Positions 1 through 64,000 of a stretch of 64,000 bases of DNA are shown here, piece by piece (positions within the stretch are counted from its first letter, which is position 1; each line of letters begins with the position of its first letter). Both the position numbers and the translations under genes were made by a program. This DNA comes from Podarcis erhardii (lineage: Eukaryota), in NCBI GenBank assembly GCA_964252035.1, contig OZ176213.1; one strand, given 5' to 3'. A model generated the notes under the pieces. That model had not been told where the DNA came from, searched no databases, and saw only the letters and a list, made by a program, of their open reading frames with translations.

Positions 1-31
1 CCTGCCCTTCAGCCTGGACAGTAAGAGATTC

Positions 32-556
32 CTTTATGCCACTACAGCCGCAAGAATTATGTTGGCACAAAACTGGAAAACGGAAACTATACCTAGCATA
101 AGCGATTGGCAGGTTAAAATGGTAAATTATGCCAAGCTTGCTAGACTAACAGGTAGAATACAAGACCAAGATGAACAGAAATTTCATAAAAATTGGAATA
201 AATATTGGAAGTATATTGGAAACAATTTGTAGAGGGCACTGGCGGTGTTGGAATAACTCTAACAATGAGTGGCTAATATTTAAGATCAAAAATAAAATAC
301 GTGACTGTAGAATTTATTTGATACTTACCAAAAGGGTGGAGGGGAGTCCAAGGCTCGGTAGAGCCCAAATATTGTGATTTTTAGATTTTTTGGTCTTTTC
401 TTTTTGTATAATTGGGGGAGGGAATATGATAAACTATGTAAATGAACTATACTTATATTTATATGTATACTGATATGTTTATTTGTGTATTTTATATCTA
501 CATTGATATGTTTAGTTGCATAGCTTGAATAAAAATGTATTGGATAAAAAAAAAAG
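32..556 (+). mobile_element. 5'-truncated L1-clade LINE (ORF2 C-terminus, 3'UTR, poly-A)
   Basis: Open frame 26-232 FLYATTAARIMLAQNWK..DWQVKMVNYAKLARLT..W, typical of the non-mammalian L1 ORF2 end; AATAAA 528-533; A tail; candidate TSD AGAGATTC (24-31 and 557-564). Confidence 0.75.
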
Positions 557-866
557 AGAGATTCAGTGCAAGAGCAGTTGCGGAGCGATGGTCCCCTGCC
601 CTGGACTAGTGACTCCAAACAGTACTGACTACTTGACTAGCAGTCTTTATAGTTCTCATGATTCCATCTCTTCCTGGGAAGGGCTGATTTGGCAGTGCTG
701 TTGGAAACACTTGCAGAAACCTGGCCCTTTAGGCAAGGAAGAGGTGGTCCTTGTCCTGGGCAAGTTGTGAAGAAAATGGCAAGGCTTTCTAACTGGGTGG
801 TGACTTTTGATCCAAAGTGTTTGGGAGGGGGTGGAATGCTTCTAATGCCTTCCTCTTTGCCCCCAG

Positions 867-918
867 AGCCCACATCCAGTGAAAAGAAGAACGGGTCTGT
901 CACAGGAGTTGTTTCCAG
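867..918 (+). CDS. TP53BP1: TP53BP1 in-window exon 1
   Basis: ccccag/..[16 protein letters not shown]../gtaata; resembles human PATGERKNGS; phase 1 to 2. Confidence 0.8.
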
Positions 919-3900
919 GTAATAGGCAGGTACTGGTACTTAAGCCCTTTGTGACAGAGCTGAATGGCATCTGCTGGGAAAGGGGGGGGGGTGTGCTTAT
1001 GTGCCATCCTCCTGCCATCCAGTTTAGGCCCAACTGGGCCAGACTGACAGTATCTCTAGGGCTGCTTTCATCAGTTTTCCCCATGCGTGGGTGAACTGCC
1101 CATGTCAGAGAGGGCTGAGCCCCAGAAAGGTATTTGGAGGGGCAGGAAAACGTGTCTTGCTCCCTCTATCCTTCCAGATACTCGTAGCTGCTGCTAGGGA
1201 GGTGAAGGATGTTGGTATTTAATGGCATCTGAGGGGTTTTCTGAACTAGAGGTCCTTGTGGGTGCTTGAGGCCCCAGCATTCTGGAGCAGTTTCTGGGGC
1301 CACCAAATACTGGCCAGGTTGCCTCACTGCTAGCAGCTCATAGGCCTTAGCTATTTCTTTGGCAGGATTGAAACTTTCTGAGCCTGTCTCTCTCTTCTGC
1401 CTATAGCTCCCGGAAGGTGCCATCCGTCTTCACTCGAGTCTGTGAAGTACAGCGTGAAGAAGACAAGGCTCAACGCCCTGAGCTGCCTTGTCCACTATTC
1501 AGGCAAGTCCATGGAAGGCTTCCCTGGTGCTGTCTCTAGGGCTGTCTCTGCACAACTTCCCTTCCACATGAACTAATAACTCATCCCAGTGTGGGAATGT
1601 TCAGGGATGCAGGAGAGGATATATTGTGTGATTATATCCTTATCCAACTTGTGTTAACAAGTTCCCAATATCAGCAGAGTAAAAACATTCCCCTTTATCT
1701 TAAGTTTGCAACGGTAGCGTCTGCTCAGGTTCTAGCGAAGGGAGAACTTTGCCTTTGTATCTGCTTCTGGGTTCCCTAGGAACATCTGACTTGCCCCTGC
1801 TGGTAACAGAAGACGAGATTTGGATACACATTCATTGTGATCTGGCAGAGCTCCTCTCATGCTTTTCTGATTGCTTTCAGGGGTGACCTGTTCAATTTCC
1901 CAAGTTCCCAGGAGGAGCAGGAGCCACCTGCAACCTGGCAAAGCCAGCGAAGGCTTGTGCCCCTGGGTTGTGGACCAGTCCAGGACTCTGGCTTGAGTGC
2001 TAAGCGGACAGTGGGTTGTGCGGAGGAGGGAGAGGACATGGAAGTTGAAACAGCAGGAACTCAGGAGCAAAAAGAACAGAGGCCCCCCCAAAATGCAGCT
2101 TCCGTTCTGGTGGCTGCAGGGAATGATGGAGCTCAAACGCCAGAATCTGGCACCAGCAGCAAGGGGACGCAGGCTGTGGCAGAATTCCTTCGAGGGCCAG
2201 CGGAATTCACGTCAGCAGCCACACAGACAGTGCCTACTGGCCAGGTGGAGGTGGGGACCAGCACGGCTGGGTTGTGGCCTGGACAGCAGGACACTAAAGT
2301 GCAGGTGGAAGAGGACCATGGATCTAGGCCTGCCAGGGCTGGACATGCGCCAGGGACCCAGCACAACCAGGTGAGAGGGAGTTGGATCATGTACTTGGAA
2401 AAGGGGGAGGGGGGAAAGATGTGCAGCTGCCTGTGGCAGGGGCAAAGGATTATCTCCTACCTCCTGGTCTCAGCTTTTAGAGTGGGAGGTGGCAGTTGCC
2501 ACATGTGCCTCCCCCAGACTTTCCAACTCTGAGCAAGGTGGGAAGAAGCAGCCTCATCAAGAGAAGCACTTTGATTGGTCAGCCCAAATGTGCCCAAAGG
2601 TCCACCAAGTCCCCCTCGCAGTAGTGATCAGCCAGGTGCTAGTGAGAAGCCCACAAGGGTGGCAATGGCTATCCCTGCCTCTGAACGTATTTCGTTTGTT
2701 TGTTTATATATAAATACAGTCAAACCTCTGTTATCGAACGTAATCTGTTCCGGAAGACCGTTCGGCTTCCGAAAATCATTCAAAAACCGGAGCAGTTACT
2801 TCTGGGTTTTCGGGAGCTGAGGTTTGGCTGTATGAGATTTATATTTAAATATATTTATAAACATTTATTTCATATGTCACGACATGCCATATAGGTGAAA
2901 ACTGCACAATTACAGTAAAAATGTCAAACAGATCAGGCAGAGCTGTCTGACAAAGAAATCTCAAACTATTGCCATTATAGGTGAATGGTTTCTGCAAGTG
3001 CATGTGATGACCCCGTCCTGTGACAGTGAATTTCAGGAGGGCATGATTGTCCAGATGCATTTTGGGGCATGTCCTGCATTTGCTGCCAGTTGCTTGTATT
3101 GGATAATTCTGGTGCTGCAGGAGGCCTCTCTTGTCACCAAGCCATTTTTAGTTGCCCTTTTATGTGCCATTTGCAGCTCTGTGAAAGCCGTTCCTGCCTC
3201 TAATAGCAAGCTCAGGTGGTGAGTGCTGATGGGATTGGAGCTAAGAAACAGTGGAGAGCTGCTGTTTCCTGTTAGTGTCCAGATGGTACTGAGCTGGATT
3301 GACCAGTGCTGTATAATTCTGTATAATGCAGTCTCCTGTTCCTCTGACAGTGATGTTCCCCTTTCATTCCAAACAGCAGTGTGCTGTGGAGGAATCTCTG
3401 AAAACTTTCTACCTTTTTCTTTTCTTCAGCACGAGGAAGGGTTTGATTTGCCTCGCCCACCCCCAGGCAGAGCCCTCCGGCGTCATATACGGACCATCCG
3501 CGAAGTACGAACTGTTGTCACACGACTCATCACAGACATCTACTACAAGGATGGGGCAGAAGTGGAACGCAAGGTAGTGGAGGTAAGGCGAGAGATGTCA
3601 AGGCCGGGACAGCTCAGAAAACTTTCTGCGTTTTTTAAAGAGAATTTTTCCTACTTTTCCCAACCAATAATTTTGCTGTTTTGGAGAACACTGAATAAGA
3701 CTCAAATAAAATGCTTTCTCCTTTGGATTAAATAAGACAAACCTGTTACTCAAAATGAGTTGTCAAACACCAGCAGTCGTCAGTTGGCCACCATAGAGGT
3801 ATTGCGAGCACTACCTACTCCTGTACAGGAGAATTCATCATTAAATCCCCACAAGTTCATTCCCGTAGCAGACAGGGCATGCTTGCCCTTGTTCCTTTGG

Positions 3901-6900
3901 GCTGCCAGATGGGTGTGTGGACCTCAGAAAGGGAAATCTCTGACCTTATCCCATGTGATCTTGGGACAGTCACTTGCCCGCTTGTTGTCTCTAGACCTCC
4001 ATCTCCTTTTCGTTGGTTTCCTAGGGCTTCTTGTGCTTTGCCAGTTGCTTCTCTGAGTTTGCCATATTGGTCCCCTACTTGATAATACACACTATATCAT
4101 ACGCATCCAGGCCATTTTGGAGCCACAAATCCTGCTCCGTATCTTGCACCTTTGAGTGTTGGACCTGTGAACCTTAAGGCACTGTGATCACAAATTACCT
4201 ATTTGGTGCTGGTTGTTGACGTGTGAGCATCTACTCTTGCGTTGTATTCTTTTTAAGACTTGCAGCAGAGTTTCTTTTACAGAGAATCTTTATTATTTAC
4301 AAAAAAATTACACCGGTCAAATAAAACAATATAATTCCTTCTCCTCTAGCCATCTGACCAGAGACTTAATTGCTGACTCATTTACAACTTTGTTCATTTA
4401 CACACTAACTGACCTTTATTGACCACATGCCCTTAATAAAGGCACCTGTTGCTGGGGAGATTTTTCTGTTGCCTAGCAACCTGTTCAAGACCAATTCTCA
4501 AGTTCTTTCTAGAATATTCCAGCAGCCCTCCTAACTTGAAATTCTGTCTTGAACACCTGGCAATTTTTTTCTGCTTTTACTCAGTAAGACCCAATTCCAT
4601 AGTCAGCATTTTAAATTTAAAGGCTTTGTAAAAATATATGCAATCATAAACCCTGTAGAACAATACCTAAGCTTGATCCATCCTTTTAAAATGCAATCTT
4701 TTACATGTGCATAGCATACATCTAAGAGTTTTGGTTTCGGTTTACATTTTTCTGTCTTTCCTGCAACTGGACTATACACTCCAGAGTTTCCTGCAAGACT
4801 CTTTCAAGATCAGACAGGCATTGTGTGGGGTGTTTTCACCATCAGCTTATTTCTCTGGGTTTTCTCTGGCTGCTAATACTGTTAAGGCAGGTTTTATTTT
4901 TAAATTGCTTCTTGAAAATTTAAAGGAGCTTTGGGGAGGTAGGGAACCTTGGAGTAGGTGAGCTTTTGTCAGGGTTTGCTTCTGCAGTTCAGCTCTGCTC
5001 TTTTGAGATGGGTGCTTGAAGTGCCTTCTCCAGCGAGAAGAACATCATTTTGCCTGTTCTGACCTTACAGGTAAGTATTTTATTTTGTTGAGCGGAGGAT
5101 AGTGGAATAAAATGCCTTGTGGCTAAAGGGTGCGGCACTTTCTCCCTCTTTCTCTGATAGAGCTGAGCATCAACAGGATGGATACCCAAAGAGTTTCCTG
5201 TTTAGAATGTCAGAAAGTAGCTCTGTTGTGGGAAGAGCACTGCTCTGGGAGCTTTGCCCTGCCCTACATGTATCTGGCTGAGAGGGACTTGCCTGTGGAT
5301 GGATCCCTCTTGGGATCTGAAAGCGCTGGTCCTAGGGCATCTCTCCCCTTGTACCTGGCACCTGGTGCCTTCCCTCCCTCCCTTGAATCCCAGTCTGCTT
5401 TTCTTTCAGGAGAGAGAGGACCCCATCATGGAGTGCCAGGAGAGTGAGGTGGACGTCTCCCCCTCTCGCACGGGAGGCTCTTCTTCGCTTGCCTCTGGAG
5501 ACCTTGGTGACATCAGCTCCTTCTCATCCAAGGCCTCTGGCCTCCAGCGCATGTCCAGTGGAGGGAGCAGTGCCTTGTCCGTCACACACAGTGGGACAAG
5601 TTCTGGGCAAGGAGGCACTCTTCTGAGAGGAGGGAGACCTTGCCAAGGAGCCGGGCCTGGAGACTTGGCCTTCCCAGGGGTCAGAAAGCTCAGGTGGGTG
5701 CAGGGCCTCTGGGAAAAGGACATCAGAGGAAGGCTTCACTTTGGGGGAACAGCAGGGTGGAAGAGAGAGAGGCCATTTTGCATTCTTTGGAGTTTTGTTT
5801 TAGGTGGGGCATGAATATGACTCTGTCAGTGTGTTGTTTAACCAGATTCCAAACTGAAAGCCTGTGCTATACTTTTAAAAGGCCATGGGTTCTAAAACGA
5901 ATTGAATTTATTCACAGTTGGCGAGTTAATATTTTTGATGTCAAGGTTTTAAATACTTGAAGGTTGGTGTTGTATTGAGTGATGTTTCAAACTGGGGGAA
6001 CAATGCGGCAAATCATGTTGGGTTGCCTTGTGAGCAGCTTTATTTGGGCTTTGCTGTTTACCTTGAAATGCGAGGAATAAATTCTTTGTGCCCACAGTTC
6101 TGTGCCATGACCCTGGGAGCATGTGTGGGGCCTCCAGGGCATTGTGGCTGGCAGGCAGGCTGGCTATGCAGAGGTTAACGCTGCCTTTGGTTTCCCTAGC
6201 CCTAGGAAGGGGGGCAGCCAGCCTCAGTCTCCAGTCCAGCCTGACCATGCAGCAGTTACTGGGGTGTGTGAGGAGGAAGCGCAAGGCATGATCAACCAGA
6301 GGAGTGGCAGAGCCCCTCCAACTCCTCGCAGACGAGGGCGAAGGGGCCGCCTCACATCGCGATCGGCTGGAGCCAGGTAGCGTGGTGAAGGTCAGCTGAT
6401 GCTGATGAGGGAGGTGACCCTCGTGGGGTGGAGTAGCAAGAGCTAAAGGCCCTTGCAGCTTCTCCAGCTGTTTCTCTCCCTGGATCTGCAGGGCCAGCCT
6501 GCCAGCTGTGGAGGATCTGTCAACCACAGCCTTGCCAGAAGAGGACTGCCACACGCATCGCCCTTTGAAGGGGCAGGACCGCAGCATCTCCCCTGAAATC
6601 CCCTTGCAAGAGCGTCTGGGGGTTTCTACCAGCACAGAGCTTTCCTCTGCCACCACCTCCTCTTCTGCAAACAGTTTTGTGGGCCTCCGGGTGGTGGCAA
6701 AGTGGTCCTCGAATGGCTACTTCTACTCTGGGACTATCACACAGGATGTAGGGGGTGTCAAATATAAGCTGCGCTTTGACGATGGCTATGAGTGTGATGT
6801 TCCAGGCAAAGACATCTTGCTGTGCGACCCTCTCCCCCTGGAAACAGAGGTGACGGCCCTTTCGGAGGACGAATACTTCAGCGCAGGTAACTCGTCTGGC

Positions 6901-9900
6901 TGGCGAGGGACCTGCAGTGTTTGGGGTGGGCGGTAGGGGGGAGTTGGGTCCCAGGCTGTGAGCTGCCCTTATGATGCCTTCTGCCTTGGCTGCAGGGGTA
7001 GTGAAGGGGCACCGGAAGGAGGCTGGGGAGCTGTTCTATTGCATTGAGAAGGAGGGCCAGCGGAAGTGGTACCGGCGGAGAGCAGTCATCTTGTCTTTAG
7101 AGCAAGGGAATCGGCTCCGAGAGCAATTTGGGTTGGGCCCCTACGAACCCGTCATGCCCCTGACAAAGGCGGCTGACATCAGCCTTGGTAAGCAGCCTGT
7201 AGGCAACTGCCCTGTGGGTCTGGCCGAGAGAAATGGGAACACCTAGGAACCTGTTAATTGAGGGCTGGAGCTGCAGGATGCTGGCCTTGGGTAAACTCTT
7301 CAGTTTTAAGAGGCGCAAGTGACTTCCTTCTGCTACCCTGCAGAAAACATGCAGAGGGGCCTTGGTGCTGCTGCGTGTTGAGGTGGGAGCTAACAACATT
7401 TTCCTTGTGGGGCTAGATAACCTGGTGGAAGGAAAGCGGAAAAGGCGCAACCTTGGCTCTCCCAGCACCTCCAACAACACAACACCCACCCGCAAGGGCC
7501 CTGAGAGCCCCCAGACCCCGCACAGGCTGTCTAGCAAGAGGAAGCTAGTTGCCTCAGAAGAGGAGAGATCCCCTGCCAAACGAGGGCGGCGGGCAACCCC
7601 TACAAAGCCAGGTCAGACTGTTTTATGTCTCCTTGTATTGCATCTCTTCTCCCTGGATCAGACTTTCCCTTCTTGGTCTCCTCCAGCCTTTCCTCCCAAA
7701 CCAGAGGAGCTGGAGCTGAGCTCTTGCACCAGGAGGATCAAGGCTCCCCTCCCTCTCCATGAGAGAAATTCTAAGTTGAGGCTGCTGACCTGCTGTCAGG
7801 AGGCAGCCACAGGACTTTGATTTTCCTCCCTCCCTCCACAGGGGCTGCCTGTTCCAGGGAAGCAGTGAGCCCATCTGTCAGTGGAGGGGACTTGGGAGAT
7901 ATCCCGGCACCAGATGACCGATGGGGGCCTATGCCCCACAACAAGACTCTCTTTCTGGGCTATGCCTTTCTCCTCACAATGGCAGACCCCACAGATAAAC
8001 TCTCCAGTTGCCAGGAGCCTGCAGTGAGCAGCGAAGAGGAAGGTGAGTGCTCCATTGCTCCAGGGAGGCTGTTGGGGGCAAGGGTGGCCCTCGTTGACTG
8101 AATCTGGTTAAGCCATTGCTCATTTAGGGTGGTGACAGAGAAGGCAGAACTAGGAAAGGGGGGCCCACCTAGTTCAGCATCTTGTTCACATGGGGGCTAA
8201 AGGAAGGCAGCTTGGCCAAGGATCCCTGGTAGGGATTCTGCTAGCTGTGGTTTCTGTCCTCTTTGCAGGATAGTGGTGTGCCTACAAGGGCTAAGGAAGT
8301 GGCAAGTTGTGGGGCTGCAAGAACTTGAATTCAACAAGCCAGTATCTTACTGCACTTTCCAAAGTTAGTTTATTGAGGGGATAGTTTAACCTGGGACTTG
8401 GTAAGACTGGCTGTATCCTTGCACCTTGCCAGCCAGTGTGCAAGCACATCACAGGAGGGCTGTTGGGCAATATGACAGTGTGAAATCTCTTGATGGCTAC
8501 TTGAGGAGCCGTGCCAGGTGGCAGTCATGCCTTCTGCTATTCCAGGTCCTAGAAGCCCCAAAGATAAGGAATTGCCAAGTGTGGGGCAGAACATGTTTGC
8601 CATCTTGTGGCCCTTTAAGAGAAATCAGTGATTTGGGAATGAGCTGCAGATCTCTCCTGCAACTTTCATGCTCTTTACAGCTACCATTTGGGGCTTGCTT
8701 TAGGGCTCAAAAAATAATTTCACTAACTTAACAGTCAATTTCTGAACATAGCTCCAAGTGTTGGTGCTTACCTTTTAAAACCCTTTGCAGCAAGGGGCTT
8801 GGATTTTTGAAGGACCACCACCTTCTGAACGAACCAGCCCAGGTACTGAGGTCATCACTGAAGGCTCTTCTCTGGGTTCCCCCTCCTTCTCTTAATTACA
8901 TGGGTGCTGTCTTGAAGGTTTTCTTGGCAATAGCACACCCCTTTGGGTCACTTTCCTCACCTGTTACTACTATCTCTTATGTCATCTTGGCACTAGGTGA
9001 AGACCTTTCTGCGTTTCTCTAGGCATCGCTAAATGTCTAAATAATCTGCTGTGCTGCACACACGTTCTTGTCAATTGTATTATTTTCTGTTGAGTATAAA
9101 AGCAGTTCTTAGAGCACATCACTGAACAGTGGAGAATAATTTTTAAAGTGAATAGCTGTTCCTAGTCAAGTTTAGTCTCTGAACTGAATTTCAATGCAGT
9201 TGTTTTAATGTTCTTTATTTAACAAAATTCATAGTTTACAAAGAAAGATCAAAATACTAACTTAAAAATTAACAGAAGCAAGCATTTAAAAAGAAGTCAA
9301 CATGCAGCTTTTAAAATAGAAATAAAATTTGAGATTTTGATTGTGTGGAAATGTTTCACAGTTCTCTTGCAAGGGAAGAGGTGTAGTGCTCTATTTATGC
9401 TAAAGAATTAACTCCGCTAACTTCATCCTGTTTTCTAGACTTCTTGGAGGTAACACCTTACAACAAACACTACATTGGACTGCAGCTGCAAGCTGGAGGT
9501 GGTTTCATCCTGGAGGACTTCAATGAAAGCCAGGTCAGGAGCCAGAGCTGGGGATACATGAAGTAGCATCACCTAGGTTGGCAGTGGAGATTTATTTAGA
9601 GAGGGTGTTGGTGCTTTGCTGCTGTTTTCCTTTTAATGATGAAATGGATGCTTTTCTGGGTGTGGTCCAAGGGAGGCAGGTGCGTGACGGGTGGCAGCTT
9701 CACCTGCACACAGGTTGTCAAATGGGAATTGCCAATTGTTCTCCTTTCAAGACCTGGGATGTGAAAAGGAGGTGCGTGGCCATGATGCTTCTTGGAATGG
9801 GACAGATCTTGATAGGAGCTGCTTGAAATAGAGGCAGAGAGAGCCTCTTTTCCTTCTATTGGCACATTTCTCAATTCTCTACTTCTGCCAGTACTCAGCC

Positions 9901-11007
9901 TTCCATTTTGCAGCTAGCCTGGCTGGCTAGTTGTCAAATAAGCATTTGACCACACCCGGTGTTTTATACTGAACCTGCAGCCTCTTCCAGGGCTTTGTGT
10001 TTGTATGGAAGCCCAGGTCTCAGCCTCCACTTCTTTTGTCCAGTGCAGTGCAGCCTACCAGTGCTTCCTGATAGCAGACAGACACTGCCGCAACCGGATT
10101 TACTTTCTGTGCCTTGCCCGAGGAATCCCCTGTGTGTCTCACGTCTGGGTCCATGACAGTTGTCATGCCAACCAGCTGCAGAACTACCGGAATTATCTGT
10201 TGCCAGCTGGTTATAGCCTGCAGGAGCAGAGGTTGCTGGACTGGTAAGTCCGTGAATGTTGGAGGGACCATGAGCAGCTTACCCACCTGGTGCAGGTGGA
10301 ACAGGGTGGCATGCTCAGTTCCTTTGCAGTGGAGCTGCCTCTAACTTTTGCTTCTTTCTAGGCACTCCCGTGAGAACCCTTTCAGTAAGCTGAAGGTGCT
10401 TCTGGTGTCCAGTGAGCAGCAGGACTTCCTGGAGCTCTGGTCTGAGATTCTTATGATGGGGGGCGCTGCTTCTGTTAAGCTGCAGGAATCTGCATCATGG
10501 AGCAAAGGTACAAGCCCTGGAAGCAGCCAGCTGGTTTCTGTGGCGGGTAGATTGGCAAGAGGCTCTCCGTTGCCCACTGAGACATACCAATCCCCCTGTG
10601 CAGAAAAGAAGCCTGCTTTAACTTCTCGATTCCTGAGGGTTGCTGAGAAGTTGGATGAGGCAGGGCAAGAATTGATTGGCTGCTTCTCCCTTCACCCCTT
10701 TCCTTGTGTGGAGCTGCCATCCATCCTTTTCCAAAGGCAGCAAGATCAAGTACCTGGTGCTGTGAACAAGTAGGAGGAAAGGTTTGACCACACAGGGCAA
10801 TTCTTGTTTTCTATTTCCACAGATGTGAGTCTGGCTGTGTTTGATGTCGTGGTGACTGATGCTTCGTGCCCAACAGCTTTCTTGAAATGTGCTGAAGCGC
10901 TACAGCTGCCAGTGGTTACCCAAGAGTGGGTGATCCAGTGCCTCATTGCGGGGAAGAAAGTTGGATTCAAACACCCAAAGTATCAGCTTGATTCTGTCCC
11001 CAGTTGA
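867..11007 (+). CDS. TP53BP1: TP53-binding protein 1, 3' part (14 exons in window; 5' exons lie upstream of the window)
   Basis: Phase-consistent exon chain encoding recognisable 53BP1 motifs: [14 protein letters not shown] oligomerisation domain, GAR, tandem Tudor ([13 protein letters not shown]), UDR ([20 protein letters not shown]), tandem BRCT; stop TGA 11005-11007. Confidence 0.97.
1407..1502 (+). CDS. TP53BP1: TP53BP1 in-window exon 2 (GC donor)
   Basis: ctatag/[31 protein letters not shown]/gcaagt; 96 nt, keeps frame only with the GC donor. Confidence 0.8.
1881..2370 (+). CDS. TP53BP1: TP53BP1 in-window exon 3 (LC8/DYNLL1-type motifs)
   Basis: [25 protein letters not shown]; tttcag/ and /gtgaga. 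Confidence 0.9.
2717..2830. mobile_element. Tc1/mariner (Tigger-like) MITE
   Basis: TA-flanked; TIRs CAGTCAAACCTC / GAGGTTTGGCTG (11 of 12 match). Confidence 0.75.
3430..3582 (+). CDS. TP53BP1: TP53BP1 exon: oligomerisation domain
   Basis: [44 protein letters not shown]; AG/GT, 153 nt. Confidence 0.95.
5410..5693 (+). CDS. TP53BP1: TP53BP1 exon
   Basis: [37 protein letters not shown]; AG/GT. Confidence 0.93.
6200..6376 (+). CDS. TP53BP1: TP53BP1 exon: GAR motif
   Basis: [17 protein letters not shown]; AG/GT, phase 2 to 2. Confidence 0.93.
6492..6886 (+). CDS. TP53BP1: TP53BP1 exon: first Tudor domain
   Basis: [39 protein letters not shown]. Confidence 0.97.
6996..7187 (+). CDS. TP53BP1: TP53BP1 exon: second Tudor and start of UDR
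   Basis: [44 protein letters not shown]. Confidence 0.97.
7417..7611 (+). CDS. TP53BP1: TP53BP1 exon: end of UDR and basic NLS region
   Basis: [23 protein letters not shown]; AG/GT. Confidence 0.95.
7842..8042 (+). CDS. TP53BP1: TP53BP1 exon: start of BRCT1
   Basis: [15 protein letters not shown]; AG/GT. Confidence 0.95.
9439..9533 (+). CDS. TP53BP1: TP53BP1 exon (BRCT1), not in ORF track
   Basis: [32 protein letters not shown]; ttctag/ and /gtcagg, 95 nt. Confidence 0.93.
10044..10243 (+). CDS. TP53BP1: TP53BP1 exon (BRCT1 and linker)
   Basis: [44 protein letters not shown]; AG/GT. Confidence 0.97.
10362..10507 (+). CDS. TP53BP1: TP53BP1 exon (BRCT2)
   Basis: [32 protein letters not shown]. 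Confidence 0.96.
10823..11007 (+). CDS. TP53BP1: TP53BP1 last coding exon
   Basis: [26 protein letters not shown]; TGA stop. Confidence 0.96.
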
Positions 11008-11117
11008 ACCTTTTTGCTTTGTGGAGGCTGTCATTGTCACCCAGGTTTTAAATGTCTGTGTCACTTGAACTGTGCATGAAGTGCTGTATATAGTTTTAAC
11101 TTCTGGACTTTTATGAT

Positions 11118-11123
11118 AATAAA
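11118..11123 (+). terminator. TP53BP1 polyadenylation signal
   Basis: AATAAA ~110 nt after the stop, followed by T/GT-rich sequence. Confidence 0.7.
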
Positions 11124-11671
11124 CGTCAATTTTCTTGTTGCAGTATACCTAGGATTTCTCCTCTTACCAACTCTAAAGTGGCCCAGCATGATTGCTTGCA
11201 GCTGCCAGTGGAGGGAAGAAGCGAAAGTTGCTCATTTAATACGCTGACATCAATTGCTGTAGATGGCCTGTCCTTTTTATCCCTCGGTCCATGAGCGGTC
11301 TCATTCAAGGGTTCCCTAGAGTTCCTTACTTACTTATACCAGCCTACACTCTGTGTAGATGCAGACTAGGATCTGCCAACAAACGTGGAGGTGTTTACAC
11401 ATTGTTGGTGTAGTTGCTCATGGGTGGGAGGGGCAATCTTCTTGTGGAGACTCTTGTCCCTCAGATAAGAAAAAAATATATACACAGTGGATTGGGCACT
11501 AGCTAGAGTTCTTCCATGGTACGCTTTTGCTGCTGAACTTGGAAGAGTAGAAAGAAACGTGTGGGCTGGAGAAAAAAAGCAAAAATAAGACTGATGGCAG
11601 AAGAAAATGAAACAAATAGGGGTGGAGGAGGGCAGGTTACCTGAAAGGCACCAGCAGTCTTGCACCACTTG

Positions 11672-11677
11672 TTTATT
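11672..11677 (-). terminator. Probable TUBGCP4 polyadenylation signal
   Basis: AATAAA on the minus strand with a U-rich downstream tract; alternative ATTAAA at 11235-11240. Confidence 0.5.
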
Positions 11678-12230
11678 CTCCTGCACCAAACCCCACACAC
11701 AAAAAAGTAGAAAGAACACTTTCATTGGCAGACTCAGCCCAGAATGGAAATATACGGTATCTTCTCCCTGCTTCCGTATTTAGAGACACCAAATTACATT
11801 TTCAAAAAAGCAACTTTCCTGCAGTTAATCACACTTTTCCATTAAGAGCAGGTCAACGCTCACCCTGATTTGTACAGTGTAGCTCCTGGATGACGAGGGC
11901 AATGAGAGAACCTCCTTTGCTCGCAGCCTTACTTGCAGTGCTAGCAGTAGAAAGAGCCAAATTCGCTGACAATTGACAGCAGCATTTGAAAACAATTCAA
12001 AGTCAATGCTAAGCAGCACTTTCACTTCCGGAAAAACATGCAGCATAAGGAGAGCAGCACTAGAGACACATTTAATGAAGCGCACACTGACAGAGTCCTT
12101 TCTGAGTGCCAGGATGAGGTCCCAATATCTCTCAGCACCTTCCCCTCCAGAAGTCAGAACATGTATCCTGACCAGAGCAGGTTTGCTTCCCAGAAAAGGT
12201 GGCAACGGCCTTCATTGTGAGACTGGTGGT

Positions 12231-12246
12231 CTATTCTAATCCCACA
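12231..12246 (-). CDS. TUBGCP4: TUBGCP4 terminal coding exon (preferred candidate)
   Basis: Strong acceptor cttctttctctacag/ gives S-V-G-L-E-stop; a rival acceptor at 12337 gives SFGYC.. Confidence 0.55.
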
Positions 12247-15200
12247 CTGTAGAGAAAGAAGGGGCAGTTAATTAGAGGAAGGGCTGTGTGGCTGCAGCAG
12301 GGAGAAGGGTTGTGTAAATTGGGCACAGTAGCCAAAACTGCATGATGTTAGAGATGCACACACAACCAATTTCATATTATTTACAGACCACAGTGTGCAA
12401 AGTTTGAATTGCATTTTTTAACACTGCACACAGCTGGTTATAAATACATTTATATCCCACCTTCTAGGTCCCAAAACAGAAACAGCGGAAAGTCTAGATT
12501 ATGCCTAATCATCACATCCCTCTCACCAACAGCTCTCAAATAGGCTTAAGACCTTGTGTGTTTCTGGTTAGTAACAGGCCTGTGTAATTAAAGATTCCCA
12601 GTCCTTGGGAAACCTTAAGCCCTAGAAGGCAAGGAAACCCAGGCTAAGGATGGCTGTAGACGAGTCCACATTCAGGCAGAGCCCCCCACCTCCCACCACC
12701 AGCAGGAATATAACTAAAGGGGCTTGTGTGGTTTCCTGGCACTTGCCAAGGCCTACCTGCCCAAGGTGCCTCCAGCCTGGGTATAGTATTTGTTGTAGTC
12801 AAGACGTAACAGCAACTGAGCCAAGTCTGAATTGATCTGGTGATTGTGAACGCTGGAGAGGATCTTGAAAAGGAGTGAAGACTGACAGCTGAAGCCCTGC
12901 AAAGGTAAACGGCACCCATGAGCCATAAATTGAGAGCTCTGCCTTAGCAGAAAGGGCTGAACAGAGAGGACTAGAAGGCCACTCGAACCCATATGGGGAG
13001 GAAGCATCCCAGGCAGCTGCCCCACCTCATCGCTCACCCTTTGGGAACTGCTGTCCTGGAGGAGGAAAGGCCTCAGCTGTTGCTGCCAGTATGCCACAAG
13101 GGCCTGACCAAGGCTGTTTCTGATGAGCTTCATGGAAGAGCAATGGCCAGACTTCTTGTGTTCCTACCCCCACCCCATGCTGAATTCATCAGAGAGCTGC
13201 CTGCTCTGAGTTTTCAACATGCTTCCACAGGAGAGATGCCCCAAAAGCTTTGGGCGATGTTTTTCAGGTAGAAAAGTGCAAGGCGCACCTTGGCCAGGAT
13301 GCTCAACTGGGCTGTCCCCCGCTCATCCAATGGTCCCCGGTTCTGGCTGACAAGTGAGCAGAAGCTATGGCATAGATCCAGTATTTCATTCAGACAGTGG
13401 AAAGCCTGCAAAACCAAAGAGCAGAAAGGAGATGGAGGGCCTCACCAGAGCAGAAGCTTCTCGTCTTGCCCTTCCGCAGCCTGAGATAATGACAAGATTC
13501 AGCAGGATTATTGGATTGGTTTACTCAAACTATTTCACTTCTTGCTTAGTAGAGCAATTCTTAAGGTCTAATGGAGCTGATGCAAACAATCAAAACAAAA
13601 CAAAAATCTTCATACACTGCACAGCAGCTACCAAAGCCCGAAATTTCTGTTCAAGCATCATAAGCTGCTCTAAACATGAGTTTCCAAGACCAGTGAACAT
13701 TGATAGGCTTCTCCAGATTGCCAAATGCTACCAAGTCACCAGGAAGACACTCCCCCCAAAAAACACATGATGAAGGCAAACTGACACAGTTGCAGTTCAT
13801 TTATTTTCTATCCTGCTTTTCTATACAGACCTGTACCTCATCATTCACTTTAGCAGGTAAGGGCTTTGGTTGTGCTCATGGCCAAGCAACACAGCCATGT
13901 TCACAAGGGTCTGGCTTTTGCTTTAGTTCCTTCTTGCCGTGTTTGCATTGAAGTGAGCTAGGAGTGCTGTACTGGATGGGCATTTGGACTGTTCGAACAG
14001 GACCAGTTCTTCTCCTGGGGACACAAGGCAAACAAACTATGGGGATCACTCACTGGTTTCAGCAGAATGAAGGACTGTGCTAGGAGATTGCTCAAGAAGT
14101 GATCATGTGCCAGTCGAATGCTCTCAAAGTCACGGGTGGAGTTGATCTGCTGCAGAAGTTGGGAGAACTGAGACTCCAGAACATCCACCTGAGGATACGG
14201 AAAAGTGAGGGAGAAGATACTGCCTGCTGTTTCCAGTCATTTCCAGCCACCAATTTTTGGTGGGAAATTTAGGGTATCGCTGGGAGAACTGGCTGGTGCA
14301 TATCCCCTGGAGGAGTAGCACTGAAGCCTCAGAGTTAGCCCCTGAGACCTGTGTTGCTGCTCACCTGCAGGTAGTACTGCAGATTGTCTACAAGGAAAGT
14401 CATGTGATGGCGCAGTTGCCACTTGATGGCATCTGTCCTGTTGGATTCCAGGCGCTTGCACCACATCTGTAGAGCCCAGCAGTGCTGCAGTTCAGCCTGG
14501 ACTCGACGCACACTTAGCAGGTACTTGAAGACCACGTTGTACCTGCAAGCCAAGAGGAAGGCAAGCAAAAGATAGCTGGGTCAGACCAGGCCAGCCATCT
14601 CCTCCTCCCACCCAGGAAATGTGTGCTCTGCTACAATCAACCTCTGACACCAAAATGCCACAGAATCCACCTGGAAACAGAAACAGGGATAAAGCGGCCC
14701 TCACTTTTCCAGGACGGCAGGAGTAAAGAGGATATGCAGGGGCCACTGCACTCTGTAGGAGAGCCCCAGAGCAGCCCAGCCTGATGCGGGGGATTCATGG
14801 GGAGACAGTTCCCGAGAAGGCGTATCTCGAGCTTGAGCGGCATCTGAAAAGGAAGGCAGGTGGGCAACAATACGGCTGCAATCCTTGCTGGACCCCACCC
14901 TCCTTCCCTGCCACCCTCCTTCCCTGCCACCCTCCTTCTCATTTTATCAATGGGCAGCCAATGCAGATGAGAGACTTGCTCCAGGCCAGCCAGGGGGTTG
15001 ATGAGACTGGCCTTGGCTTTGAACTCCCAGCTTCCCAGACCTAGGGCTGCCATTTTGCCTCTGTGGAACCAAATTGGCTTTGTGGCTCTGTGCTTATAGT
15101 TGTGGTGGGGCCTAAACCTGCCCTGCTCAGGGCTGCTTGGCTCCCTGGCACCAGCACCCACCTCGGTGCTCCTTTCCATAATAGTGGATGGTCAGGTGAA

Positions 15201-15880
15201 GAAGAGGAAGCAGGTTGTCATCATCAAGCAGCACTTTGTGGGCAGATTGCTGGAAGGCCACATTCACATCTGAGGAGGAGAGCCAGACCAGAACGACTTA
15301 TTCCAGATGAGTGCACAGTGAGCAAGGAAGGCACAGTCACCTGTTTCCACTCTCCCACCCCCATGCCCTTTTCAGAGTTTGTGCCACAACAGCTTACAGA
15401 GCCAAACTGTGCCTATGCAGAGCCAAGAGTTTTGGTAGAAAGGCTTGAGAAGCAGGTAAGTATCTGAGTAGAGAGTTGTCGGTCTGATCCACCAACCTCA
15501 CCATCTCAGCCTAACGGAGAAGCCAGATCCTATGAAACTCACCATGTTCTGTCACTGCGGTGGGAGGTGTCTTCAACATCTGCTGTGCGGTGTCAATGAA
15601 GGCCTGAAACAGTTCTCCTCTCCCCAAGAGATAAAAATCTTTAATAATCTAGAAAGGAGGAGAGAATGACTAAATGCATCGGGATACAGAACCCATGGGC
15701 CCCTTCACTGGCAGGAGTGGGTCTCCTCCTGCACAAAGAGAGAGGAAAAACTTTGGAAGCTCCATATGGAGATTTGCATGTACCTTCAGTTGTCCTATTA
15801 AATCTGATTCTTCCACCATGAGCTTCCATAAGTGCTAAGGGAGAGAGAACAGTCCATCAGCATCAAGAACCAGGGATTCT

Positions 15881-15926
<46 letters not shown>

Positions 15927-18900
15927 TGTGAGCACCTTCCACCCCACTGCAGCCAGGACTTGATCTGTTTGCTTTGAGTGACAGAGACTACTTGCCCATT
16001 GCTGGGCAGGCTCTCCATGCTCTATATGGCAGGACTGACAAACAGCCGGTATATGGGATATTGTAACAGTTGAGGCTTTTTAAAAGCTTAATTATTGTGC
16101 AAGGTGCATTAGCAAAAGACAAATGTTAATTCTGGATCCCCACCTGTCACCCCTCCCCCCACACCAATTAGACTTTTGAAAAGCAGGAGAGAGGACTAAT
16201 ATCACCCCACTCTATGCATTGATCTGCCATTAAAATCAAATCTCCCCCACAGAGATTAGGCTTTATTAAAGCTTTTATTGTTGCTAATGGGAGCTTTTAA
16301 CATAGTGAGGCTTTCTTGAGAGGGGAGAGAATTCACTAAATGGATGCTGGTGGTGGTGATGGGGCTGCTCTGGCCTGGCCTGGTCCTTTTGACTCCATCC
16401 CTGCCACTTTCCCAGCATGTAATCCCAAGAAGGAATGTGGCCCTCAGCCTGAAAAAGGTTTTCCAGCAAGCTCTGGCCAAGGGGTTTGCAAACGGCTCCC
16501 TGCTGCTACTGCACAAAGAACTTAGCACATGCAACTCTAGAGCTATGGCTGACCTCCGCCACAGTGCTCCGTATCCAGTCCACCACTGTCTCAAAGTCCA
16601 CCAGGTTGAAGAGAGGCTGCTGTTTGAGGCGATGCAGCTCAGCCGCAAAGGTGTCCTCCTGGTTCTTCAGGATGGAGCCTGTGAGGCAACGGAAGGCAAG
16701 GAAGAGTGGCCTAACCTGGACACAAGATGTCAGTCATGGCCTCCATCAGCAGAGCTTTGCAGAGGACAAAGGCTGTTCAAGGCTGCACGAAGATCCAGCT
16801 TGGAAAAGTGGAGGAGAGGAAAAGGGGAAATTGCTCTCCCACTTTTTCAAGCGAGTTCTTGAATAGGTCAGAATTTAATACTGGAGAGTGTTTGAATTGT
16901 AAGAATTTGAAGCCTTTCAAGCTCCTGAAACACACTGAGCTTCAATGAAGTTTTGCATCTGTGAGCACCAGAGCCTGTTCTCCTTTTTGCTTTGTGGCTG
17001 ACAGATGCCAACAACCCAAGCTTATATAGTAGACGACCAAGATGCTTCAAATATTTTAAACAGATGGAAATGGAAAACAGCTTCACTCCAGCCCACTGAG
17101 GACTGTGCAGTGCATCTGATGGCAGCAGATGCAACTACAATTTGGGAAACCGGTAACAAAGCAGACAATGGAGGTGGGCTGAGGACGGTCTGCCTTTGTT
17201 TTCTCCTGGAAACAGCTGGCTGGTATTAAGTCAGAAAACCTCTTGCTGTTCCAAAGTGGCCTTCCTGAGAGGAGGGCACTGTGGCTCCAAAATATTTTCA
17301 GTGCTTCCCAGTTGTTCTGTATTAAGTACAAATACCAGAGCTAGGAGGAAGCAGGTCCTATACACACACACACACACACACACAGCAGCCATCAGAAAGC
17401 AGCCTGAGAGCTAGACCCAGCAGGAAGAAGAAATTTTAATTCACTGTAAACATTAAAGGCACCTCCTTGGGGGCTGTATTGGTGAGGCAAAGCACCAACA
17501 GGGCCTCACTTTTTCTTTTCTTTTTACCAAAAGCTGTGGAGCCACCATAGTAGGGACACAGGTGGCATTGTGGTCTAAACTACTGAGCCTAGGGCTTGCC
17601 AATCAGAAGGTCAGCGGTTCGAATCCCCGCAACGGGGTGAGCTCCCATTGCTCGGTCCCAGCTCCTGCCAACCTAGTAGTTCAAAAGCACATCAAAGTGC
17701 AAGTAGATAAATAGGTACCGCTCCGGCAGGAAGCTAAATGGTGTTTCCGTGTGCTGCTCTGGTTTCGCCAGAAGCGGCTTAGTCATGTTGGCCACATGAC
17801 CTGGAAAACCTATCTGCGGACAAACATCGTCTCCCTCGGCCAGTAAAGCGAAATGACCGCTGTAACCCCAGAGCCATTCACGACTGGACTTGGGGTCCTT
17901 TACCTTTACGGAGCCACCATACTCTACCCCAAGGAAAGAGTGGCAGAGCAAGGGGGAGGGGTGGCTTGAGTGCTTTACAGGGAGGGTCCATTCCATCTTG
18001 CGCAGACACCTGGTGAGGCATCCCAGCACTTCTCTGCTATGTCCCAGGGTGCCCTTATGAATGGACAGCCAAGAAACAACCACCCTGCAACTTTCAATCC
18101 TTGCTCCCCCCACACAGAATGAAATGAGGCAAAGTGTCTCCTACCTTTTTTGGTAAGGCTCACATTTTGACTCTCAAACATCTGGACAGACTCTCCCACA
18201 AAAAGGATCTTCTCAGCAACTCGCACAGGGATGTAGGATGGCAGCATTTCAATCCGCAGAGAGAACTGCTTTGGGGATGGTGCCAACATGTTCTCCTCTT
18301 CAATCAGCCGCTGTTGGAAGGAGAGGTGAAAATGGGGGAAAGTCAAAGAACCCCACACACAAACGTGGGGGCTCCAAGTAGAAAGCTCCGCCCCCAATCC
18401 TGAGGACTGTCCATTGAAGGGTAGGTATGTGTTAAGACTTAGTTGGAACCACCAAGCTGTGTCAGCGGGGAGCGGAGCATGATTCTTGATCCATGAAACA
18501 ATGGCTGAGGAGTCAGAAAAGAATACTTGAGCTATCAAAAAATAAAGTTCTAGACCCAACTACAAAAAGATGACTGGAGGGGACTGAACAGGTTTCACAA
18601 GGCAAGAGAGCACCTGGCTTGATGGCTGAGCATCTGCTTTGCATCCAAGCAGCCTTGCATGTCCAACCCCACAACAACATCTCCAAGTGGGACAAGGAGA
18701 AGATTGTGAAGCCCTAGGGAGGGGCTGCTAGGCAGTGTGGACTATGCCGAGCTAGAGGGATTGGGAGGCGGATTCAGCTTCCTTTGTATCTAGCACCCAA
18801 ACCTCACCATGTCCTGCAGCTCTCGCAGCTGTTTCCCCGTCAGCCCTCCGATCCCCAGGTCCTCCTCCTCCTCTTCGGGCTGGGCAGGGACAGACCCTGA

Positions 18901-21900
18901 GGAAGGGCCTTGCTTGATGAAGAACTCCTCATGTTGGTCCAGAAGCAGCCCATGCAGCATCCAGGCAGAGAGTTGCTTGTACATGGCAGCATGGCACATG
19001 GCCAAGACCCTGGAGGGGGGGCACAGCAGCAGAGGGAAGGGGGCTTGACCAGGCTGCAGCCACAATGGAGCTGGTGCCATTGGTGGCTGGGGACAGGGAA
19101 ATAAGCACCATCCAAGGCAACAGTGGGACTTTAACTTATTCAGGGGACCCATAACCTGGCATTCCTCTTTAGCGCTTGGGCAGGAGCCTCCAGGAGGGTT
19201 TCTTACTTTTCCAAAGCACGGCGCACGGGTGGCAGGCCACCTCGGCTGTGTCTGTGAACCACCTCCAGGATTTGACAGCCATGAATCTGCAAAGGAAAAG
19301 CAGATCCCTTGCAAGAGCTGACGTTGCCATATCTTCCTACAACACTGGCTGGCAGCTGGATTATGGAAGGTCCAGAGACCAGCTAGCCTAGATGGAGGAA
19401 GAGGAGCCCATCTTAAGCTCCTCATCCACATGCAGGCAGCATTTCCAGCTCCCTGCTCTACTTTTCTGTGGATGATGGTACCAGAACTTCTACTTCCCAT
19501 TTTTCACCTCTACTGAGGTGAGAGAAATCAGCACCATCTCAGTTACACACAAGATTTGCCCTCTCTTTTCAAATCAAGCCAGGCAGGTGCCTATAAAAAG
19601 AGGGCCACCACCAAGGGAGATCAGGATTCTCAACTGTACCTTCTGGGTCTTTATTTGCTCCACCACAGTCATCAGTGAGGGGAAAAGGAGCTGGAACTGC
19701 AAAACAAGAATCAGATGGTGAGGAATGATTTGCTAGTTTGAGACAAGGATGGGGGAAAAAGAGAACAGAGTGTTGTACTTAATGTGACAGACAAGATCTT
19801 TTTCTAATGTGGGTTGGGAATCCTCCTATGAGCTGCTCCTCCCACTCACTCCAATAGGGAAGGCTATACAGAACAGTCTGTGTGGGAAAGAGCCTTCCCT
19901 AATTTCAGTGTCACACAGCAAAATGGAAGTATCTTCCTTCTTGCACAGGGGCTTCATTTGTGTGTGGTCTTCATGCTTTGTCCCCCCCCCACCCCTGCAG
20001 TTGGGGCTCCCCCTCCCCCAATAGTCTACCTAAATAAGTAGACATCTACTAAGATTACCTCCCTAAATTCATTAATTCTTCAAGGAATGTTATTTGCCCC
20101 CTTTTAAGGTGCAGACACTGTACCTGCTGTGTAGGAGACACTCAAAGATAAAAGTGTCAGATTTCTCTTGCTTAGGACATCAGAAATTGGAACTGGTTGC
20201 CAAGATTCTACTCACAGAGGTTCACTCTGCCACAGTATGTTTCCTAAACCACACACAATTACTTGCACCACACTTTAGGTTTTTGCAAACTTTCTGCATG
20301 ATCAGGATTATGTTCCTTAAGATAATGCCTGTGCAAGCCTTTTTCTCAAAACAGGAAAGGAGAGGCCTTCCATGTTGCCTATTGAACATCAGGCAAGGGT
20401 GCAATAACTAACAAGGATCAACATCAATGCAGGCTATAAATGCAGTTCGGAAAATTAAGCTTCCCTTCAGACCCAAAGTACATATTAATTACTGCACAAA
20501 AGATCTGCCACCTTAATGAACCAGTTGGAGGAGACTTGTGGATTGCAGCCTCCTAGTTTCTCTGCGTGTCTACAGAGTTTCCTTGTGAAAAGCTCTGATG
20601 CTGCTGCCGCCAACTGGGATGGGTCCAGAATTTTGCTATTATCACTGAAAATGGGCATCTGCCTAAACTAATGTTACCTTTCATTAGGAGGCCCTTTGCT
20701 CATAGGTAGGGTACTTTAGCAAAAACTGAACTTGCCTAGGCAGCCCCCTGCCCCACAAGAATGTGGTCTGATTAACCCCCTTGTCTTCCTTCAGTGCAGC
20801 CTGCAATGTAGAATAATTTTCAGTGGAAGGCAGCCAACATTGAGTTAAGAGTGATGCATACATAATTATCCCTAGGCAGCACTCCTTTCTCTTTGACAGG
20901 AAGAGAGACTGAGTCCCCTGTCAGGATCTTGCCTCTCCAAACTGACTAGTCCCTAAACAGGTAAATAAAGGTGCTCTGGGGTAAAGCTGGTAAATGGCCC
21001 CTCAGATGGAGCCAGAGCTCTTGTATAAGACCCTCCATTCTCATATTGTAGCCACTCAGGATGATAAACTTTTTATCTCTCTTTCCAAGCTTCCTGTGTC
21101 CCAAGAGCCTCTCTCTGAGAGACTCAAGAAAATACTCGCCCATTGCTCACACTGGCAGTTCACAGGATGTCCCTTGGGGCAGGAGGGCCCTTACAGAGAT
21201 TGGGATAGCCTGAGGGAAGGAAGAGAATCTTTGCCTTTATGTAGGTTGTGTCAAGGCTTGCTCCTGCCTCAGATTTTTTATTTGTTCCACTGCAGGAAAA
21301 GGATCGGAGACAGGAAAGTGGCCGTGGAGCCCCATCCCTTGTGCTAGAGCTCCAGGGCTCAGCGAGACAAGAGCAAGAGCAGTTGAGGTCCTGCCCTTCA
21401 AAACAGACCTCCAGACCTTATTCAAGACGATCAGTGTGAACTAATACAGCTCACTCATATAGGCAAGCCTCTTTTCAGCAGGCAACCATGAAGAGAAGGC
21501 ACCATCCAGAGAAGGCAGCTCCTCTAACAGAAGGGAGGTATGGGCAGGGAGAACTCACTTGATCCAGCGAATAATTGACATGCGAGATGGTAAGGTGAGG
21601 ATCGGCCAGGAACTGCAAAAAATGAAAGGTAGGGGTAAGAGACTGGAGTAAGACTTTGTTTTGACTTGTTGTTTTGCAACTCCTGAGTTGAACAAGCAGG
21701 GAAGGAGCACTCCCTGGAGCTTTTTGAATATAGCAGTTATGGTGCAGGTTGGCTTATCAGGTAAGCACCTGCTGGGTCTGGAACCACCTCCAGGCTTAGC
21801 ACCTGCTTCTGTGGAGAAGGGAGCTTCCTCCAGCCTCAGCTTTCAATATTGCATTAAGCTCCTCTTGCCCATTCTCTCAACTAGCCTTTTCTCACCACCA

Positions 21901-23884
21901 CCTCCTTCTGCTCCTTGCCTGCTCCCCCCCCCCCAGAAAAACCCATGTTGCTGCCTGTTTGGGAGATTCCTTCATCCTCTTCAATTGTGCTTTCCCTGCT
22001 CTTGCCTTCCAGTACTGTGCACCTGGGAGCTCATGAGCTGGTGCTTTGGGCATCATAGTCAATGAGTTGCCCCAGTCCTGCACTCACTCTGGGCTCATTT
22101 TGGGTCTGTGGCTGCTGCCGACCCTTGACTTTCACCCAGAGTACTAGGCTGGAACTGACTGGCTGCCAGTAATCAGATCCTCTGGGACGTTTTAGAGCTT
22201 GGTGTTAGAAATGCTGTCCTTTTATAGCCATGTCTCTCTTTCCGTGCCCCCCACCCCCACCCCCACAGCTCAGGAGGTAGCTGCAACCAGTTCTTCTCTC
22301 TGAGCTTCAATTTTGCAACTGGCTCAGATGGGTGGATGCCGTGACTCTGCTGCTTACCAGAAGAGAAGCCTGTCTTCTGTTGCTTCGAGGGGCCAACACC
22401 TCCTCTGTGGTTTAGCTGCTACAGAGCTACACAGCCATAGTGCTGGAATTTAATGCTCATCAGCATTTTTGTCTGCATGGCTAATGATTTTGTCTCTGTT
22501 TATAATGAAGGACATCATCAACAGATGCAATTTGATTGGTATTCTCTCTGCTAAGCAAGCAAGCAGTCATTTATGCTCTATTCTTGTACAATGTCTAGTT
22601 GTGGGGTGGCTTAGTGAAAAGGAGTCATGAATACAGATTAACAAACCACTATTAGTGGCAAAAACCTGGATTTGATGGGCAGAGCATCATGCAATATTTA
22701 CTACAGAAACCCACTGTGCCCTCCTTACCTCCTGCTCCAAGTCAAGCAGGGCCTGCCGATATGGACGCAGCACGGCATCAAGCCCAGTGCAGAAAGCCCG
22801 CAGATAAATCCCTTGCTGGGAGGGGTGCAGATCCTGAAAGTGGATCAAGGAAGGGTTAATCTCCTGGCATGCATAAGGCTCTAGAACCACCTCTATTGCC
22901 ATGAGTGGAAGCGACCCAAAGCAACGCAACCCCCCTGTCCCTCCACTGTTCTGGGACTGCATCCTGCCACAAAAGCCCTTGCACAGGAGGTGCAATTAGG
23001 AGAAGGGCTTGTTCAATAAATGAAAGCCTTGCTTTTCAAGAAAGCTCCTCCGCAAACATCACTGTTTTTTGACAGCAGTATTACAGTACAACGTTCTTCC
23101 ATAAAAGTAGCCAAAAAAATGCCCAAGGCCCAGCAATTGAAAAAAGAAAGCCAAGGGAAAAATTAACCTCGGAGGATCTCATGGACAGGGATGTGAGGCC
23201 CTTCTAGGTAATGAGAGGCAGGAGGGAGAGAGATATGGAGGCGGCCGGCTGCAGCCCTTGATGTTCTGGCTCTTTGGGGACTCGAGAATGGACGGAGAGA
23301 AACAGCCTGTGAGGGAAAGGGCCGAGTCGCTTCCGCAGAGGGTCACTGCCCATAAACGGCCGGAGAAGGGACAGGCAAGCGGGTAAAAGTGGGGGCCTCG
23401 CTTGCCTACCTCTGCACATGCTCAGGGGACCGCTCACCTGCGGCTGCACGGGCAGGGCTGCTGCTGCTGAAGGGGCTGACGGGGCGCCGGGGGGAGGCTG
23501 CTGCTGCTGCTGCTGCTGCTGGCCGCCCTGCGAGGGGCCTCCTTGCGAGGGCGGCGGCTGGACGTGCTCGGCTGCGAACTGCTCGACGAAGTCGCTGAAG
23601 CGAATGTAGAAGGCGCCGAGGCGGCAGACGCGGGCCAGGAGGGCGGCCTCGCTCGGGTGAAGGAAGGGCGGCAGCAGCGGCTCCTGAGGCACCTGCGGGA
23701 GGGGAGGGCAACGAGAAGCCGGTTAGGGTGGGAGGCGGCGGCGGCGGCGGCGGCGGCCTGGGGCGCCTCTTCCCCAAGGGCCGGAGCGGGACGCCACCTG
23801 CAGGCAGACGCTGCCGCCGCCTCCAACGGCGACGAAGAGGCCTCCGGTGTAGCCGCGCAGCGCCAACAGCAGCTCGTGGATCAT
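12231..23884 (-). CDS. TUBGCP4: Gamma-tubulin complex component 4 (GCP4), 18 exons
   Basis: Starts MIHELLLAL (ATG 23884); 17 exons with GT-AG boundaries, consistent phases and near identity to recalled human GCP4; terminal exon ambiguous. Confidence 0.96.
12757..12896 (-). CDS. TUBGCP4: TUBGCP4 exon 17
   Basis: SSLLFKILSSVHNHQINSDLAQLLLRLDYNKYYTQAGGTLG; 140 nt. Confidence 0.96.
13289..13405 (-). CDS. TUBGCP4: TUBGCP4 exon 16
   Basis: AFHCLNEILDLCHSFCSLVSQN; 117 nt. Confidence 0.95.
14054..14188 (-). CDS. TUBGCP4: TUBGCP4 exon 15
   Basis: VDVLESQFSQLL..DFESIRLAHDHFLSNLLAQSFILLKP; 135 nt. Confidence 0.96.
14365..14542 (-). CDS. TUBGCP4: TUBGCP4 exon 14
   Basis: YNVVFKYLLSVRRVQAELQHCW..FLVDNLQYYLQ; 178 nt. 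Confidence 0.96.
14705..14843 (-). CDS. TUBGCP4: TUBGCP4 exon 13
   Basis: ASGWAALGLSYRVQWPLHILFTPAVLEK; 139 nt. Confidence 0.95.
15162..15269 (-). CDS. TUBGCP4: TUBGCP4 exon 12
   Basis: DVNVAFQQSAHKVLLDDDNLLPLLHLTI; 108 nt. Confidence 0.95.
15543..15648 (-). CDS. TUBGCP4: TUBGCP4 exon 11
   Basis: IIKDFYLLGRGELFQAFIDTAQQMLKTPPTAVTEH; 106 nt. Confidence 0.95.
15784..15834 (-). CDS. TUBGCP4: TUBGCP4 exon 10
   Basis: HLWKLMVEESDLIGQLK; 51 nt. Confidence 0.94.
15881..15925. repeat. (CAG)15 microsatellite
   Basis: Direct count; reads (CTG)15 on the TUBGCP4 sense strand. Confidence 0.95.
16554..16678 (-). CDS. TUBGCP4: TUBGCP4 exon 9
   Basis: SILKNQEDTFAAELHRLKQQPLF..RSTVAE; 125 nt. Confidence 0.95.
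17553..17909 (+). mobile_element. Full-length Sauria-type SINE
   Basis: tRNA-like head with A box and B box GGTTCGAATCC, (TTTACC) tail; 12-bp TSD GGAGCCACCATA (17538-17549 and 17910-17921). Confidence 0.9.
18145..18310 (-). CDS. TUBGCP4: TUBGCP4 exon 8
   Basis: RLIEEENMLAPS..PSYIPVRVAEKILFVGESVQMFE; 166 nt. Confidence 0.96.
18808..19009 (-). CDS. TUBGCP4: TUBGCP4 exon 7
   Basis: MYKQLSAWMLHGLLLDQHEEFFIKQG..GKQLRELQDM; 202 nt. Confidence 0.96.
19207..19286 (-). CDS. TUBGCP4: TUBGCP4 exon 6
   Basis: IHGCQILEVVHRHSRGGLPPVRRALEK; 80 nt. Confidence 0.93.
19640..19696 (-). CDS. TUBGCP4: TUBGCP4 exon 5
   Basis: FQLLFPSLMTVVEQIKTQK; 57 nt. Confidence 0.93.
21559..21612 (-). CDS. TUBGCP4: TUBGCP4 exon 4
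   Basis: FLADPHLTISHVNYSLDQ; 54 nt, AG/GT. Confidence 0.93.
22729..22833 (-). CDS. TUBGCP4: TUBGCP4 exon 3
   Basis: DLHPSQQGIYLRAFCTGLDAVLRPYRQALLDLEQE. Confidence 0.95.
23438..23692 (-). CDS. TUBGCP4: TUBGCP4 exon 2 (expanded)
   Basis: PFLHPSE..LGAFYIRF..(CAG)8..PVQPQ/gtgagc; 255 nt, phase 0 to 0. Confidence 0.85.
23798..23884 (-). CDS. TUBGCP4: TUBGCP4 coding exon 1
   Basis: MIHELLLALRGYTGGLFVAVGGGGSVCLQ/gtggcg; Kozak GCCGCGATG. Confidence 0.92.
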
Positions 23885-25260
23885 CGCGGCGGCCGGCGAA
23901 GAGCGAACGACGGCGCCCCGCAAGGCCCGACGGGAAAAGGAGGGGGTGCGCGCGCCTACCGCCTCCGAGCGCATAGAGCTAGCAAAAGGACGGGAAGGGC
24001 AGGCGGCCCTCACCGCGCGTGGCTCCTTGGCCGGGCACTGCAGAGCTGAGCGGGACAGCGCTTCACACCGCGAGGAGAGCGGCAGCAGGAGATCTGCGCG
24101 CGGCTTTGCAAAAAAATTAAACGAAACACGGGCGAGGAAGCCAATCGCAGCAGGCGCTGCAGGGAAGATTTTGGGGGCGAGGCGGGGATGTGCTTTCAAT
24201 GCACGGCTTGTACGTGTAGAGCTAGCAAAAGATAGCGGAGGCAGGAGGCTCTCGGCTGCGGGGAAGCTGAGCGGGGCTGCGTTCAAACCGCCCGCGACTT
24301 TGGATGGAGGAGGGGCGGGTTTCAGAATGGAATTCGTAAGGTGCCCCGCGTGGGCGTAGCTAGGATTTGGGGGGCGAGGGGGGGGGAGCAGGACACTCAC
24401 CTGTCATCATCCTCTGTCTGGCTCTGTCTAGCAGATTCGGAATTAAATGTCCCAACTACAGTTGTTTTAAATTACTTTCTTTGGCCCCCAAGTGTTCAGG
24501 AAAATCTCAAAATCTTCAGTCATTTGAAAACCAGAAAGTTAAATAAAATTAACATCAGGGAGTACCTTTCTTGCGGTTAACGAGTATATTTTGCAAAATT
24601 ACAAAGAACTCGCTTTTTAGACACTAGAGCATTTACCACAGGTTCCAATAAGGCAGAATATTTGGCTAACAGAGCGGCAGCAAGGATGAATTGAGCTTTG
24701 GTAGCAGCAGAATCTAGCTGGAGTGTCCATTTCCTCGTGTTGCCATTTCCTTCTAGTGATAATCTCTCCAAACCTTCAATGATGCTCATAAAATGCTCTT
24801 TAAATTGCTCTTTGAAAACTGCAATACTTTTAATTATTTCATTTGGGGACAGCAGCTGCCCCCCTGCCTACACCAATGGTGCCACGAGGGGGGGCAGCAA
24901 TGACATCCACAGCCACAGGTGAACTGCACGTGGCTATGTAAAAAAAAAGAAACACTTTCCAACCGCTTGACAGATACAGTATATGGGGGACTCCCATTAG
25001 TGGGGACACGATGTTGGGGGGGCAGGCTTTTCTGTCCGGATTTTCACTTTTTGAAATATGGAAACTCTAGAGAGCTCTCAGTCGGAGAACGATGGTGGAC
25101 TGGCTGCATTTGCAGGGTCATTTTAAAAACGTTTGTGGCCTGAAATAATATATCCGGAGGTTTAAATCAGAATTAAGTTACAAAGAGGAGGGACTCTGAT
25201 ATTGGCTGCTACACGCGCATGTATTAGTGTGTGTATGTGTGTGTGAGAGAGATTGCTACC

Positions 25261-25753
25261 CAGCGCTTTTTTTCTGGGGAGATGCATACCCCTAAACATT
25301 TTGTGAATCTAAGTTTGGCCTCATTGAGGGGCAGTATTTCAATATGAGTAGGAAAATGAGAGTACCCCTAAAAAACAACAACCTAAACCCCCCCCCCCAA
25401 TTTATTTAAGGTAGATAAGGACAAGATGAAATTATACAATATAAATATAGATAGTATTGTACTTATCTACTTTTAAAATTTTTCACTTATGATCTTTTTC
25501 TCTTACTTCTTTATTCTTTCTTTGTTCTTTTTCTGATATCTTTCATTTCACTGCTTTATTGTGAATAGCATTTTATAGAGGTATAAATAACTGTAAATAT
25601 GAAAAAAGACAAAATATTCTCTAATTTCCCCCACTTGGTTAGATGTATTTTCTTTTGTTGTGAATATGTATGTTTTCTAATTTGTACTTAATAAAAATAT
25701 ATTTAAAAAAAAGGAGAGTACCCCTAAACATTTTTTAAAGAAAAAAAGCACTG
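25261..25753. mobile_element. hAT-type MITE, interrupted by an L1-like tail
   Basis: 15-bp TIRs (14 of 15 match) CAGCGCTTTTTTTCT; perfect 8-bp TSD TTGCTACC (25253-25260 and 25754-25761). Confidence 0.85.
25373..25713 (+). mobile_element. Nested L1-like 3' end
   Basis: AT/T-rich 3'UTR, AATAAA, A tail; 15-bp TSD GAGAGTACCCCTAAA (25358-25372 and 25714-25728). Confidence 0.7.
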
Positions 25754-25927
25754 TTGCTACCTAATAAAAAAAATCTGAATTTTTCTTCTGGTTTCCAGTT
25801 GGCGGCAGGGTTGCCAACTTGAATAAAATATGGGAGGGCAGGCAAGCCCCGCCCCGCATAATCGATCACATGACAGGGTGCAGGCACACAATTTGAGTGG
25901 CAATAACCATCATCTGGGGGGGGGGGG

Positions 25928-26105
25928 CATAGCTGTCAACCTTCCTTTTTTTTGCGGGAAATTCCCTTATTCCAGCGCTGTTTCCCGCTGCTGTCCCGGA
26001 TTGTTAGATATCCCGCAGGCTGTCCCCGGGACAGGTGAGGCTGCTGATCGCTTATTTTTGAGGCTGCTGATCCCTTATTTTCAAATCTGAAAGTTGACAG
26101 CTATG
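25928..26105. mobile_element. hAT-type MITE inserted in a G run of an older repeat
   Basis: Perfect 13-bp TIR CATAGCTGTCAAC; flanked by G12 and G8, consistent with an 8-bp G TSD. Confidence 0.75.
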
Positions 26106-26329
26106 GGGGGGGGCTGGACCCCTCACATATTTTATTGGGGGCAGCGAAGACTCCTCGGCATGACTCCTATGAGGGGAGGGGGGAAATTCCAGCAAACCGA
26201 AATACGGCCTTGTTTCTTCGTGGGCTCGCCAAAATCTGCCATCATTAAAGAAAACGAACTTTCCCCGCCCTACTTCTATCAATGTGCCCCGTTGTGAGTT
26301 TGATTCCTCCCGCTTTGAGGTGCCAGCCT

Positions 26330-28050
26330 CACCCCCGAGCATGCGCAGAATGTCTCCTCTTTCCTCAGGGAACAAGCAACCGATTTGCTGCCAAGCAGGG
26401 CTGAAGCCCTCCAATGCCTCTCTATCCCCGCATAGTATAACTAGATCGCCCTGAAGCTGCCTTTATATCGGTGGGGCTCCCTCCTTCCCGAGGAAGCAGA
26501 GGCAGCTCGGTCCGTGGTGGCGTCCGCCTGTTTCCTGCAGATCCTTCGCGGTTGCACTGGGCGAGGAGTTAGCAATGCAGAGTTGCAAACTGCAACGGGG
26601 CAGAACACCACCCCCGCTTCCCCAAAGGGTCCCTTTGCCCCAGTGTCCTGTTTCCAACCACAGCTAGCCCGGAGCCGCAACAAGGAGGCGGAAAGCGGGC
26701 AATACGAAGGCAAGACCTTCCTCGTCGGCAACAGCGGGGTATCCTGCCTCTGGACATGGAGGTTCACCGCGGAGTCGCGCGTCTTCAGGAAAGGGGCCGT
26801 GCATCGCCTCTCCGGCTCTTCTCCGGTGGGAGCCCTTTCCCCGCTGCGGCGCTCCCCGGAGAGGCTCCAGCCTCCAGCCGCCGCTTCTTCCAGCAAGTGC
26901 CCACTGGGCGGGGCGACCTGGCTGGGGCTCCTGCCAAGCTGGTTGGGCTGGGAGGTGCAGCCGGAGACACACCCCGCTAGGCTGGCCCGACAGCGCCGCC
27001 GCGCCAGGAAGGAGAACGGGCGGCCGCTCCCTACCGCCTTCCCCTCCGCCTCCACCTCCTCGCCGCCGCCCAACGGACGGAGCGGACACTCCCCTCCCGC
27101 GTTCCGAGCAGCCGCCGCAGCCTGAGAAACAGCAGCAGCCTTCTCGTCCCGGCCGGACGACCGACGGGCTCCGACTAGACGGAACCGCCGCTGCTCCCTC
27201 TGCCTTGGCTCGTCCTCATGGCCACCCCGGAGGAGATCGACGGGGCGGGCGTGGCCCGGCCCCACTACGGCTGTGAGTCTCGGGCCGAGGGAGGGAAGGG
27301 CGCGTTGCTTGCGGCTTGAGAGATGCCTCGGGCCGTCGGTTTGGTGCCAGCGTCTCCTCCTCCTCCGCCGGGGCCGCTTTGTTGGAGCTGGCGCCCAGGC
27401 ACAGCCCTTACCGGGCCCGGAGGAATCGTTCCGGCTGGCGGGGAAGGAGGACGCTGGCTCGCTTGGCCCGGGGCTGTGGGTTTATTTGGCCGAGCAGGAA
27501 GCTGTGAAAGTCTCGGCGCCCCCTGCCTCCCCATCGCCCCCTCAACATGGCGGGCGGGCGGGCGGGCGGGCAGCAGCGCTCCCCGGATTGATCGTGTGAA
27601 CGGCCTGCCTGGCCGAGCGGCGCGCGTTTCTCTCGGGCTAGTTTGCACGCGCTGTCGCTTTTCGCGGGGTCACGGGCCGGGTCCCCTGTTGGGCATCTTG
27701 GAGCGAAGCAGCCGCTTTCTCTCGCGCTCTTTCTTTTCCCGGGAGGGCCGGGGGGGGGGGAGAGGAAGAGGAGGAGGCCCGATTTTAGGGGCCGGGGGGC
27801 GGGGTAAGGACCGCTCCTCTCCCCGAGCAGGAAGGGCGGCGACGTGCAGCTCCTGGGGCGGGTCCTCGGCACGAACTGCCCGTTCTCCCAGCTCCATGGA
27901 TGCCTCGTTTCGCCAAGCGCAGGAAGCTTGGCTCCCACCGAGCAAGGTGGCAGCCTTAGGTCGAATCAAACCTCCATGGTTGAGGGCAGTCTACCTTTCC
28001 ACGTGGGCGTCAGCGGATAACTCGCTGGTTTCTGTGAGGAGGAGTTTCAG
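26330..28050 (+). promoter_or_regulatory. CpG island / IQGAP1 promoter region
   Basis: CpG-rich stretch over exon 1; NRF1-like GAGCATGCGCA 26337-26347, GC boxes, YY1-like CAACATGGCG 27543-27552; boundaries approximate. Confidence 0.75.
27218..27272 (+). CDS. IQGAP1: IQGAP1 exon 1 (not in ORF track)
   Basis: MATPEEIDGAGVARPHYG/gtgagt; 55 nt. Confidence 0.92.
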
Positions 28051-31000
28051 GGCTGGACTAGATGCAAAAGGTGTCATACCAGCGAGGCAGTGCTTAGCCA
28101 CCCTCACATTTTGTAGGAGACACCTTGGCATCCCAGCAGTGGCTTAGCGTGGGTTGTCAGCACCCGGGGCAAGGCAAGTAATTTGTGCCCCCTAACCCGT
28201 GGATTTGCGCCCCCTAACCCGTGGATTTGTGCCCCCTAACCCTAACCCCCAGTTGTTGCGCTCGGTGCGGCCGGCCCCCCCTGCACCCCCCACTCTACGC
28301 CACTGCATCCCAGGGAAGTATTGAGAGCTTCCCATAGAAAACATTGGAAGAGTCCCAATATTTCAGTGTTGCTGGGCTCAGGCGACTGTGTGTTCCCTAT
28401 TTCTTGTGAACTCTGTGAATGACACCCCTTTGTGCAAGTGGATGAAGCTTTGTGCAAGTGGATGACACCCCTTTGTGCAAGTGGATGAAGGTTTCTGCCT
28501 GCAGCTGAGTGCTGACTTTAGGCTGGAAATGGGTCTGAGTGAGGGGGGCGGGCAAGTTAAAGAGCTGAATCTTTGCTATAACCTGTTGGATTTCTGCCTG
28601 CTAATCCAAGCTACCCTTTCCATGTAGAAAGTGGGGGAAATGAGCTGTTTATCCTCCTAACAACCCTGTGAGGTAGGTTAGGCTGAGAGACAGGGCTGAC
28701 CAGGGATCAGCCAATGAACTTTTGGGCTGATGGGCATTTGAACCTGCATCTCCCCACCCCTAATCCAGCAGTCTAACTATTACATCAGCCTGACTCTCTG
28801 TATTGGTGGCAGAAGGGGGATTAAAAAAAATGTCGAAGCCTTACTTTAAAAACCCACATTCTTTCATAAGTCATTGCTTCTGCTGCTACTTTTTGTGGGT
28901 GGGCTGCATGAATAATTCTGCTGCCCAGTTCCTGCTATGCCAAACTGCCAGGAAATGGCAGCATCGAAAACAGCCACAGGATCTGTCTACAGGCAATAAG
29001 GATGGTGGCTCTGTCCTTTCCTATCTCTCCAGGCTTAGTTTCAAAGCTGGCAGCAGGAAGGGATTCCTCTTTGGTGGCTCTGGAACTGCCGGCTATAGAA
29101 TCAGGCCTGGCTGGTGAGGTGCAAAAGGGGCTATTACTATTATTTATTAAATTTGTATACCACCCTTCATCCTTAGGCCTTGGAACAATTCACGGACAGT
29201 GGGGTTTGTCTGTTGCAGGGAATGTTTATGAGCATCCCCAGTTTTTCTTCTGTGAAATGGATACTTTGTGCTGGCCCTGACAGCTCTTAGATTTTTAAAA
29301 ATATATCCCTGGGCCCAGAAATGCTGGGGGACCCTGCTTTAAGGAGAGTACAGCCCCTCCAGAGCATGTGGAGCACCACCATCCTGGACACACAAAGCTC
29401 TCAGACATTTCGTCTACCTTGTCAGGTTGGCTTTTCAGTTTACTGGGCCTCATCCAGTCCATTATTGTTTCCAAACCCTTGCCCGACAGATCTGGTTTTC
29501 ACCAGTGGATAAGCTCATTCATTGGCTTCACATAAAGGCTGAAAAACATGGGGGCAGAATGGCAAATGTCACAGGATAGAAGTACAGTCATACCTCGGGT
29601 TACAGCCGCTTCAGGTTGCGTTTTTTCAGGTTGTGGACCGCCGAAACCCGGAAGTACCGGAATGGGTTACTTCCGGGTTTCGGCATTCGCACATGCACAG
29701 AAGCACTAAATTGCGCATGCACAGAAGCGCTGAATTGCAACCCGTGCAGATGCGGGTTGCGAACATGCATCCCGCACGGATCACGTTCGCAACCCAAGTG
29801 TCCACTGTCCCCACAAACCTATACCTGGAATTTGCCCAGCAGGTAGGAGTGGATGACCCCGTTGGAGGCAGTGAGGCATATGTGGGCGTATATATACTAT
29901 TCATTGAAACACACCCCAGAAATAATCCCGGGAACTGTAGTTTACCATTCACTGAGCTACAGTTCCCAGGACTCTTACCAAACTGCAGTTCTTTGTGGGG
30001 TGGTATAGGAACGTGCTGTCTATTACAGCATGCAGTTGTAATCTGAGCCAGGACTTTTCAGCTCCAGGGTTGGAACTGGAGCATCTTGTGTGCAAGTCTT
30101 GCTCATCCTGGCTGCTCAAGGGGTGTCAGGATTGTCTCATCCAGATGACTGAAGAAATGAGTGTCTCTTGAACTGAGGATCTTCTCCCAAACCACTTTGT
30201 TAAAGGAAGCCATTTTAGGATCCTCTGATTTAAATAGTTGCTCGGGAATATAATGTGCACTTGTAAAATATCATAGAATTGTGGACCTGGGGGGACCCCA
30301 ATGGTCATCTAGTCCAACCCCCTGCAGTGCAGGAATCTCAGCAAAAGCATCCATGACAGATGGCCATCCAACATCTCCTTAAAAACCTCCAAGGAAGGAG
30401 AGTCCACAACCTCCAGAGGAAGACCGTTCCACAGCTCTTATATTGGGTCCTGCAGCAGTGGTTGTGAGGAGCAGGGCCTTTTTGGTTGTGGGGCTGGTGC
30501 TATGAAGTACCCTCCCACTGGAGAACCTCATTACTGCTCCATTATAGCCTTATCTCTCCAATTAGATTTGATGGAGACTTTTTAAAATGTGGAGCATGGG
30601 GCTGTTACCAAAGTCACCGAATTAAAGCTGACTTTCCTATGCAAAGGGAATCAGTGGGGATCTTACACCTAAGGCAAAGTGTTACAATCTGTCAGATATA
30701 TTTCTGTGGCAAATTATGAATATTTACCACTCTCAACCAAACAGCCTGGTATTTTTAGATGCAGGGAGGGAAGGTGCCCTTCGCTCTATTCTCCCAGAGT
30801 AGTCAGCAGAGCGTTCTCATGCCTCACTTTGGCTGGACCGTTCCTTTTCTGACTCATGGAGAAATGCATTTCTGCTCACAAACTATCCTCCCATGCTTCT
30901 GGAAGGTTCTGGGCACTGACTGGTCAAGATCTCGAAGTTTTATACAGAAAGTGCCACTGAGAAGCCCCGCCCATTTCACAAAAGCTCACTTTGCCTCAAA

Positions 31001-34000
31001 TCAAGTAGTTCTGTAGTGCAGAATCTCAGGCGTTGGTCTTTAAGGTGTCACAAGACTCCTTGTCTGATGCAAAAGGCATGCGGGCTCCAGGGCCCAAAGT
31101 CTGCTTTTTGCTTACAGGATTTGGAGTGGCTCTGTTTCATGGCAAACCAGGATGCTGTAATTATTATAACATTCAGTTAGTAAGCTGGCTTCTTCAGCAA
31201 AGAGAGGAGGATGGTGGTGATGATGATGATGATGATGATTTTATTTGTACCCTGCCCATGTGACTGGGTTGCCCCAGCCACTCTTGCTGCCTCTGCAAGA
31301 ATCACTGATTTGTGTCTCCCCCCCCCCCCCGCCAAGGCATGGGGTTAGTTTGTCTAGTTCTTGTGAATGGTTGTGAGCATAGTCAGGAAGTCTCAGAAGA
31401 GCTTTCAGTTTCAGGCAGTGCAGTGGCTTTATGTTGTCATCAGCTTGTTTTTTTATTTATGGCAATTCTGGAGGGGAGGAAGGGAGCACACTGAATGTAC
31501 CGGTAAACTGTTCACCCTGTTGTCACAGCAGGTGTGTGCACCTGGCAAGTCTGTCCTTGGACTGGCTATCTGGATTAGCTTCCTCCTCTGTTGGAGCCTG
31601 GGGCCCCTGCTCTGCATGGTGGAGCCTTATTTTAGTACTTTCTAGGGTGGGCAGGATGCTTCCTGCGCTGCGCTTTCGGTTGGCAAGCGTCTTCCCAGGG
31701 GAGTCTGTTAGGTGAATCTGGGGTTAAAATCCTGCTCTTGGTTTTTGCAGACAAGGCAACCCTGGCAATTTTTTTGCCTAAGGGGTGAGAGGGTGGGTAA
31801 AAATGCTTTAAATTAAATACATATTTGTGGTATAGGAGAGTTGACTCCCCATTTGTTGCTTGTATTGAGGTGGGACTTGGAGGGAACAGGTGAGCCACTC
31901 AAAAAAACAAAAACAAACCCTTGGCACTACCTGTCCTGTTTGGGGGAGTGGGTGGGGTGCCAGACCTTGAGTGCTTCTGGGCACCCAGTGAGGCTTTGCT
32001 CCTTCAGCTCCCAACACCTCCCACTTGGGGACGACCCCCTGTTGAGCTGCACTTTGCCTCAGGGCCTTCTGGCTTCCCTGGACTGACCCTGTCCTGCCTT
32101 TTTGCAGCTGTCCTGGATAATGAGAGGATGACTGCAGAAGAGATGGATGAGCGGAGACGGCAGAATGTGGCCTATGAATATCTTTGCCACCTGGAGGAAG
32201 CCAAGAGGTAAGGGGGCCCTTTCAAAGGGGTGGTGAGCCCCATGCTGCTAACATGCTATCATTGGCTCGAACCACCAGTGGTGCTCATTGCAGCTTCCAG
32301 CTGGGGTGGGGAGAGGAACAGAGCATCCCTGAGCCGTTCGACCTGCTGCTTTGTTGCCAGGCCTAACCTTTTGCAGAAACAGCTGCCCTGTTTTCTGGCA
32401 CCTAGAGACAGGCCAATTAAGCTGCTCCATTGCTTTCTCTTTGGCTGTGCCACTCCCACCTGCAGTTCCCAGTGGATTATTTTTGACCTCTTTTTACTCC
32501 TTTTGCTTTCAAAGGAACCTTATTTTTATATCATCTGAAGCTGCTCTGGAAAGAAATAGTATTTTAGCATAAATCAGCATGTGATCGCCAAATTAATGAG
32601 CATGATTACAGGGCAGAATAATAACACTGCTGGATACGAAAGCAAAAGGGTAGTGGTTAATAGCCTGGAAGGTAAATCAGGTTTGTGGGATATGTCAGAA
32701 GGTGAGGCAAGCTTGGGGTTTAATAGGGAAGCTGCTTCCTGCAATGGGGGGGGGGGATGTATCAAGAGTGTTTTGGGGTTGGTTATGGGTTGCGTTTGAT
32801 CTCTGAACTGGCCATGGAGCTACAGGAGTGGAGAGGATTTAAGAGCAGGTTCAACACTGCTTTTGCAGATGCTTGAGGTGGATTGATGATGTCTTATGGT
32901 CCAGAGGCAGTTCAGGTTCTCCTGCTCTAGGAAAGAGAGGAAGCTGCCTCATACCATTGGCCCATCTAGCCCAGTGTTGTTTACAAGGCAATCCCACGAT
33001 TTTAGGAAGGGTCTGTTCCCCGGTTCTGCCTGGAAGTGCATCAAACCCAGAGACCTTCCCAAGGTAGAGTGGAGCCACCAAGAAGCCTTTCCATGGAGCA
33101 TCTTTCTCTGAGCATCTTGCCCCCTGCCCCCTTGAGGCTTCTTGGGAGCCTTTTCTGTGACAAGGCAAACCCTGGAACAGGATCCAGAGCAAGGGGTTAT
33201 CTCCACTTGCCAGGCTGGTGTCTGGTCTCCCCTCCAAGCCGCACCTGAGATTTGGGCTGATGGGGAATCCCTGGCTCTAAGCCCCCATGAGTTCACCCCC
33301 CACCAACAACATTTGCTGCCCAAGTTTGTGCGATGTGGTTGACCCTAACCACCTCCTTCCTCTGTCTCTCTCTCTCTTCCTAATATGACACAGGAACTGT
33401 TGGGCCAAGAATGAGATGAGGAAGTGACTCACGTTTTCCTCCCTCCTTTCTTTCTTCCGAGCCCCAAGTGCAGAGCCTGCAGCAGCCTTGCAAGAGGCTT
33501 TGCACTTCTGCAATTTGCGAAGCCTTTCCAGTTAGAAATTTTGGTTTGGTTAGTTGGCAATAAAGTGCCCTCTAGGCCCTTCTCATCTAGTTTCCATCTC
33601 TTAAAGCTGTTGACAAAGGGCTCTCCTCTGAAGGGTGGAGAAGTTGTGGGGAAATAGCTGGCCAGGCTCAAGTGTTTCGTGAACTTCGCCTTGGATTGAG
33701 TAAATCTGTGGAGCCTGAAGCTATGATGGTTCCTTTGCTCAGTGTTGTTGAAGTGGATGCAGTTTGAAATCCACAGGGTAGGAAGCTTGTTGGATTGTCC
33801 GATTCGGGCAGCCAGGTGAGAGACCCTTTGATGCCGCCTGTCAACCAGTAGAGGGACCAAATACTTTCGAAATGGGCCATAACAAATGGATTAACACTGC
33901 CCACAGAGTCATGTTGGTTTCCATTTATTTAATTGGCCAATAAGAGAGAGCCTCTTAAACATTTTTCTGTGGGTCATTAATCATTCTGATCTGATGTTCT

Positions 34001-37000
34001 GATGTGAGCGATGGATGTGAGAGGCTCTCTGATTGGATTCTTAGTGTCTGTCTGGATTTCCTGCTGCAGTCATAAATGTGCTTGGACATTCCTCTTTTCC
34101 CTTGTGTTCTATCTGGCTTGCTCTCGTGGTGTTTTCTGAAAAATCTGTAAAAGTAGTTTGCAAAAATAAAACTAAACCTTGGTTTTAGCAAGTATCCTCT
34201 TGTGGTTGTTCTGCTGCTTTGCCATGTGCAGCAAAAGGTCAGTATTTTTGGCTGGTAAGAGCATCTGCCCTGTGAAGTGTCAGTGGGCTCTGCTTTGTGG
34301 ACACTGTAGTTGTGGAGCAGCAAATGCAAAACTTCCACTCCTGCCCTCATGCTGATCCACAGTTGATCCATCTGGGGATGAGGGACGACAGCCTTATTTT
34401 GTGGATGACCTTCTGTTCCTTTGGGGAATAGACTTGGCATGTACAGAACTGCTGGCAAATAAACAGCCAATTCCAGTTTGCTGCTGTTGCAGTTCGAGGC
34501 TTAAGTTCATAGAATCCTCACAGTCTGAAGAGACCTGGGCGGCTGGTGATGATGCAGGATGTCCTCGACTTCAGCATCCTTGGTCAGAGGTCGCTGTCCG
34601 GGAAGGTGACCTCTAAGGAAATGAATCTGCCAGCTTCCAGCTGCTCTATTGCCTGGACAGTCCATGCCCCCAGGAAGAACTTTTGCATAATACTTGCATA
34701 TTACTTGTATGTTGAGTTTTCATAGTTAAAACTATGTACAAGGTGACTTACGTGAATAAAAACCACATAATTACAAACGTAATAAAAGTAGTCCATCAAA
34801 CGTAATAAAATAAGACCATCAAAAGTACACAACCCATTTAAACAATTTTCATGTAAGTCCTAATAAGATCTAAAATAGACAGTTTTTTCTTCTTTTCTCT
34901 ATTTTTCCTTTTTCCTTTTTTTATCTTTGTTCTTTTCTTTTTTCAAATTTTCTTTTTCATTTTTCGGTACATGTTTTCCCCCCTCCTTGTTATTTGTACA
35001 GTTGTTTTCTTTTTGTATGCATGTAATAAACCACTAAGCCTAGGGCTTGCCGATCAGAAGGTCAGCAGTTCAAATCCCTGCGACGGGGTGAGCTCCCGTT
35101 GCTCGGTCCCAGCTCCTGCCAACCTAGCAGTTCGAAAGCACGTCAAAGTGCAAGTAGATAAATAGGTACCGCTCCGGCGCGAAGGTAAACGGCGTTTCTG
35201 TGCGCTGCTCTGGTTTCGCCAGAAGCAGCTTAGTCATGCTGGTCACATGACCCAGAAAACCTGTCTGAGGATAAACGTCGGCTCCCTCGGCCAGTAAAGC
35301 GAGATGAGCGCCGCAACCCCAGAGTCGTTCGCGACTGGACTTAACTGTCAGGGGTCCTTTACCTTTTAATATGTATATTGCAAAGAAAATTATTTAAAAA
35401 CCCCCAAACAGTACCCACAAGCCGTAGTTCCTTCTCCTTGTAATTTGAGCCCATGCTGGCCCTGTTCTGGTGCAACCTCTGTCACAAGGGATGAAGTCCA
35501 GCTCAGCTGATTCAGGTTCATGTAGTACCTGGCTGTGGTGTCTTGGACAGTGCAGAGCCCTTTACTTTTCAGCTTTTGGGACATGCAAGGTTTCCACTGC
35601 TGTGCCATTCAGAAGTTCTAAGCTTGTTCCCATTTTTAAATCCTCTCTCTACAGCCTGATAGATAAAAGCAACTCCTGTGTGGAGGCACCAGGCCCTTCC
35701 ATCGCATGAAATGCTGCTCTCTGCTTCCATGGCCAGCTTGGCAAGGGTTGGGAGGGAGGTGAGCTGGGTTGTGTGTGCATATTCATTCATATACTTCATT
35801 CATTCATATCTCAGATGTACCAGCAGGAGCCTACAAAGCAATTTTTTTAAGCTTCTGTAATTTTTTCTTTGAATTGCTGTGGACAGGTGCTTATCAGCGT
35901 GCCTGCATTTCTTGAGGTGCTTCTGCTCATAGTTCCTCAGTTCCTGGCTTGGCAGCCTCTCTTCCTTTCTCTAGCATACCGGTACTTGGCATGATAGACA
36001 CCACCAGCCTGCTGCAGATTCCTTTTGTCCCCCTTCCAATCTCACAGGGCTTCTCAGTGGTCATTTTCCGAGACAGCAAAGTGGAGACCAGAAAATGGTA
36101 AAGTACTACTGCCAGGTTTGGTACTGTGATAACCGTCCCCTTAGCCTTTCTTCTTTTTTAAAGCCCACTTTTGCTTGGGCGTGGAACAGCAGGTGCTTCC
36201 CCCCATGGGCCACTCTTGCCCTTCTCCTTCATAGAGAGGTTGCTGCTTGCCTGAACAGGATGAAGTTGAGATGGAAGGAAGCACGAAAGATTGGAGACAT
36301 AATAGAATGACTCTAATAATTAGAAATGAGCTTTGAAAGAGGGTAAGGATTTGCTTATCTGATTGGGTAAAGAGGAACACAAAAAAGGGAGGCGTGAGGA
36401 AGTCAAGAAAGAAAGTTAATTAAGTATGAATTTAAAAGTTGGAGTTTTTACTTTTTCTTTTGTTGGATGGATATTTTTTTTTGTATTTTGTTTTTCTGAT
36501 CTGTTTTATGTGTATTTTTGATTATGTTTCGTTTTTCTTCATATTTGTGGTTGTTGTGTGTTTTTTCTTCTGTAAAAATTTAATAAACATATTAAAAAAA
36601 AGAAAAGAGAGATGGAAGGAAGCACAGACCAATTTCTTGGCCTCTTGGCCTTTTTACGGGAGGGGGGGACTTCCATCTTCCTTGCCCACCTGGGTTTGCA
36701 GCTTTACTCTCTTAGTTTATAAACTGTCTGTAAAACTCTCAGTGCATTGATATCACAGGCTCTCTGGGAAGTGGGGACAGGGATGGCTGCCCCCCCCACC
36801 TCAATGCCTCTTCCCTGAACTTGCCTTGAATTCATAGAATTATAGAGTTGGAAGGGAGCTTGAGGATCATCTAGTCCGACCCACTGCAATGCAGGGATAT
36901 GCAGCTGTCCCATATGGGGATCAAATCTGTGACCTTGGTGTTATCAGCACCATGCTCTAACCAACAGCTATCTAGATTCAAGCCCCTCCTCTCTGTGTAA

Positions 37001-40000
37001 AGGTAAAGGGACCCCTGACCATTAGGCCCAGTCGTGGCCAACTCTGGGGTTGCGGTGCTCATCTCGCTTTATTGGCCAAGGGAGCTGGCATACAGCTTCT
37101 GGGTCATGTGGCCAGCATGACTAAGCCGCTTCTGGTGAACCAGAGCAGCGCACGGAAACACCGTTTACCTTCCCGCCGGAGTGGTACCTATTTATCTACT
37201 TGCACTTTGACGTGCTTTCGAACTGCTAGGTTGGCAGGAGCAGGGACCGAGCAACAGGAGCTCACTCCGCCGCGGGGATTCAAACCGCCGACCTTCTGTT
37301 CGGCAAGTCCTAGGCTCTGTGGTTTAACCCACGTCCCTCCTCTCTGTGTAGCTGGGAGTCAAATGGCTGGGGCGTCTCCTGGGGGCTGATACTTCTGCCT
37401 TGGCTAGCATTTGCCTCCTTGTGCCTTCCTGGTTCCTCTGCCTCTGACTGCCTGTATCCTGCTGCTGCTCTTTGCAACACCCACCATCAATGCTGGATAA
37501 ATCCCAGCAACTATCTAAATTAGGCCAGCTGGTCCCCATCCCCCCCCCCGAATCTAAAACCTGATGCTGGTCCTTAGCCATTTTTCCAGCTCTGAGCCCC
37601 AGCCCTGCATGCCTGGGGGATCCTGGGAGGCTTTGCAGTCTTATGCCCTCCAAGTTACTTGCTAGGGACTTGTACATGCTTGACAGTCGGGAGTTTTCAG
37701 CAGGTGCCTGGGCTTGTTATCGGTGGGGGAGGATCCTGCGTTTTGGCAGCTGACAACAATGGGGCTCCACACACCTGGCAAGGATCCTCCCAGATGTGCC
37801 ATTGGAGATTCTGAAGCAGCAGCAGCGTGCCCAGGCTGATCCTTTTCTTCAGCTGCCGAAGGAGGGCTGTTGTCTTCTCTCTTTCTCCCCGCACTTTGAC
37901 TTGCTGTGTGAAGGCTGGCTGTGCACACCAGTGTGGGCGAGCCAAGTGTGTCATGAGGATTCAGGCCACATTGACGCAGAAAAGGGATCTCCCAATTCCC
38001 CCCTCCCAGCTGCTTGAGCACTGGCCTGGTGTTGCAACCACTGACCCTCAGTCAGCCTTTGGAACAAAGCACTCGCTGCTTGCCTGAACAGGCCCTGTGG
38101 TGTGGGAACTAGACCTTGAGGCCTTCAGGGCAGAGATCCTGGCTTTCTTTCAAGCACAGCCCGTGAAGGCCCCTTTGTGAGTACCGAGTGAGGACAAAAC
38201 ACCTCTTGGAAGAGGAAGTAACGTTTCCCCCCGACATGCGTCTTGCACAAGAGAGCCACTCGCAGCAGGGTTTGCACCATGTCTTCTAGGTCGGAGACTG
38301 TCACCTTCCTCCCACCGCTGGGTTCACTTTCAGGCTCTTGCTTTGGTTCTGGGCTTCTTCAGGGCCTGGTGAGCAGTGGCTCATTTGGCCTTTGGAGTCC
38401 TTGCCCCTCTCTCTTCTCCCCTACCCCAGCTCTGGTCCACCCAGAGTTCTTAATAACCACAAAGCCTGTTGGTGTTCCGCCTCCTCTGAAAAAAATATGT
38501 CGGGGTGGGAACCTGTTGTGGCCCTTGGAGTGCCCTTGGTCACCAAAGTCCGTGGCCATGATGACAGGGTTGGCTGCAGTCAGAGGTGGGCTCTTTGGTT
38601 GCCTGCCCAGTCAAGTTCAGCTTCCTGGTGGGACAGCTCTTTCAGTGGATGGGTTTTGCTCATGCTCAGTGAGGTTGGACACCCCTCTCCAGCTGAGGCA
38701 CAAAATACCGATAAAATACTGCATAAACATGACTTAAAATAACCCAGCTGTAGCAAAAATTTAGCAGTGGTTTAAAACAAAATGTTTCCAGCCTATAGTT
38801 CTCACCAACCGGCCAAGATGGCACTCTGCTGCTTTCTGCTCTATGACCTTGCTCCTCTGCTTGACTGTTTTCCCTTGCGACACTGGAGGTTCTTTGCAGT
38901 GTCAGGTTGGAGAAGGGAGGTGGGCTCATTGTGGCCCATTGTGACTTGGAAGATGACCTTGGAAGAGGGCTTGGGCAAGGGGAAGATGCTGCTGCTTGCT
39001 GCTACCGCTCTGCACAGATCCCTGCAGCTGCCAAGCGGCCATAATGGCCCTGGGGCCCAAGAACAGGTGGTGGGTTCTGCTGGTGTGCTGAGGGAGAGAC
39101 CCCGCCATGCATTTTGAGAAGCTGGGTGCTGTGGTCTTCAGGGCAAGATATTTGGGATCGTGCTGGAGGGGAGGACTTTGCTCCCTTAAACGGCTGAGAG
39201 CTGCTTTGAATCTCATGTGTCTTTGGTTTTATGGCTGTGGTTTATTTTTTCCATTGCATGCTGCTTTGAATACATGTTGGGAAAATGGAATGATACGCAA
39301 AAAGAACTAGGAAGCCTCAGCTGAGGAAGCTTCCAGATGAAAGGCGCAGCTCAGGACTCGGGCCTATGGTTGCCTTCACTTCAGGGCTGGCCCAGTGGTG
39401 TGCTTGTGTCTGGAGTCCCAAGACAAAGGACCTCTTGGGGGAGATCTGGGCAGAGAAGTGTTGGGGGCCTCGTCTCCAGGGCATCCTTCCCCAACCCAGG
39501 GCCCCTCCAGCTGTTGTCAGACTCCAGCTCCCATTGCCCCGGATGGAGGGCTGGGAGGGCAACAGACCTGGCAGATGGGCTGGTGGAGGTCAACAGACCC
39601 ACAGGCAGATGGGCTGGTGGAGGTCAAGCGCCTGAGGAGTGAGAGGCCAGAGGAGGTCAAGTTCCAAGGCAGTAATGGAGGGCTGAAGGTGTCAAAGAGA
39701 GGCAGGGGTCATGATCCATGGCAGGCGCTGTAGAGAGAAGGAAGTAGAAGGGCAGCCCACCTGGCTGGCTGCCAGGGTTTTTTTTAGGGCCTGGCTCAGG
39801 AGGTCAGTTGCTTCTCTAAAGGATGGGGCTGCAGCAGCTGCTCTCTAAGGCTGAGGGGGCGGCCTCAGGGCAGGGGGATGGAGGCTTCCTCCTCCTTGCA
39901 GCCGATGAAGGTGGCTGGAACATCTCCCAGAACTACCTGGCGCTCCTCCTGCCTGCACCTAGTTTTCCGCACGGGGAGGGCCCTTTAGGGGAGGCCAAAC

Positions 40001-41435
40001 AAGTCGGACAGGTTTGCTTTGTTCTTCTTGCCCTTCAGAGGAAACTCCTTCCCACTCCCATTTTGTCCCTGCTGTGCTGACAGAGTTTTCTGGATTTGTT
40101 GGTTTTGATTATATGATGGGCCTTGATTACCGTTGCGGATGCCTTGCCTTCAATCTGTAGATCAAGGGTTGTGCCCCGTGCTAGTCTTCCTCTGAGTATG
40201 CTCGTTGAAATTAATGGGCACAGCTAACATAGGGCTGTGAATTTTAGTGGGGCAACAAATACTCCTGGCATGCAACAAAGTGTTGCTCTGTCCCAGCTCC
40301 TGCCAACCTAGCAGTTCGAAAGCATGCCAATGCAAGTAGATAAATAGGTACCACTGCGTCGGGAAGGTAAATGGCGTTTCTGTGTGCTCTGGTTTCTGTC
40401 ACGGTGTTCCGTTGCACCAGAAGTGGCTTAGTCACGCTGGCCACATGACCTGGAAAGCTGTCTGTGGACAAATGCCAGCTCCCTCGGCCAGAAAGCGAGA
40501 TGAGCGCTGCAACCCCATAGTCGCCTTTGACTGGACTTAACCATCCAGGGGTCCTTACCCTTTACCTTTTTTACAGCTCAGCTGCCTGTAGAAATGGGAA
40601 TTCTCCTCCTGGTGCTGCTGACAGGTTCTTTTTCTGCACTTGGTGTCAGCAGGCTCTTTTTAGATTATTTATATTATGATAACATATTAAATATTATATA
40701 TTAAAAGTATCTCTAAGCTGTGTACAGAAAACTGAAGCAACTACAGTCAACTTAAACAAAATATTACAAAAAATACAGTTACATGTAAAAACATTATGTT
40801 AATGCAAAATTTATAATATATGGATAAATCAATATCAATTCATTTTCCTTCTGACACATCCTCCTCCTCTGCCTCCAGCGTCCAAACAAACTCTCAGCTC
40901 ACCCACAAAATTCTCACTACGAGAAGGGTTCCTGGAAACAGTGAGCCCTAGTCTCTCACTCTAAACTTGCTTTTTATGGGCAGGCTATATGCAGAAATTC
41001 TGGTTTTAGTATGCTGGCTGTTTGCCATAATAAACATGGGTGATGGGCAGGCCCAAGATGGATGGCTGTCCACAGCTTTGTCCCATTCAGCCGTCCCTTC
41101 TGATGAGAGAGCTTGGGGGATGTGGCCCCACTGGCATCTGACCTCCTCTTCTGCCTCAGAGAGTCCTTTGCTTCCCTTTGAGAGTCCCTCCTGCCCGGCT
41201 CCCCTTGGCAGGGCCGCTGTTTGCCCAGAGAGCACCCTTCTCTTGCTGCCTCCTTGGAGATGGAGGGAGGAAGCAGTGCATGGGGCTCTTCTGAGAGTTC
41301 AGGAAGGCTTAGCCTTCTAAGGCAGCCCTGTTTAGGAAACCTTTTAATGTTTGATGTATTACTGTATTTTAATATTTGGTTGGAAGCCGCCCAGAGTGCC
41401 TAGGGAAGCCCAGCCAGATGGGTGGGGTATAAATA

Positions 41436-41487
<52 letters not shown>

Positions 41488-41842
41488 TATTACTATTATT
41501 ACTATTATTATTAATTAGCCACCTTCTCAACAGGTGTTCTTGGCATCCTGCACCAGGGACTGGTGGCTGAAATGGGGAGGGGTTTTCTGGGTGGGGCTGG
41601 GGCTGCCCAGAGCGCCTCTTTGTCCCAGCTGAGGTGCATGAAAATGGGGGATGTTTCCTCAGAGTGCCAAATTGTGGGCCCTTTTTCCCTGCAGTGTTAA
41701 GAACAGAAAACATCTTGCCTGGGCGCTCGTCTTTCCCAGAGCCCAGCTGCGTTGCTTGGCCTAACTCTGCCAGTACATTCAATGCCACAGCAGGCCTGGG
41801 TGTGGCCTGGGATGATGTCATGCTTTAAATTTGGTAGCAGTG

Positions 41843-41874
<32 letters not shown>

Positions 41875-43787
41875 AGCCGCTCACTGGAAAGTTTCTTTCG
41901 GTGGGTGTAAGAGGAAGAGGTTGGAACTGAGCAATCTGAGGATTTGGCCAGAGTTTCTGTGAAATGTTGCTTCGTCCTTGGAAAATAACTTTCCATTTCA
42001 GGACTGCCTCCGGGTGGGCTGGATTCCTTTTCCTAGCTGTTTCTCTGTGTGAGTCTAGACAAAGCAGTTTCTCTCACACAGATGCACCCTTTCCAGAGGT
42101 GTTTTTTTAGAGGCAGCCTTCCGCTCCCCGTGACCCCCACTCCAAAGCCCACTGAAAGGAAAGACCTGTGCAACAGAGGAAGGGGTGTGGCAGTAGCTGC
42201 CCCACCTTCGGAGCTCATGGGACTGTCAGGGGGTGGAACAGCAGGCGTCCCAGCCACACTTTCCTTTCTGCTCCTTTTCCTTCCAGAGGCTTTTGGTGGC
42301 AGAGCAGAGGCAAATGCCGGGGGCAGGGGGCGTCTGCTGCAGGCTGGGGGGAAGCTTCTTCCTTCCCTACTTCTCTGCCTGGCTCAGAGGGCATTGGAGA
42401 GCTGGAGCCAGCCAGGAAAGCCCACGAGCCTCTGGCTCGGGAAGTGGGGAAAGGGGCTTTCTGGAGGCTCCTAAAAATAGTTGTTCTCAAAGGTTTGCAA
42501 GAGTGTGCCGGCCCTTCTGGAGCCTGCTAAATCAACCCCCACCCCACATCTGCCACCTGCACTTCCTGTGCTGCTTCTTCGAGTTCCCTGCAGTGCCCCG
42601 CCCCCAAATTGTCTGTCCAGCTGCAAGCTTTGGAGGGCTCTCCCCCTCCTCCTCTCATGGTGAAACATGTCTGGCTGGTGTGTTTGGGTGTGTTGGGTTC
42701 TGCCTCTCTTCCCTCCTCCCTTCCTGAGCATTGTAGACTTATTTGTCAGAGGCTTCAATGGCTGGTTTATTCCTCCCCCCCCCCCGCCACCCAGCCTGAG
42801 GAGCTGACAGTGGGAGGCCAGTGCCCCTGTGTCCCCCCCCCCCCGTATTGGTTGGGCACATGCAGGTAGGGAAGCAAAGCCCTGGCCCAGAGGGAGGGAG
42901 ACAGAGAGGGCTGTGGGTCCCCCAGGGCCTCCACTCCACAGTTGGCCTGGGGAAGAGATGCCTCTGCTGAAGCGTCACCTTCTGGGGTCCTCAGCAACGC
43001 TTCAAAACTTTCCCCACGTTAGGGCTGAGAAGGAGCTGAGGGTACCTGAGCTCCTGCGGCTCCCCCAGGCAGCTGCTAGTGGGGATCCAGCATGGATGGT
43101 TCATGGAGGCCACAGCCCCCCCTGCAGAAGCCAGAGATTGGCTATTACAAGGACAGCTGGGCCCCTTCATTCCCCTGCAAGAGACTTCCTTGTGGCTTAG
43201 ACTCATTGCTCCATTGGAGACAGGAAGGGGCACAATTGCCTCCCCTCTTCTGGCATCATTTTACCCATGCAGAAAGCACCTGTGCCCACCTGCCCCACCA
43301 TCTTGGAGGATGCCTTGTGGCTTGTTTTTGTAGCCCATAGATGACCCTTGGCATACATTTCTTCTTTGGATGTTGCCTCAGACTTGGCTGGAGCAGGCCG
43401 TGAAGAGAGGGAGGGGTTGGGCAGCTGTCTTCCCTGGCAATAAACAGGAAGGGGGGTGAAAGAGAAAAGCACCCAGCAGAGGAGGAAGTGCAGAGCTGTG
43501 GTTTCTGGGAGAAAAAGGACGGGACCAGTTGTCGCTGGTTCAGCCAAAGTCACCCCCTGCAGATGCGGTAATCCTGCTGCTTCCTGAGTCACCCTTTTTC
43601 TGTTTTGTATTCTGTAGTCGGAAGGAAGTTGTTGCCAAAGCAGTTCTGCCTGGAAGGTCTTTTCTCGGTCCTTTCAGAATTGAGGGGGCCGAACCTGAAG
43701 CTAGCTGGATTGTCTTCACTATGACAGCTTGAGGGAAGCCAGGGCAGCGACTGAAACACACTGTACAACCAACACCCCTGCGAGGAG

Positions 43788-43834
<47 letters not shown>

Positions 43835-46800
43835 AGTCACTGGGCAAAGAGGCTGAGGGTCACCTCTGCTTATGCCCTGTGGGATGCTGTTCAGCTGTTG
43901 AAACCCAAGGTGGTGGACAATGTTCTCAAAGGAGTTTGTCTTGGCTAGGGCTAGGCGATATATTGTTCAAAACTGGTTTGAAGTCCATATCATGATATTA
44001 TATTGTTTTCATAGTTTTTGACCTGGATTCAATATGTTGTGAGAGTGTGTGTGTGTGTGTGTGTTATGCAAAAATCACAACATGGGAAAAACTGTGAAGC
44101 CAGCCAGTGCATCTATATATCTCCATCCGTATTTCAGACATTGTGATATATCAGAATATTAAGATGTTTAGCTGATGGTATATCACAAAGTTGAAAACCA
44201 GATATTACCCAGCCCTACTGTTCGCCTCTACATAGTTTCATCTTTATTTCAGACATCATTATATATTGGTATATCACAATCTTTAACTGGTGATATATCA
44301 CAATGTTGAAAACCAGATATCAGCCAGCCTTAGCCTTGGTGCCTGCCAGCTTGATTCTTGGCCATCTTTACCTATAACAGGTAGCTGGAGGGGACCACTT
44401 GGCTGGCAGGCCCAAGAGACCATTATTAATGGAGGTGCCTCCTTGTGTGAACCGGCAGTGGCAGGTGACTGACCAAGGAAGCCTCTGCAGGGGGGAGAGT
44501 TCCTTTCTGGGCCAGGTGCTCAAGCAGGTGCATTGTCTGTGTGCAGGTCCAAGTGGGGTCAGGAATGCAGTTCCACAGCCCTTCCCCACCACAGTTGATC
44601 TTATTAATTCCTTATGAGCCATCCTTGGCAGTTATTTGTTGAAAGGCAGGCATGCAATCAAGCGTAAAAAATAAAAAACTAGAACTGGGTGGTCTCTTTC
44701 CCAACTCACGTCCTTTCCCCCCAAACCTCCTGCTTGTAGGTGGATGGAGGCCTGCCTCAGTGAAGAGCTGCCCCCCACAACGGAGCTGGAGGAGGGGCTC
44801 AGGAATGGGGTCTACCTGGCCAAACTTGGAAACTTTTTCTCCCCCAAAGTGGTGTCTCTCAAGAAGATCTACGACCGGGAACAGACCAGGTATAAGGTAG
44901 GCAAGCATTTTTCTTCTGTAATGAAGCATCTCGCGGGGGCAGAAATAAGCAGTCGGCCCAACTGCAGCTGCTGGAAAGCCCAGAGCAGGATATATGAGAA
45001 GATGTGTTACAGTTGGTGTGCCCCGATTTTTATTTCGTTTTCTGAGAATTGGTGCATGGCTTTTCACTAGCAATAAGAAAGTATGTGAATAGTCTCAGTT
45101 TCGTTTGTTGATCACAGAAAGTCTTCCTTAGATGAGAGCATGGGATGCTTTCTGAAGGCCCTTGCAGCTACGGTGAGGCTCAGGCGGCAGCTTTTGCACA
45201 GAAATGTGTCAACACAACTCCCACCCCCACCCCAAATCCCTGGCTTCTGGGGTGAAGGGAGCTGATCCACCTGAACACAGTCTTCCTGTGTGCATGATGC
45301 TTCTTCGTTGTTTTATTTATTTACTTATTTTATTACCTGCCCTTCACCCTAAGGTCAGGTTACAATACTAAAACACAATACTGAAAGCAGTTTTAAAGAA
45401 ACTTACAATGCACCTTCCTTCACATCTCCCGCTTCTTCCTCTGCGTTTCAGGCTACAGGCCTCCACTTCCGGCATACAGACAACGTGATTCAGTGGCTGA
45501 ATGCAATGGCAGAGATTGGCCTCCCCAAGGTAACTTTGCTTGGACTGGAAACAGTCTTTGAAGGTTGGGGAGGGGGGTGGCAGAAGAATTAGGCACATGG
45601 GAACCAAGGCTGGAGCACTCCAAACCACTTTACCTCTTCACTCCAGGTTCTTGGCATAGTCGTCATCTTTCTCCCTCCTGCCAACTCTTCCTTGGGGTGC
45701 TGCAGAGTGCCCCCTCTCTTCTCCCTGTTCCCCCCTCCCCACAAAAGAACTGAGCTTGTGGGCACAGTGGAGGAGTGAGCTTTGGGGAAACGGTTGCTCT
45801 GTTTTGCTCTGCCAAGCATGTGGAGGACTCAGTGGGCCTCTTTTTCTTTGCATTCAGATTTTTTACCCAGAAACAACAGACATCTATGACCGGAAGAACA
45901 TGCCACGCTGCATCTACTGCATTCACGCACTCAGGTAATCACACAGGTGCAGGTGAGGCGATCCAACAGATGATGTTTTGAGGCTGGAAGAAACATCCTT
46001 GCCCACCCCTTTCTCTCTGTCTCTTAGAAAGGTAACCAGCATCAGCAGTCTGCTTCCCAGCAGAATCAGTCAGTTCTCACTTTCCTTGCTTTGTTGGCAA
46101 GGAAATGCATACTGCCTACTTAAACCCCATCTGGGCTTACATTATGTTTGTTGATTCTATCAAAAATTAAGCCACGCACCCATAGTTCCTGCCTGGAAAA
46201 CTGAACATGCTAACGCTAACAAGGCTATACAGTATTAGTTTCTAGGGTGGCCAGAAAAGAAATTAAACTTTTCCTGCCTCGGTCCTGAATCAGTTGTGCT
46301 AACATCAGCATGGATAGGTGATTAATCCTGCCCCCTGCAGAACGATTCCCCCCCCCTCCGTTTCTGTCATGGTGAGAAGCTATTCCCTGGAATTTAGGGA
46401 GTCTCTCTGCTTCTAATTTGCCCTGTTCTGACAGGGGGAGATCTTCTATGTGCAGAAGACTTAAGGGCAAGAGGCAACTTGAATCTAAAAGTCACAAGAG
46501 GAAGAGATCTGACAAATTTCCTTCGAACAGCATTTCTGTGTCTTCTCCTTTAATCTCCCCCAGGAGTTTTTATTATTATTATTTTATTATTTATTGAATT
46601 TGTATACCGCCCTTCATCTGAAGATCTCAGGAGGTTCACAGCATAAAAGCAGTACAAAAACTCAAAATGCATAATAAAAGCAAGAGAAAGAACAAACCAA
46701 CTCCCCCCCCCCACCTGATCGTCCTTTATTTTTCCTCAGTTTGTACCTGTTCAAGTTGGGATTGGCCCCGCAGATTCAAGACCTGTATGGCAAAGTGGAC

Positions 46801-49800
46801 TTCACAGGTGAGGGGAGCTCCTGCCTTCCTGTCTTTGGGTCGGCCATGGAGGAAGTGTCTCAAGTTTTTGTTTTTAGAAAGGGCACCGTCTGGCTATTGG
46901 GTTGGACAGCAGAGCCTCCCTTTGCATTCTGTTAAAGATCAAACCCCAGACTTGGAGCAGGCCTTGCCGTTCTCGAGTGGGGGCCTTCCCAGGTGCTATC
47001 TCCTCCACCAGTGGCTGGACCTGTCACTGGGATTTGTGGATGGCAGGGGGGAAGGAGATGGGGAAATACCTGGCTGCCTTTTTGTTGAACCCTTGGCTGG
47101 CTGGCTGGCTTTACCAGGTATTTTCAAAAGGGCAGATGGGCATATCCTGGGGCTCACCTGCTGGTCCTTTTCCATTGTGCTATTCCAGAGGAGGAAATCA
47201 GCAACATGAGGCTCGAGCTGGAGAAGTATGGGATTCAGATGCCTGCCTTTGGAAAGATTGGTGGGATTTTGGCCAACGAGCTCTCTGTGGATGAAGCAGC
47301 ACGTAAGAGGAAATGGGTTTCACTCTTTTCGGGTTGGTTGTGTGAGACAGAGCATTAATCTATTGGAAGAATTAAATATGATGGAAGGGATTCGGTCTGT
47401 AAAAGTGGCAGAGGTTTTATATCATGCAGGTCCTGGAGGTTGCCTTCTGAGATGAGCACCTGTTTTGCAGCCACGGGTGCTTGCCAGTGTTCTGCCAGAG
47501 TTCCTGTTCTCTGCCCAAGTGCCCACATTCTCCTCCCAAGAAAAGGAAGGGGCTTGGGCTTGTGGGGTTGGGTTGCTCATTGAGCATCTCCAGGGCTGTG
47601 ACTGACCAGAGCCTGTGCCTGGTGTTCCCTCCAGTGCATGCGGCTGTGATTGCAATCAACGACGCCATCGACCGCCAGATTCCTGTTGAAACATTTGCGG
47701 CAATGAGGAACCCCAATGCCATGTTGGTGAATCTGGAAGAGCCCCTCGCACCCACCTACCAGAGCACCCTGTACCAGGCAAAGCGGGACAAGACAGAAAA
47801 TGCACGGAACAAGGTAGAGTTTATTTTGTATACCGCCGAATGACCCAAACCTCTGTGAGGTTTGCATGTGGCTCTTTCTGCTCCATATTGTGGAAGTGCT
47901 TAGACCTGCAGCTGGAGAGATTGCTTTGATGGCTTCGACCCACAGCTGCCTCAGGGTAGAGCAGGCTTGCCACAAGGTGAAAGCTCTGTCTTGTGGGGAG
48001 GAAAGGCTTGCTGTGCCCTGCTCTTCTCTTGCACCTCTCCAGGGCATGTGCTTGAATGAGTGCAGTGCCAGGACCTGCCGATGCACATGCCGCATTATGC
48101 TTTTGAATTAAAATAGGAAAAGTCTCTTTGCCTAGGAATCGGGACTTGCATGGAACTTGGCAGGAAAGTGACCTAAGCCAAATTTCTTTCTTTCTGTCTG
48201 TCTGCAAACCAGACTGTGATAGTTAACACACAGCTTTTCCTGTAAAGCTCAAAGCAGTAAGGAAAGTGTGATTAAATTGTAACTCTCCCCAGGCCACCCC
48301 CCCTCCTAAGCCACATGCCTCCCCAGTCCAGTTTACTCTCCTTGAGTGTTTTTGTCTGGTAGGAGGTGCGCTTGATGTCTGGCAATGCAAACTCTAGGTT
48401 TGTGTAGTAACTAGCCTACTGTGAACTGTGCAGAGGTGAAATTTGCATCAGTTGTTCCACCCACTTTTGCCTCTGGCCCTGTGCACTGCTGGTATGTGGC
48501 CTCTGGAAGATTGCCCAGATAGGAATGCAGCCTTCAGTTTAGAAATGCTCCCTGACACTGCAGTAGATTGATTGAATACACGTTTGCAGCGTTGGGATGC
48601 GGCTCTGAAAGCTGGTATTGCCTTGCAGCCACGTGGCTTGCACAAGATGCCTCAGTCATTTCTTGCTAGTTGTTTGGGAATGTGCCTCTGGCAGTGCTGC
48701 TTGGTCTGGGAGGAGAATGGGGGGGACAGGGAATGTTCCCTTTCACTGCAGGAACTCGGTGTTGAGTCTCCAAGCGCCTTCCTGCTTTTGGGCAGTGGGG
48801 AGGAAGGCCTAGAGGCCCTTGCAGCAGTGTCTCCACGTGGGTCTAGTGCATCCGTCAACCTGTTTAGCCCCATGCCAGTGCCTTGGAAGCTTTTGCTGCC
48901 ACCCCCCAAAGGCAGCTCCTGTCCTGACTGCTGTTTTCTCCCTTCTTCCTTCAGATTGCCTCTGAGGATATGGAAAGGGAAAGGGATGTGTATGAAGAGC
49001 TGCTGACTCAAGCAGAGATCCAGGGCAACGTCAACAAAGTCAACAGTAAGCCCATCACCCCCATCCTAGCCCTCCTGGCTTCTTTATGAGACACTCTTTG
49101 CCCAAGAAGCTCCTTTAGGAAGCAGAAAATCCCATCTCTGGGTGCCCCCCCCAAAAAAACTACGCTCCAACACCATCCTTCTATGTGGGCTCCATTTGCC
49201 TCATGAATATGCTTGAGATGCCGAACTAGAGACTTAGCTGGGAGTAAGCAGCAGGATGGGGGAGGCAAAGTGCCAGAAGAGACCATCCTCTGTCCATATT
49301 GCCACTCCCTCCCCCACTGGCTTCTAGAACCTTCTGTTGTGCTCTGGGACATCTCAGGCATGGGGAGCATTTGGGGTTCTGCATGGGGTGGTGGAGGTGA
49401 AGAAGCCCTTCTGAGGAGGCCTACCCAAGGCCAGCTCCGTCTAGCTTTCCTTCTCTTTCTCTCTCTCCTCAGCCCACTCGGCCTTGTCCAAGATCGACCT
49501 GATTCTGGACCAAGGAGACGCTGCCGCATTGTACGCTGTCCTGTCATCGGCAGCCTTGGGTCTCCGGGGGCTGCGGCCGGAGAACAGCGAATGGTACCTG
49601 AAGCAGCTTCTGAGGGACAAGCAGCAGAAGCTGGAGGTAGGGGAGCCAGCGGGTGGGTGGTCCTGGTGCCTGGCTCGCAAGGAGCTCCTTCCGCTGGTGT
49701 GCAGTTGGCACCCAGGATGTCTTAAGGACCAACAACACATTCAGCCGCATATCACAGACCCTGTGAATACATGGTGGCCCTGAGCAACTATTAAGTTTTT

Positions 49801-52800
49801 GTTCAGCATTGGCCACTGGCTTCCTAATCCGGTTGGCCTGACCTATTCATGGTCTCTTCCCCAAGAGCAAACTTCCTGTTCTGCTTTGAGATACTGCCCA
49901 GCTGCTGCTCTCCATGTTTGGCCAAGCACTGGGAATTGTGGGAGGCGTTGCACAGAATGCTGCTGCCGCCTCTTCCACTTTCCCGGTCATGAATAAGGGG
50001 GTCAGCAGAAAGGAAATAAAGGGAGGTTCTGGATCTGCCGGGGCTGTTTGAGGCAGTGCAGATAAGTCTACTCTTTCCCACCTCAGGCCGGCAGAGCTGG
50101 GCCCTTGCAGAAGGAGGAGCTGCAGGCCGGGGTGGACGTGGCAAACGGCATGGCTCAGCAGTACCAGCAGAGTAAGTTCTCCTCCGTGGGGCCCCTGCAG
50201 TTTGGGTTTTGCAGCTGGACAGGGCAGGCCTTTCTTGTGCTTCAACTGGAAAGCAAGTCCTCTCTTCACCCCTCCGCCCTCCCTTCCTGCAGGTTCTGAG
50301 GGGTGTCTGGGCAGGGGGCTGTCCTCCCACCCAGTTTTCTTGTGACTGCTGTGAGAGCAACCTCCCCAGCTTCACTTTCCCTCCCATTAAGAACACACCA
50401 TCTCACTCTTGCTTTCTTTATTAATCCCCTCCTCATCTTTTTCAACTTTCATTTGTTTAATGCGGCTGTGGCTGGCACACCCTTCCATTTCCCCTCCCCT
50501 GTGGCCCAGGTGCCCTTGGGCATCTTTCCCTTGGGATGTACTGGCACTGCTGGGTGGGGTCAAGTCCTTCCCTCCTGCTACATTACTCCCTGAGGGAGGA
50601 ACCTCAGGTGAAGCATTGTCCCTGTTGTGAAAAAAGCAGTCCTGCAGCCCCAAGGAACCTGATGCCTTGGGCTCTGCTGTGGTTGAAGTGGACATTTTCC
50701 TCGTGAGGGGAAGGCATGGTGCTTTGCTGTCCGCTGCTTGAAGCAGCCAGATCTCCTTGCTCACTCTGTCCATTTGGAAGAGGAAGAAGCAGGTCAGCCT
50801 GGCATCCTCCCTAGGAGTTGCTCTCGGGGGCCAGCAACCTGCCACCACTGTTATTCTTCTTGGTGCACCTGGCTTGCTCCTGGCAAAGGTGGGTGCACCC
50901 CTGCTGGTACGCCCAGCAGCCTCCAGGGAAGCAAAAGCTTCAGCCTCTCACCTTTCCTTCCTCTCTCCTTGGGCTCTCAGGATTGGCAGCCGTGGGGAGG
51001 ATCAACACAGCCATCCGCAACGGCCTCGCTGAGAAGACAGTGGTGGAACTGATGAACCCCGAGGCCCAGCTGCCTCCAGTCTATCCATTTGCTGCTGAGC
51101 TGTACCAGAAGGAACTGGCCACCCTGCAACAGCAGAGTCCGGACGTAAGTCCCTTGAAGGGTTTTGCTGATGGTTTGCTTTTAAGGTGCCCTTGTGAGAC
51201 GTTGTTTGGGCATTCCTGCCAGGCCTGTGTGCATCCGTGAGAAATGCATGTTTTCTACCGCGAGTCAAGGAGCTGGCTGCAGCTCCCTATTGCATGTGTA
51301 TGCAGTGAGGAACATGACCCGTGCAGGATGTGGGATGTGAACTTGACAAGAAGCTCTTCCATGAGCTACATGCACAAGCATGCCGGCCACTCTGCCTCCC
51401 AGGGGCACCTTCATCCTTCTCTCCTCCTGCAGCATCACTGGGACTTCATGCTGGGATGAGCATTTGGGGAAGGTGGATCAAGCTGTGCCCGGGGCGGGGA
51501 GGGGGGGGGGCGCTGCTTGGCTGGCTGGCTGAACTTGGCAGTGCAGGAATGGGGAGTGATGAGGTTTTCTCCTACCATTTGCTTTTGAAATACCTCTGGT
51601 ATTTTTGCCGATGTGATCTGGGCTTTTTCCTCTTGTCCATGTCTACTTCATGTGCACAAGCAGATCCCTCCAAGTCAGGCTTTCAGCCTGGCCTTCAAGG
51701 GATATTGCAGAATGCTTCTTTTGCTCAGCTTTCCCAGAGAGGAAGAAATGATAAGAACATTGAAATTGTTGACCCGGACCCAGATCCCTCCCCTCCACCG
51801 GACATTCTGCCAGTGGAGTTTAGCCAGTACCACCCCCCCTGAGGCCTTGCAGTCCTGGCCTCCCTTCCCAGGCTCCCTTTCCCCACTTTGTGTGGTCAGC
51901 ACGATCCTCTTTCTCTGTCTCCTCAGGGTCACCTCACACACCCAGAACTGTCGGTGGCTGTGGAGATGCTCTCTTCAGTGGCCCTCATCAACCGAGCTCT
52001 GGACTCCGGGGATGTCAACATGGTCTGGAAGCAGCTGAGCAGCTCAGTGACGGGTCTGACAAATGTCGAGGATGAAAACTCCCAGAGGTCAGACCCCCCA
52101 CCTCCCTCCACAACACACCCACCAGCCTTTCTCTCTTGCTGCTGATGGCCGAAATGGGAGGAGACGAAGGAAATGGGACCTGTTAGGCTCTCTGGCATCG
52201 TGATCCAGAGTCCTCTGAGTCCCAAGTGGAGGCTCTGGGGATGGACCAGAGGGCCCAACAGCACCTCCAATGGCCAGTAGGAAGGAAGTGACGAGTGGTT
52301 TCCAGGAAGTGGGGTAGAAATAGTGATTGGACAGTTCTGGCCTGTGAGAGCCCCTTTTGAGGCTCTGGCTTTTGGACCCTCAGGGTTAGGCATGGGGAGC
52401 AGGCCTTGAAGGGTTTCCTGCAGGCAAACCCCTTTGCATTCATGTGCTCCAAATCATTGCCACTGGGAATGGTGCCTTTTGCGCAGGCCTTCCACTTCCT
52501 TCATCTCCTGTGGCTTTGCCTGCGCCTTCATGTTTTGTTCTTTCAGCGGCCAGCCCCTTGACATGTGCTGTCTTGACTCTCGGCAGATACATTGAGGACT
52601 TGCTGAAGCTGAAGAGTCAGGCACGGAGCGAAAGGGCAGAGTTCATCACCTGGAATGACATCCAGTCGTGCGTTGACCGGGTGAACGTGGCAGTGCACGA
52701 AGAGCATGAGCGTAAGTGGCTCTCGGGGTGTGGAAGCTTCCCGGGGGGGACGCCCTTGTTGCCCAGGCCTCCGTCCAAGCCCCATCAGGGCTAGTCGGTG

Positions 52801-55800
52801 GCTTGGGATCCGAAAGCCCTGCATTGGTCCTGTTGGTGCCATGACTGGGTGGGCAGGACTTCTTAGTGAGCCTGAGATCACTGGTGAAATCAAGGCGCCA
52901 TTCTGGGAATGGATGCAAAGGCAGCAAAGCACAGAAGGAGATATTCAGAGGTGGAGTATGTGTCTTTTGTGTGGCCAATGGCTAGTTCAACTGGTGGCCA
53001 CGCAAGAAAGTTTTCTAGCCCAGGCTCTCATAGGTTCATCAGGTGGTTGCCTTATCTATAAAAGTATCAGATCAACAGGAAGTTGTGGGCTGAAAATAAC
53101 ACGGTGCAACCCCAAACACTTGGGATGCTAACCAGGCAAGACAGCATGCCAGGATGTGCTGTTGAAAGTCTGGCCCATCTTGTCTTCCCTGTGCCCTCGG
53201 CCTCTGTTAGGGTGAGGTCAGTGTCTCCCTTGAGGGAGAAGACGGTGCTCCTCCTCCTCAGGGGCAGGAGAATGGTAGGACCTCCTTCAGCCCGGGAACG
53301 TCAGCAAGGGCGAAGTGGGTCTCATCAGAGGGAGGCAGTTCCTCCAGGGTCCAGCATCTCTTGTGTTCAGCAGGTGCTTCCGTCGCTCTGAGGAACAAGA
53401 TGCCAGAGGCCTTGTCAGGTTTTAGCTGCCTTGAACTCAGCCAGTCCGATTAGGGTTTTTATGGCTGGTGTATGGTTTTAACAACGTCTTCTATAGCTCT
53501 ATAAATTCATATTTCGGGCTAGTATTGTACGATGACTTTTGTAATTTGTTTTATATTTTAATACTGCGTGAAAGCCACCTTGGGAAAGTGGTTTCCGTAA
53601 AGGGTGGCATATAAGCCTTTAGAGGGAATAAACGGCAAAGTCAGCCCTCCCTGCCTGCTCCCCTCTGTGGGCTCTTCCAGTCAACCCTGGCTGCTCCCTC
53701 AGCCCTTTCAGTAAACTGGGGAGTGCTTTTCCCTTCCTTTCCTGGCCTCGTCCTCAGGTGCCTGGCCTAACAGTTGCAGTGTGTGGGCCAGCAGAGAGCA
53801 GCAGCAGAAGGTCTACCGGGTGGTGCCTCATGTGCCCCTAGAGATCCCCCTGCCTTCATCCTTCCTTTCTGTCCTGTTTGTTCCAGGGATCTTGGCAATC
53901 GGGCTCATCAACGAGGCTTTGGACGAAGGAGATGCGAGGAAGACCTTGCAGGCACTACAGATTCCTGCAGCAAAGCTGGAGGGGGTCACCCCCAAAGTAG
54001 CACAGCATTACCAAGATGTGCTGCTCCGCACCAAGAGGGAGAAAGCTCAGGTGTGTTGGGCATCCCTCCCTGCATCCAGGGGTGGGGAGGTTTTCACTGT
54101 CTGACTCCTCCGCTGGGAGTGTTCCACAGCCCCATACTTTAGCGGGGCCAGGCCAGATAACCTGGGCCGTCCTTCGACGCCCAGGGAGGATGGCCGTGAT
54201 GCCTCTGTTGGCTCTCAGGGGCCTTTGAGTGGCCTCCTGTGTGTGCACTGTCAAGGTGTGCAACTTCTGCTGCAACTTTGGGGTCCGCTTTGGCCCATCA
54301 ATAAAATATTTGTATGGAATGTTGATGTTTATTAATAGCATTGCTTGTCCCCAACTCCCTTTATGTTCATGAGCTTCTGTTGAGTCTCGTTTGGCCCATC
54401 AGGAAAATTTCTGGTTCTCTGAGGGCAGGGGAGCCAGAGACCCGGCCAATCTCCTTCCACCCACTTAGAGCAAGGGGTAGCCAATATGGTGCCCTCAGGA
54501 TACTGTTGGACTCCAACTTCCATCAGCCCTTGCCAGCAAGGCCGATGGTCAGGGATGATGGCAGGAGCTGCCACCATCCCTTTCGAAGAGAGTATTTCAC
54601 TCTTCATCAGTGCTTCGTTCGAGGCAAGCTGGACAGGGTTCCATTTAGCTAAATGGATTTTAGTTTAAAACTGAGCCAGTCTGTAGGTGGAGGCAAATGT
54701 TGCTTTGCACTCCAGTCATCTAGCGTGTCTAAATTGGACTGGCTGAGACTGGAGTGGGCTGGGAAGATTGAGAGGCAAAGCAGGCCTTTTGCCCCTCCCC
54801 TGGGTATGATATCCTCTCTTTGGTTTGGCTTCAGTTTCTCTGCTGAGGGTGAACCTTGTTTTGCTTTCCTTTCAGGAAACTCGGGATGAAACGGCTGTCC
54901 TCTGGCTGGATGAAATCCAGGGAGGTGTTCTGCAATCAAACAGGGACACAGAGGAAGCCCAGCGCTGTGAGTCTCCCTGTCGTCTTTTCAGCAGTTTTTT
55001 TTGGGGGGGGGGTGGGCTGCCAATCTCTGTTCCCATCTAAAGATGCAACCATGCCAGTGGTGTGGGAAGCAGGTTCTGTTCGTTTGAACATTGGCATTTC
55101 TCTTGGTCATGCTTCCCAGAAGCCTGCTTCTTAATACCCAACTGGCATTAGGGTCATTTTAGCCCTTGGGTTCAAGGATGTCTCTGTTTCATCTCTTGGG
55201 AGGTTGCAGGTCTAAGTTAGTAGCCTGAGACCTCCTTGTAAAATGGCCAGTGTTCACTGTGGTGTTTAATAATAATTCATTATTTATACCCCGCCCATCT
55301 GGCTGGGTTTCCCCAGCCACTCTGGGCGGCTTCTAACAAAACACTAAAATACAACAACCTATTAAACATTAAAACTTCCCTAAACAGGGCTGCCTTCAGA
55401 TGTCTTCTAAAAGTTTGGTAGTTATTTTTCTCTTTGACATCTGGTGGGAGGGCGTTCTACAGGGTGAGTGCCACTACCGAGAAGGCCCTCTGCCTGGTTC
55501 CCTGTAACTTGACTTCTCGCAGCGAGGGAACCGCCAGAAGGCCCTCGGCGCTGGACCTCAGTGTCTGGGTAGAACGATGGAGGTGGAGACGTTTATTTTT
55601 GTAGCCGCTCAGACTCTCCTCTACCCTCTCCCTGTGTTTTGGCCTGAGTCTCTGCAGAGGTCGCAAGGGCTTCTCTTGCTTTTATCTCAGTTGCCGTAGG
55701 GATCCTGGCCATCAACGAGGCAGTGGACCAAGGAGATGTTGGGGTGACCCTGGGCTGCCTGCGTTCAGCTGATGTAGGGCTGTATGGCGTGACCCCAGAG

Positions 55801-56852
55801 TGTGCAGACACGTACCAGGAGGAGCTGGCGGAAGTCAAGAGGACGAAACTGGCAGCAGGTGAAGGCGGGGGCTGGAGAGGAATGGGGGCTGTGGTCTGCA
55901 TGGGCCTGGACTGGCGGAGGGGAGAGGCTGTGTTGACAGCTAGGCTGTCTTTGGCCATCCAGGCCAGCTTTGCCTCCTCTCCCTGCTCTGCTCCTACCCG
56001 AGTACTTGCCTGGCAGTGTCTGCACACATTGTGCCACAGAGCCCCACGGTTCCTCCTCACGGAGGCAGAGAAGAAGGGCTTCTTTGTCCACCTCCCCACG
56101 ACATCCCGTTTCTTCCAGGAGACAACGGCAGTGAGTGGGTGAAGCACTGGGTGAAGGGAGGCTACCATTATTACCATAACCTGAGGACCAAAGAAGGAAG
56201 CTGGGAAGAGCCCCAGGGAGGATTTGTGCCAAATAACACACAGCTCTCCCGGGAGGATATCCAGGTATGTTGCGCACGTGCCGCCTCCTCTAGTCCTCAT
56301 CACCACAAGTCAGGGCCAAGTGCCTCTTGACCTGGTCAGTGCAAGGGAGGGGTGTCATCGCAGGGTATCAAGCTTGTTTTGCCCCCTCTCAAGTGATCCT
56401 TGATTTCCTTTGCTCAGTCACTGACATGTGCAAGGCCCTTTATGACTTCAGGGGGCAGCTTTGGGTGCTTCTGCTGCAAGATTTTTTCTCGCTATTTCTT
56501 TAAAACACAACTATGATAGGAGTGGAAAAGTGGGACCCACTTCCTTGACTTGGCAGGAATACCACCTGCCATTTGGTTCTTCCCCTCCTTTCCAGCTGCT
56601 CATTATAAAAGCTATTACGTAACTTTAGCAATGGGTCTTAAGTTTGCTGGTTTTCTTCCTCCCTCCCCATCCCGTTTTCCTTTTGTGCCAAGTCTATTAG
56701 ATTGTAAGCCTGTGGGCACAGCCTGCTTTTCTAATCTTGGTACAATGCCTGGAAAACTAAGGTAGTAGCTATATGAGATAGTTGCAGCAAAAAGAATAGC
56801 CTTGTAGTACCTTAAACACTAAGAAATGTATTATGGCATAAACCAGGTGCTT

Positions 56853-56899
<47 letters not shown>

Positions 56900-59800
56900 G
56901 TTTACATTCCAGATAAAAACCATAAGATACAGTTATATCAGCAAAATATTAAAATGACATTACAGTGGTGCCTCAGGTTACATATGCTTCAGGTTACATA
57001 CACTTCAGGTTACAGACTCCGCTAACGCAGAAATATTACCTTGGGTTAAGAACTTTGCTTCAGGATGAGAACAGAAATCATGCAGCAGCGGCAGCAGGAG
57101 GCCCCATTAGCTAATGTGGTGCTTCAGTTTAAGAACAGTTTTAGGTTAAGAACAGACCTCCAGAACGAATTAAGTTCTTAACCCGAGGTACCACTGTAAA
57201 ACCTGGTAGTACCACTACACAGTGGCAAAAGGGCAGCAAAGGCTAAGTGTTAAAAGATCGCTGAAGGTAGAGTGAATAAACACTCCCTGAGGTGATGCTG
57301 GGGGCACCTGACAGCCCATCAGAGGCAGCAACTCCTTCCACCATAAAGGCTGTTCTCTTGGATCACCCTGAGTCAAGGGACCTGCCTCTGGGACAAGGAT
57401 GGGTGTTGGTTGCCTTTTGGCCAGATGCTGAGTGTGGCCTTTTTCCTCCCCCGCCCCCCACTGCCTTTCCCCGGGCCAACATGGATCTAGAGCTCCATCT
57501 CCGCCGTCACCGCCGCGTACAACCGAGAGCAGCTCTGGCTGGCCAACGAGAACCTGATTACCAGGCTGCAGGCCTGTTGCCGTGGCTACCTTGTCCGCCA
57601 GGAGTTCAGTGGTCGGATGCGTTTCTTGAAGAAGCAAGTTCCTGCCATCACCTGCATCCAGGTACAGGGGGTGGTGGGAGGGCAGGGAGAACTTGGGGAG
57701 AGAAAGCAAAGAGCTGCTGGGGGTGGGCATTGAGGGTGGGGAACTCTGGGTCAGGGATGTGTAATGTGGCTGGACTGTGGCAGTACCCACTTGGCAAAGC
57801 TTCCTTTGGTCTGTTGGCTGGGCTTCTTCAAGGTTCCCACAGTCAACCCTTTTGTTCTCATTCTGTTGTTTGCGGTTGCTGGCTGGGGATACCATGTTCC
57901 GCAGGCTGTATCTCACGGCTGTGGAGAATTTGAGGAGCCCAGTTCTGGTGCCAGAGTGATGGGCAGCTAAGCAATGGGCCATGCAGCCCCCCTAAGTCCC
58001 CGCTTCTTTTGCCCCAACCAAGTCATGCAGGAGAACAGTCCAGCATTGGCTTGGAAGAGTTTCTTGGTCTTTCCTGCTGAGGTAGGGGAGTAAGGTTGTT
58101 TAAGCTTTAAGCTCCCCCGGGGTATCTGTTGCAAGGGTGGTGGGTATTTTGGTTCCTTGTTTTCAAATCTGGGTGAGAGAGGCTCTTTGGAGAGAGCTGG
58201 CCATGCTGCTGAAAGCCCAGATCCTGTTTGTTGCTCATTACAGTGCCACGCTCCTTGGCACTGATTCTGTTCAGAGTCCCTCATTTTGAGGTGGTTTGGT
58301 TTTCAATAGGAGCTGCTTTTGGTCCAGTAGCTGAACAAAGCGAAGCAGTGGCTGTCCCCAGCTGTGATCAGTTTGGGGGTGCAGACTGGAGGGAAGTGGG
58401 GGGGTGTAGAAGCATACAGGAGATGTTGCAGTCAGGCAAAGGAGGCCTCTAACCTGGTGTTGGGTTTGGTTTCAGTCTCAGTGGCGTGGCTACAAGCAGC
58501 GAAAAGCCTATCAAGACCGCCTGAAGTACTTGGAGGCCCACAAGGATGAAGCGGTGAAGGTAATGATCTTTCTAGGTCAGGCACTTTGGAATTGGAGCTC
58601 ACCCCACCCCACACCTACTCTGTCTTTCCAGGATGGATAAAACTGGTGGTCTCCTTCCCCTCCCACTTCCTTGCCTCAGCCAAAGCCCTCTGGGACTCCT
58701 AGTGGCTGGTCTTAACCCCTTCGTACTCCAAATAGCACTTATACATATTTATGCTTGACAACAATTTCCCACACTCTTTTAGATGTAGCGGCCATTTTAT
58801 GTTAGGCCATGCCCTCGCAGCAGCCATTTTGTAACCAGCACCCACAAAATTCCTGTGTGCCCACTAGCCCCAAAGAGTTGGCAACCTCTGCTTTCAAACA
58901 GACCAGATATGAGATCCTCTGGCCCATGGGTCTAATCCAGCCTTCCGGGCCTTTCCACCAAGCCCCAAGCCATGCCCCCTCCTCCTCCCCACCCTCTCAC
59001 AAGAGGCCAGCAATATTCCCATGTCTCTTCCAGAAAAAGGCTAGCAGTGGTTGTCTGCCCTGATCCCCTTTTGCCTGATCTTCTTCTACTTGCTTTGCCT
59101 CTCTCAGTTAACCTCTCACTCTCCCCCACCCCCCGCAAAAAAAAGGAAAGGAAAAGAAGGTCCTGTTCCTCTTTCGGCCATCTGCTTCCCTCTTCCTCAC
59201 TGCCATGGTGCCTGCAGGCAAAACAAAAACAACATCCCCTTGGTAGGGCCAAGCACTACTCAGGCCTACTCCTTCCCAAACGTGTCCACAGTAACCTCCT
59301 AGCAAATGACTCGGCCACCTGCTTTGAAGCCTCCTTTCCCACCTCACACCCATGCAAGGCATCTCCTGGTGCATGGTGTGCTTCAGCCAAGATTGGAAAG
59401 CTCAGCCATGGATTGTCACCTCACCTGGCAATGTAAGGAGAGCAAAGGAAGGGGCTTCATCTGACCCACGTGCAACCAGGATGAGGATACAAAGCCAGGG
59501 GCTCCACCTACCCTTCTCTACCAGAAAGCAGGAGGTCCCAGAGCCCCATTCTCCCTCCTCTCCCCCCTACTCAGCTTAGTGCAACACCCATTTTCAGCAC
59601 CCATTTTCAATTTTTTCCATCTTCCACAGATTCAAGCCATGACCAGGATGTACCAGGCCCGGAAACGGTACCGAGGTCGGCTGCAGTATTTCCGGGATCA
59701 TGTAAGTGCACTGCAGGTGGGGCACCTGGGATTGCTGGATTCCCTCCCATCAGCCCTGGTAACCAGCAGGGCCAATGGATGATAGTGGTGTCAATCATGA

Positions 59801-62800
59801 TGATGATCGTGGAGGTTGCAGTCCAGTGACATCCAGGAGTGGAAGGGCATAGATGGAAGCACTACTGTGCTACTCTTGCCATGGGACAGGATGGCAAAGG
59901 GTTTGCTTTTGTCTCTTGGCTAGATCAATGACATTGTGAAGATCCAGGCCTTCATCCGTGCCAATAAAGCTCGCGATGACTACAAGACGCTGAGTGAGTA
60001 TTGCCAGGAAGGGAGGCCCACGCAGCTAGTCATGTCCTGAAACTGCCCAAGAAGGGACTGTCGTGGCAAGCAGGAAGGCTGCCATTTTTCATTGGTTTCC
60101 TACAATCCAGTTGTCCCACAGGGGACATAAGGGGACAAAGCCACTCAGTGGAAGCTTTTTCTCTGTAACTGGCATTGTGAGGTAACCATGGCAATATTCG
60201 GCCCTGGCTATTTTGGTCATGGAAGTGGGTTTGGCATGTGACCTCGCCAAAGCTTATTAAGAAGTGGATTGCTTCACTTGCCTGTCCTGTTTCTGCTGAG
60301 AGCCTGCCTTTGCTCCTTGGACCTCCCCTTCAAAACGGGGCAAAATGGAGGGGTTTGGGTTCTTTCCTTTCAGTCTGTCTGCTTCTTATGTACACAAGAA
60401 AGAGCGATTCTCTCATGAAAATAAATGAAAGGCCTGCTCCTTTTGTGCCATCAGCATTTGTCACCATTCCTTGGCTGGCGTCTTTCCCTCCACAGTCAAT
60501 GCTGAAGACCCCCCGATGGCGGTTGTCCGGAAGTTTGTGCACTTGCTGGATCAGAGCGATCAAGATTTCCAAGAGGAACTGGACGTGATGAAGCTGCGTG
60601 AGGAGGTTGTGACCTTGATCCGCTCCAATCAGCAGCTGGAGAATGACCTCAACCTCATGGACATAAAAATTGGCTTGCTGGTGAAGAACAAAATCACGCT
60701 GCAGGTATAGTCCCCGCTGTCTGGGAGGGGAGCAATCCCCCTTGCCAAGTTCTCAAGCAACGAGGACACAGTTGTGTATGGCAGGCTCTGAAGGTGTTTG
60801 TTAGTAGCCACTGAAGGTGTTTGTTAGAGCTCATAAAGCAACGGTCTCCCTCTTGTCAATAATTTCCCTGCCAGACCAGATCAGTTATCTGTCAGTTGTC
60901 CTGTGGCTGATGAGAAAGATGGCCACATCCACATAATGTGACGGTCGGGGGTATCCTGTACCTCTGAATATGGTGGGTTGTGTATCTGCAAAGATAAGAG
61001 GCCCCAAACAATTCAAGGGAATTGGGAATTGGGAACTGTCCCAATATTTCCATTTCAATGATTGATAGATCTACTGATACTGCTCAGCAGGTAAGGAAAA
61101 CTTGGATTTGCGGGCCAGAAAGGTGCTAGCCAGTATTTCCAGGTCTGCCAGAGTCAGCGGCAGGAGACGAGGCCAGGGTCCCAGGGAAAGGATGGGTTGC
61201 TAAGCACAGGCTCTGAGTTCCCCTCTGCCCTTCCCTCCTCGCTGCAGGATGTCGTGTCTCACAGCAAGAAGCTTACCAAGAAGAATAAGGAGCAGCTCTC
61301 GGACATGATGATGTTGAACAAGCAAAGGGGAGGCTTGAAGGCTCTGAGCAAAGAGAAAAGGGAGAAGCTGGAGGCCTATCAGCACCTCTTCTACTTGCTG
61401 CAGGTGAGGAGAGAGGAGGAGCTGTAGCGGGAGGTGACCCTTTGTCTTCTCTCCTTCTCTTCTCTCCGTGAACTGCTCTCCATGATCCCCTCCTTGTTTC
61501 GCTGCAGACTAACCCCACTTACCTGGCTAAGCTGATTTTCCAAATGCCCCAGAACAAATCCACAAAATTCATGGACTCTGTCATCTTCACGCTGTACAAC
61601 TACGCCTCCAATCAGCGGGAGGAGTACCTGTTGCTGCGCCTCTTCAAGACTGCACTGCAGGAGGAGATCAAGTACGTGGGTCGGGAGCCTTTAACTCTCA
61701 GGGGCTGCATGGGGAGTAAAGACAGCTGTTAGGCTACACCTGTTCACCGTGCTTTGGGCTCTCATTTTTTTAGTAAAAGTGCAGCCCTTGGCTACCATGG
61801 GGATTCGTGGAGCCCAGATACCTGTCACAGAGGGCAGCTTTCTTTGGGCTTCTGGTTCCTGCTGTCACTTTGGCTCCCAAGTTGGAAGGCCAGGCATGAG
61901 TTTGCCATGTGGTCAGCAGTAAATGCTCACATGTGGTTGTAAGGGGAGGAGCAATAAAGCTATTTAAACTATTAAATTGAAATACCCAGAAAGAAAAAAA
62001 TTGCTTTCCCTCTGACTTTGCATTCTCAGTTATAGTGGTGTGGGGGGCCCTTTCACATTGGAATAAGTGCACCACCCTGAGATTTTGTGATGAAGGGTAG
62101 TATATAAATTGGATATAGATAGACAGACAGAGGTACTGTGCTTCCCTCTTGGTGGGAGGCTGGCCGGCCATTGACTAATAGGAGAGACAGGGAGGAAACT
62201 CCTCCTGGTTGAAGGTTCTGAAACAACCTGCAAACAAAAGCTGGATCTGAAAACCTGAGGATGACAACAACAACAACAGGAATGTATGAAAGAGAAGTAT
62301 GAAAATTGGAAGGCCACCCTCTGGGCTTGGGTACCAGCATCTTCTGCTGGGAAAGTAAGCTGGTTTTCATCCACATGTGTTTCCAGCAAGCCTTTCTCGC
62401 CTTCTTCCAGATCAAAGGTGGATCAGCTGCAAGAAATTGTGACGGGAAACCCCACAGTGATCAAGATGGTGGTGAGCTTCAACCGTGGTGCTCGTGGACA
62501 GAACACCTTGAGGCAGATCCTGGCACCGGTTGTGAAGGAGATCATGGAGGACAAATCTCTCAATATTAAAACTGATCCAGTGGACATCTACAAGTCCTGG
62601 GTCAACCAGATGGAGTCGCATACCGGAGAGGCTAGGTATGAGGGGCTGTTCATGCTCACAGGAGGTGCCAAAAAAGGTCTGGACGTTTTTCAGGGGAGAG
62701 AGAGACACATCCTCATTTGGATTTTCACGTTTTGTGGCGGCTTGTATCTGAAAAGTTCCTTTTCCCCCTCGAAAGTTTTAAAAATAGATTCCATTCACTG

Positions 62801-63704
62801 ATACATAAGATTAAGTGTTTAGACCTGGAGGCCTCACAGTCATGGCCTTAGGAAAGGTCATGTAGTCATTCCAGGGCACAAAGGTGAGCTGAACCTGGCA
62901 GAGGGTTTAGAGCCATTTTTAAAAAACCATGTTCTCAATGAAGAGCGATATAGAAAGCTGCTTCCTTCATTCCTCCCTTCTGCTTTGGGGGCATTTATCA
63001 AGGGTCAGATGGTCATAGGAGAGGAATGTCGGCAAAGACCTCAAAACCCAAAGCTCCTGCTGGACTCCCTATGTTTCCCTCCCCCCCCCCCGCCCTCTGG
63101 GCTACCTGCCACCCACCGTCCTGTGGGAAGGATAATTGGGACAGAAGACTCCCTTAGAGCCCATACCTGCGGGCCTTTCTCTCTCCCCACCCCCCACCTC
63201 AAACAGGGCTGATCTGTCACCAGGTGCCCCCTGGGCAGGATCCAGATGGCTGTTTATGCACCTGTGTTGTGTCTGTCCAGCATAAGCTGGAGGGCTAAGA
63301 GGGGGGGTGCAAGCGGCAGCATCCTCCAGCTGACACTTCCCACTGCTCACCTCCCTATGGCTTTTCCTTGACAGTAAGCTGCCCTACGACGTCACACCGG
63401 AGCAAGCCCTGGCCCACGAGGAGGTCAAGACGCGCCTGGATGCCTCCATCAAGAACATGCGGGCCATCACCGACAAGTTTCTGCTGGCCATCATCGGCTC
63501 CCTGGAGAAAATCCCGTGAGTGTCCCAAGCTGCCCCTCGGGCGGATGCAGGCGGAGGAGGGTCCTTCTAAGCTTCTCTCCGCCTCTCCCCTCATTCCCGG
63601 CCTTGTTCTCCCTCTACAGCTATGGCATGCGCTTCATTGCCAAGGTCTTGAAAGATTCACTACACGAAAAATTTCCTGACGCCAGTGAGGATGATCTGCT
63701 GAAG
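27218..63704 (+). CDS. IQGAP1: IQ motif-containing GTPase-activating protein 1, exons 1-28 (continues beyond window)
   Basis: Start MATPEEIDGAGVARPHYG, CH domain, IQGAP repeats, WW, four IQ motifs, start of RasGAP-related domain; all 28 exons GT-AG and phase-consistent; GVARPHYG N-terminus and FSPKVVSLKKIYDREQTRYK match IQGAP1 as recalled. Confidence 0.96.
28137..28305. mobile_element. hAT-type MITE with internal 22-bp tandem repeats
   Basis: TIRs CAGTGGCTTAG / CTACGCCACTG; perfect 8-bp TSD CATCCCAG (28129-28136 and 28306-28313). Confidence 0.85.
28419..28490. repeat. Local tandem duplication
   Basis: Three copies of CTTTGTGCAAGTGGATGA (28428, 28448, 28471). Confidence 0.8.
29585..29807. 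mobile_element. Tigger-like MITE (degenerate)
   Basis: TA-CAGTCATACCTCGGGTT .. AACCCAAGTGTCCACTG; same terminal family as 56963-57196. Confidence 0.7.
30271..30438 (-). mobile_element. CR1 LINE 3' fragment
   Basis: TCATAGAATT..GGTCATCTAGTCCAACCCC, the reverse complement of the CR1 3' terminal motif. Confidence 0.7.
32108..32207 (+). CDS. IQGAP1: IQGAP1 exon 2
   Basis: VLDNERMTAEEMDERRRQNVAYEYLCHLEEAKR; 100 nt. Confidence 0.97.
35027..35366 (+). mobile_element. Sauria-type SINE, slightly 5'-truncated
   Basis: High similarity to the 17553 copy; abuts a T-rich L1-like tail (about 34880-35030). Confidence 0.88.
36285..36608 (+). mobile_element. L1-like 3' end
   Basis: T-rich UTR, AATAAA 36582-36587, A tail; 17-bp TSD GAGATGGAAGGAAGCAC (36268-36284 and 36609-36625). 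Confidence 0.75.
36832..36972 (-). mobile_element. Short tRNA-head / CR1-tail SINE (family name uncertain)
   Basis: Minus-strand TAGCTGTTGGTTAGAGC A box, degenerate B box, CR1-type tail ending ATTCTATGA. Confidence 0.7.
37000..37337 (-). mobile_element. Sauria-type SINE
   Basis: Reverse complement of the 17553-type sequence; TSD TCCTCTCTGTGTA (36987-36999 and 37338-37350). Confidence 0.9.
40282..40570 (+). mobile_element. Sauria-type SINE, 5'-truncated
   Basis: Matches the body and TTTACC tail of the other copies; lacks the tRNA head. Confidence 0.85.
41319..41515 (+). mobile_element. L2 LINE 3' tail ending in a (TAT)n microsatellite
   Basis: Reverse-complement similarity to the 55270 element end (GCCGCCCAGAGTG..CCAGCCAGATGGG); long TAT array. 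Confidence 0.7.
41841..41872. repeat. (TGCC)8 microsatellite
   Basis: Direct count. Confidence 0.9.
43789..43833. repeat. (GCT)15 microsatellite
   Basis: Direct count; IQGAP1 intron 2. Confidence 0.95.
43946..44332. mobile_element. hAT-like MITE with duplicated right terminus
   Basis: TAGGGCTAGGCGATAT left end; AGCCCTA at 44211-44217 and a second similar end near 44332; degenerate 8-bp flanks GTCTTGGC / GCCTTGGT. Confidence 0.5.
44740..44896 (+). CDS. IQGAP1: IQGAP1 exon 3 (CH domain)
   Basis: WMEACL..ELEEGLRNGVYLAKLG..EQTRYK; 157 nt. Confidence 0.97.
45452..45529 (+). CDS. IQGAP1: IQGAP1 exon 4
   Basis: ATGLHFRHTDNVIQWLNAMAEIGLPK; 78 nt. Confidence 0.96.
45858..45934 (+). CDS. IQGAP1: IQGAP1 exon 5
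   Basis: IFYPETTDIYDRKNMPRCIYCIHAL; 77 nt. Confidence 0.96.
46740..46807 (+). CDS. IQGAP1: IQGAP1 exon 6
   Basis: LYLFKLGLAPQIQDLYGKVDFT; 68 nt. Confidence 0.96.
47189..47302 (+). CDS. IQGAP1: IQGAP1 exon 7
   Basis: EEISNMRLELEKYGIQMPAFGKIGGILANELSVDEAA; 114 nt. Confidence 0.95.
47635..47813 (+). CDS. IQGAP1: IQGAP1 exon 8
   Basis: HAAVIAINDAID..NPNAMLVNLEEPLA; 179 nt. Confidence 0.95.
48955..49045 (+). CDS. IQGAP1: IQGAP1 exon 9
   Basis: ERERDVYEELLTQAEIQGNVNKVN; 91 nt. Confidence 0.94.
49473..49636 (+). CDS. IQGAP1: IQGAP1 exon 10
   Basis: IDLILDQGDA..LGLRGL..WYLKQLL; 164 nt. Confidence 0.94.
50087..50171 (+). CDS. IQGAP1: IQGAP1 exon 11
   Basis: PLQKEELQAGVDVAN..AQQYQ; 85 nt. Confidence 0.93.
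50981..51144 (+). CDS. IQGAP1: IQGAP1 exon 12
   Basis: LMNPEAQLPPVYPFAAELYQKELATLQ; 164 nt. Confidence 0.95.
51927..52087 (+). CDS. IQGAP1: IQGAP1 exon 13
   Basis: LTHPELSVAVEMLSSVALINRAL; 161 nt. Confidence 0.96.
52587..52711 (+). CDS. IQGAP1: IQGAP1 exon 14
   Basis: EFITWNDIQSCVDRVN..EEHE; 125 nt. Confidence 0.95.
53887..54050 (+). CDS. IQGAP1: IQGAP1 exon 15
   Basis: ILAIGLINEALDEGDA..IPAAKLEGV..KREKAQ; 164 nt. Confidence 0.96.
54876..54966 (+). CDS. IQGAP1: IQGAP1 exon 16
   Basis: AVLWLDEIQGG; 91 nt. Confidence 0.95.
55267..55591 (-). mobile_element. L2 LINE 3' fragment
   Basis: Minus-strand frame TLRSSAEGLLAVP..RAFSVVA, typical of the L2 ORF C-terminus, followed by 3'UTR and ATT tail. 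Confidence 0.8.
55691..55858 (+). CDS. IQGAP1: IQGAP1 exon 17
   Basis: AINEAVDQGDV..DVGLYGVTPEC; 168 nt. Confidence 0.95.
56119..56264 (+). CDS. IQGAP1: IQGAP1 exon 18 (WW domain)
   Basis: WVKHWVKGGYHYYHNL..W..P; 146 nt. Confidence 0.95.
56857..56898. repeat. (AAT)14 microsatellite
   Basis: Direct count. Confidence 0.9.
56963..57196. mobile_element. Tigger-like MITE
   Basis: TA TSD both sides; 18-bp TIRs CAGTGGTGCCTCAGGTTA / TAACCCGAGGTACCACTG (16 of 18 match). Confidence 0.85.
57491..57661 (+). CDS. IQGAP1: IQGAP1 exon 19 (IQ1 and start of IQ2)
   Basis: AAYNREQLWLANE..LQACCRGYLVRQ..ITCIQ; 171 nt. Confidence 0.95.
58476..58559 (+). CDS. IQGAP1: IQGAP1 exon 20 (IQ2)
   Basis: SQWRGYKQRKAYQDRL; 84 nt. 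Confidence 0.95.
59630..59701 (+). CDS. IQGAP1: IQGAP1 exon 21 (IQ3)
   Basis: IQAMTRMYQARKRYRGRLQYFRDH; 72 nt. Confidence 0.95.
59924..59993 (+). CDS. IQGAP1: IQGAP1 exon 22 (IQ4)
   Basis: INDIVKIQAFIRANKARDDYKTL; 70 nt. Confidence 0.95.
60496..60704 (+). CDS. IQGAP1: IQGAP1 exon 23
   Basis: VRKFVHLLDQSDQDFQEE..MDIKIGLLVKNKITLQ; 209 nt. Confidence 0.97.
61248..61403 (+). CDS. IQGAP1: IQGAP1 exon 24
   Basis: DVVSHSKKL..LEAYQHLFYLLQ; 156 nt. Confidence 0.97.
61508..61671 (+). CDS. IQGAP1: IQGAP1 exon 25
   Basis: TNPTYLAKLIF..NQREEYLLLRLF; 164 nt. Confidence 0.97.
62411..62635 (+). CDS. IQGAP1: IQGAP1 exon 26 (RasGAP-related domain)
   Basis: GNPTVIKMVVSFNRGARGQ..TDPVDIYKSW; 225 nt. Confidence 0.97.
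63375..63515 (+). CDS. IQGAP1: IQGAP1 exon 27
   Basis: KLPYDVTPEQALAHEEVK..EKIP; 141 nt. Confidence 0.96.
63620..63704 (+). CDS. IQGAP1: IQGAP1 exon 28
   Basis: YGMRFIAKVLKDSLHEKFPDASEDDLLK; 85 nt. Confidence 0.96.
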
Positions 63705-63723
63705 GTGAGGAAGCAGGGTTTCT

Positions 63724-63726
<3 letters not shown>

Positions 63727-63760
<34 letters not shown>
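63727..63760. repeat. (AC)17 microsatellite
   Basis: Direct count; a (TC)n tract follows at 63891-63917. Confidence 0.9.
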
Positions 63761-63762
<2 letters not shown>

Positions 63763-64000
63763 CACTTGCTTCGCGCTCTCTTGGTCAGACCACCTGTCAA
63801 TCACATTTGCAGCTCCAGCGACCTAGGTGAGCATGGAGGTGGGGGCTGCTTTGAGAGCAGAGGGGGTGGACTTGCTGCTTCTACTGCGTGTCTCTCTCTC
63901 TCTCTCTCTCTCTCTCTGCTGGGCTTCTTCCTTCTCTCTAAAGAGCTGCAGCCAGTGGTCACACTTGGTCTCAGCAGCAGCCTGTGCCACTTTCCTTTTT

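What the first reader, a model, noticed from the sequence alone, without database searches (positions are those of the whole stretch)
7142..7187. Loss of the mitotic off-switch phosphosite T1609 in the 53BP1 UDR
Seen: [16 protein letters not shown], with ATG (7154-7156) where human has V-T1609-P; the S1618 equivalent and the rest of the UDR are unchanged. Established: mitotic phosphorylation of T1609 (proline-directed) and S1618 (PLK1) blocks H2AK15ub reading and keeps 53BP1 off mitotic chromatin, preventing telomere fusions. Inference: one arm of this switch is missing. ACG>ATG would be a single CpG transition, so it could be a young or heterozygous allele.
Basis: partly seen in the sequence, partly recalled or inferred. 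Interest (0 to 1): 0.7.

Follow-up and report, generated by a model that had tools for sequence, protein, structure and literature searches.

The report
Lacertid 53BP1 lacks T1609 phosphosite
The DNA-repair protein 53BP1 of this lizard really has methionine where humans have the mitotic phosphorylation site T1609, but this is an old change fixed across the wall-lizard family and repeated in skinks, a frog group and several fishes, so it looks like a tolerated loss of a back-up site and not a fresh mutation.

Summary
Window 7154-7156 is ATG, in the TP53BP1 exon 6996-7187 that encodes the end of the tandem Tudor domain and the start of the UDR. Human and mouse chains have Val-Thr-Pro there.

It is not an assembly error or a young allele:
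- An independent assembly of a relative about 3% diverged has the same ATG.
- A spliced transcript contig from another related organism matches the exon exactly.
- The annotated proteins of Podarcis muralis, P. raffonei, P. lilfordi, Lacerta agilis and Zootoca vivipara all have Met.

The amphisbaenian Rhineura, the nearest outgroup sampled, keeps Thr. So do geckos, iguanians, anguimorphs, snakes, a cordylid, turtles, crocodilians, over 100 birds, mammals, frogs and a newt.

The site was lost independently elsewhere: skinks (Met, Ala), a frog-like group (ACG to ATG) and several teleosts (Ala, Pro, Val). The S1618 equivalent is Ser in 327 of 327 aligned proteins. The Tudor and UDR exons show 13 synonymous and 0 non-synonymous differences between two lacertids.

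Best reading: a fixed loss, at least tribe-wide in Lacertidae, of the auxiliary proline-directed site. Mitotic exclusion is probably carried by S1618 and other controls, which is untested. Interest is modest.

The parts
7154..7156 (+). ATG codon (Met) at the position of human 53BP1 T1609; the following CCC (Pro1610 equivalent) is kept
   Evidence: same codon in L001 and in a spliced contig of organism G
6996..7187 (+). TP53BP1 exon: C-terminal part of the tandem Tudor domain plus the first part of the UDR (through ...ADISL and the first base of the Asp codon)
   Evidence: Pfam PF09038; PDB alignment; splice joints 6886>6996 (loose ends) and 7187>7417 in RNA-like contigs
7181..7183 (+). AGC codon, Ser at the position of human S1618 (PLK1 site), conserved
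   Evidence: Ser in 327 of 327 aligned orthologues and fragments
7417..7611 (+). Next TP53BP1 exon: rest of the UDR ([11 protein letters not shown], identical to human) and the Ser/Thr-Pro-rich linker with the NLS
6492..6886 (+). TP53BP1 exon with the first Tudor repeat (methyl-lysine cage residues kept)
7842..8042 (+). TP53BP1 exon holding the equivalent of the Cdk1 site S1678 (AVSPS, kept) and the start of BRCT1
   Evidence: Benada 2015 for S1678
1411..11004 (+). 3' part of the TP53BP1 gene as far as it lies in the window. Exons by tblastn with Podarcis proteins (HSP bounds, approximate where not refined by splice joints): 1411-1503, 1876-2370, 3427-3594, 5401-5693, 6200-6376, 6492-6886, 6996-7187, 7417-7611, 7842-8042, 9439-~9533, ~10014-10256, 10363-10515, 10798-11004.
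   Evidence: tblastn; joints; BRCT Pfam hits

Best explanation
The window carries the 3' part of the TP53BP1 orthologue of a lacertid lizard very close to Podarcis. In the stem of at least the Lacertini, after the split from amphisbaenians, the Thr codon at the human T1609 position became ATG, most simply by a CpG transition ACG>ATG, and was fixed. This removes the only proline-directed (CDK1/p38-type) phosphosite inside the UDR. The rest of the H2AK15ub/H4K20me2 reader is intact and under purifying selection, including the PLK1 site S1618. Most likely mechanism (inferred): lacertid 53BP1 is still kept off mitotic chromatin by phosphorylation of the S1618 equivalent, by the retained S1678-type Cdk1 site, and by controls upstream of 53BP1. 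The T1609 arm is then an auxiliary, evolutionarily dispensable reinforcement whose loss is nearly neutral.
For: Shown:
- Sequence and alignment to human and mouse chains.
- Same ATG in an independent contig 96.8% identical to the window, with synonymous differences in the two codons just before it.
- A spliced transcript-like contig of organism G identical over the exon, and the same splice joint in organism H.
- Met in P. muralis, P. raffonei, P. lilfordi, Lacerta agilis and Zootoca vivipara.
- Thr in Rhineura (same clade Lacertibaenia) and in all other sampled squamate families except skinks, and in turtles, crocodilians, birds, mammals and amphibians.
- Purifying selection: 13 synonymous and 0 non-synonymous differences in the Tudor+UDR exons between the window and L001.
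- Independent losses: Tiliqua Met, Lerista Ala, a Lerista-like fragment Ala, a frog-like cluster Met with ACG in its relative, and teleosts Ala/Pro/Val.
- S1618 equivalent invariant, 327 of 327.

From the literature:
- S1618D alone lowers ubiquitin binding and foci, and T1609D only adds to it.
- T1609 is a minor Cdk1 site in vitro compared with S1678.
- RNF8 T198, another part of the switch, is itself not conserved (PMC4613155).
- The double mutant T1609A/S1618A still forms foci, so the Thr side chain is not needed for recruitment (PMC4270212).
Against: - No functional data exist for any lacertid.
- No single-site T1609A phenotype could be read here; Lee 2014 and Orthwein 2014 are not held.
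- Thr-Pro is otherwise strongly conserved over about 450 My, which argues that the site is not free of constraint.
- Lacertids, unlike skinks and turtles, have no substitute Ser/Thr-Pro inside the UDR.
- Lacertids also carry changes in the BRCT phosphate pocket, which could mean a non-neutral, coordinated change.
- Gallotiinae, Eremiadini, Teiidae and Gymnophthalmidae were not sampled, so the age of the change is only bounded.
Confidence: 0.7

Rival explanations
1. Adaptive or coordinated rewiring. Lacertids changed how 53BP1 is regulated by phosphorylation: loss of the CDK site in the UDR together with loss of phosphate-pocket residues in BRCT1. The result would be a real change in mitotic exclusion, in G1 re-recruitment by PP4, or in gamma-H2AX binding.
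For: Lacertids read RNRI/RNRM where nearly all other vertebrates read RTRK in BRCT1. Rhineura already has Leu at the Lys position. Lacertids have no compensating Ser/Thr-Pro in the UDR. Both changes are fixed and the protein is under purifying selection.
Against: The two changes did not arise together: the Lys is already lost in Rhineura, which keeps Thr. Skinks, the frog-like group and teleosts lost the Thr without the BRCT change (Tiliqua and Lerista read RTRK). No test of positive selection was possible, and no functional data exist.
Confidence: 0.15
2. The T1609 arm operates as a mitotic switch only in mammals. Elsewhere the Thr is conserved for another reason, such as local structure next to the conserved Pro, so nothing regulatory was lost in lacertids.
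For: All functional work found concerns human cells. Pro1610 stays conserved (322 of 327) even where Thr is replaced. Another element of the switch, RNF8 T198, is not conserved.
Against: A Thr-Pro kept from ray-finned fishes to mammals is the minimal consensus of proline-directed mitotic kinases. Replacements include chemically unrelated residues (Met, Ala, Pro, Val), which speaks against a strict structural role for the side chain.
Confidence: 0.12
3. Assembly or sequencing error, or a young or heterozygous allele of the sequenced individual.
For: A single C>T at a former CpG is the commonest kind of point change. Only contigs, not raw reads, could be laid.
Against: The same codon occurs in independent assemblies of several other organisms and in five annotated species of three genera.
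Confidence: 0.01

Closest known systems
Human 53BP1 UDR mitotic switch (pT1609 by CDK1/p38, pS1618 by PLK1; reversed by PP4C/PP4R3beta)
   Same: Same gene and same motif. The Tudor cage, the UDR core [14 protein letters not shown], the S1618 equivalent, the S1678-type SP site and the BRCT pair are all present.
   Different: The Thr of the Thr-Pro site is Met, so the proline-directed arm cannot exist. The alanine two residues upstream is Pro, as in other sauropsids.
Engineered human 53BP1 T1609A/S1618A (TASA) and T1609D/E-S1618D/E mutants
   Same: The lacertid protein is a natural equivalent of a non-phosphorylatable change at position 1609.
   Different: Only one of the two sites is changed, and to Met rather than Ala. 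The papers read here describe S1618D single and double mutants; no T1609-only non-phosphorylatable mutant was found.
Parallel natural losses of the same site in skinks (Tiliqua Met, Lerista Ala), a frog-like group (Met) and teleosts (Scophthalmus Ala, Brachyhypopomus and Periophthalmus Pro, others Val)
   Same: Same position, with Pro1610 and S1618 kept. In the frog-like pair the change is the same ACG>ATG.
   Different: These are independent events in unrelated clades. Skinks (like turtles) have a Ser-Pro six residues upstream (GLSPYEP) that lacertids lack, and they keep the BRCT RTRK motif.
RNF8 T198 (CDK1 site that blocks RNF8-MDC1 binding in mitosis)
   Same: Another phosphosite of the same mitotic off-switch that is reported not to be evolutionarily conserved (PMC4613155).
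   Different: A different protein; not in this window and not examined here.

Membership tests
TP53BP1 orthologue | Tandem Tudor domain of the 53BP1 type | tested here: met
   PF09038 E=1.5e-23 on the exon peptide; 87% identity to human and mouse PDB chains; cage residues present in the spliced translation
TP53BP1 orthologue | UDR core directly after the Tudor domain (…[15 protein letters not shown]) | tested here: met
   Spliced reading across 7187>7417; identical to human chain 4cri and the Podarcis proteins
TP53BP1 orthologue | C-terminal BRCT pair | tested here: met
   PF18428 (30.1 bits, above cut-off) and PF16589 (below cut-off) on exon ORFs; E=1.7e-39 to human 53BP1 BRCT chains 1gzh/1kzy/5ecg
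TP53BP1 orthologue | Best full-length relatives are annotated TP53BP1 of related species | tested here: met
   376-382 of 386 residues identical to three Podarcis TP53BP1 proteins; colinear tblastn over 13 exons
Two-site mitotic UDR phospho-switch as described in human | Thr/Ser-Pro at the T1609 position | tested here: not met
   Met-Pro in the window and all six lacertids
Two-site mitotic UDR phospho-switch as described in human | Ser at the S1618 position in the D-I-S-L context (PLK1 site) | tested here: met
   AGC at 7181-7183; invariant in 327 of 327 proteins
Two-site mitotic UDR phospho-switch as described in human | Actual mitotic phosphorylation of the sites and exclusion from mitotic chromatin | not testable with these tools
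   Needs phosphoproteomics or imaging in lacertid cells

The most novel reading that the evidence does not exclude
Lacertid lizards are a natural 'T1609-dead' 53BP1 lineage in which the CDK arm of the mitotic off-switch and the BRCT phosphate pocket were both given up. On this reading 53BP1 regulation in this family relies on PLK1/S1618 alone or on a different, still unknown mechanism, with measurable consequences for mitotic break handling and telomere protection.
Probability: 0.12. Interest if true: 0.55.

Novelty: new variant of a known kind. Interest (0 to 1): 0.3.

Why it matters
The T1609/S1618 pair is usually treated as one unit, because almost all experiments mutate both sites. The comparative pattern separates them. 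S1618 is invariant, while T1609 has been lost at least six or seven times in vertebrates and has stayed lost in a whole lizard family whose reader domain is under purifying selection. This is natural evidence that the proline-directed site is auxiliary. It also gives ready-made sequences (lacertid, skink, turbot) for testing whether S1618 alone is enough for mitotic exclusion. For genome annotation the result is simply that the gene is intact and the codon is correct.

Tried and rejected
- Assembly error or a young allele: rejected.
- Pseudogene or relaxed constraint: rejected for the Tudor/UDR part, with 13 synonymous and 0 non-synonymous differences, an intact frame and spliced transcripts in two organisms.
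- Identifying the run accessions of the unnamed fragments through the paper library found nothing. The frog-like and skink-like fragments are therefore named only by their nearest annotated relative.
- A search for T1609M in papers found nothing.
- Lee et al. 2014 (PMC4030556) is not held, so single-site data from that paper could not be read.
- The first word search with the exon peptide saw only exon-sized fragments. I therefore used the one big representative search to reach full-length proteins, because the claim of a lineage-specific loss rests on what relatives carry.
- Organism names of the sequencing runs are coded, so organisms A-H cannot be named.
- For organism B the table of differences was truncated, so 'no difference at 7155' is likely but not proven.
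- The contigs behind the mammal-type fragments were deliberately not fetched.

Full report
**1. Observation**

Window 7142-7189 (+) translates to [16 protein letters not shown], and the Met codon ATG lies at 7154-7156. The 63-residue exon peptide (window 6998-7186) aligns end to end with PDB chains of mouse (1ssf) and human (4cri, 5zcj) 53BP1, E about 1e-32. Those chains read ...[19 protein letters not shown]. The window therefore has Pro for Ala and Met for Thr1609, with the Ser1618 equivalent unchanged. Pfam assigns the peptide to 53-BP1_Tudor (PF09038).

The exon is 6996-7187. It is joined to 7417 (GT..AG) in spliced contigs of two other organisms. The spliced reading continues [11 protein letters not shown], identical to human, and then into the linker and BRCT region. 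The frame is intact and an SP site of the S1678 type is retained. tblastn with Podarcis proteins lays 13 colinear exons between 1411 and 11004.

**2. Is it an error or a young allele? No.**

- The word search with the exon peptide found an identical fragment (P0001) on a Logan contig of another run (L001). That contig is 96.8% identical to window 5910-7424 (45 mismatches), so it comes from a different but related organism. It carries ATG, with synonymous differences in the two codons just before it.
- The run finder listed the probable source (organism A), five organisms at roughly 1.3% divergence, and two with small, transcriptome-like contig sets.
- Laid on window 5500-9499, the source-run contig shows 0 differences.
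- Organism G has a spliced contig identical to the window over 6992-7186 and joined to 7417.
- Organism H shows the same joint, and no difference is listed at the codon.
- Organism B differs at 49 places, none of them listed at 7154-7156, but that table was truncated.
- Only contigs were available, so heterozygosity within the sequenced individual was not measured.

**3. Which lineage?**

Earlier notes of this scan call the genome a lizard. An exon-sized query cannot reach full-length relatives in the word search, and the claim depends on what relatives carry. I therefore used the single representative search, then two word searches with full-length proteins and cluster look-ups, which give organism names.

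- The window's exon is 63/63 identical to Podarcis.
- Over 386 spliced residues the window differs from P. raffonei, P. lilfordi and P. muralis at 4, 8 and 10 positions. It differs from Lacerta agilis and Zootoca vivipara at 23 and 22 positions.
- The window is therefore a lacertid very close to, or within, Podarcis, but it is none of these three species.
- All five annotated lacertids have Met (Lacerta reads EPFMPL).
- Rhineura floridana, an amphisbaenian in the same clade Lacertibaenia, has Thr.

Thr is also present in:
- the cordylid Hemicordylus, plus Elgaria and Varanus;
- four iguanians, seven geckos and four snakes;
- turtles, crocodilians and more than 100 bird species;
- platypus and other mammals;
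- Xenopus, Spea, Hyperolius and Lissotriton;
- Polypterus and Megalops.

The change therefore arose on the lacertid stem after the split from amphisbaenians and before the Podarcis/Lacerta/Zootoca radiation. Gallotiinae, Eremiadini and teiioids were not sampled.

**4. Constraint**

Between the window and L001, the Tudor and UDR exons (6492-7187) carry 13 synonymous and 0 non-synonymous differences. The four non-synonymous differences all lie in the disordered segment 6200-6376, and non-coding divergence is 3.5%. The Met-bearing reader module is thus under purifying selection and is transcribed and spliced.

**5. The site elsewhere**

The position is not invariant.

- Skinks: Tiliqua scincoides has Met, Lerista edwardsae Ala, and a Lerista-like fragment Ala.
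- A cluster of three fragments has Met. Its nearest named relative is the frog Hyperolius (57/63).
- Teleosts: turbot has Ala, Brachyhypopomus and Periophthalmus have Pro, and others have Val or Ser.

Over 327 aligned proteins and fragments (isoforms included, so these are not species counts), position 1609 has Thr 283, Met 27, Pro 8, Ala 4, Ser 3 and Val 2. Pro1610 is kept in 322. The S1618 equivalent is Ser in all 327.

Skinks and turtles have a Ser-Pro six residues upstream (GLSPYEP). Lacertids have no Ser/Thr-Pro anywhere between the Tudor helix and KRKRR.

**6. What is known**

- In human cells T1609 and S1618 are phosphorylated in mitosis. This blocks binding to H2AK15ub nucleosomes, and PP4C/PP4R3beta reverses it in G1 (PMC6751209; PMC4270212; PMC9778356; PMC4317954).
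- Benada et al. (PMC4613155) report that S1618D alone reduces recruitment and that T1609D adds to the effect.
- They also report that, in the C-terminal fragment, Cdk1 phosphorylates mainly S1678, and T1609 only slightly.
- They further note that RNF8 T198, another element of the switch, is not evolutionarily conserved.
- The double Ala mutant still forms foci, so the Thr side chain is not needed for recruitment.
- I found no paper on natural variation at T1609 and none on T1609M. Lee 2014 is not held.

**7. Interpretation**

Shown:
- A real, fixed, family-level Thr>Met replacement in lacertid 53BP1 removes the proline-directed phosphosite.
- The rest of the module is intact and constrained.
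- The same site has been lost repeatedly in other vertebrates.
- S1618 never varies.

Inferred:
- The T1609 arm is auxiliary, and its loss is tolerated because S1618/PLK1, S1678/Cdk1 and upstream controls suffice.
- The mutational route was ACG>ATG.

A minority reading is that lacertids rewired 53BP1 phospho-regulation. They also read RNRI/RNRM where other vertebrates read RTRK in the BRCT1 phosphate pocket. However, Rhineura already lacks the Lys while keeping Thr1609, and skinks lost Thr1609 while keeping RTRK, so the two changes are not coupled.

**8. Verdict**

The Met is already present in public lacertid protein models. The comparative pattern (variable T1609, invariant S1618) appears not to have been described in the papers searched. 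It is a natural variant of a known regulatory motif, of modest interest mainly as a ready-made test of single-site sufficiency.

**Housekeeping**

- No N runs occur in the window.
- No contig was taken for human, and the contigs of mammal-type fragments were not fetched.

Noticed in passing
window 10086-10109 (BRCT1 exon, about 10014-10256): BRCT1 reads [11 protein letters not shown] where human chains read CRTRKYFLCLA (Thr>Asn, Lys>Ile at the residues another note calls T1812/K1814). Podarcis has RNRI and Lacerta/Zootoca RNRM. Rhineura has RTRL and Hemicordylus CNRK. Skinks, geckos, snakes, iguanians, turtles, frogs, birds, crocodilians and mammals have RTRK (Gekko has RTQK). The Lys loss is therefore shared by lacertids and the amphisbaenian, and the Asn is lacertid-wide.
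   Followed up: partly
proteins P0189, P0123, P0058 (skinks) and turtle proteins such as P0242: Skinks that lost the Thr have Ser-Pro six residues upstream (GLSPYEP), a possible substitute proline-directed site. Turtles have both sites. Lacertids have GLGPYEP and no Ser/Thr-Pro in the UDR.
   Followed up: partly
L006 versus L007/L008 (fragments P0012/P0051/P0052 versus P0013): A frog-like group (nearest named relative Hyperolius) shows an independent ACG>ATG change at the same codon. Three distinct Met sequences exist, so it is probably fixed there too. The organisms are unnamed.
   Followed up: partly
window 6377-6491: A 115-nt intron upstream of the first Tudor exon is spliced out in organism H's contig but is continuous in a contig of organism G (6198-6869). 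This is either a retained intron or pre-mRNA. Retention would shift the frame.
   Followed up: no
window 7528: Organisms G and H carry an extra GCA (one codon) in the Ser/Thr-rich linker after the UDR, relative to the window.
   Followed up: no
window 13961-14236 (-) and 44675-45067 (+): By eye, stop-free stretches downstream of TP53BP1 look like a gamma-tubulin complex component (TUBGCP4-like, minus strand) and a calponin-homology domain of the IQGAP type. Neither was tested with any tool here.
   Followed up: no
proteins P0095, P0098, P0115 and fragments P0014, P0079, P0088, P0091, P0108: Several teleosts lack the Thr: Ala in Scophthalmus maximus, Pro in Brachyhypopomus gauderio and Periophthalmus magnuspinnatus, and Val/Pro/Ala in unnamed fish-like fragments. 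All keep the DISL serine.
   Followed up: partly

What the first reader, a model, noticed from the sequence alone, without database searches (positions are those of the whole stretch)
10086..10109. 53BP1 BRCT phosphate-binding lysine (K1814) is Ile; pocket Thr (T1812) is Asn
Seen: [10 protein letters not shown] (AAC 10092-10094, ATT 10098-10100) versus recalled human CRTRKYFLCL. Established: this motif aligns with BRCA1 R1699-T1700-x-K1702, whose lysine coordinates the phosphoserine; K-to-M mutation here is used to abolish 53BP1 BRCT binding to gamma-H2AX. Equivalents of T1737, K1773 and R1811 and the p53-face residues N1845 and D1861 are retained. ATT differs from a Lys codon at two bases, so a single-base error is unlikely. 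Inference: a natural separation-of-function 53BP1 that binds p53 but not phosphopeptides.
Basis: partly seen in the sequence, partly recalled or inferred. Interest (0 to 1): 0.78.

Follow-up and report, generated by a model that had tools for sequence, protein, structure and literature searches.

The report
Lizard 53BP1 lost phosphate-binding lysine
Wall lizards and their close relatives carry an otherwise intact, expressed DNA-repair protein 53BP1 whose phosphate-gripping lysine was replaced (methionine in Lacerta and Zootoca, isoleucine in Podarcis), which is a natural version of the mutation laboratories use to switch off that one function.

Summary
Exon 10044-10243 (+) of a Podarcis TP53BP1 orthologue reads CRNRIY where human 53BP1 (PDB 1GZH, 1KZY, 5ECG) reads CRTRKY. 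So T1812 is Asn (AAC) and K1814 is Ile (ATT).

It is not an error:
- Three other Podarcis assemblies (muralis, raffonei, lilfordi) have the same residues.
- A contig from another organism's run matches the exon apart from one base at 10197.
- Contigs in two runs guessed to be RNA are spliced exactly at the predicted junctions.

It is not general either. Twenty-three of 30 named squamates, plus turtles, crocodilians and nearly all birds, keep Lys.

The change is older than Podarcis. Lacerta and Zootoca read CRNRMY (ATG), a natural K1814M. The amphisbaenian Rhineura, sister to lacertids, reads CRTRLY (CTG). One loss in their common ancestor is the most parsimonious history.

Independent losses occur in tinamous, the boa Candoia, a gymnotiform fish, a mudskipper and cyclostomes.

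T1737, M1738, K1773, R1811, N1845 and D1861 are kept, and the domain is under purifying selection (dN/dS 0.03-0.3).

Published human K1814M/E data predict loss of gamma-H2AX phosphopeptide binding with p53 and USP28 binding intact. That remains an inference, because no biochemistry exists for the lizard protein. This is a new variant of a known kind, of moderate interest.

The parts
6685..6894 (+). Part of the tandem Tudor domain exon of TP53BP1
   Evidence: Pfam 53-BP1_Tudor, E 8e-39. The peptide is matched by the P. raffonei 53BP1 protein.
7154..7156 (+). Codon for Met at the position of human T1609 (UDR mitotic phosphosite). This belongs to a sister note, not to the pocket.
   Evidence: Lacertids read EPVMPLTK or EPFMPLTK, whereas Rhineura, gecko, alligator and chicken read ..TPLTK.
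7842..8042 (+). BRCT1 first exon. It carries the T1737-M1738 equivalents (LLTM).
   Evidence: PDB alignment to 1KZY_C positions 7-37. The acceptor AG lies at 7840-41 and the donor GT after 8042. The reading frame is continuous with the annotated P. raffonei protein.
9439..9533 (+). BRCT1 second exon. It carries the K1773 equivalent (PYNKHY).
   Evidence: PDB alignment to 1GZH_B positions 42-72. Borders are AG/GT. The spliced joint 9533/10044 is seen in runs X19 and X22.
10044..10243 (+). BRCT1 third exon, with the finding: R1811 kept, T1812 to N, K1814 to I. N1845 and D1861 are kept.
   Evidence: The spliced joint 10243/10362 is seen in X19 and X22.
10092..10094 (+). AAC, Asn in place of T1812
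   Evidence: The codon is ACC or ACT in Tiliqua, Candoia, Rhineura and Phrynosoma, and AAC in all lacertids.
10098..10100 (+). ATT, Ile in place of K1814
   Evidence: The codon is ATT in P. muralis, ATG in Lacerta and Zootoca, CTG in Rhineura, CAG in Candoia, and AAA in Tiliqua and Phrynosoma.
10362..10507 (+). Linker and BRCT2 exon. L1887 is kept; N1883 is Asp.
   Evidence: Pfam BRCT_3. PDB alignment. Joint 10507/10823 in X19 and X22.
10823..11007 (+). Last BRCT2 exon, including the stop codon
   Evidence: Pfam BRCT_3, E 6e-20. The translation ends at a stop.

Best explanation
The window carries the 3' end of the single, intact, transcribed TP53BP1 gene of a Podarcis wall lizard. In its tandem BRCT domain the lysine that coordinates the phosphate of a bound phosphoserine (human K1814, equivalent to BRCA1 K1702) has been replaced by a hydrophobic residue. 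The neighbouring pocket threonine (T1812) has been replaced by Asn.

History (shown by comparison): Lys was lost before the lacertids diverged. Lacerta and Zootoca have Met (ATG), and Podarcis then changed Met to Ile (ATT). The loss most parsimoniously dates to the common ancestor of Lacertidae and the amphisbaenian Rhineura, which has Leu (CTG). T1812N arose later, on the lacertid stem.

Mechanism (inferred from human mutants): without the Lys, the BRCT pocket no longer binds the pS139 tail of gamma-H2AX, nor other phospho-ligands that use the same pocket, or binds them much more weakly. R1811 (USP28 and carboxylate contact), N1845 and D1861 (p53 face), the Tudor domain and the UDR all remain. 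Recruitment to breaks through H4K20me2 and H2AK15ub, and the p53/USP28 axis, should therefore persist.

The recurrence of such losses in other vertebrates suggests that this ancillary phospho-reading function is dispensable in some lineages.
For: - Sequence and PDB alignment.
- Intact spliced reading frame with canonical splice sites.
- The same residues in three further Podarcis species; Met in Lacerta and Zootoca.
- Codons ATT, ATG, CTG, CAG and AAA.
- The ML gene tree places Rhineura with Lacertidae (SH-aLRT 100) and needs only 3 changes of the 'Lys lost' state among 26 sauropsids.
- Lys is kept in 23 of 30 named squamates, in turtles, crocodilians and almost all birds, and in most of about 150 cluster representatives reaching invertebrates and fungi.
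- dN/dS over the 253-codon BRCT region is 0.03-0.31 within lacertids and 0.13-0.19 against outgroups.
- Spliced contigs with exactly the predicted joints occur in two runs guessed to be RNA.
- No second copy of the exon lies in the window, and all 18 Podarcis proteins retrieved (isoforms from three species) read RNRI.
- Literature: the phosphate is bound by T1737, the M1738 backbone, K1773 and K1814, and K1814E abolishes peptide binding and recruitment of the isolated BRCT2 (PMC4688034). K1814M blocks gamma-H2AX binding yet leaves USP28 binding unaffected, enhances p53 binding, and rescues Nutlin-3 sensitivity and IR resistance like wild type (PMC5065530).
Against: - No binding data exist for any lizard 53BP1.
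- Three of the four phosphate ligands (T1737, M1738 backbone, K1773) and R1811 survive, and a new Arg appears at 1808 on the lacertid stem, so partial or retuned binding is possible.
- The human data are for Met and Glu, not Ile plus Asn.
- The shared-ancestor dating rests on one amphisbaenian and no teiid, gymnophthalmid, gallotiine or eremiadine.
- With AAA as the likely ancestral Lys codon (Tiliqua, Phrynosoma), every path needs an unseen silent or intermediate step.
- The AlphaFold model was too poor to inspect the pocket.
Confidence: 0.68

Rival explanations
1. The pocket is compensated or retuned. The lacertid BRCT still binds a phospho-ligand or another acidic ligand, using T1737, K1773, R1811 and the lineage-specific R1808 and N1812, perhaps with changed specificity. 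On this view the domain is not a phospho-binding null.
For: Three of four phosphate contacts and R1811 are kept. Four lacertid-derived changes (L1803F, Q1808R, T1812N, K1814M/I) lie within 12 residues of an otherwise very conserved stretch. The domain is under purifying selection.
Against: In human 53BP1 a single K1814 change abolishes binding even though all other contacts are present. The clustering of the four changes is not significant in a scan test (P about 0.24). Q1808R also occurs with Lys intact in Ahaetulla, and L1803F with Lys intact in geckos.
Confidence: 0.22
2. The change is an artefact, or a private variant: an assembly or sequencing error, or a rare allele in the sequenced animal.
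For: None was found. The only basis is the prior that a single genome can carry errors.
Against: The same AAC and ATT codons or residues occur in independent assemblies of three other Podarcis species. They also occur in the X22 contig from another organism. Sister genera carry the one-step neighbour ATG.
Confidence: 0.01
3. The BRCT domain, or the whole gene copy, is decaying. It would be a pseudogene, or a redundant paralogue, and the pocket change would be one symptom.
For: dN/dS is somewhat higher among lacertids (0.23-0.31) than in deeper comparisons (0.10-0.19). A second phospho-regulatory site (T1609) is also lost.
Against: The frame is open, with canonical splice sites and the normal stop. 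dN/dS is well below 1. Spliced transcripts exist. Identity to human across the 67-residue exon is high, at E 7e-39. The p53 and USP28 contact residues are kept. No second exon copy lies in the window.
Confidence: 0.03

Closest known systems
Human 53BP1 K1814M / K1814E engineered phospho-binding mutants
   Same: The position is the same, and in Lacerta and Zootoca the residue (Met) is the same too. The rest of the pocket (T1737, K1773, R1811) and the p53 face are untouched.
   Different: The lizard change is natural and fixed in a whole family, not engineered. Podarcis has gone one step further to Ile and adds T1812N. The functional consequence was not measured in the lizard.
Canonical phosphopeptide-binding tandem BRCT domains (BRCA1 S1655/G1656/K1702, MDC1, S. 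pombe Crb2)
   Same: The tandem BRCT architecture is the same, with Ser/Thr in the first loop and Arg at the +3/carboxylate site. Crb2 (Rhp9, PDB 2VXB) and MDC1 chains are the next PDB sequence matches.
   Different: The defining helix-alpha2 Lys is missing. The BRCA1 residue numbers come from my own knowledge, not from a tool.
Other natural 53BP1 orthologues without the Lys
   Same: Tinamous read RTRT or QTRT, Candoia aspera RTRQ, Brachyhypopomus gauderio RTRT, Periophthalmus CCNRP, lampreys (R/H)SRE and hagfish HGRS at the same motif.
   Different: These are independent events with polar or charged replacements. None shows the hydrophobic Met, Ile or Leu series together with T1812N seen in the lacertid and amphisbaenian clade.

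Membership tests
TP53BP1 orthologue | 53BP1-type tandem Tudor domain | tested here: met
   Pfam 53-BP1_Tudor, E 8e-39, on window 6685-6894.
TP53BP1 orthologue | C-terminal tandem BRCT domain homologous to human 53BP1 BRCT2 | tested here: met
   All four exon pieces tested align to 1GZH, 1KZY and 5ECG. Pfam BRCT_3 matches.
TP53BP1 orthologue | Best relatives are annotated TP53BP1 proteins, and the gene tree follows the species tree | tested here: met
   252 of 253 residues are identical to P. raffonei and to P. lilfordi TP53-binding protein 1. The ML tree recovers geckos, scincoids, lacertids with Rhineura, and Toxicofera.
TP53BP1 orthologue | Conserved synteny (TUBGCP4 next to the 3' end) | not tested
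   Only an earlier first-reader note (s1-217767) places GCP4 at about 23.4 kb. I did not check it.
Phosphopeptide-binding tandem BRCT (pSer pocket class) | Ser/Thr side chain plus the next backbone NH in the beta1-alpha1 loop (T1737, M1738) | tested here: met
   LLTM is retained.
Phosphopeptide-binding tandem BRCT (pSer pocket class) | Lys at the start of helix alpha2 that contacts the phosphate (K1814, BRCA1 K1702) | tested here: not met
   Ile (ATT 10098-10100) in the window and in three Podarcis species; Met in Lacerta and Zootoca.
Phosphopeptide-binding tandem BRCT (pSer pocket class) | Thr next to the Arg (T1812, BRCA1 T1700) that supports the pocket | tested here: not met
   Asn (AAC 10092-94) in all lacertids. 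The role of this Thr is from my own knowledge of BRCA1.
Phosphopeptide-binding tandem BRCT (pSer pocket class) | Arg that reads the +3 residue or the C-terminal carboxylate (R1811), and the second Lys (K1773) | tested here: met
   Both are retained. Their roles are given in PMC4688034.
Phosphopeptide-binding tandem BRCT (pSer pocket class) | Measured phospho-dependent peptide binding | not testable with these tools
   This needs FP or ITC with recombinant protein.

The most novel reading that the evidence does not exclude
Lacertid 53BP1 is not merely a passive loss-of-function at one pocket. On this reading it is a rewired reader. The remodelled pocket segment (F1803, R1808, N1812, M/I1814), together with the lacertid-specific loss of the mitotic phosphosite T1609, would reflect a coordinated change in how 53BP1 is coupled to phospho-signalling. 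That could mean a new non-phospho ligand for the BRCT pocket, or 53BP1 chromatin binding that is no longer switched off in mitosis.
Probability: 0.1. Interest if true: 0.75.

Novelty: new variant of a known kind. Interest (0 to 1): 0.5.

Why it matters
The role of gamma-H2AX reading by the 53BP1 BRCT pocket is debated. In human cells K1814 mutants still form foci, and K1814M restores IR resistance and p53 control like wild type. K1814E, however, fails to restore focal pATM, the step that paper ties to heterochromatin repair. R1811A/K1814M mutants lack a recently proposed PI(3)P-driven early assembly.

A whole lizard family that has lived with K1814M or K1814I is a natural knock-in, and on the single-event reading it has done so since before its split from amphisbaenians. 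It shows that the phosphate pocket can be dispensed with in a vertebrate while the rest of the domain stays under selection. It also offers ready-made proteins (Met, Ile, Leu, Gln and Thr variants) and organisms for testing what the pocket is for.

The intact Lys in most vertebrates and beyond shows that the loss is exceptional rather than the rule.

Tried and rejected
- The word search with the 67-aa exon alone gave only 3 fragment hits because of the length filter. I therefore used the representatives search to obtain full-length ids, and then two region and full-length word searches.
- No teiid, gymnophthalmid, gallotiine, eremiadine or second amphisbaenian appeared among the 120 rows shown per search. 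The searches are now exhausted, so the age of the loss cannot be bracketed more tightly.
- The look-up of encoding contigs holds only the longest isoform. The look-ups for P0007, P0159, P0157, P0161 and P0166 failed, so there are no codons for Hemicordylus, Elgaria, Eublepharis or Sceloporus.
- The AlphaFold2 model built on a 27-sequence alignment was poor (mean pLDDT 55.6, BRCT1 below 50). I did not use it for any fold search or pocket inspection.
- The clustering of lacertid-derived changes near the pocket is not significant (scan test P about 0.24), so I do not claim it.
- Rfam found nothing in the window.
- The paper searches found no work linking 53BP1 to lacertids.
- I considered and rejected an assembly error, a private allele, a pseudogene, and an alternative exon or paralogue.
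The window contains no N.

Full report
**What is there**

Window 10086-10115 on the + strand translates to [10 protein letters not shown]. It lies in a 200-base exon, 10044-10243, with an AG acceptor and a GT donor. phmmer of the exon against all PDB chains aligns it over its full length with the human 53BP1 tandem-BRCT chains 1GZH_B, 1KZY_C and 5ECG_C (E about 7e-39). Those chains read CRTRKYFLCL at that place.

Taking 1KZY chain position p as residue p+1713 puts the motif at C1810-R1811-T1812-R1813-K1814-Y1815. The same offset puts T1737-M1738 and K1773 where Baldock et al. describe them.

So T1812 is Asn (AAC 10092-94) and K1814 is Ile (ATT 10098-100). T1737, M1738, K1773, R1811, R1813, N1845, D1861 and L1887 are kept, and N1883 is Asp.

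**Gene context**

- Upstream on the same strand lie the 53BP1 Tudor domain (Pfam 53-BP1_Tudor, 8e-39), the UDR and the NLS exons.
- The five BRCT exons are 7842-8042, 9439-9533, 10044-10243, 10362-10507 and 10823-11007. They splice into an uninterrupted tandem BRCT that ends at the normal stop.
- The spliced BRCT region is identical at 252 of 253 residues to the annotated TP53-binding protein 1 of Podarcis raffonei and of P. lilfordi. Earlier notes of this scan call the genome a wall lizard, and this agrees.
- The window holds no second copy of the exon.

**Is it real**

- Every Podarcis 53BP1 protein retrieved reads RNRI: 18 proteins, being isoforms from three species.
- The P. muralis genomic locus has AAC and ATT.
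- In Logan contigs, run X1 is identical over 9000-11400 and is probably the source of the window.
- The X22 contig, from another organism, covers 10040-10244 with a single difference, at 10197.
- A DNA run of a third organism (X4) shows no listed difference between 10035 and 10196. This last point is weaker, because 71 differences were left off that table.
- Runs X19 and X22, which are guessed to be RNA, hold contigs joined at 9533/10044, 10243/10362 and 10507/10823 with GT..AG ends. These are exactly the predicted splice junctions. The same runs also hold intron contigs, and only contigs, not raw reads, were available.

**How general is it**

The representatives search returned 336 relatives. 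In the best 150 the position is Lys in the great majority, from vertebrates to distant homologues.

Among named sauropsids Lys is kept in:
- geckos (Eublepharis, Euleptes, Sphaerodactylus, Paroedura, Gekko x2, Heteronotia);
- skinks and a cordylid (Tiliqua, Lerista, Hemicordylus);
- anguimorphs (Elgaria, Varanus);
- iguanians (Phrynosoma, Sceloporus, Anolis, Phrynocephalus);
- seven snakes (Python, Liasis, Ahaetulla, Vipera, Crotalus, Pituophis, Thamnophis);
- turtles, crocodilians and nearly all of the many bird species listed.

**Dating the change**

| Taxon | Motif | Codon at 1814 |
|---|---|---|
| Podarcis (window, muralis) | CRNRIY | ATT |
| Lacerta agilis, Zootoca vivipara | CRNRMY | ATG |
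| Rhineura floridana (amphisbaenian) | CRTRLY | CTG |
| Candoia aspera | CRTRQY | CAG |
| Tiliqua, Phrynosoma | CRTRKY | AAA |

- ATG is one step from ATT. That explains how Podarcis reached a codon two steps from any Lys codon.
- A quick ML tree of 26 full-length proteins recovers the accepted squamate groups. It joins Rhineura to the lacertids with SH-aLRT 100.
- On that tree the 'Lys lost' state needs three changes: the lacertid-Rhineura clade, Candoia, and a tinamou.
- With ATG at the clade's base, the hydrophobic series costs about four base changes from AAA. Two separate origins cost about six. This count is my own inference.
- T1812N (ACC to AAC) is lacertid-only. Rhineura keeps Thr.
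- The dating rests on a single amphisbaenian. There are no teiids and no other lacertid subfamilies in the sample.

**Other natural losses, seen in passing**

- Tinamous: Eudromia and Nothoprocta read RTRT; two Crypturellus species read QTRT.
- The boa Candoia reads RTRQ.
- The gymnotiform Brachyhypopomus reads RTRT.
- The mudskipper Periophthalmus reads CCNRP.
- Lampreys have Glu and hagfish have Ser at the position.
- R1811 is itself replaced in several single lineages. It is Cys in Hemicordylus and gobies, and Gln in Colius, Sapayoa, Dryobates, Hippolais and the turtle Emydura.

The pocket is thus strongly but not absolutely conserved.

**Selection**

Nei-Gojobori dN/dS over the 253-codon BRCT region:
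- 0.03 between the window and P. muralis;
- 0.23-0.31 between lacertid genera;
- 0.13-0.19 between lacertids and Rhineura, Tiliqua or Candoia.

The domain is maintained, not decaying. The slightly higher ratio within lacertids rests on few substitutions.

Sixteen residues are derived on the lacertid stem. Four of them (L1803F, Q1808R, T1812N, K1814M/I) lie within 12 residues, but a scan test gives P about 0.24. I make no claim of clustering.

**Mechanism**

Shown in the literature for human 53BP1:
- The pS139 phosphate of gamma-H2AX is held by the T1737 side chain, the M1738 backbone, K1773 and K1814. R1811 holds the C-terminal carboxylate.
- K1814E or R1811E abolishes peptide binding. K1814E also prevents recruitment of the isolated BRCT2 and the restoration of pATM foci (PMC4688034).
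- K1814M blocks gamma-H2AX binding, yet p53 binding is enhanced and USP28 binding is unaffected. Nutlin-3 sensitivity and IR resistance are rescued like wild type. R1811A weakens USP28 binding (PMC5065530).
- K1814M lowers retention at breaks only mildly (PMC7666136).
- A 2026 preprint reports PI(3)P binding by the same pocket, lost in R1811A and K1814M mutants.

Inferred for the lizard:
- With Met or Ile at 1814 and Asn at 1812, the pocket should bind phospho-ligands poorly or not at all.
- The p53 and USP28 surfaces, and Tudor/UDR-based recruitment, should persist.

Not excluded: compensation by the retained contacts or by the new Arg at 1808.

An AlphaFold model built to look at this was too poor to use (mean pLDDT 55.6).

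**Verdict**

This is an old, family-wide natural K1814M/I variant of 53BP1, probably shared with amphisbaenians, and one of several independent losses in vertebrates.

I found no paper describing it in the held library. It is a new variant of a known kind and of moderate interest.

Noticed in passing
window 7154-7156 (+): The codon at the place of human T1609 (a UDR phosphosite) is Met in Podarcis, Lacerta and Zootoca (EPVMPLTK or EPFMPLTK). Rhineura, Eublepharis, Alligator and Gallus keep Thr. This is a second lacertid-specific loss of a phospho-regulatory residue in the same protein, and it matches the earlier first-reader note s1-217729.
   Followed up: partly
P0160 and P0346; loci L001:20398-20597 and L003:20955-21154: Lacerta agilis and Zootoca vivipara 53BP1 read CRNRMY (ATG). 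This is a natural occurrence of exactly the K1814M substitution that is used as the laboratory phospho-binding mutant.
   Followed up: yes
P0181, P0232, P0256, P0260 (tinamous); P0164 and L005:34596-34795 (Candoia aspera); P0042 (Brachyhypopomus gauderio); P0045 (Periophthalmus); P0064, P0066 (lampreys); P0071 (Myxine): The 1814-equivalent Lys was lost or is absent independently: Thr in four tinamous and a gymnotiform fish, Gln in a boa, Pro in a mudskipper, Glu in lampreys and Ser in hagfish.
   Followed up: partly
P0159 (Hemicordylus), P0047 (Neogobius), P0045 (Periophthalmus), P0255, P0262, P0280, P0322, P0323, P0256, P0260: R1811, the carboxylate and USP28 contact, is itself replaced in scattered lineages. 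It is Cys in a cordylid and in gobies. It is Gln in Colius, Sapayoa, Dryobates, Hippolais, Emydura and Crypturellus. The single-species cases could be variants or errors; I did not check them.
   Followed up: no
L004:20712 versus window 10362 (exon d acceptor): The P. muralis isoform X1 that I threaded uses an acceptor 3 bases downstream. This removes one Gln (SSEQQD becomes SSE-QD), which looks like a NAGNAG-type alternative acceptor.
   Followed up: no
alignment (BRCT region): Other pocket residues vary among squamates that keep K1814. K1773 is Gln in Elgaria and Anolis and Arg in Sceloporus. T1737 is Ser in the five snakes aligned.
   Followed up: no
window 15881-15926, 43789-43833, 41436-41513, 56856-56898: There are perfect or near-perfect trinucleotide arrays: (CAG)15, (GCT)15, (TAT)26 and (TAA)14. 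No Rfam family reached its threshold anywhere in the window.
   Followed up: no
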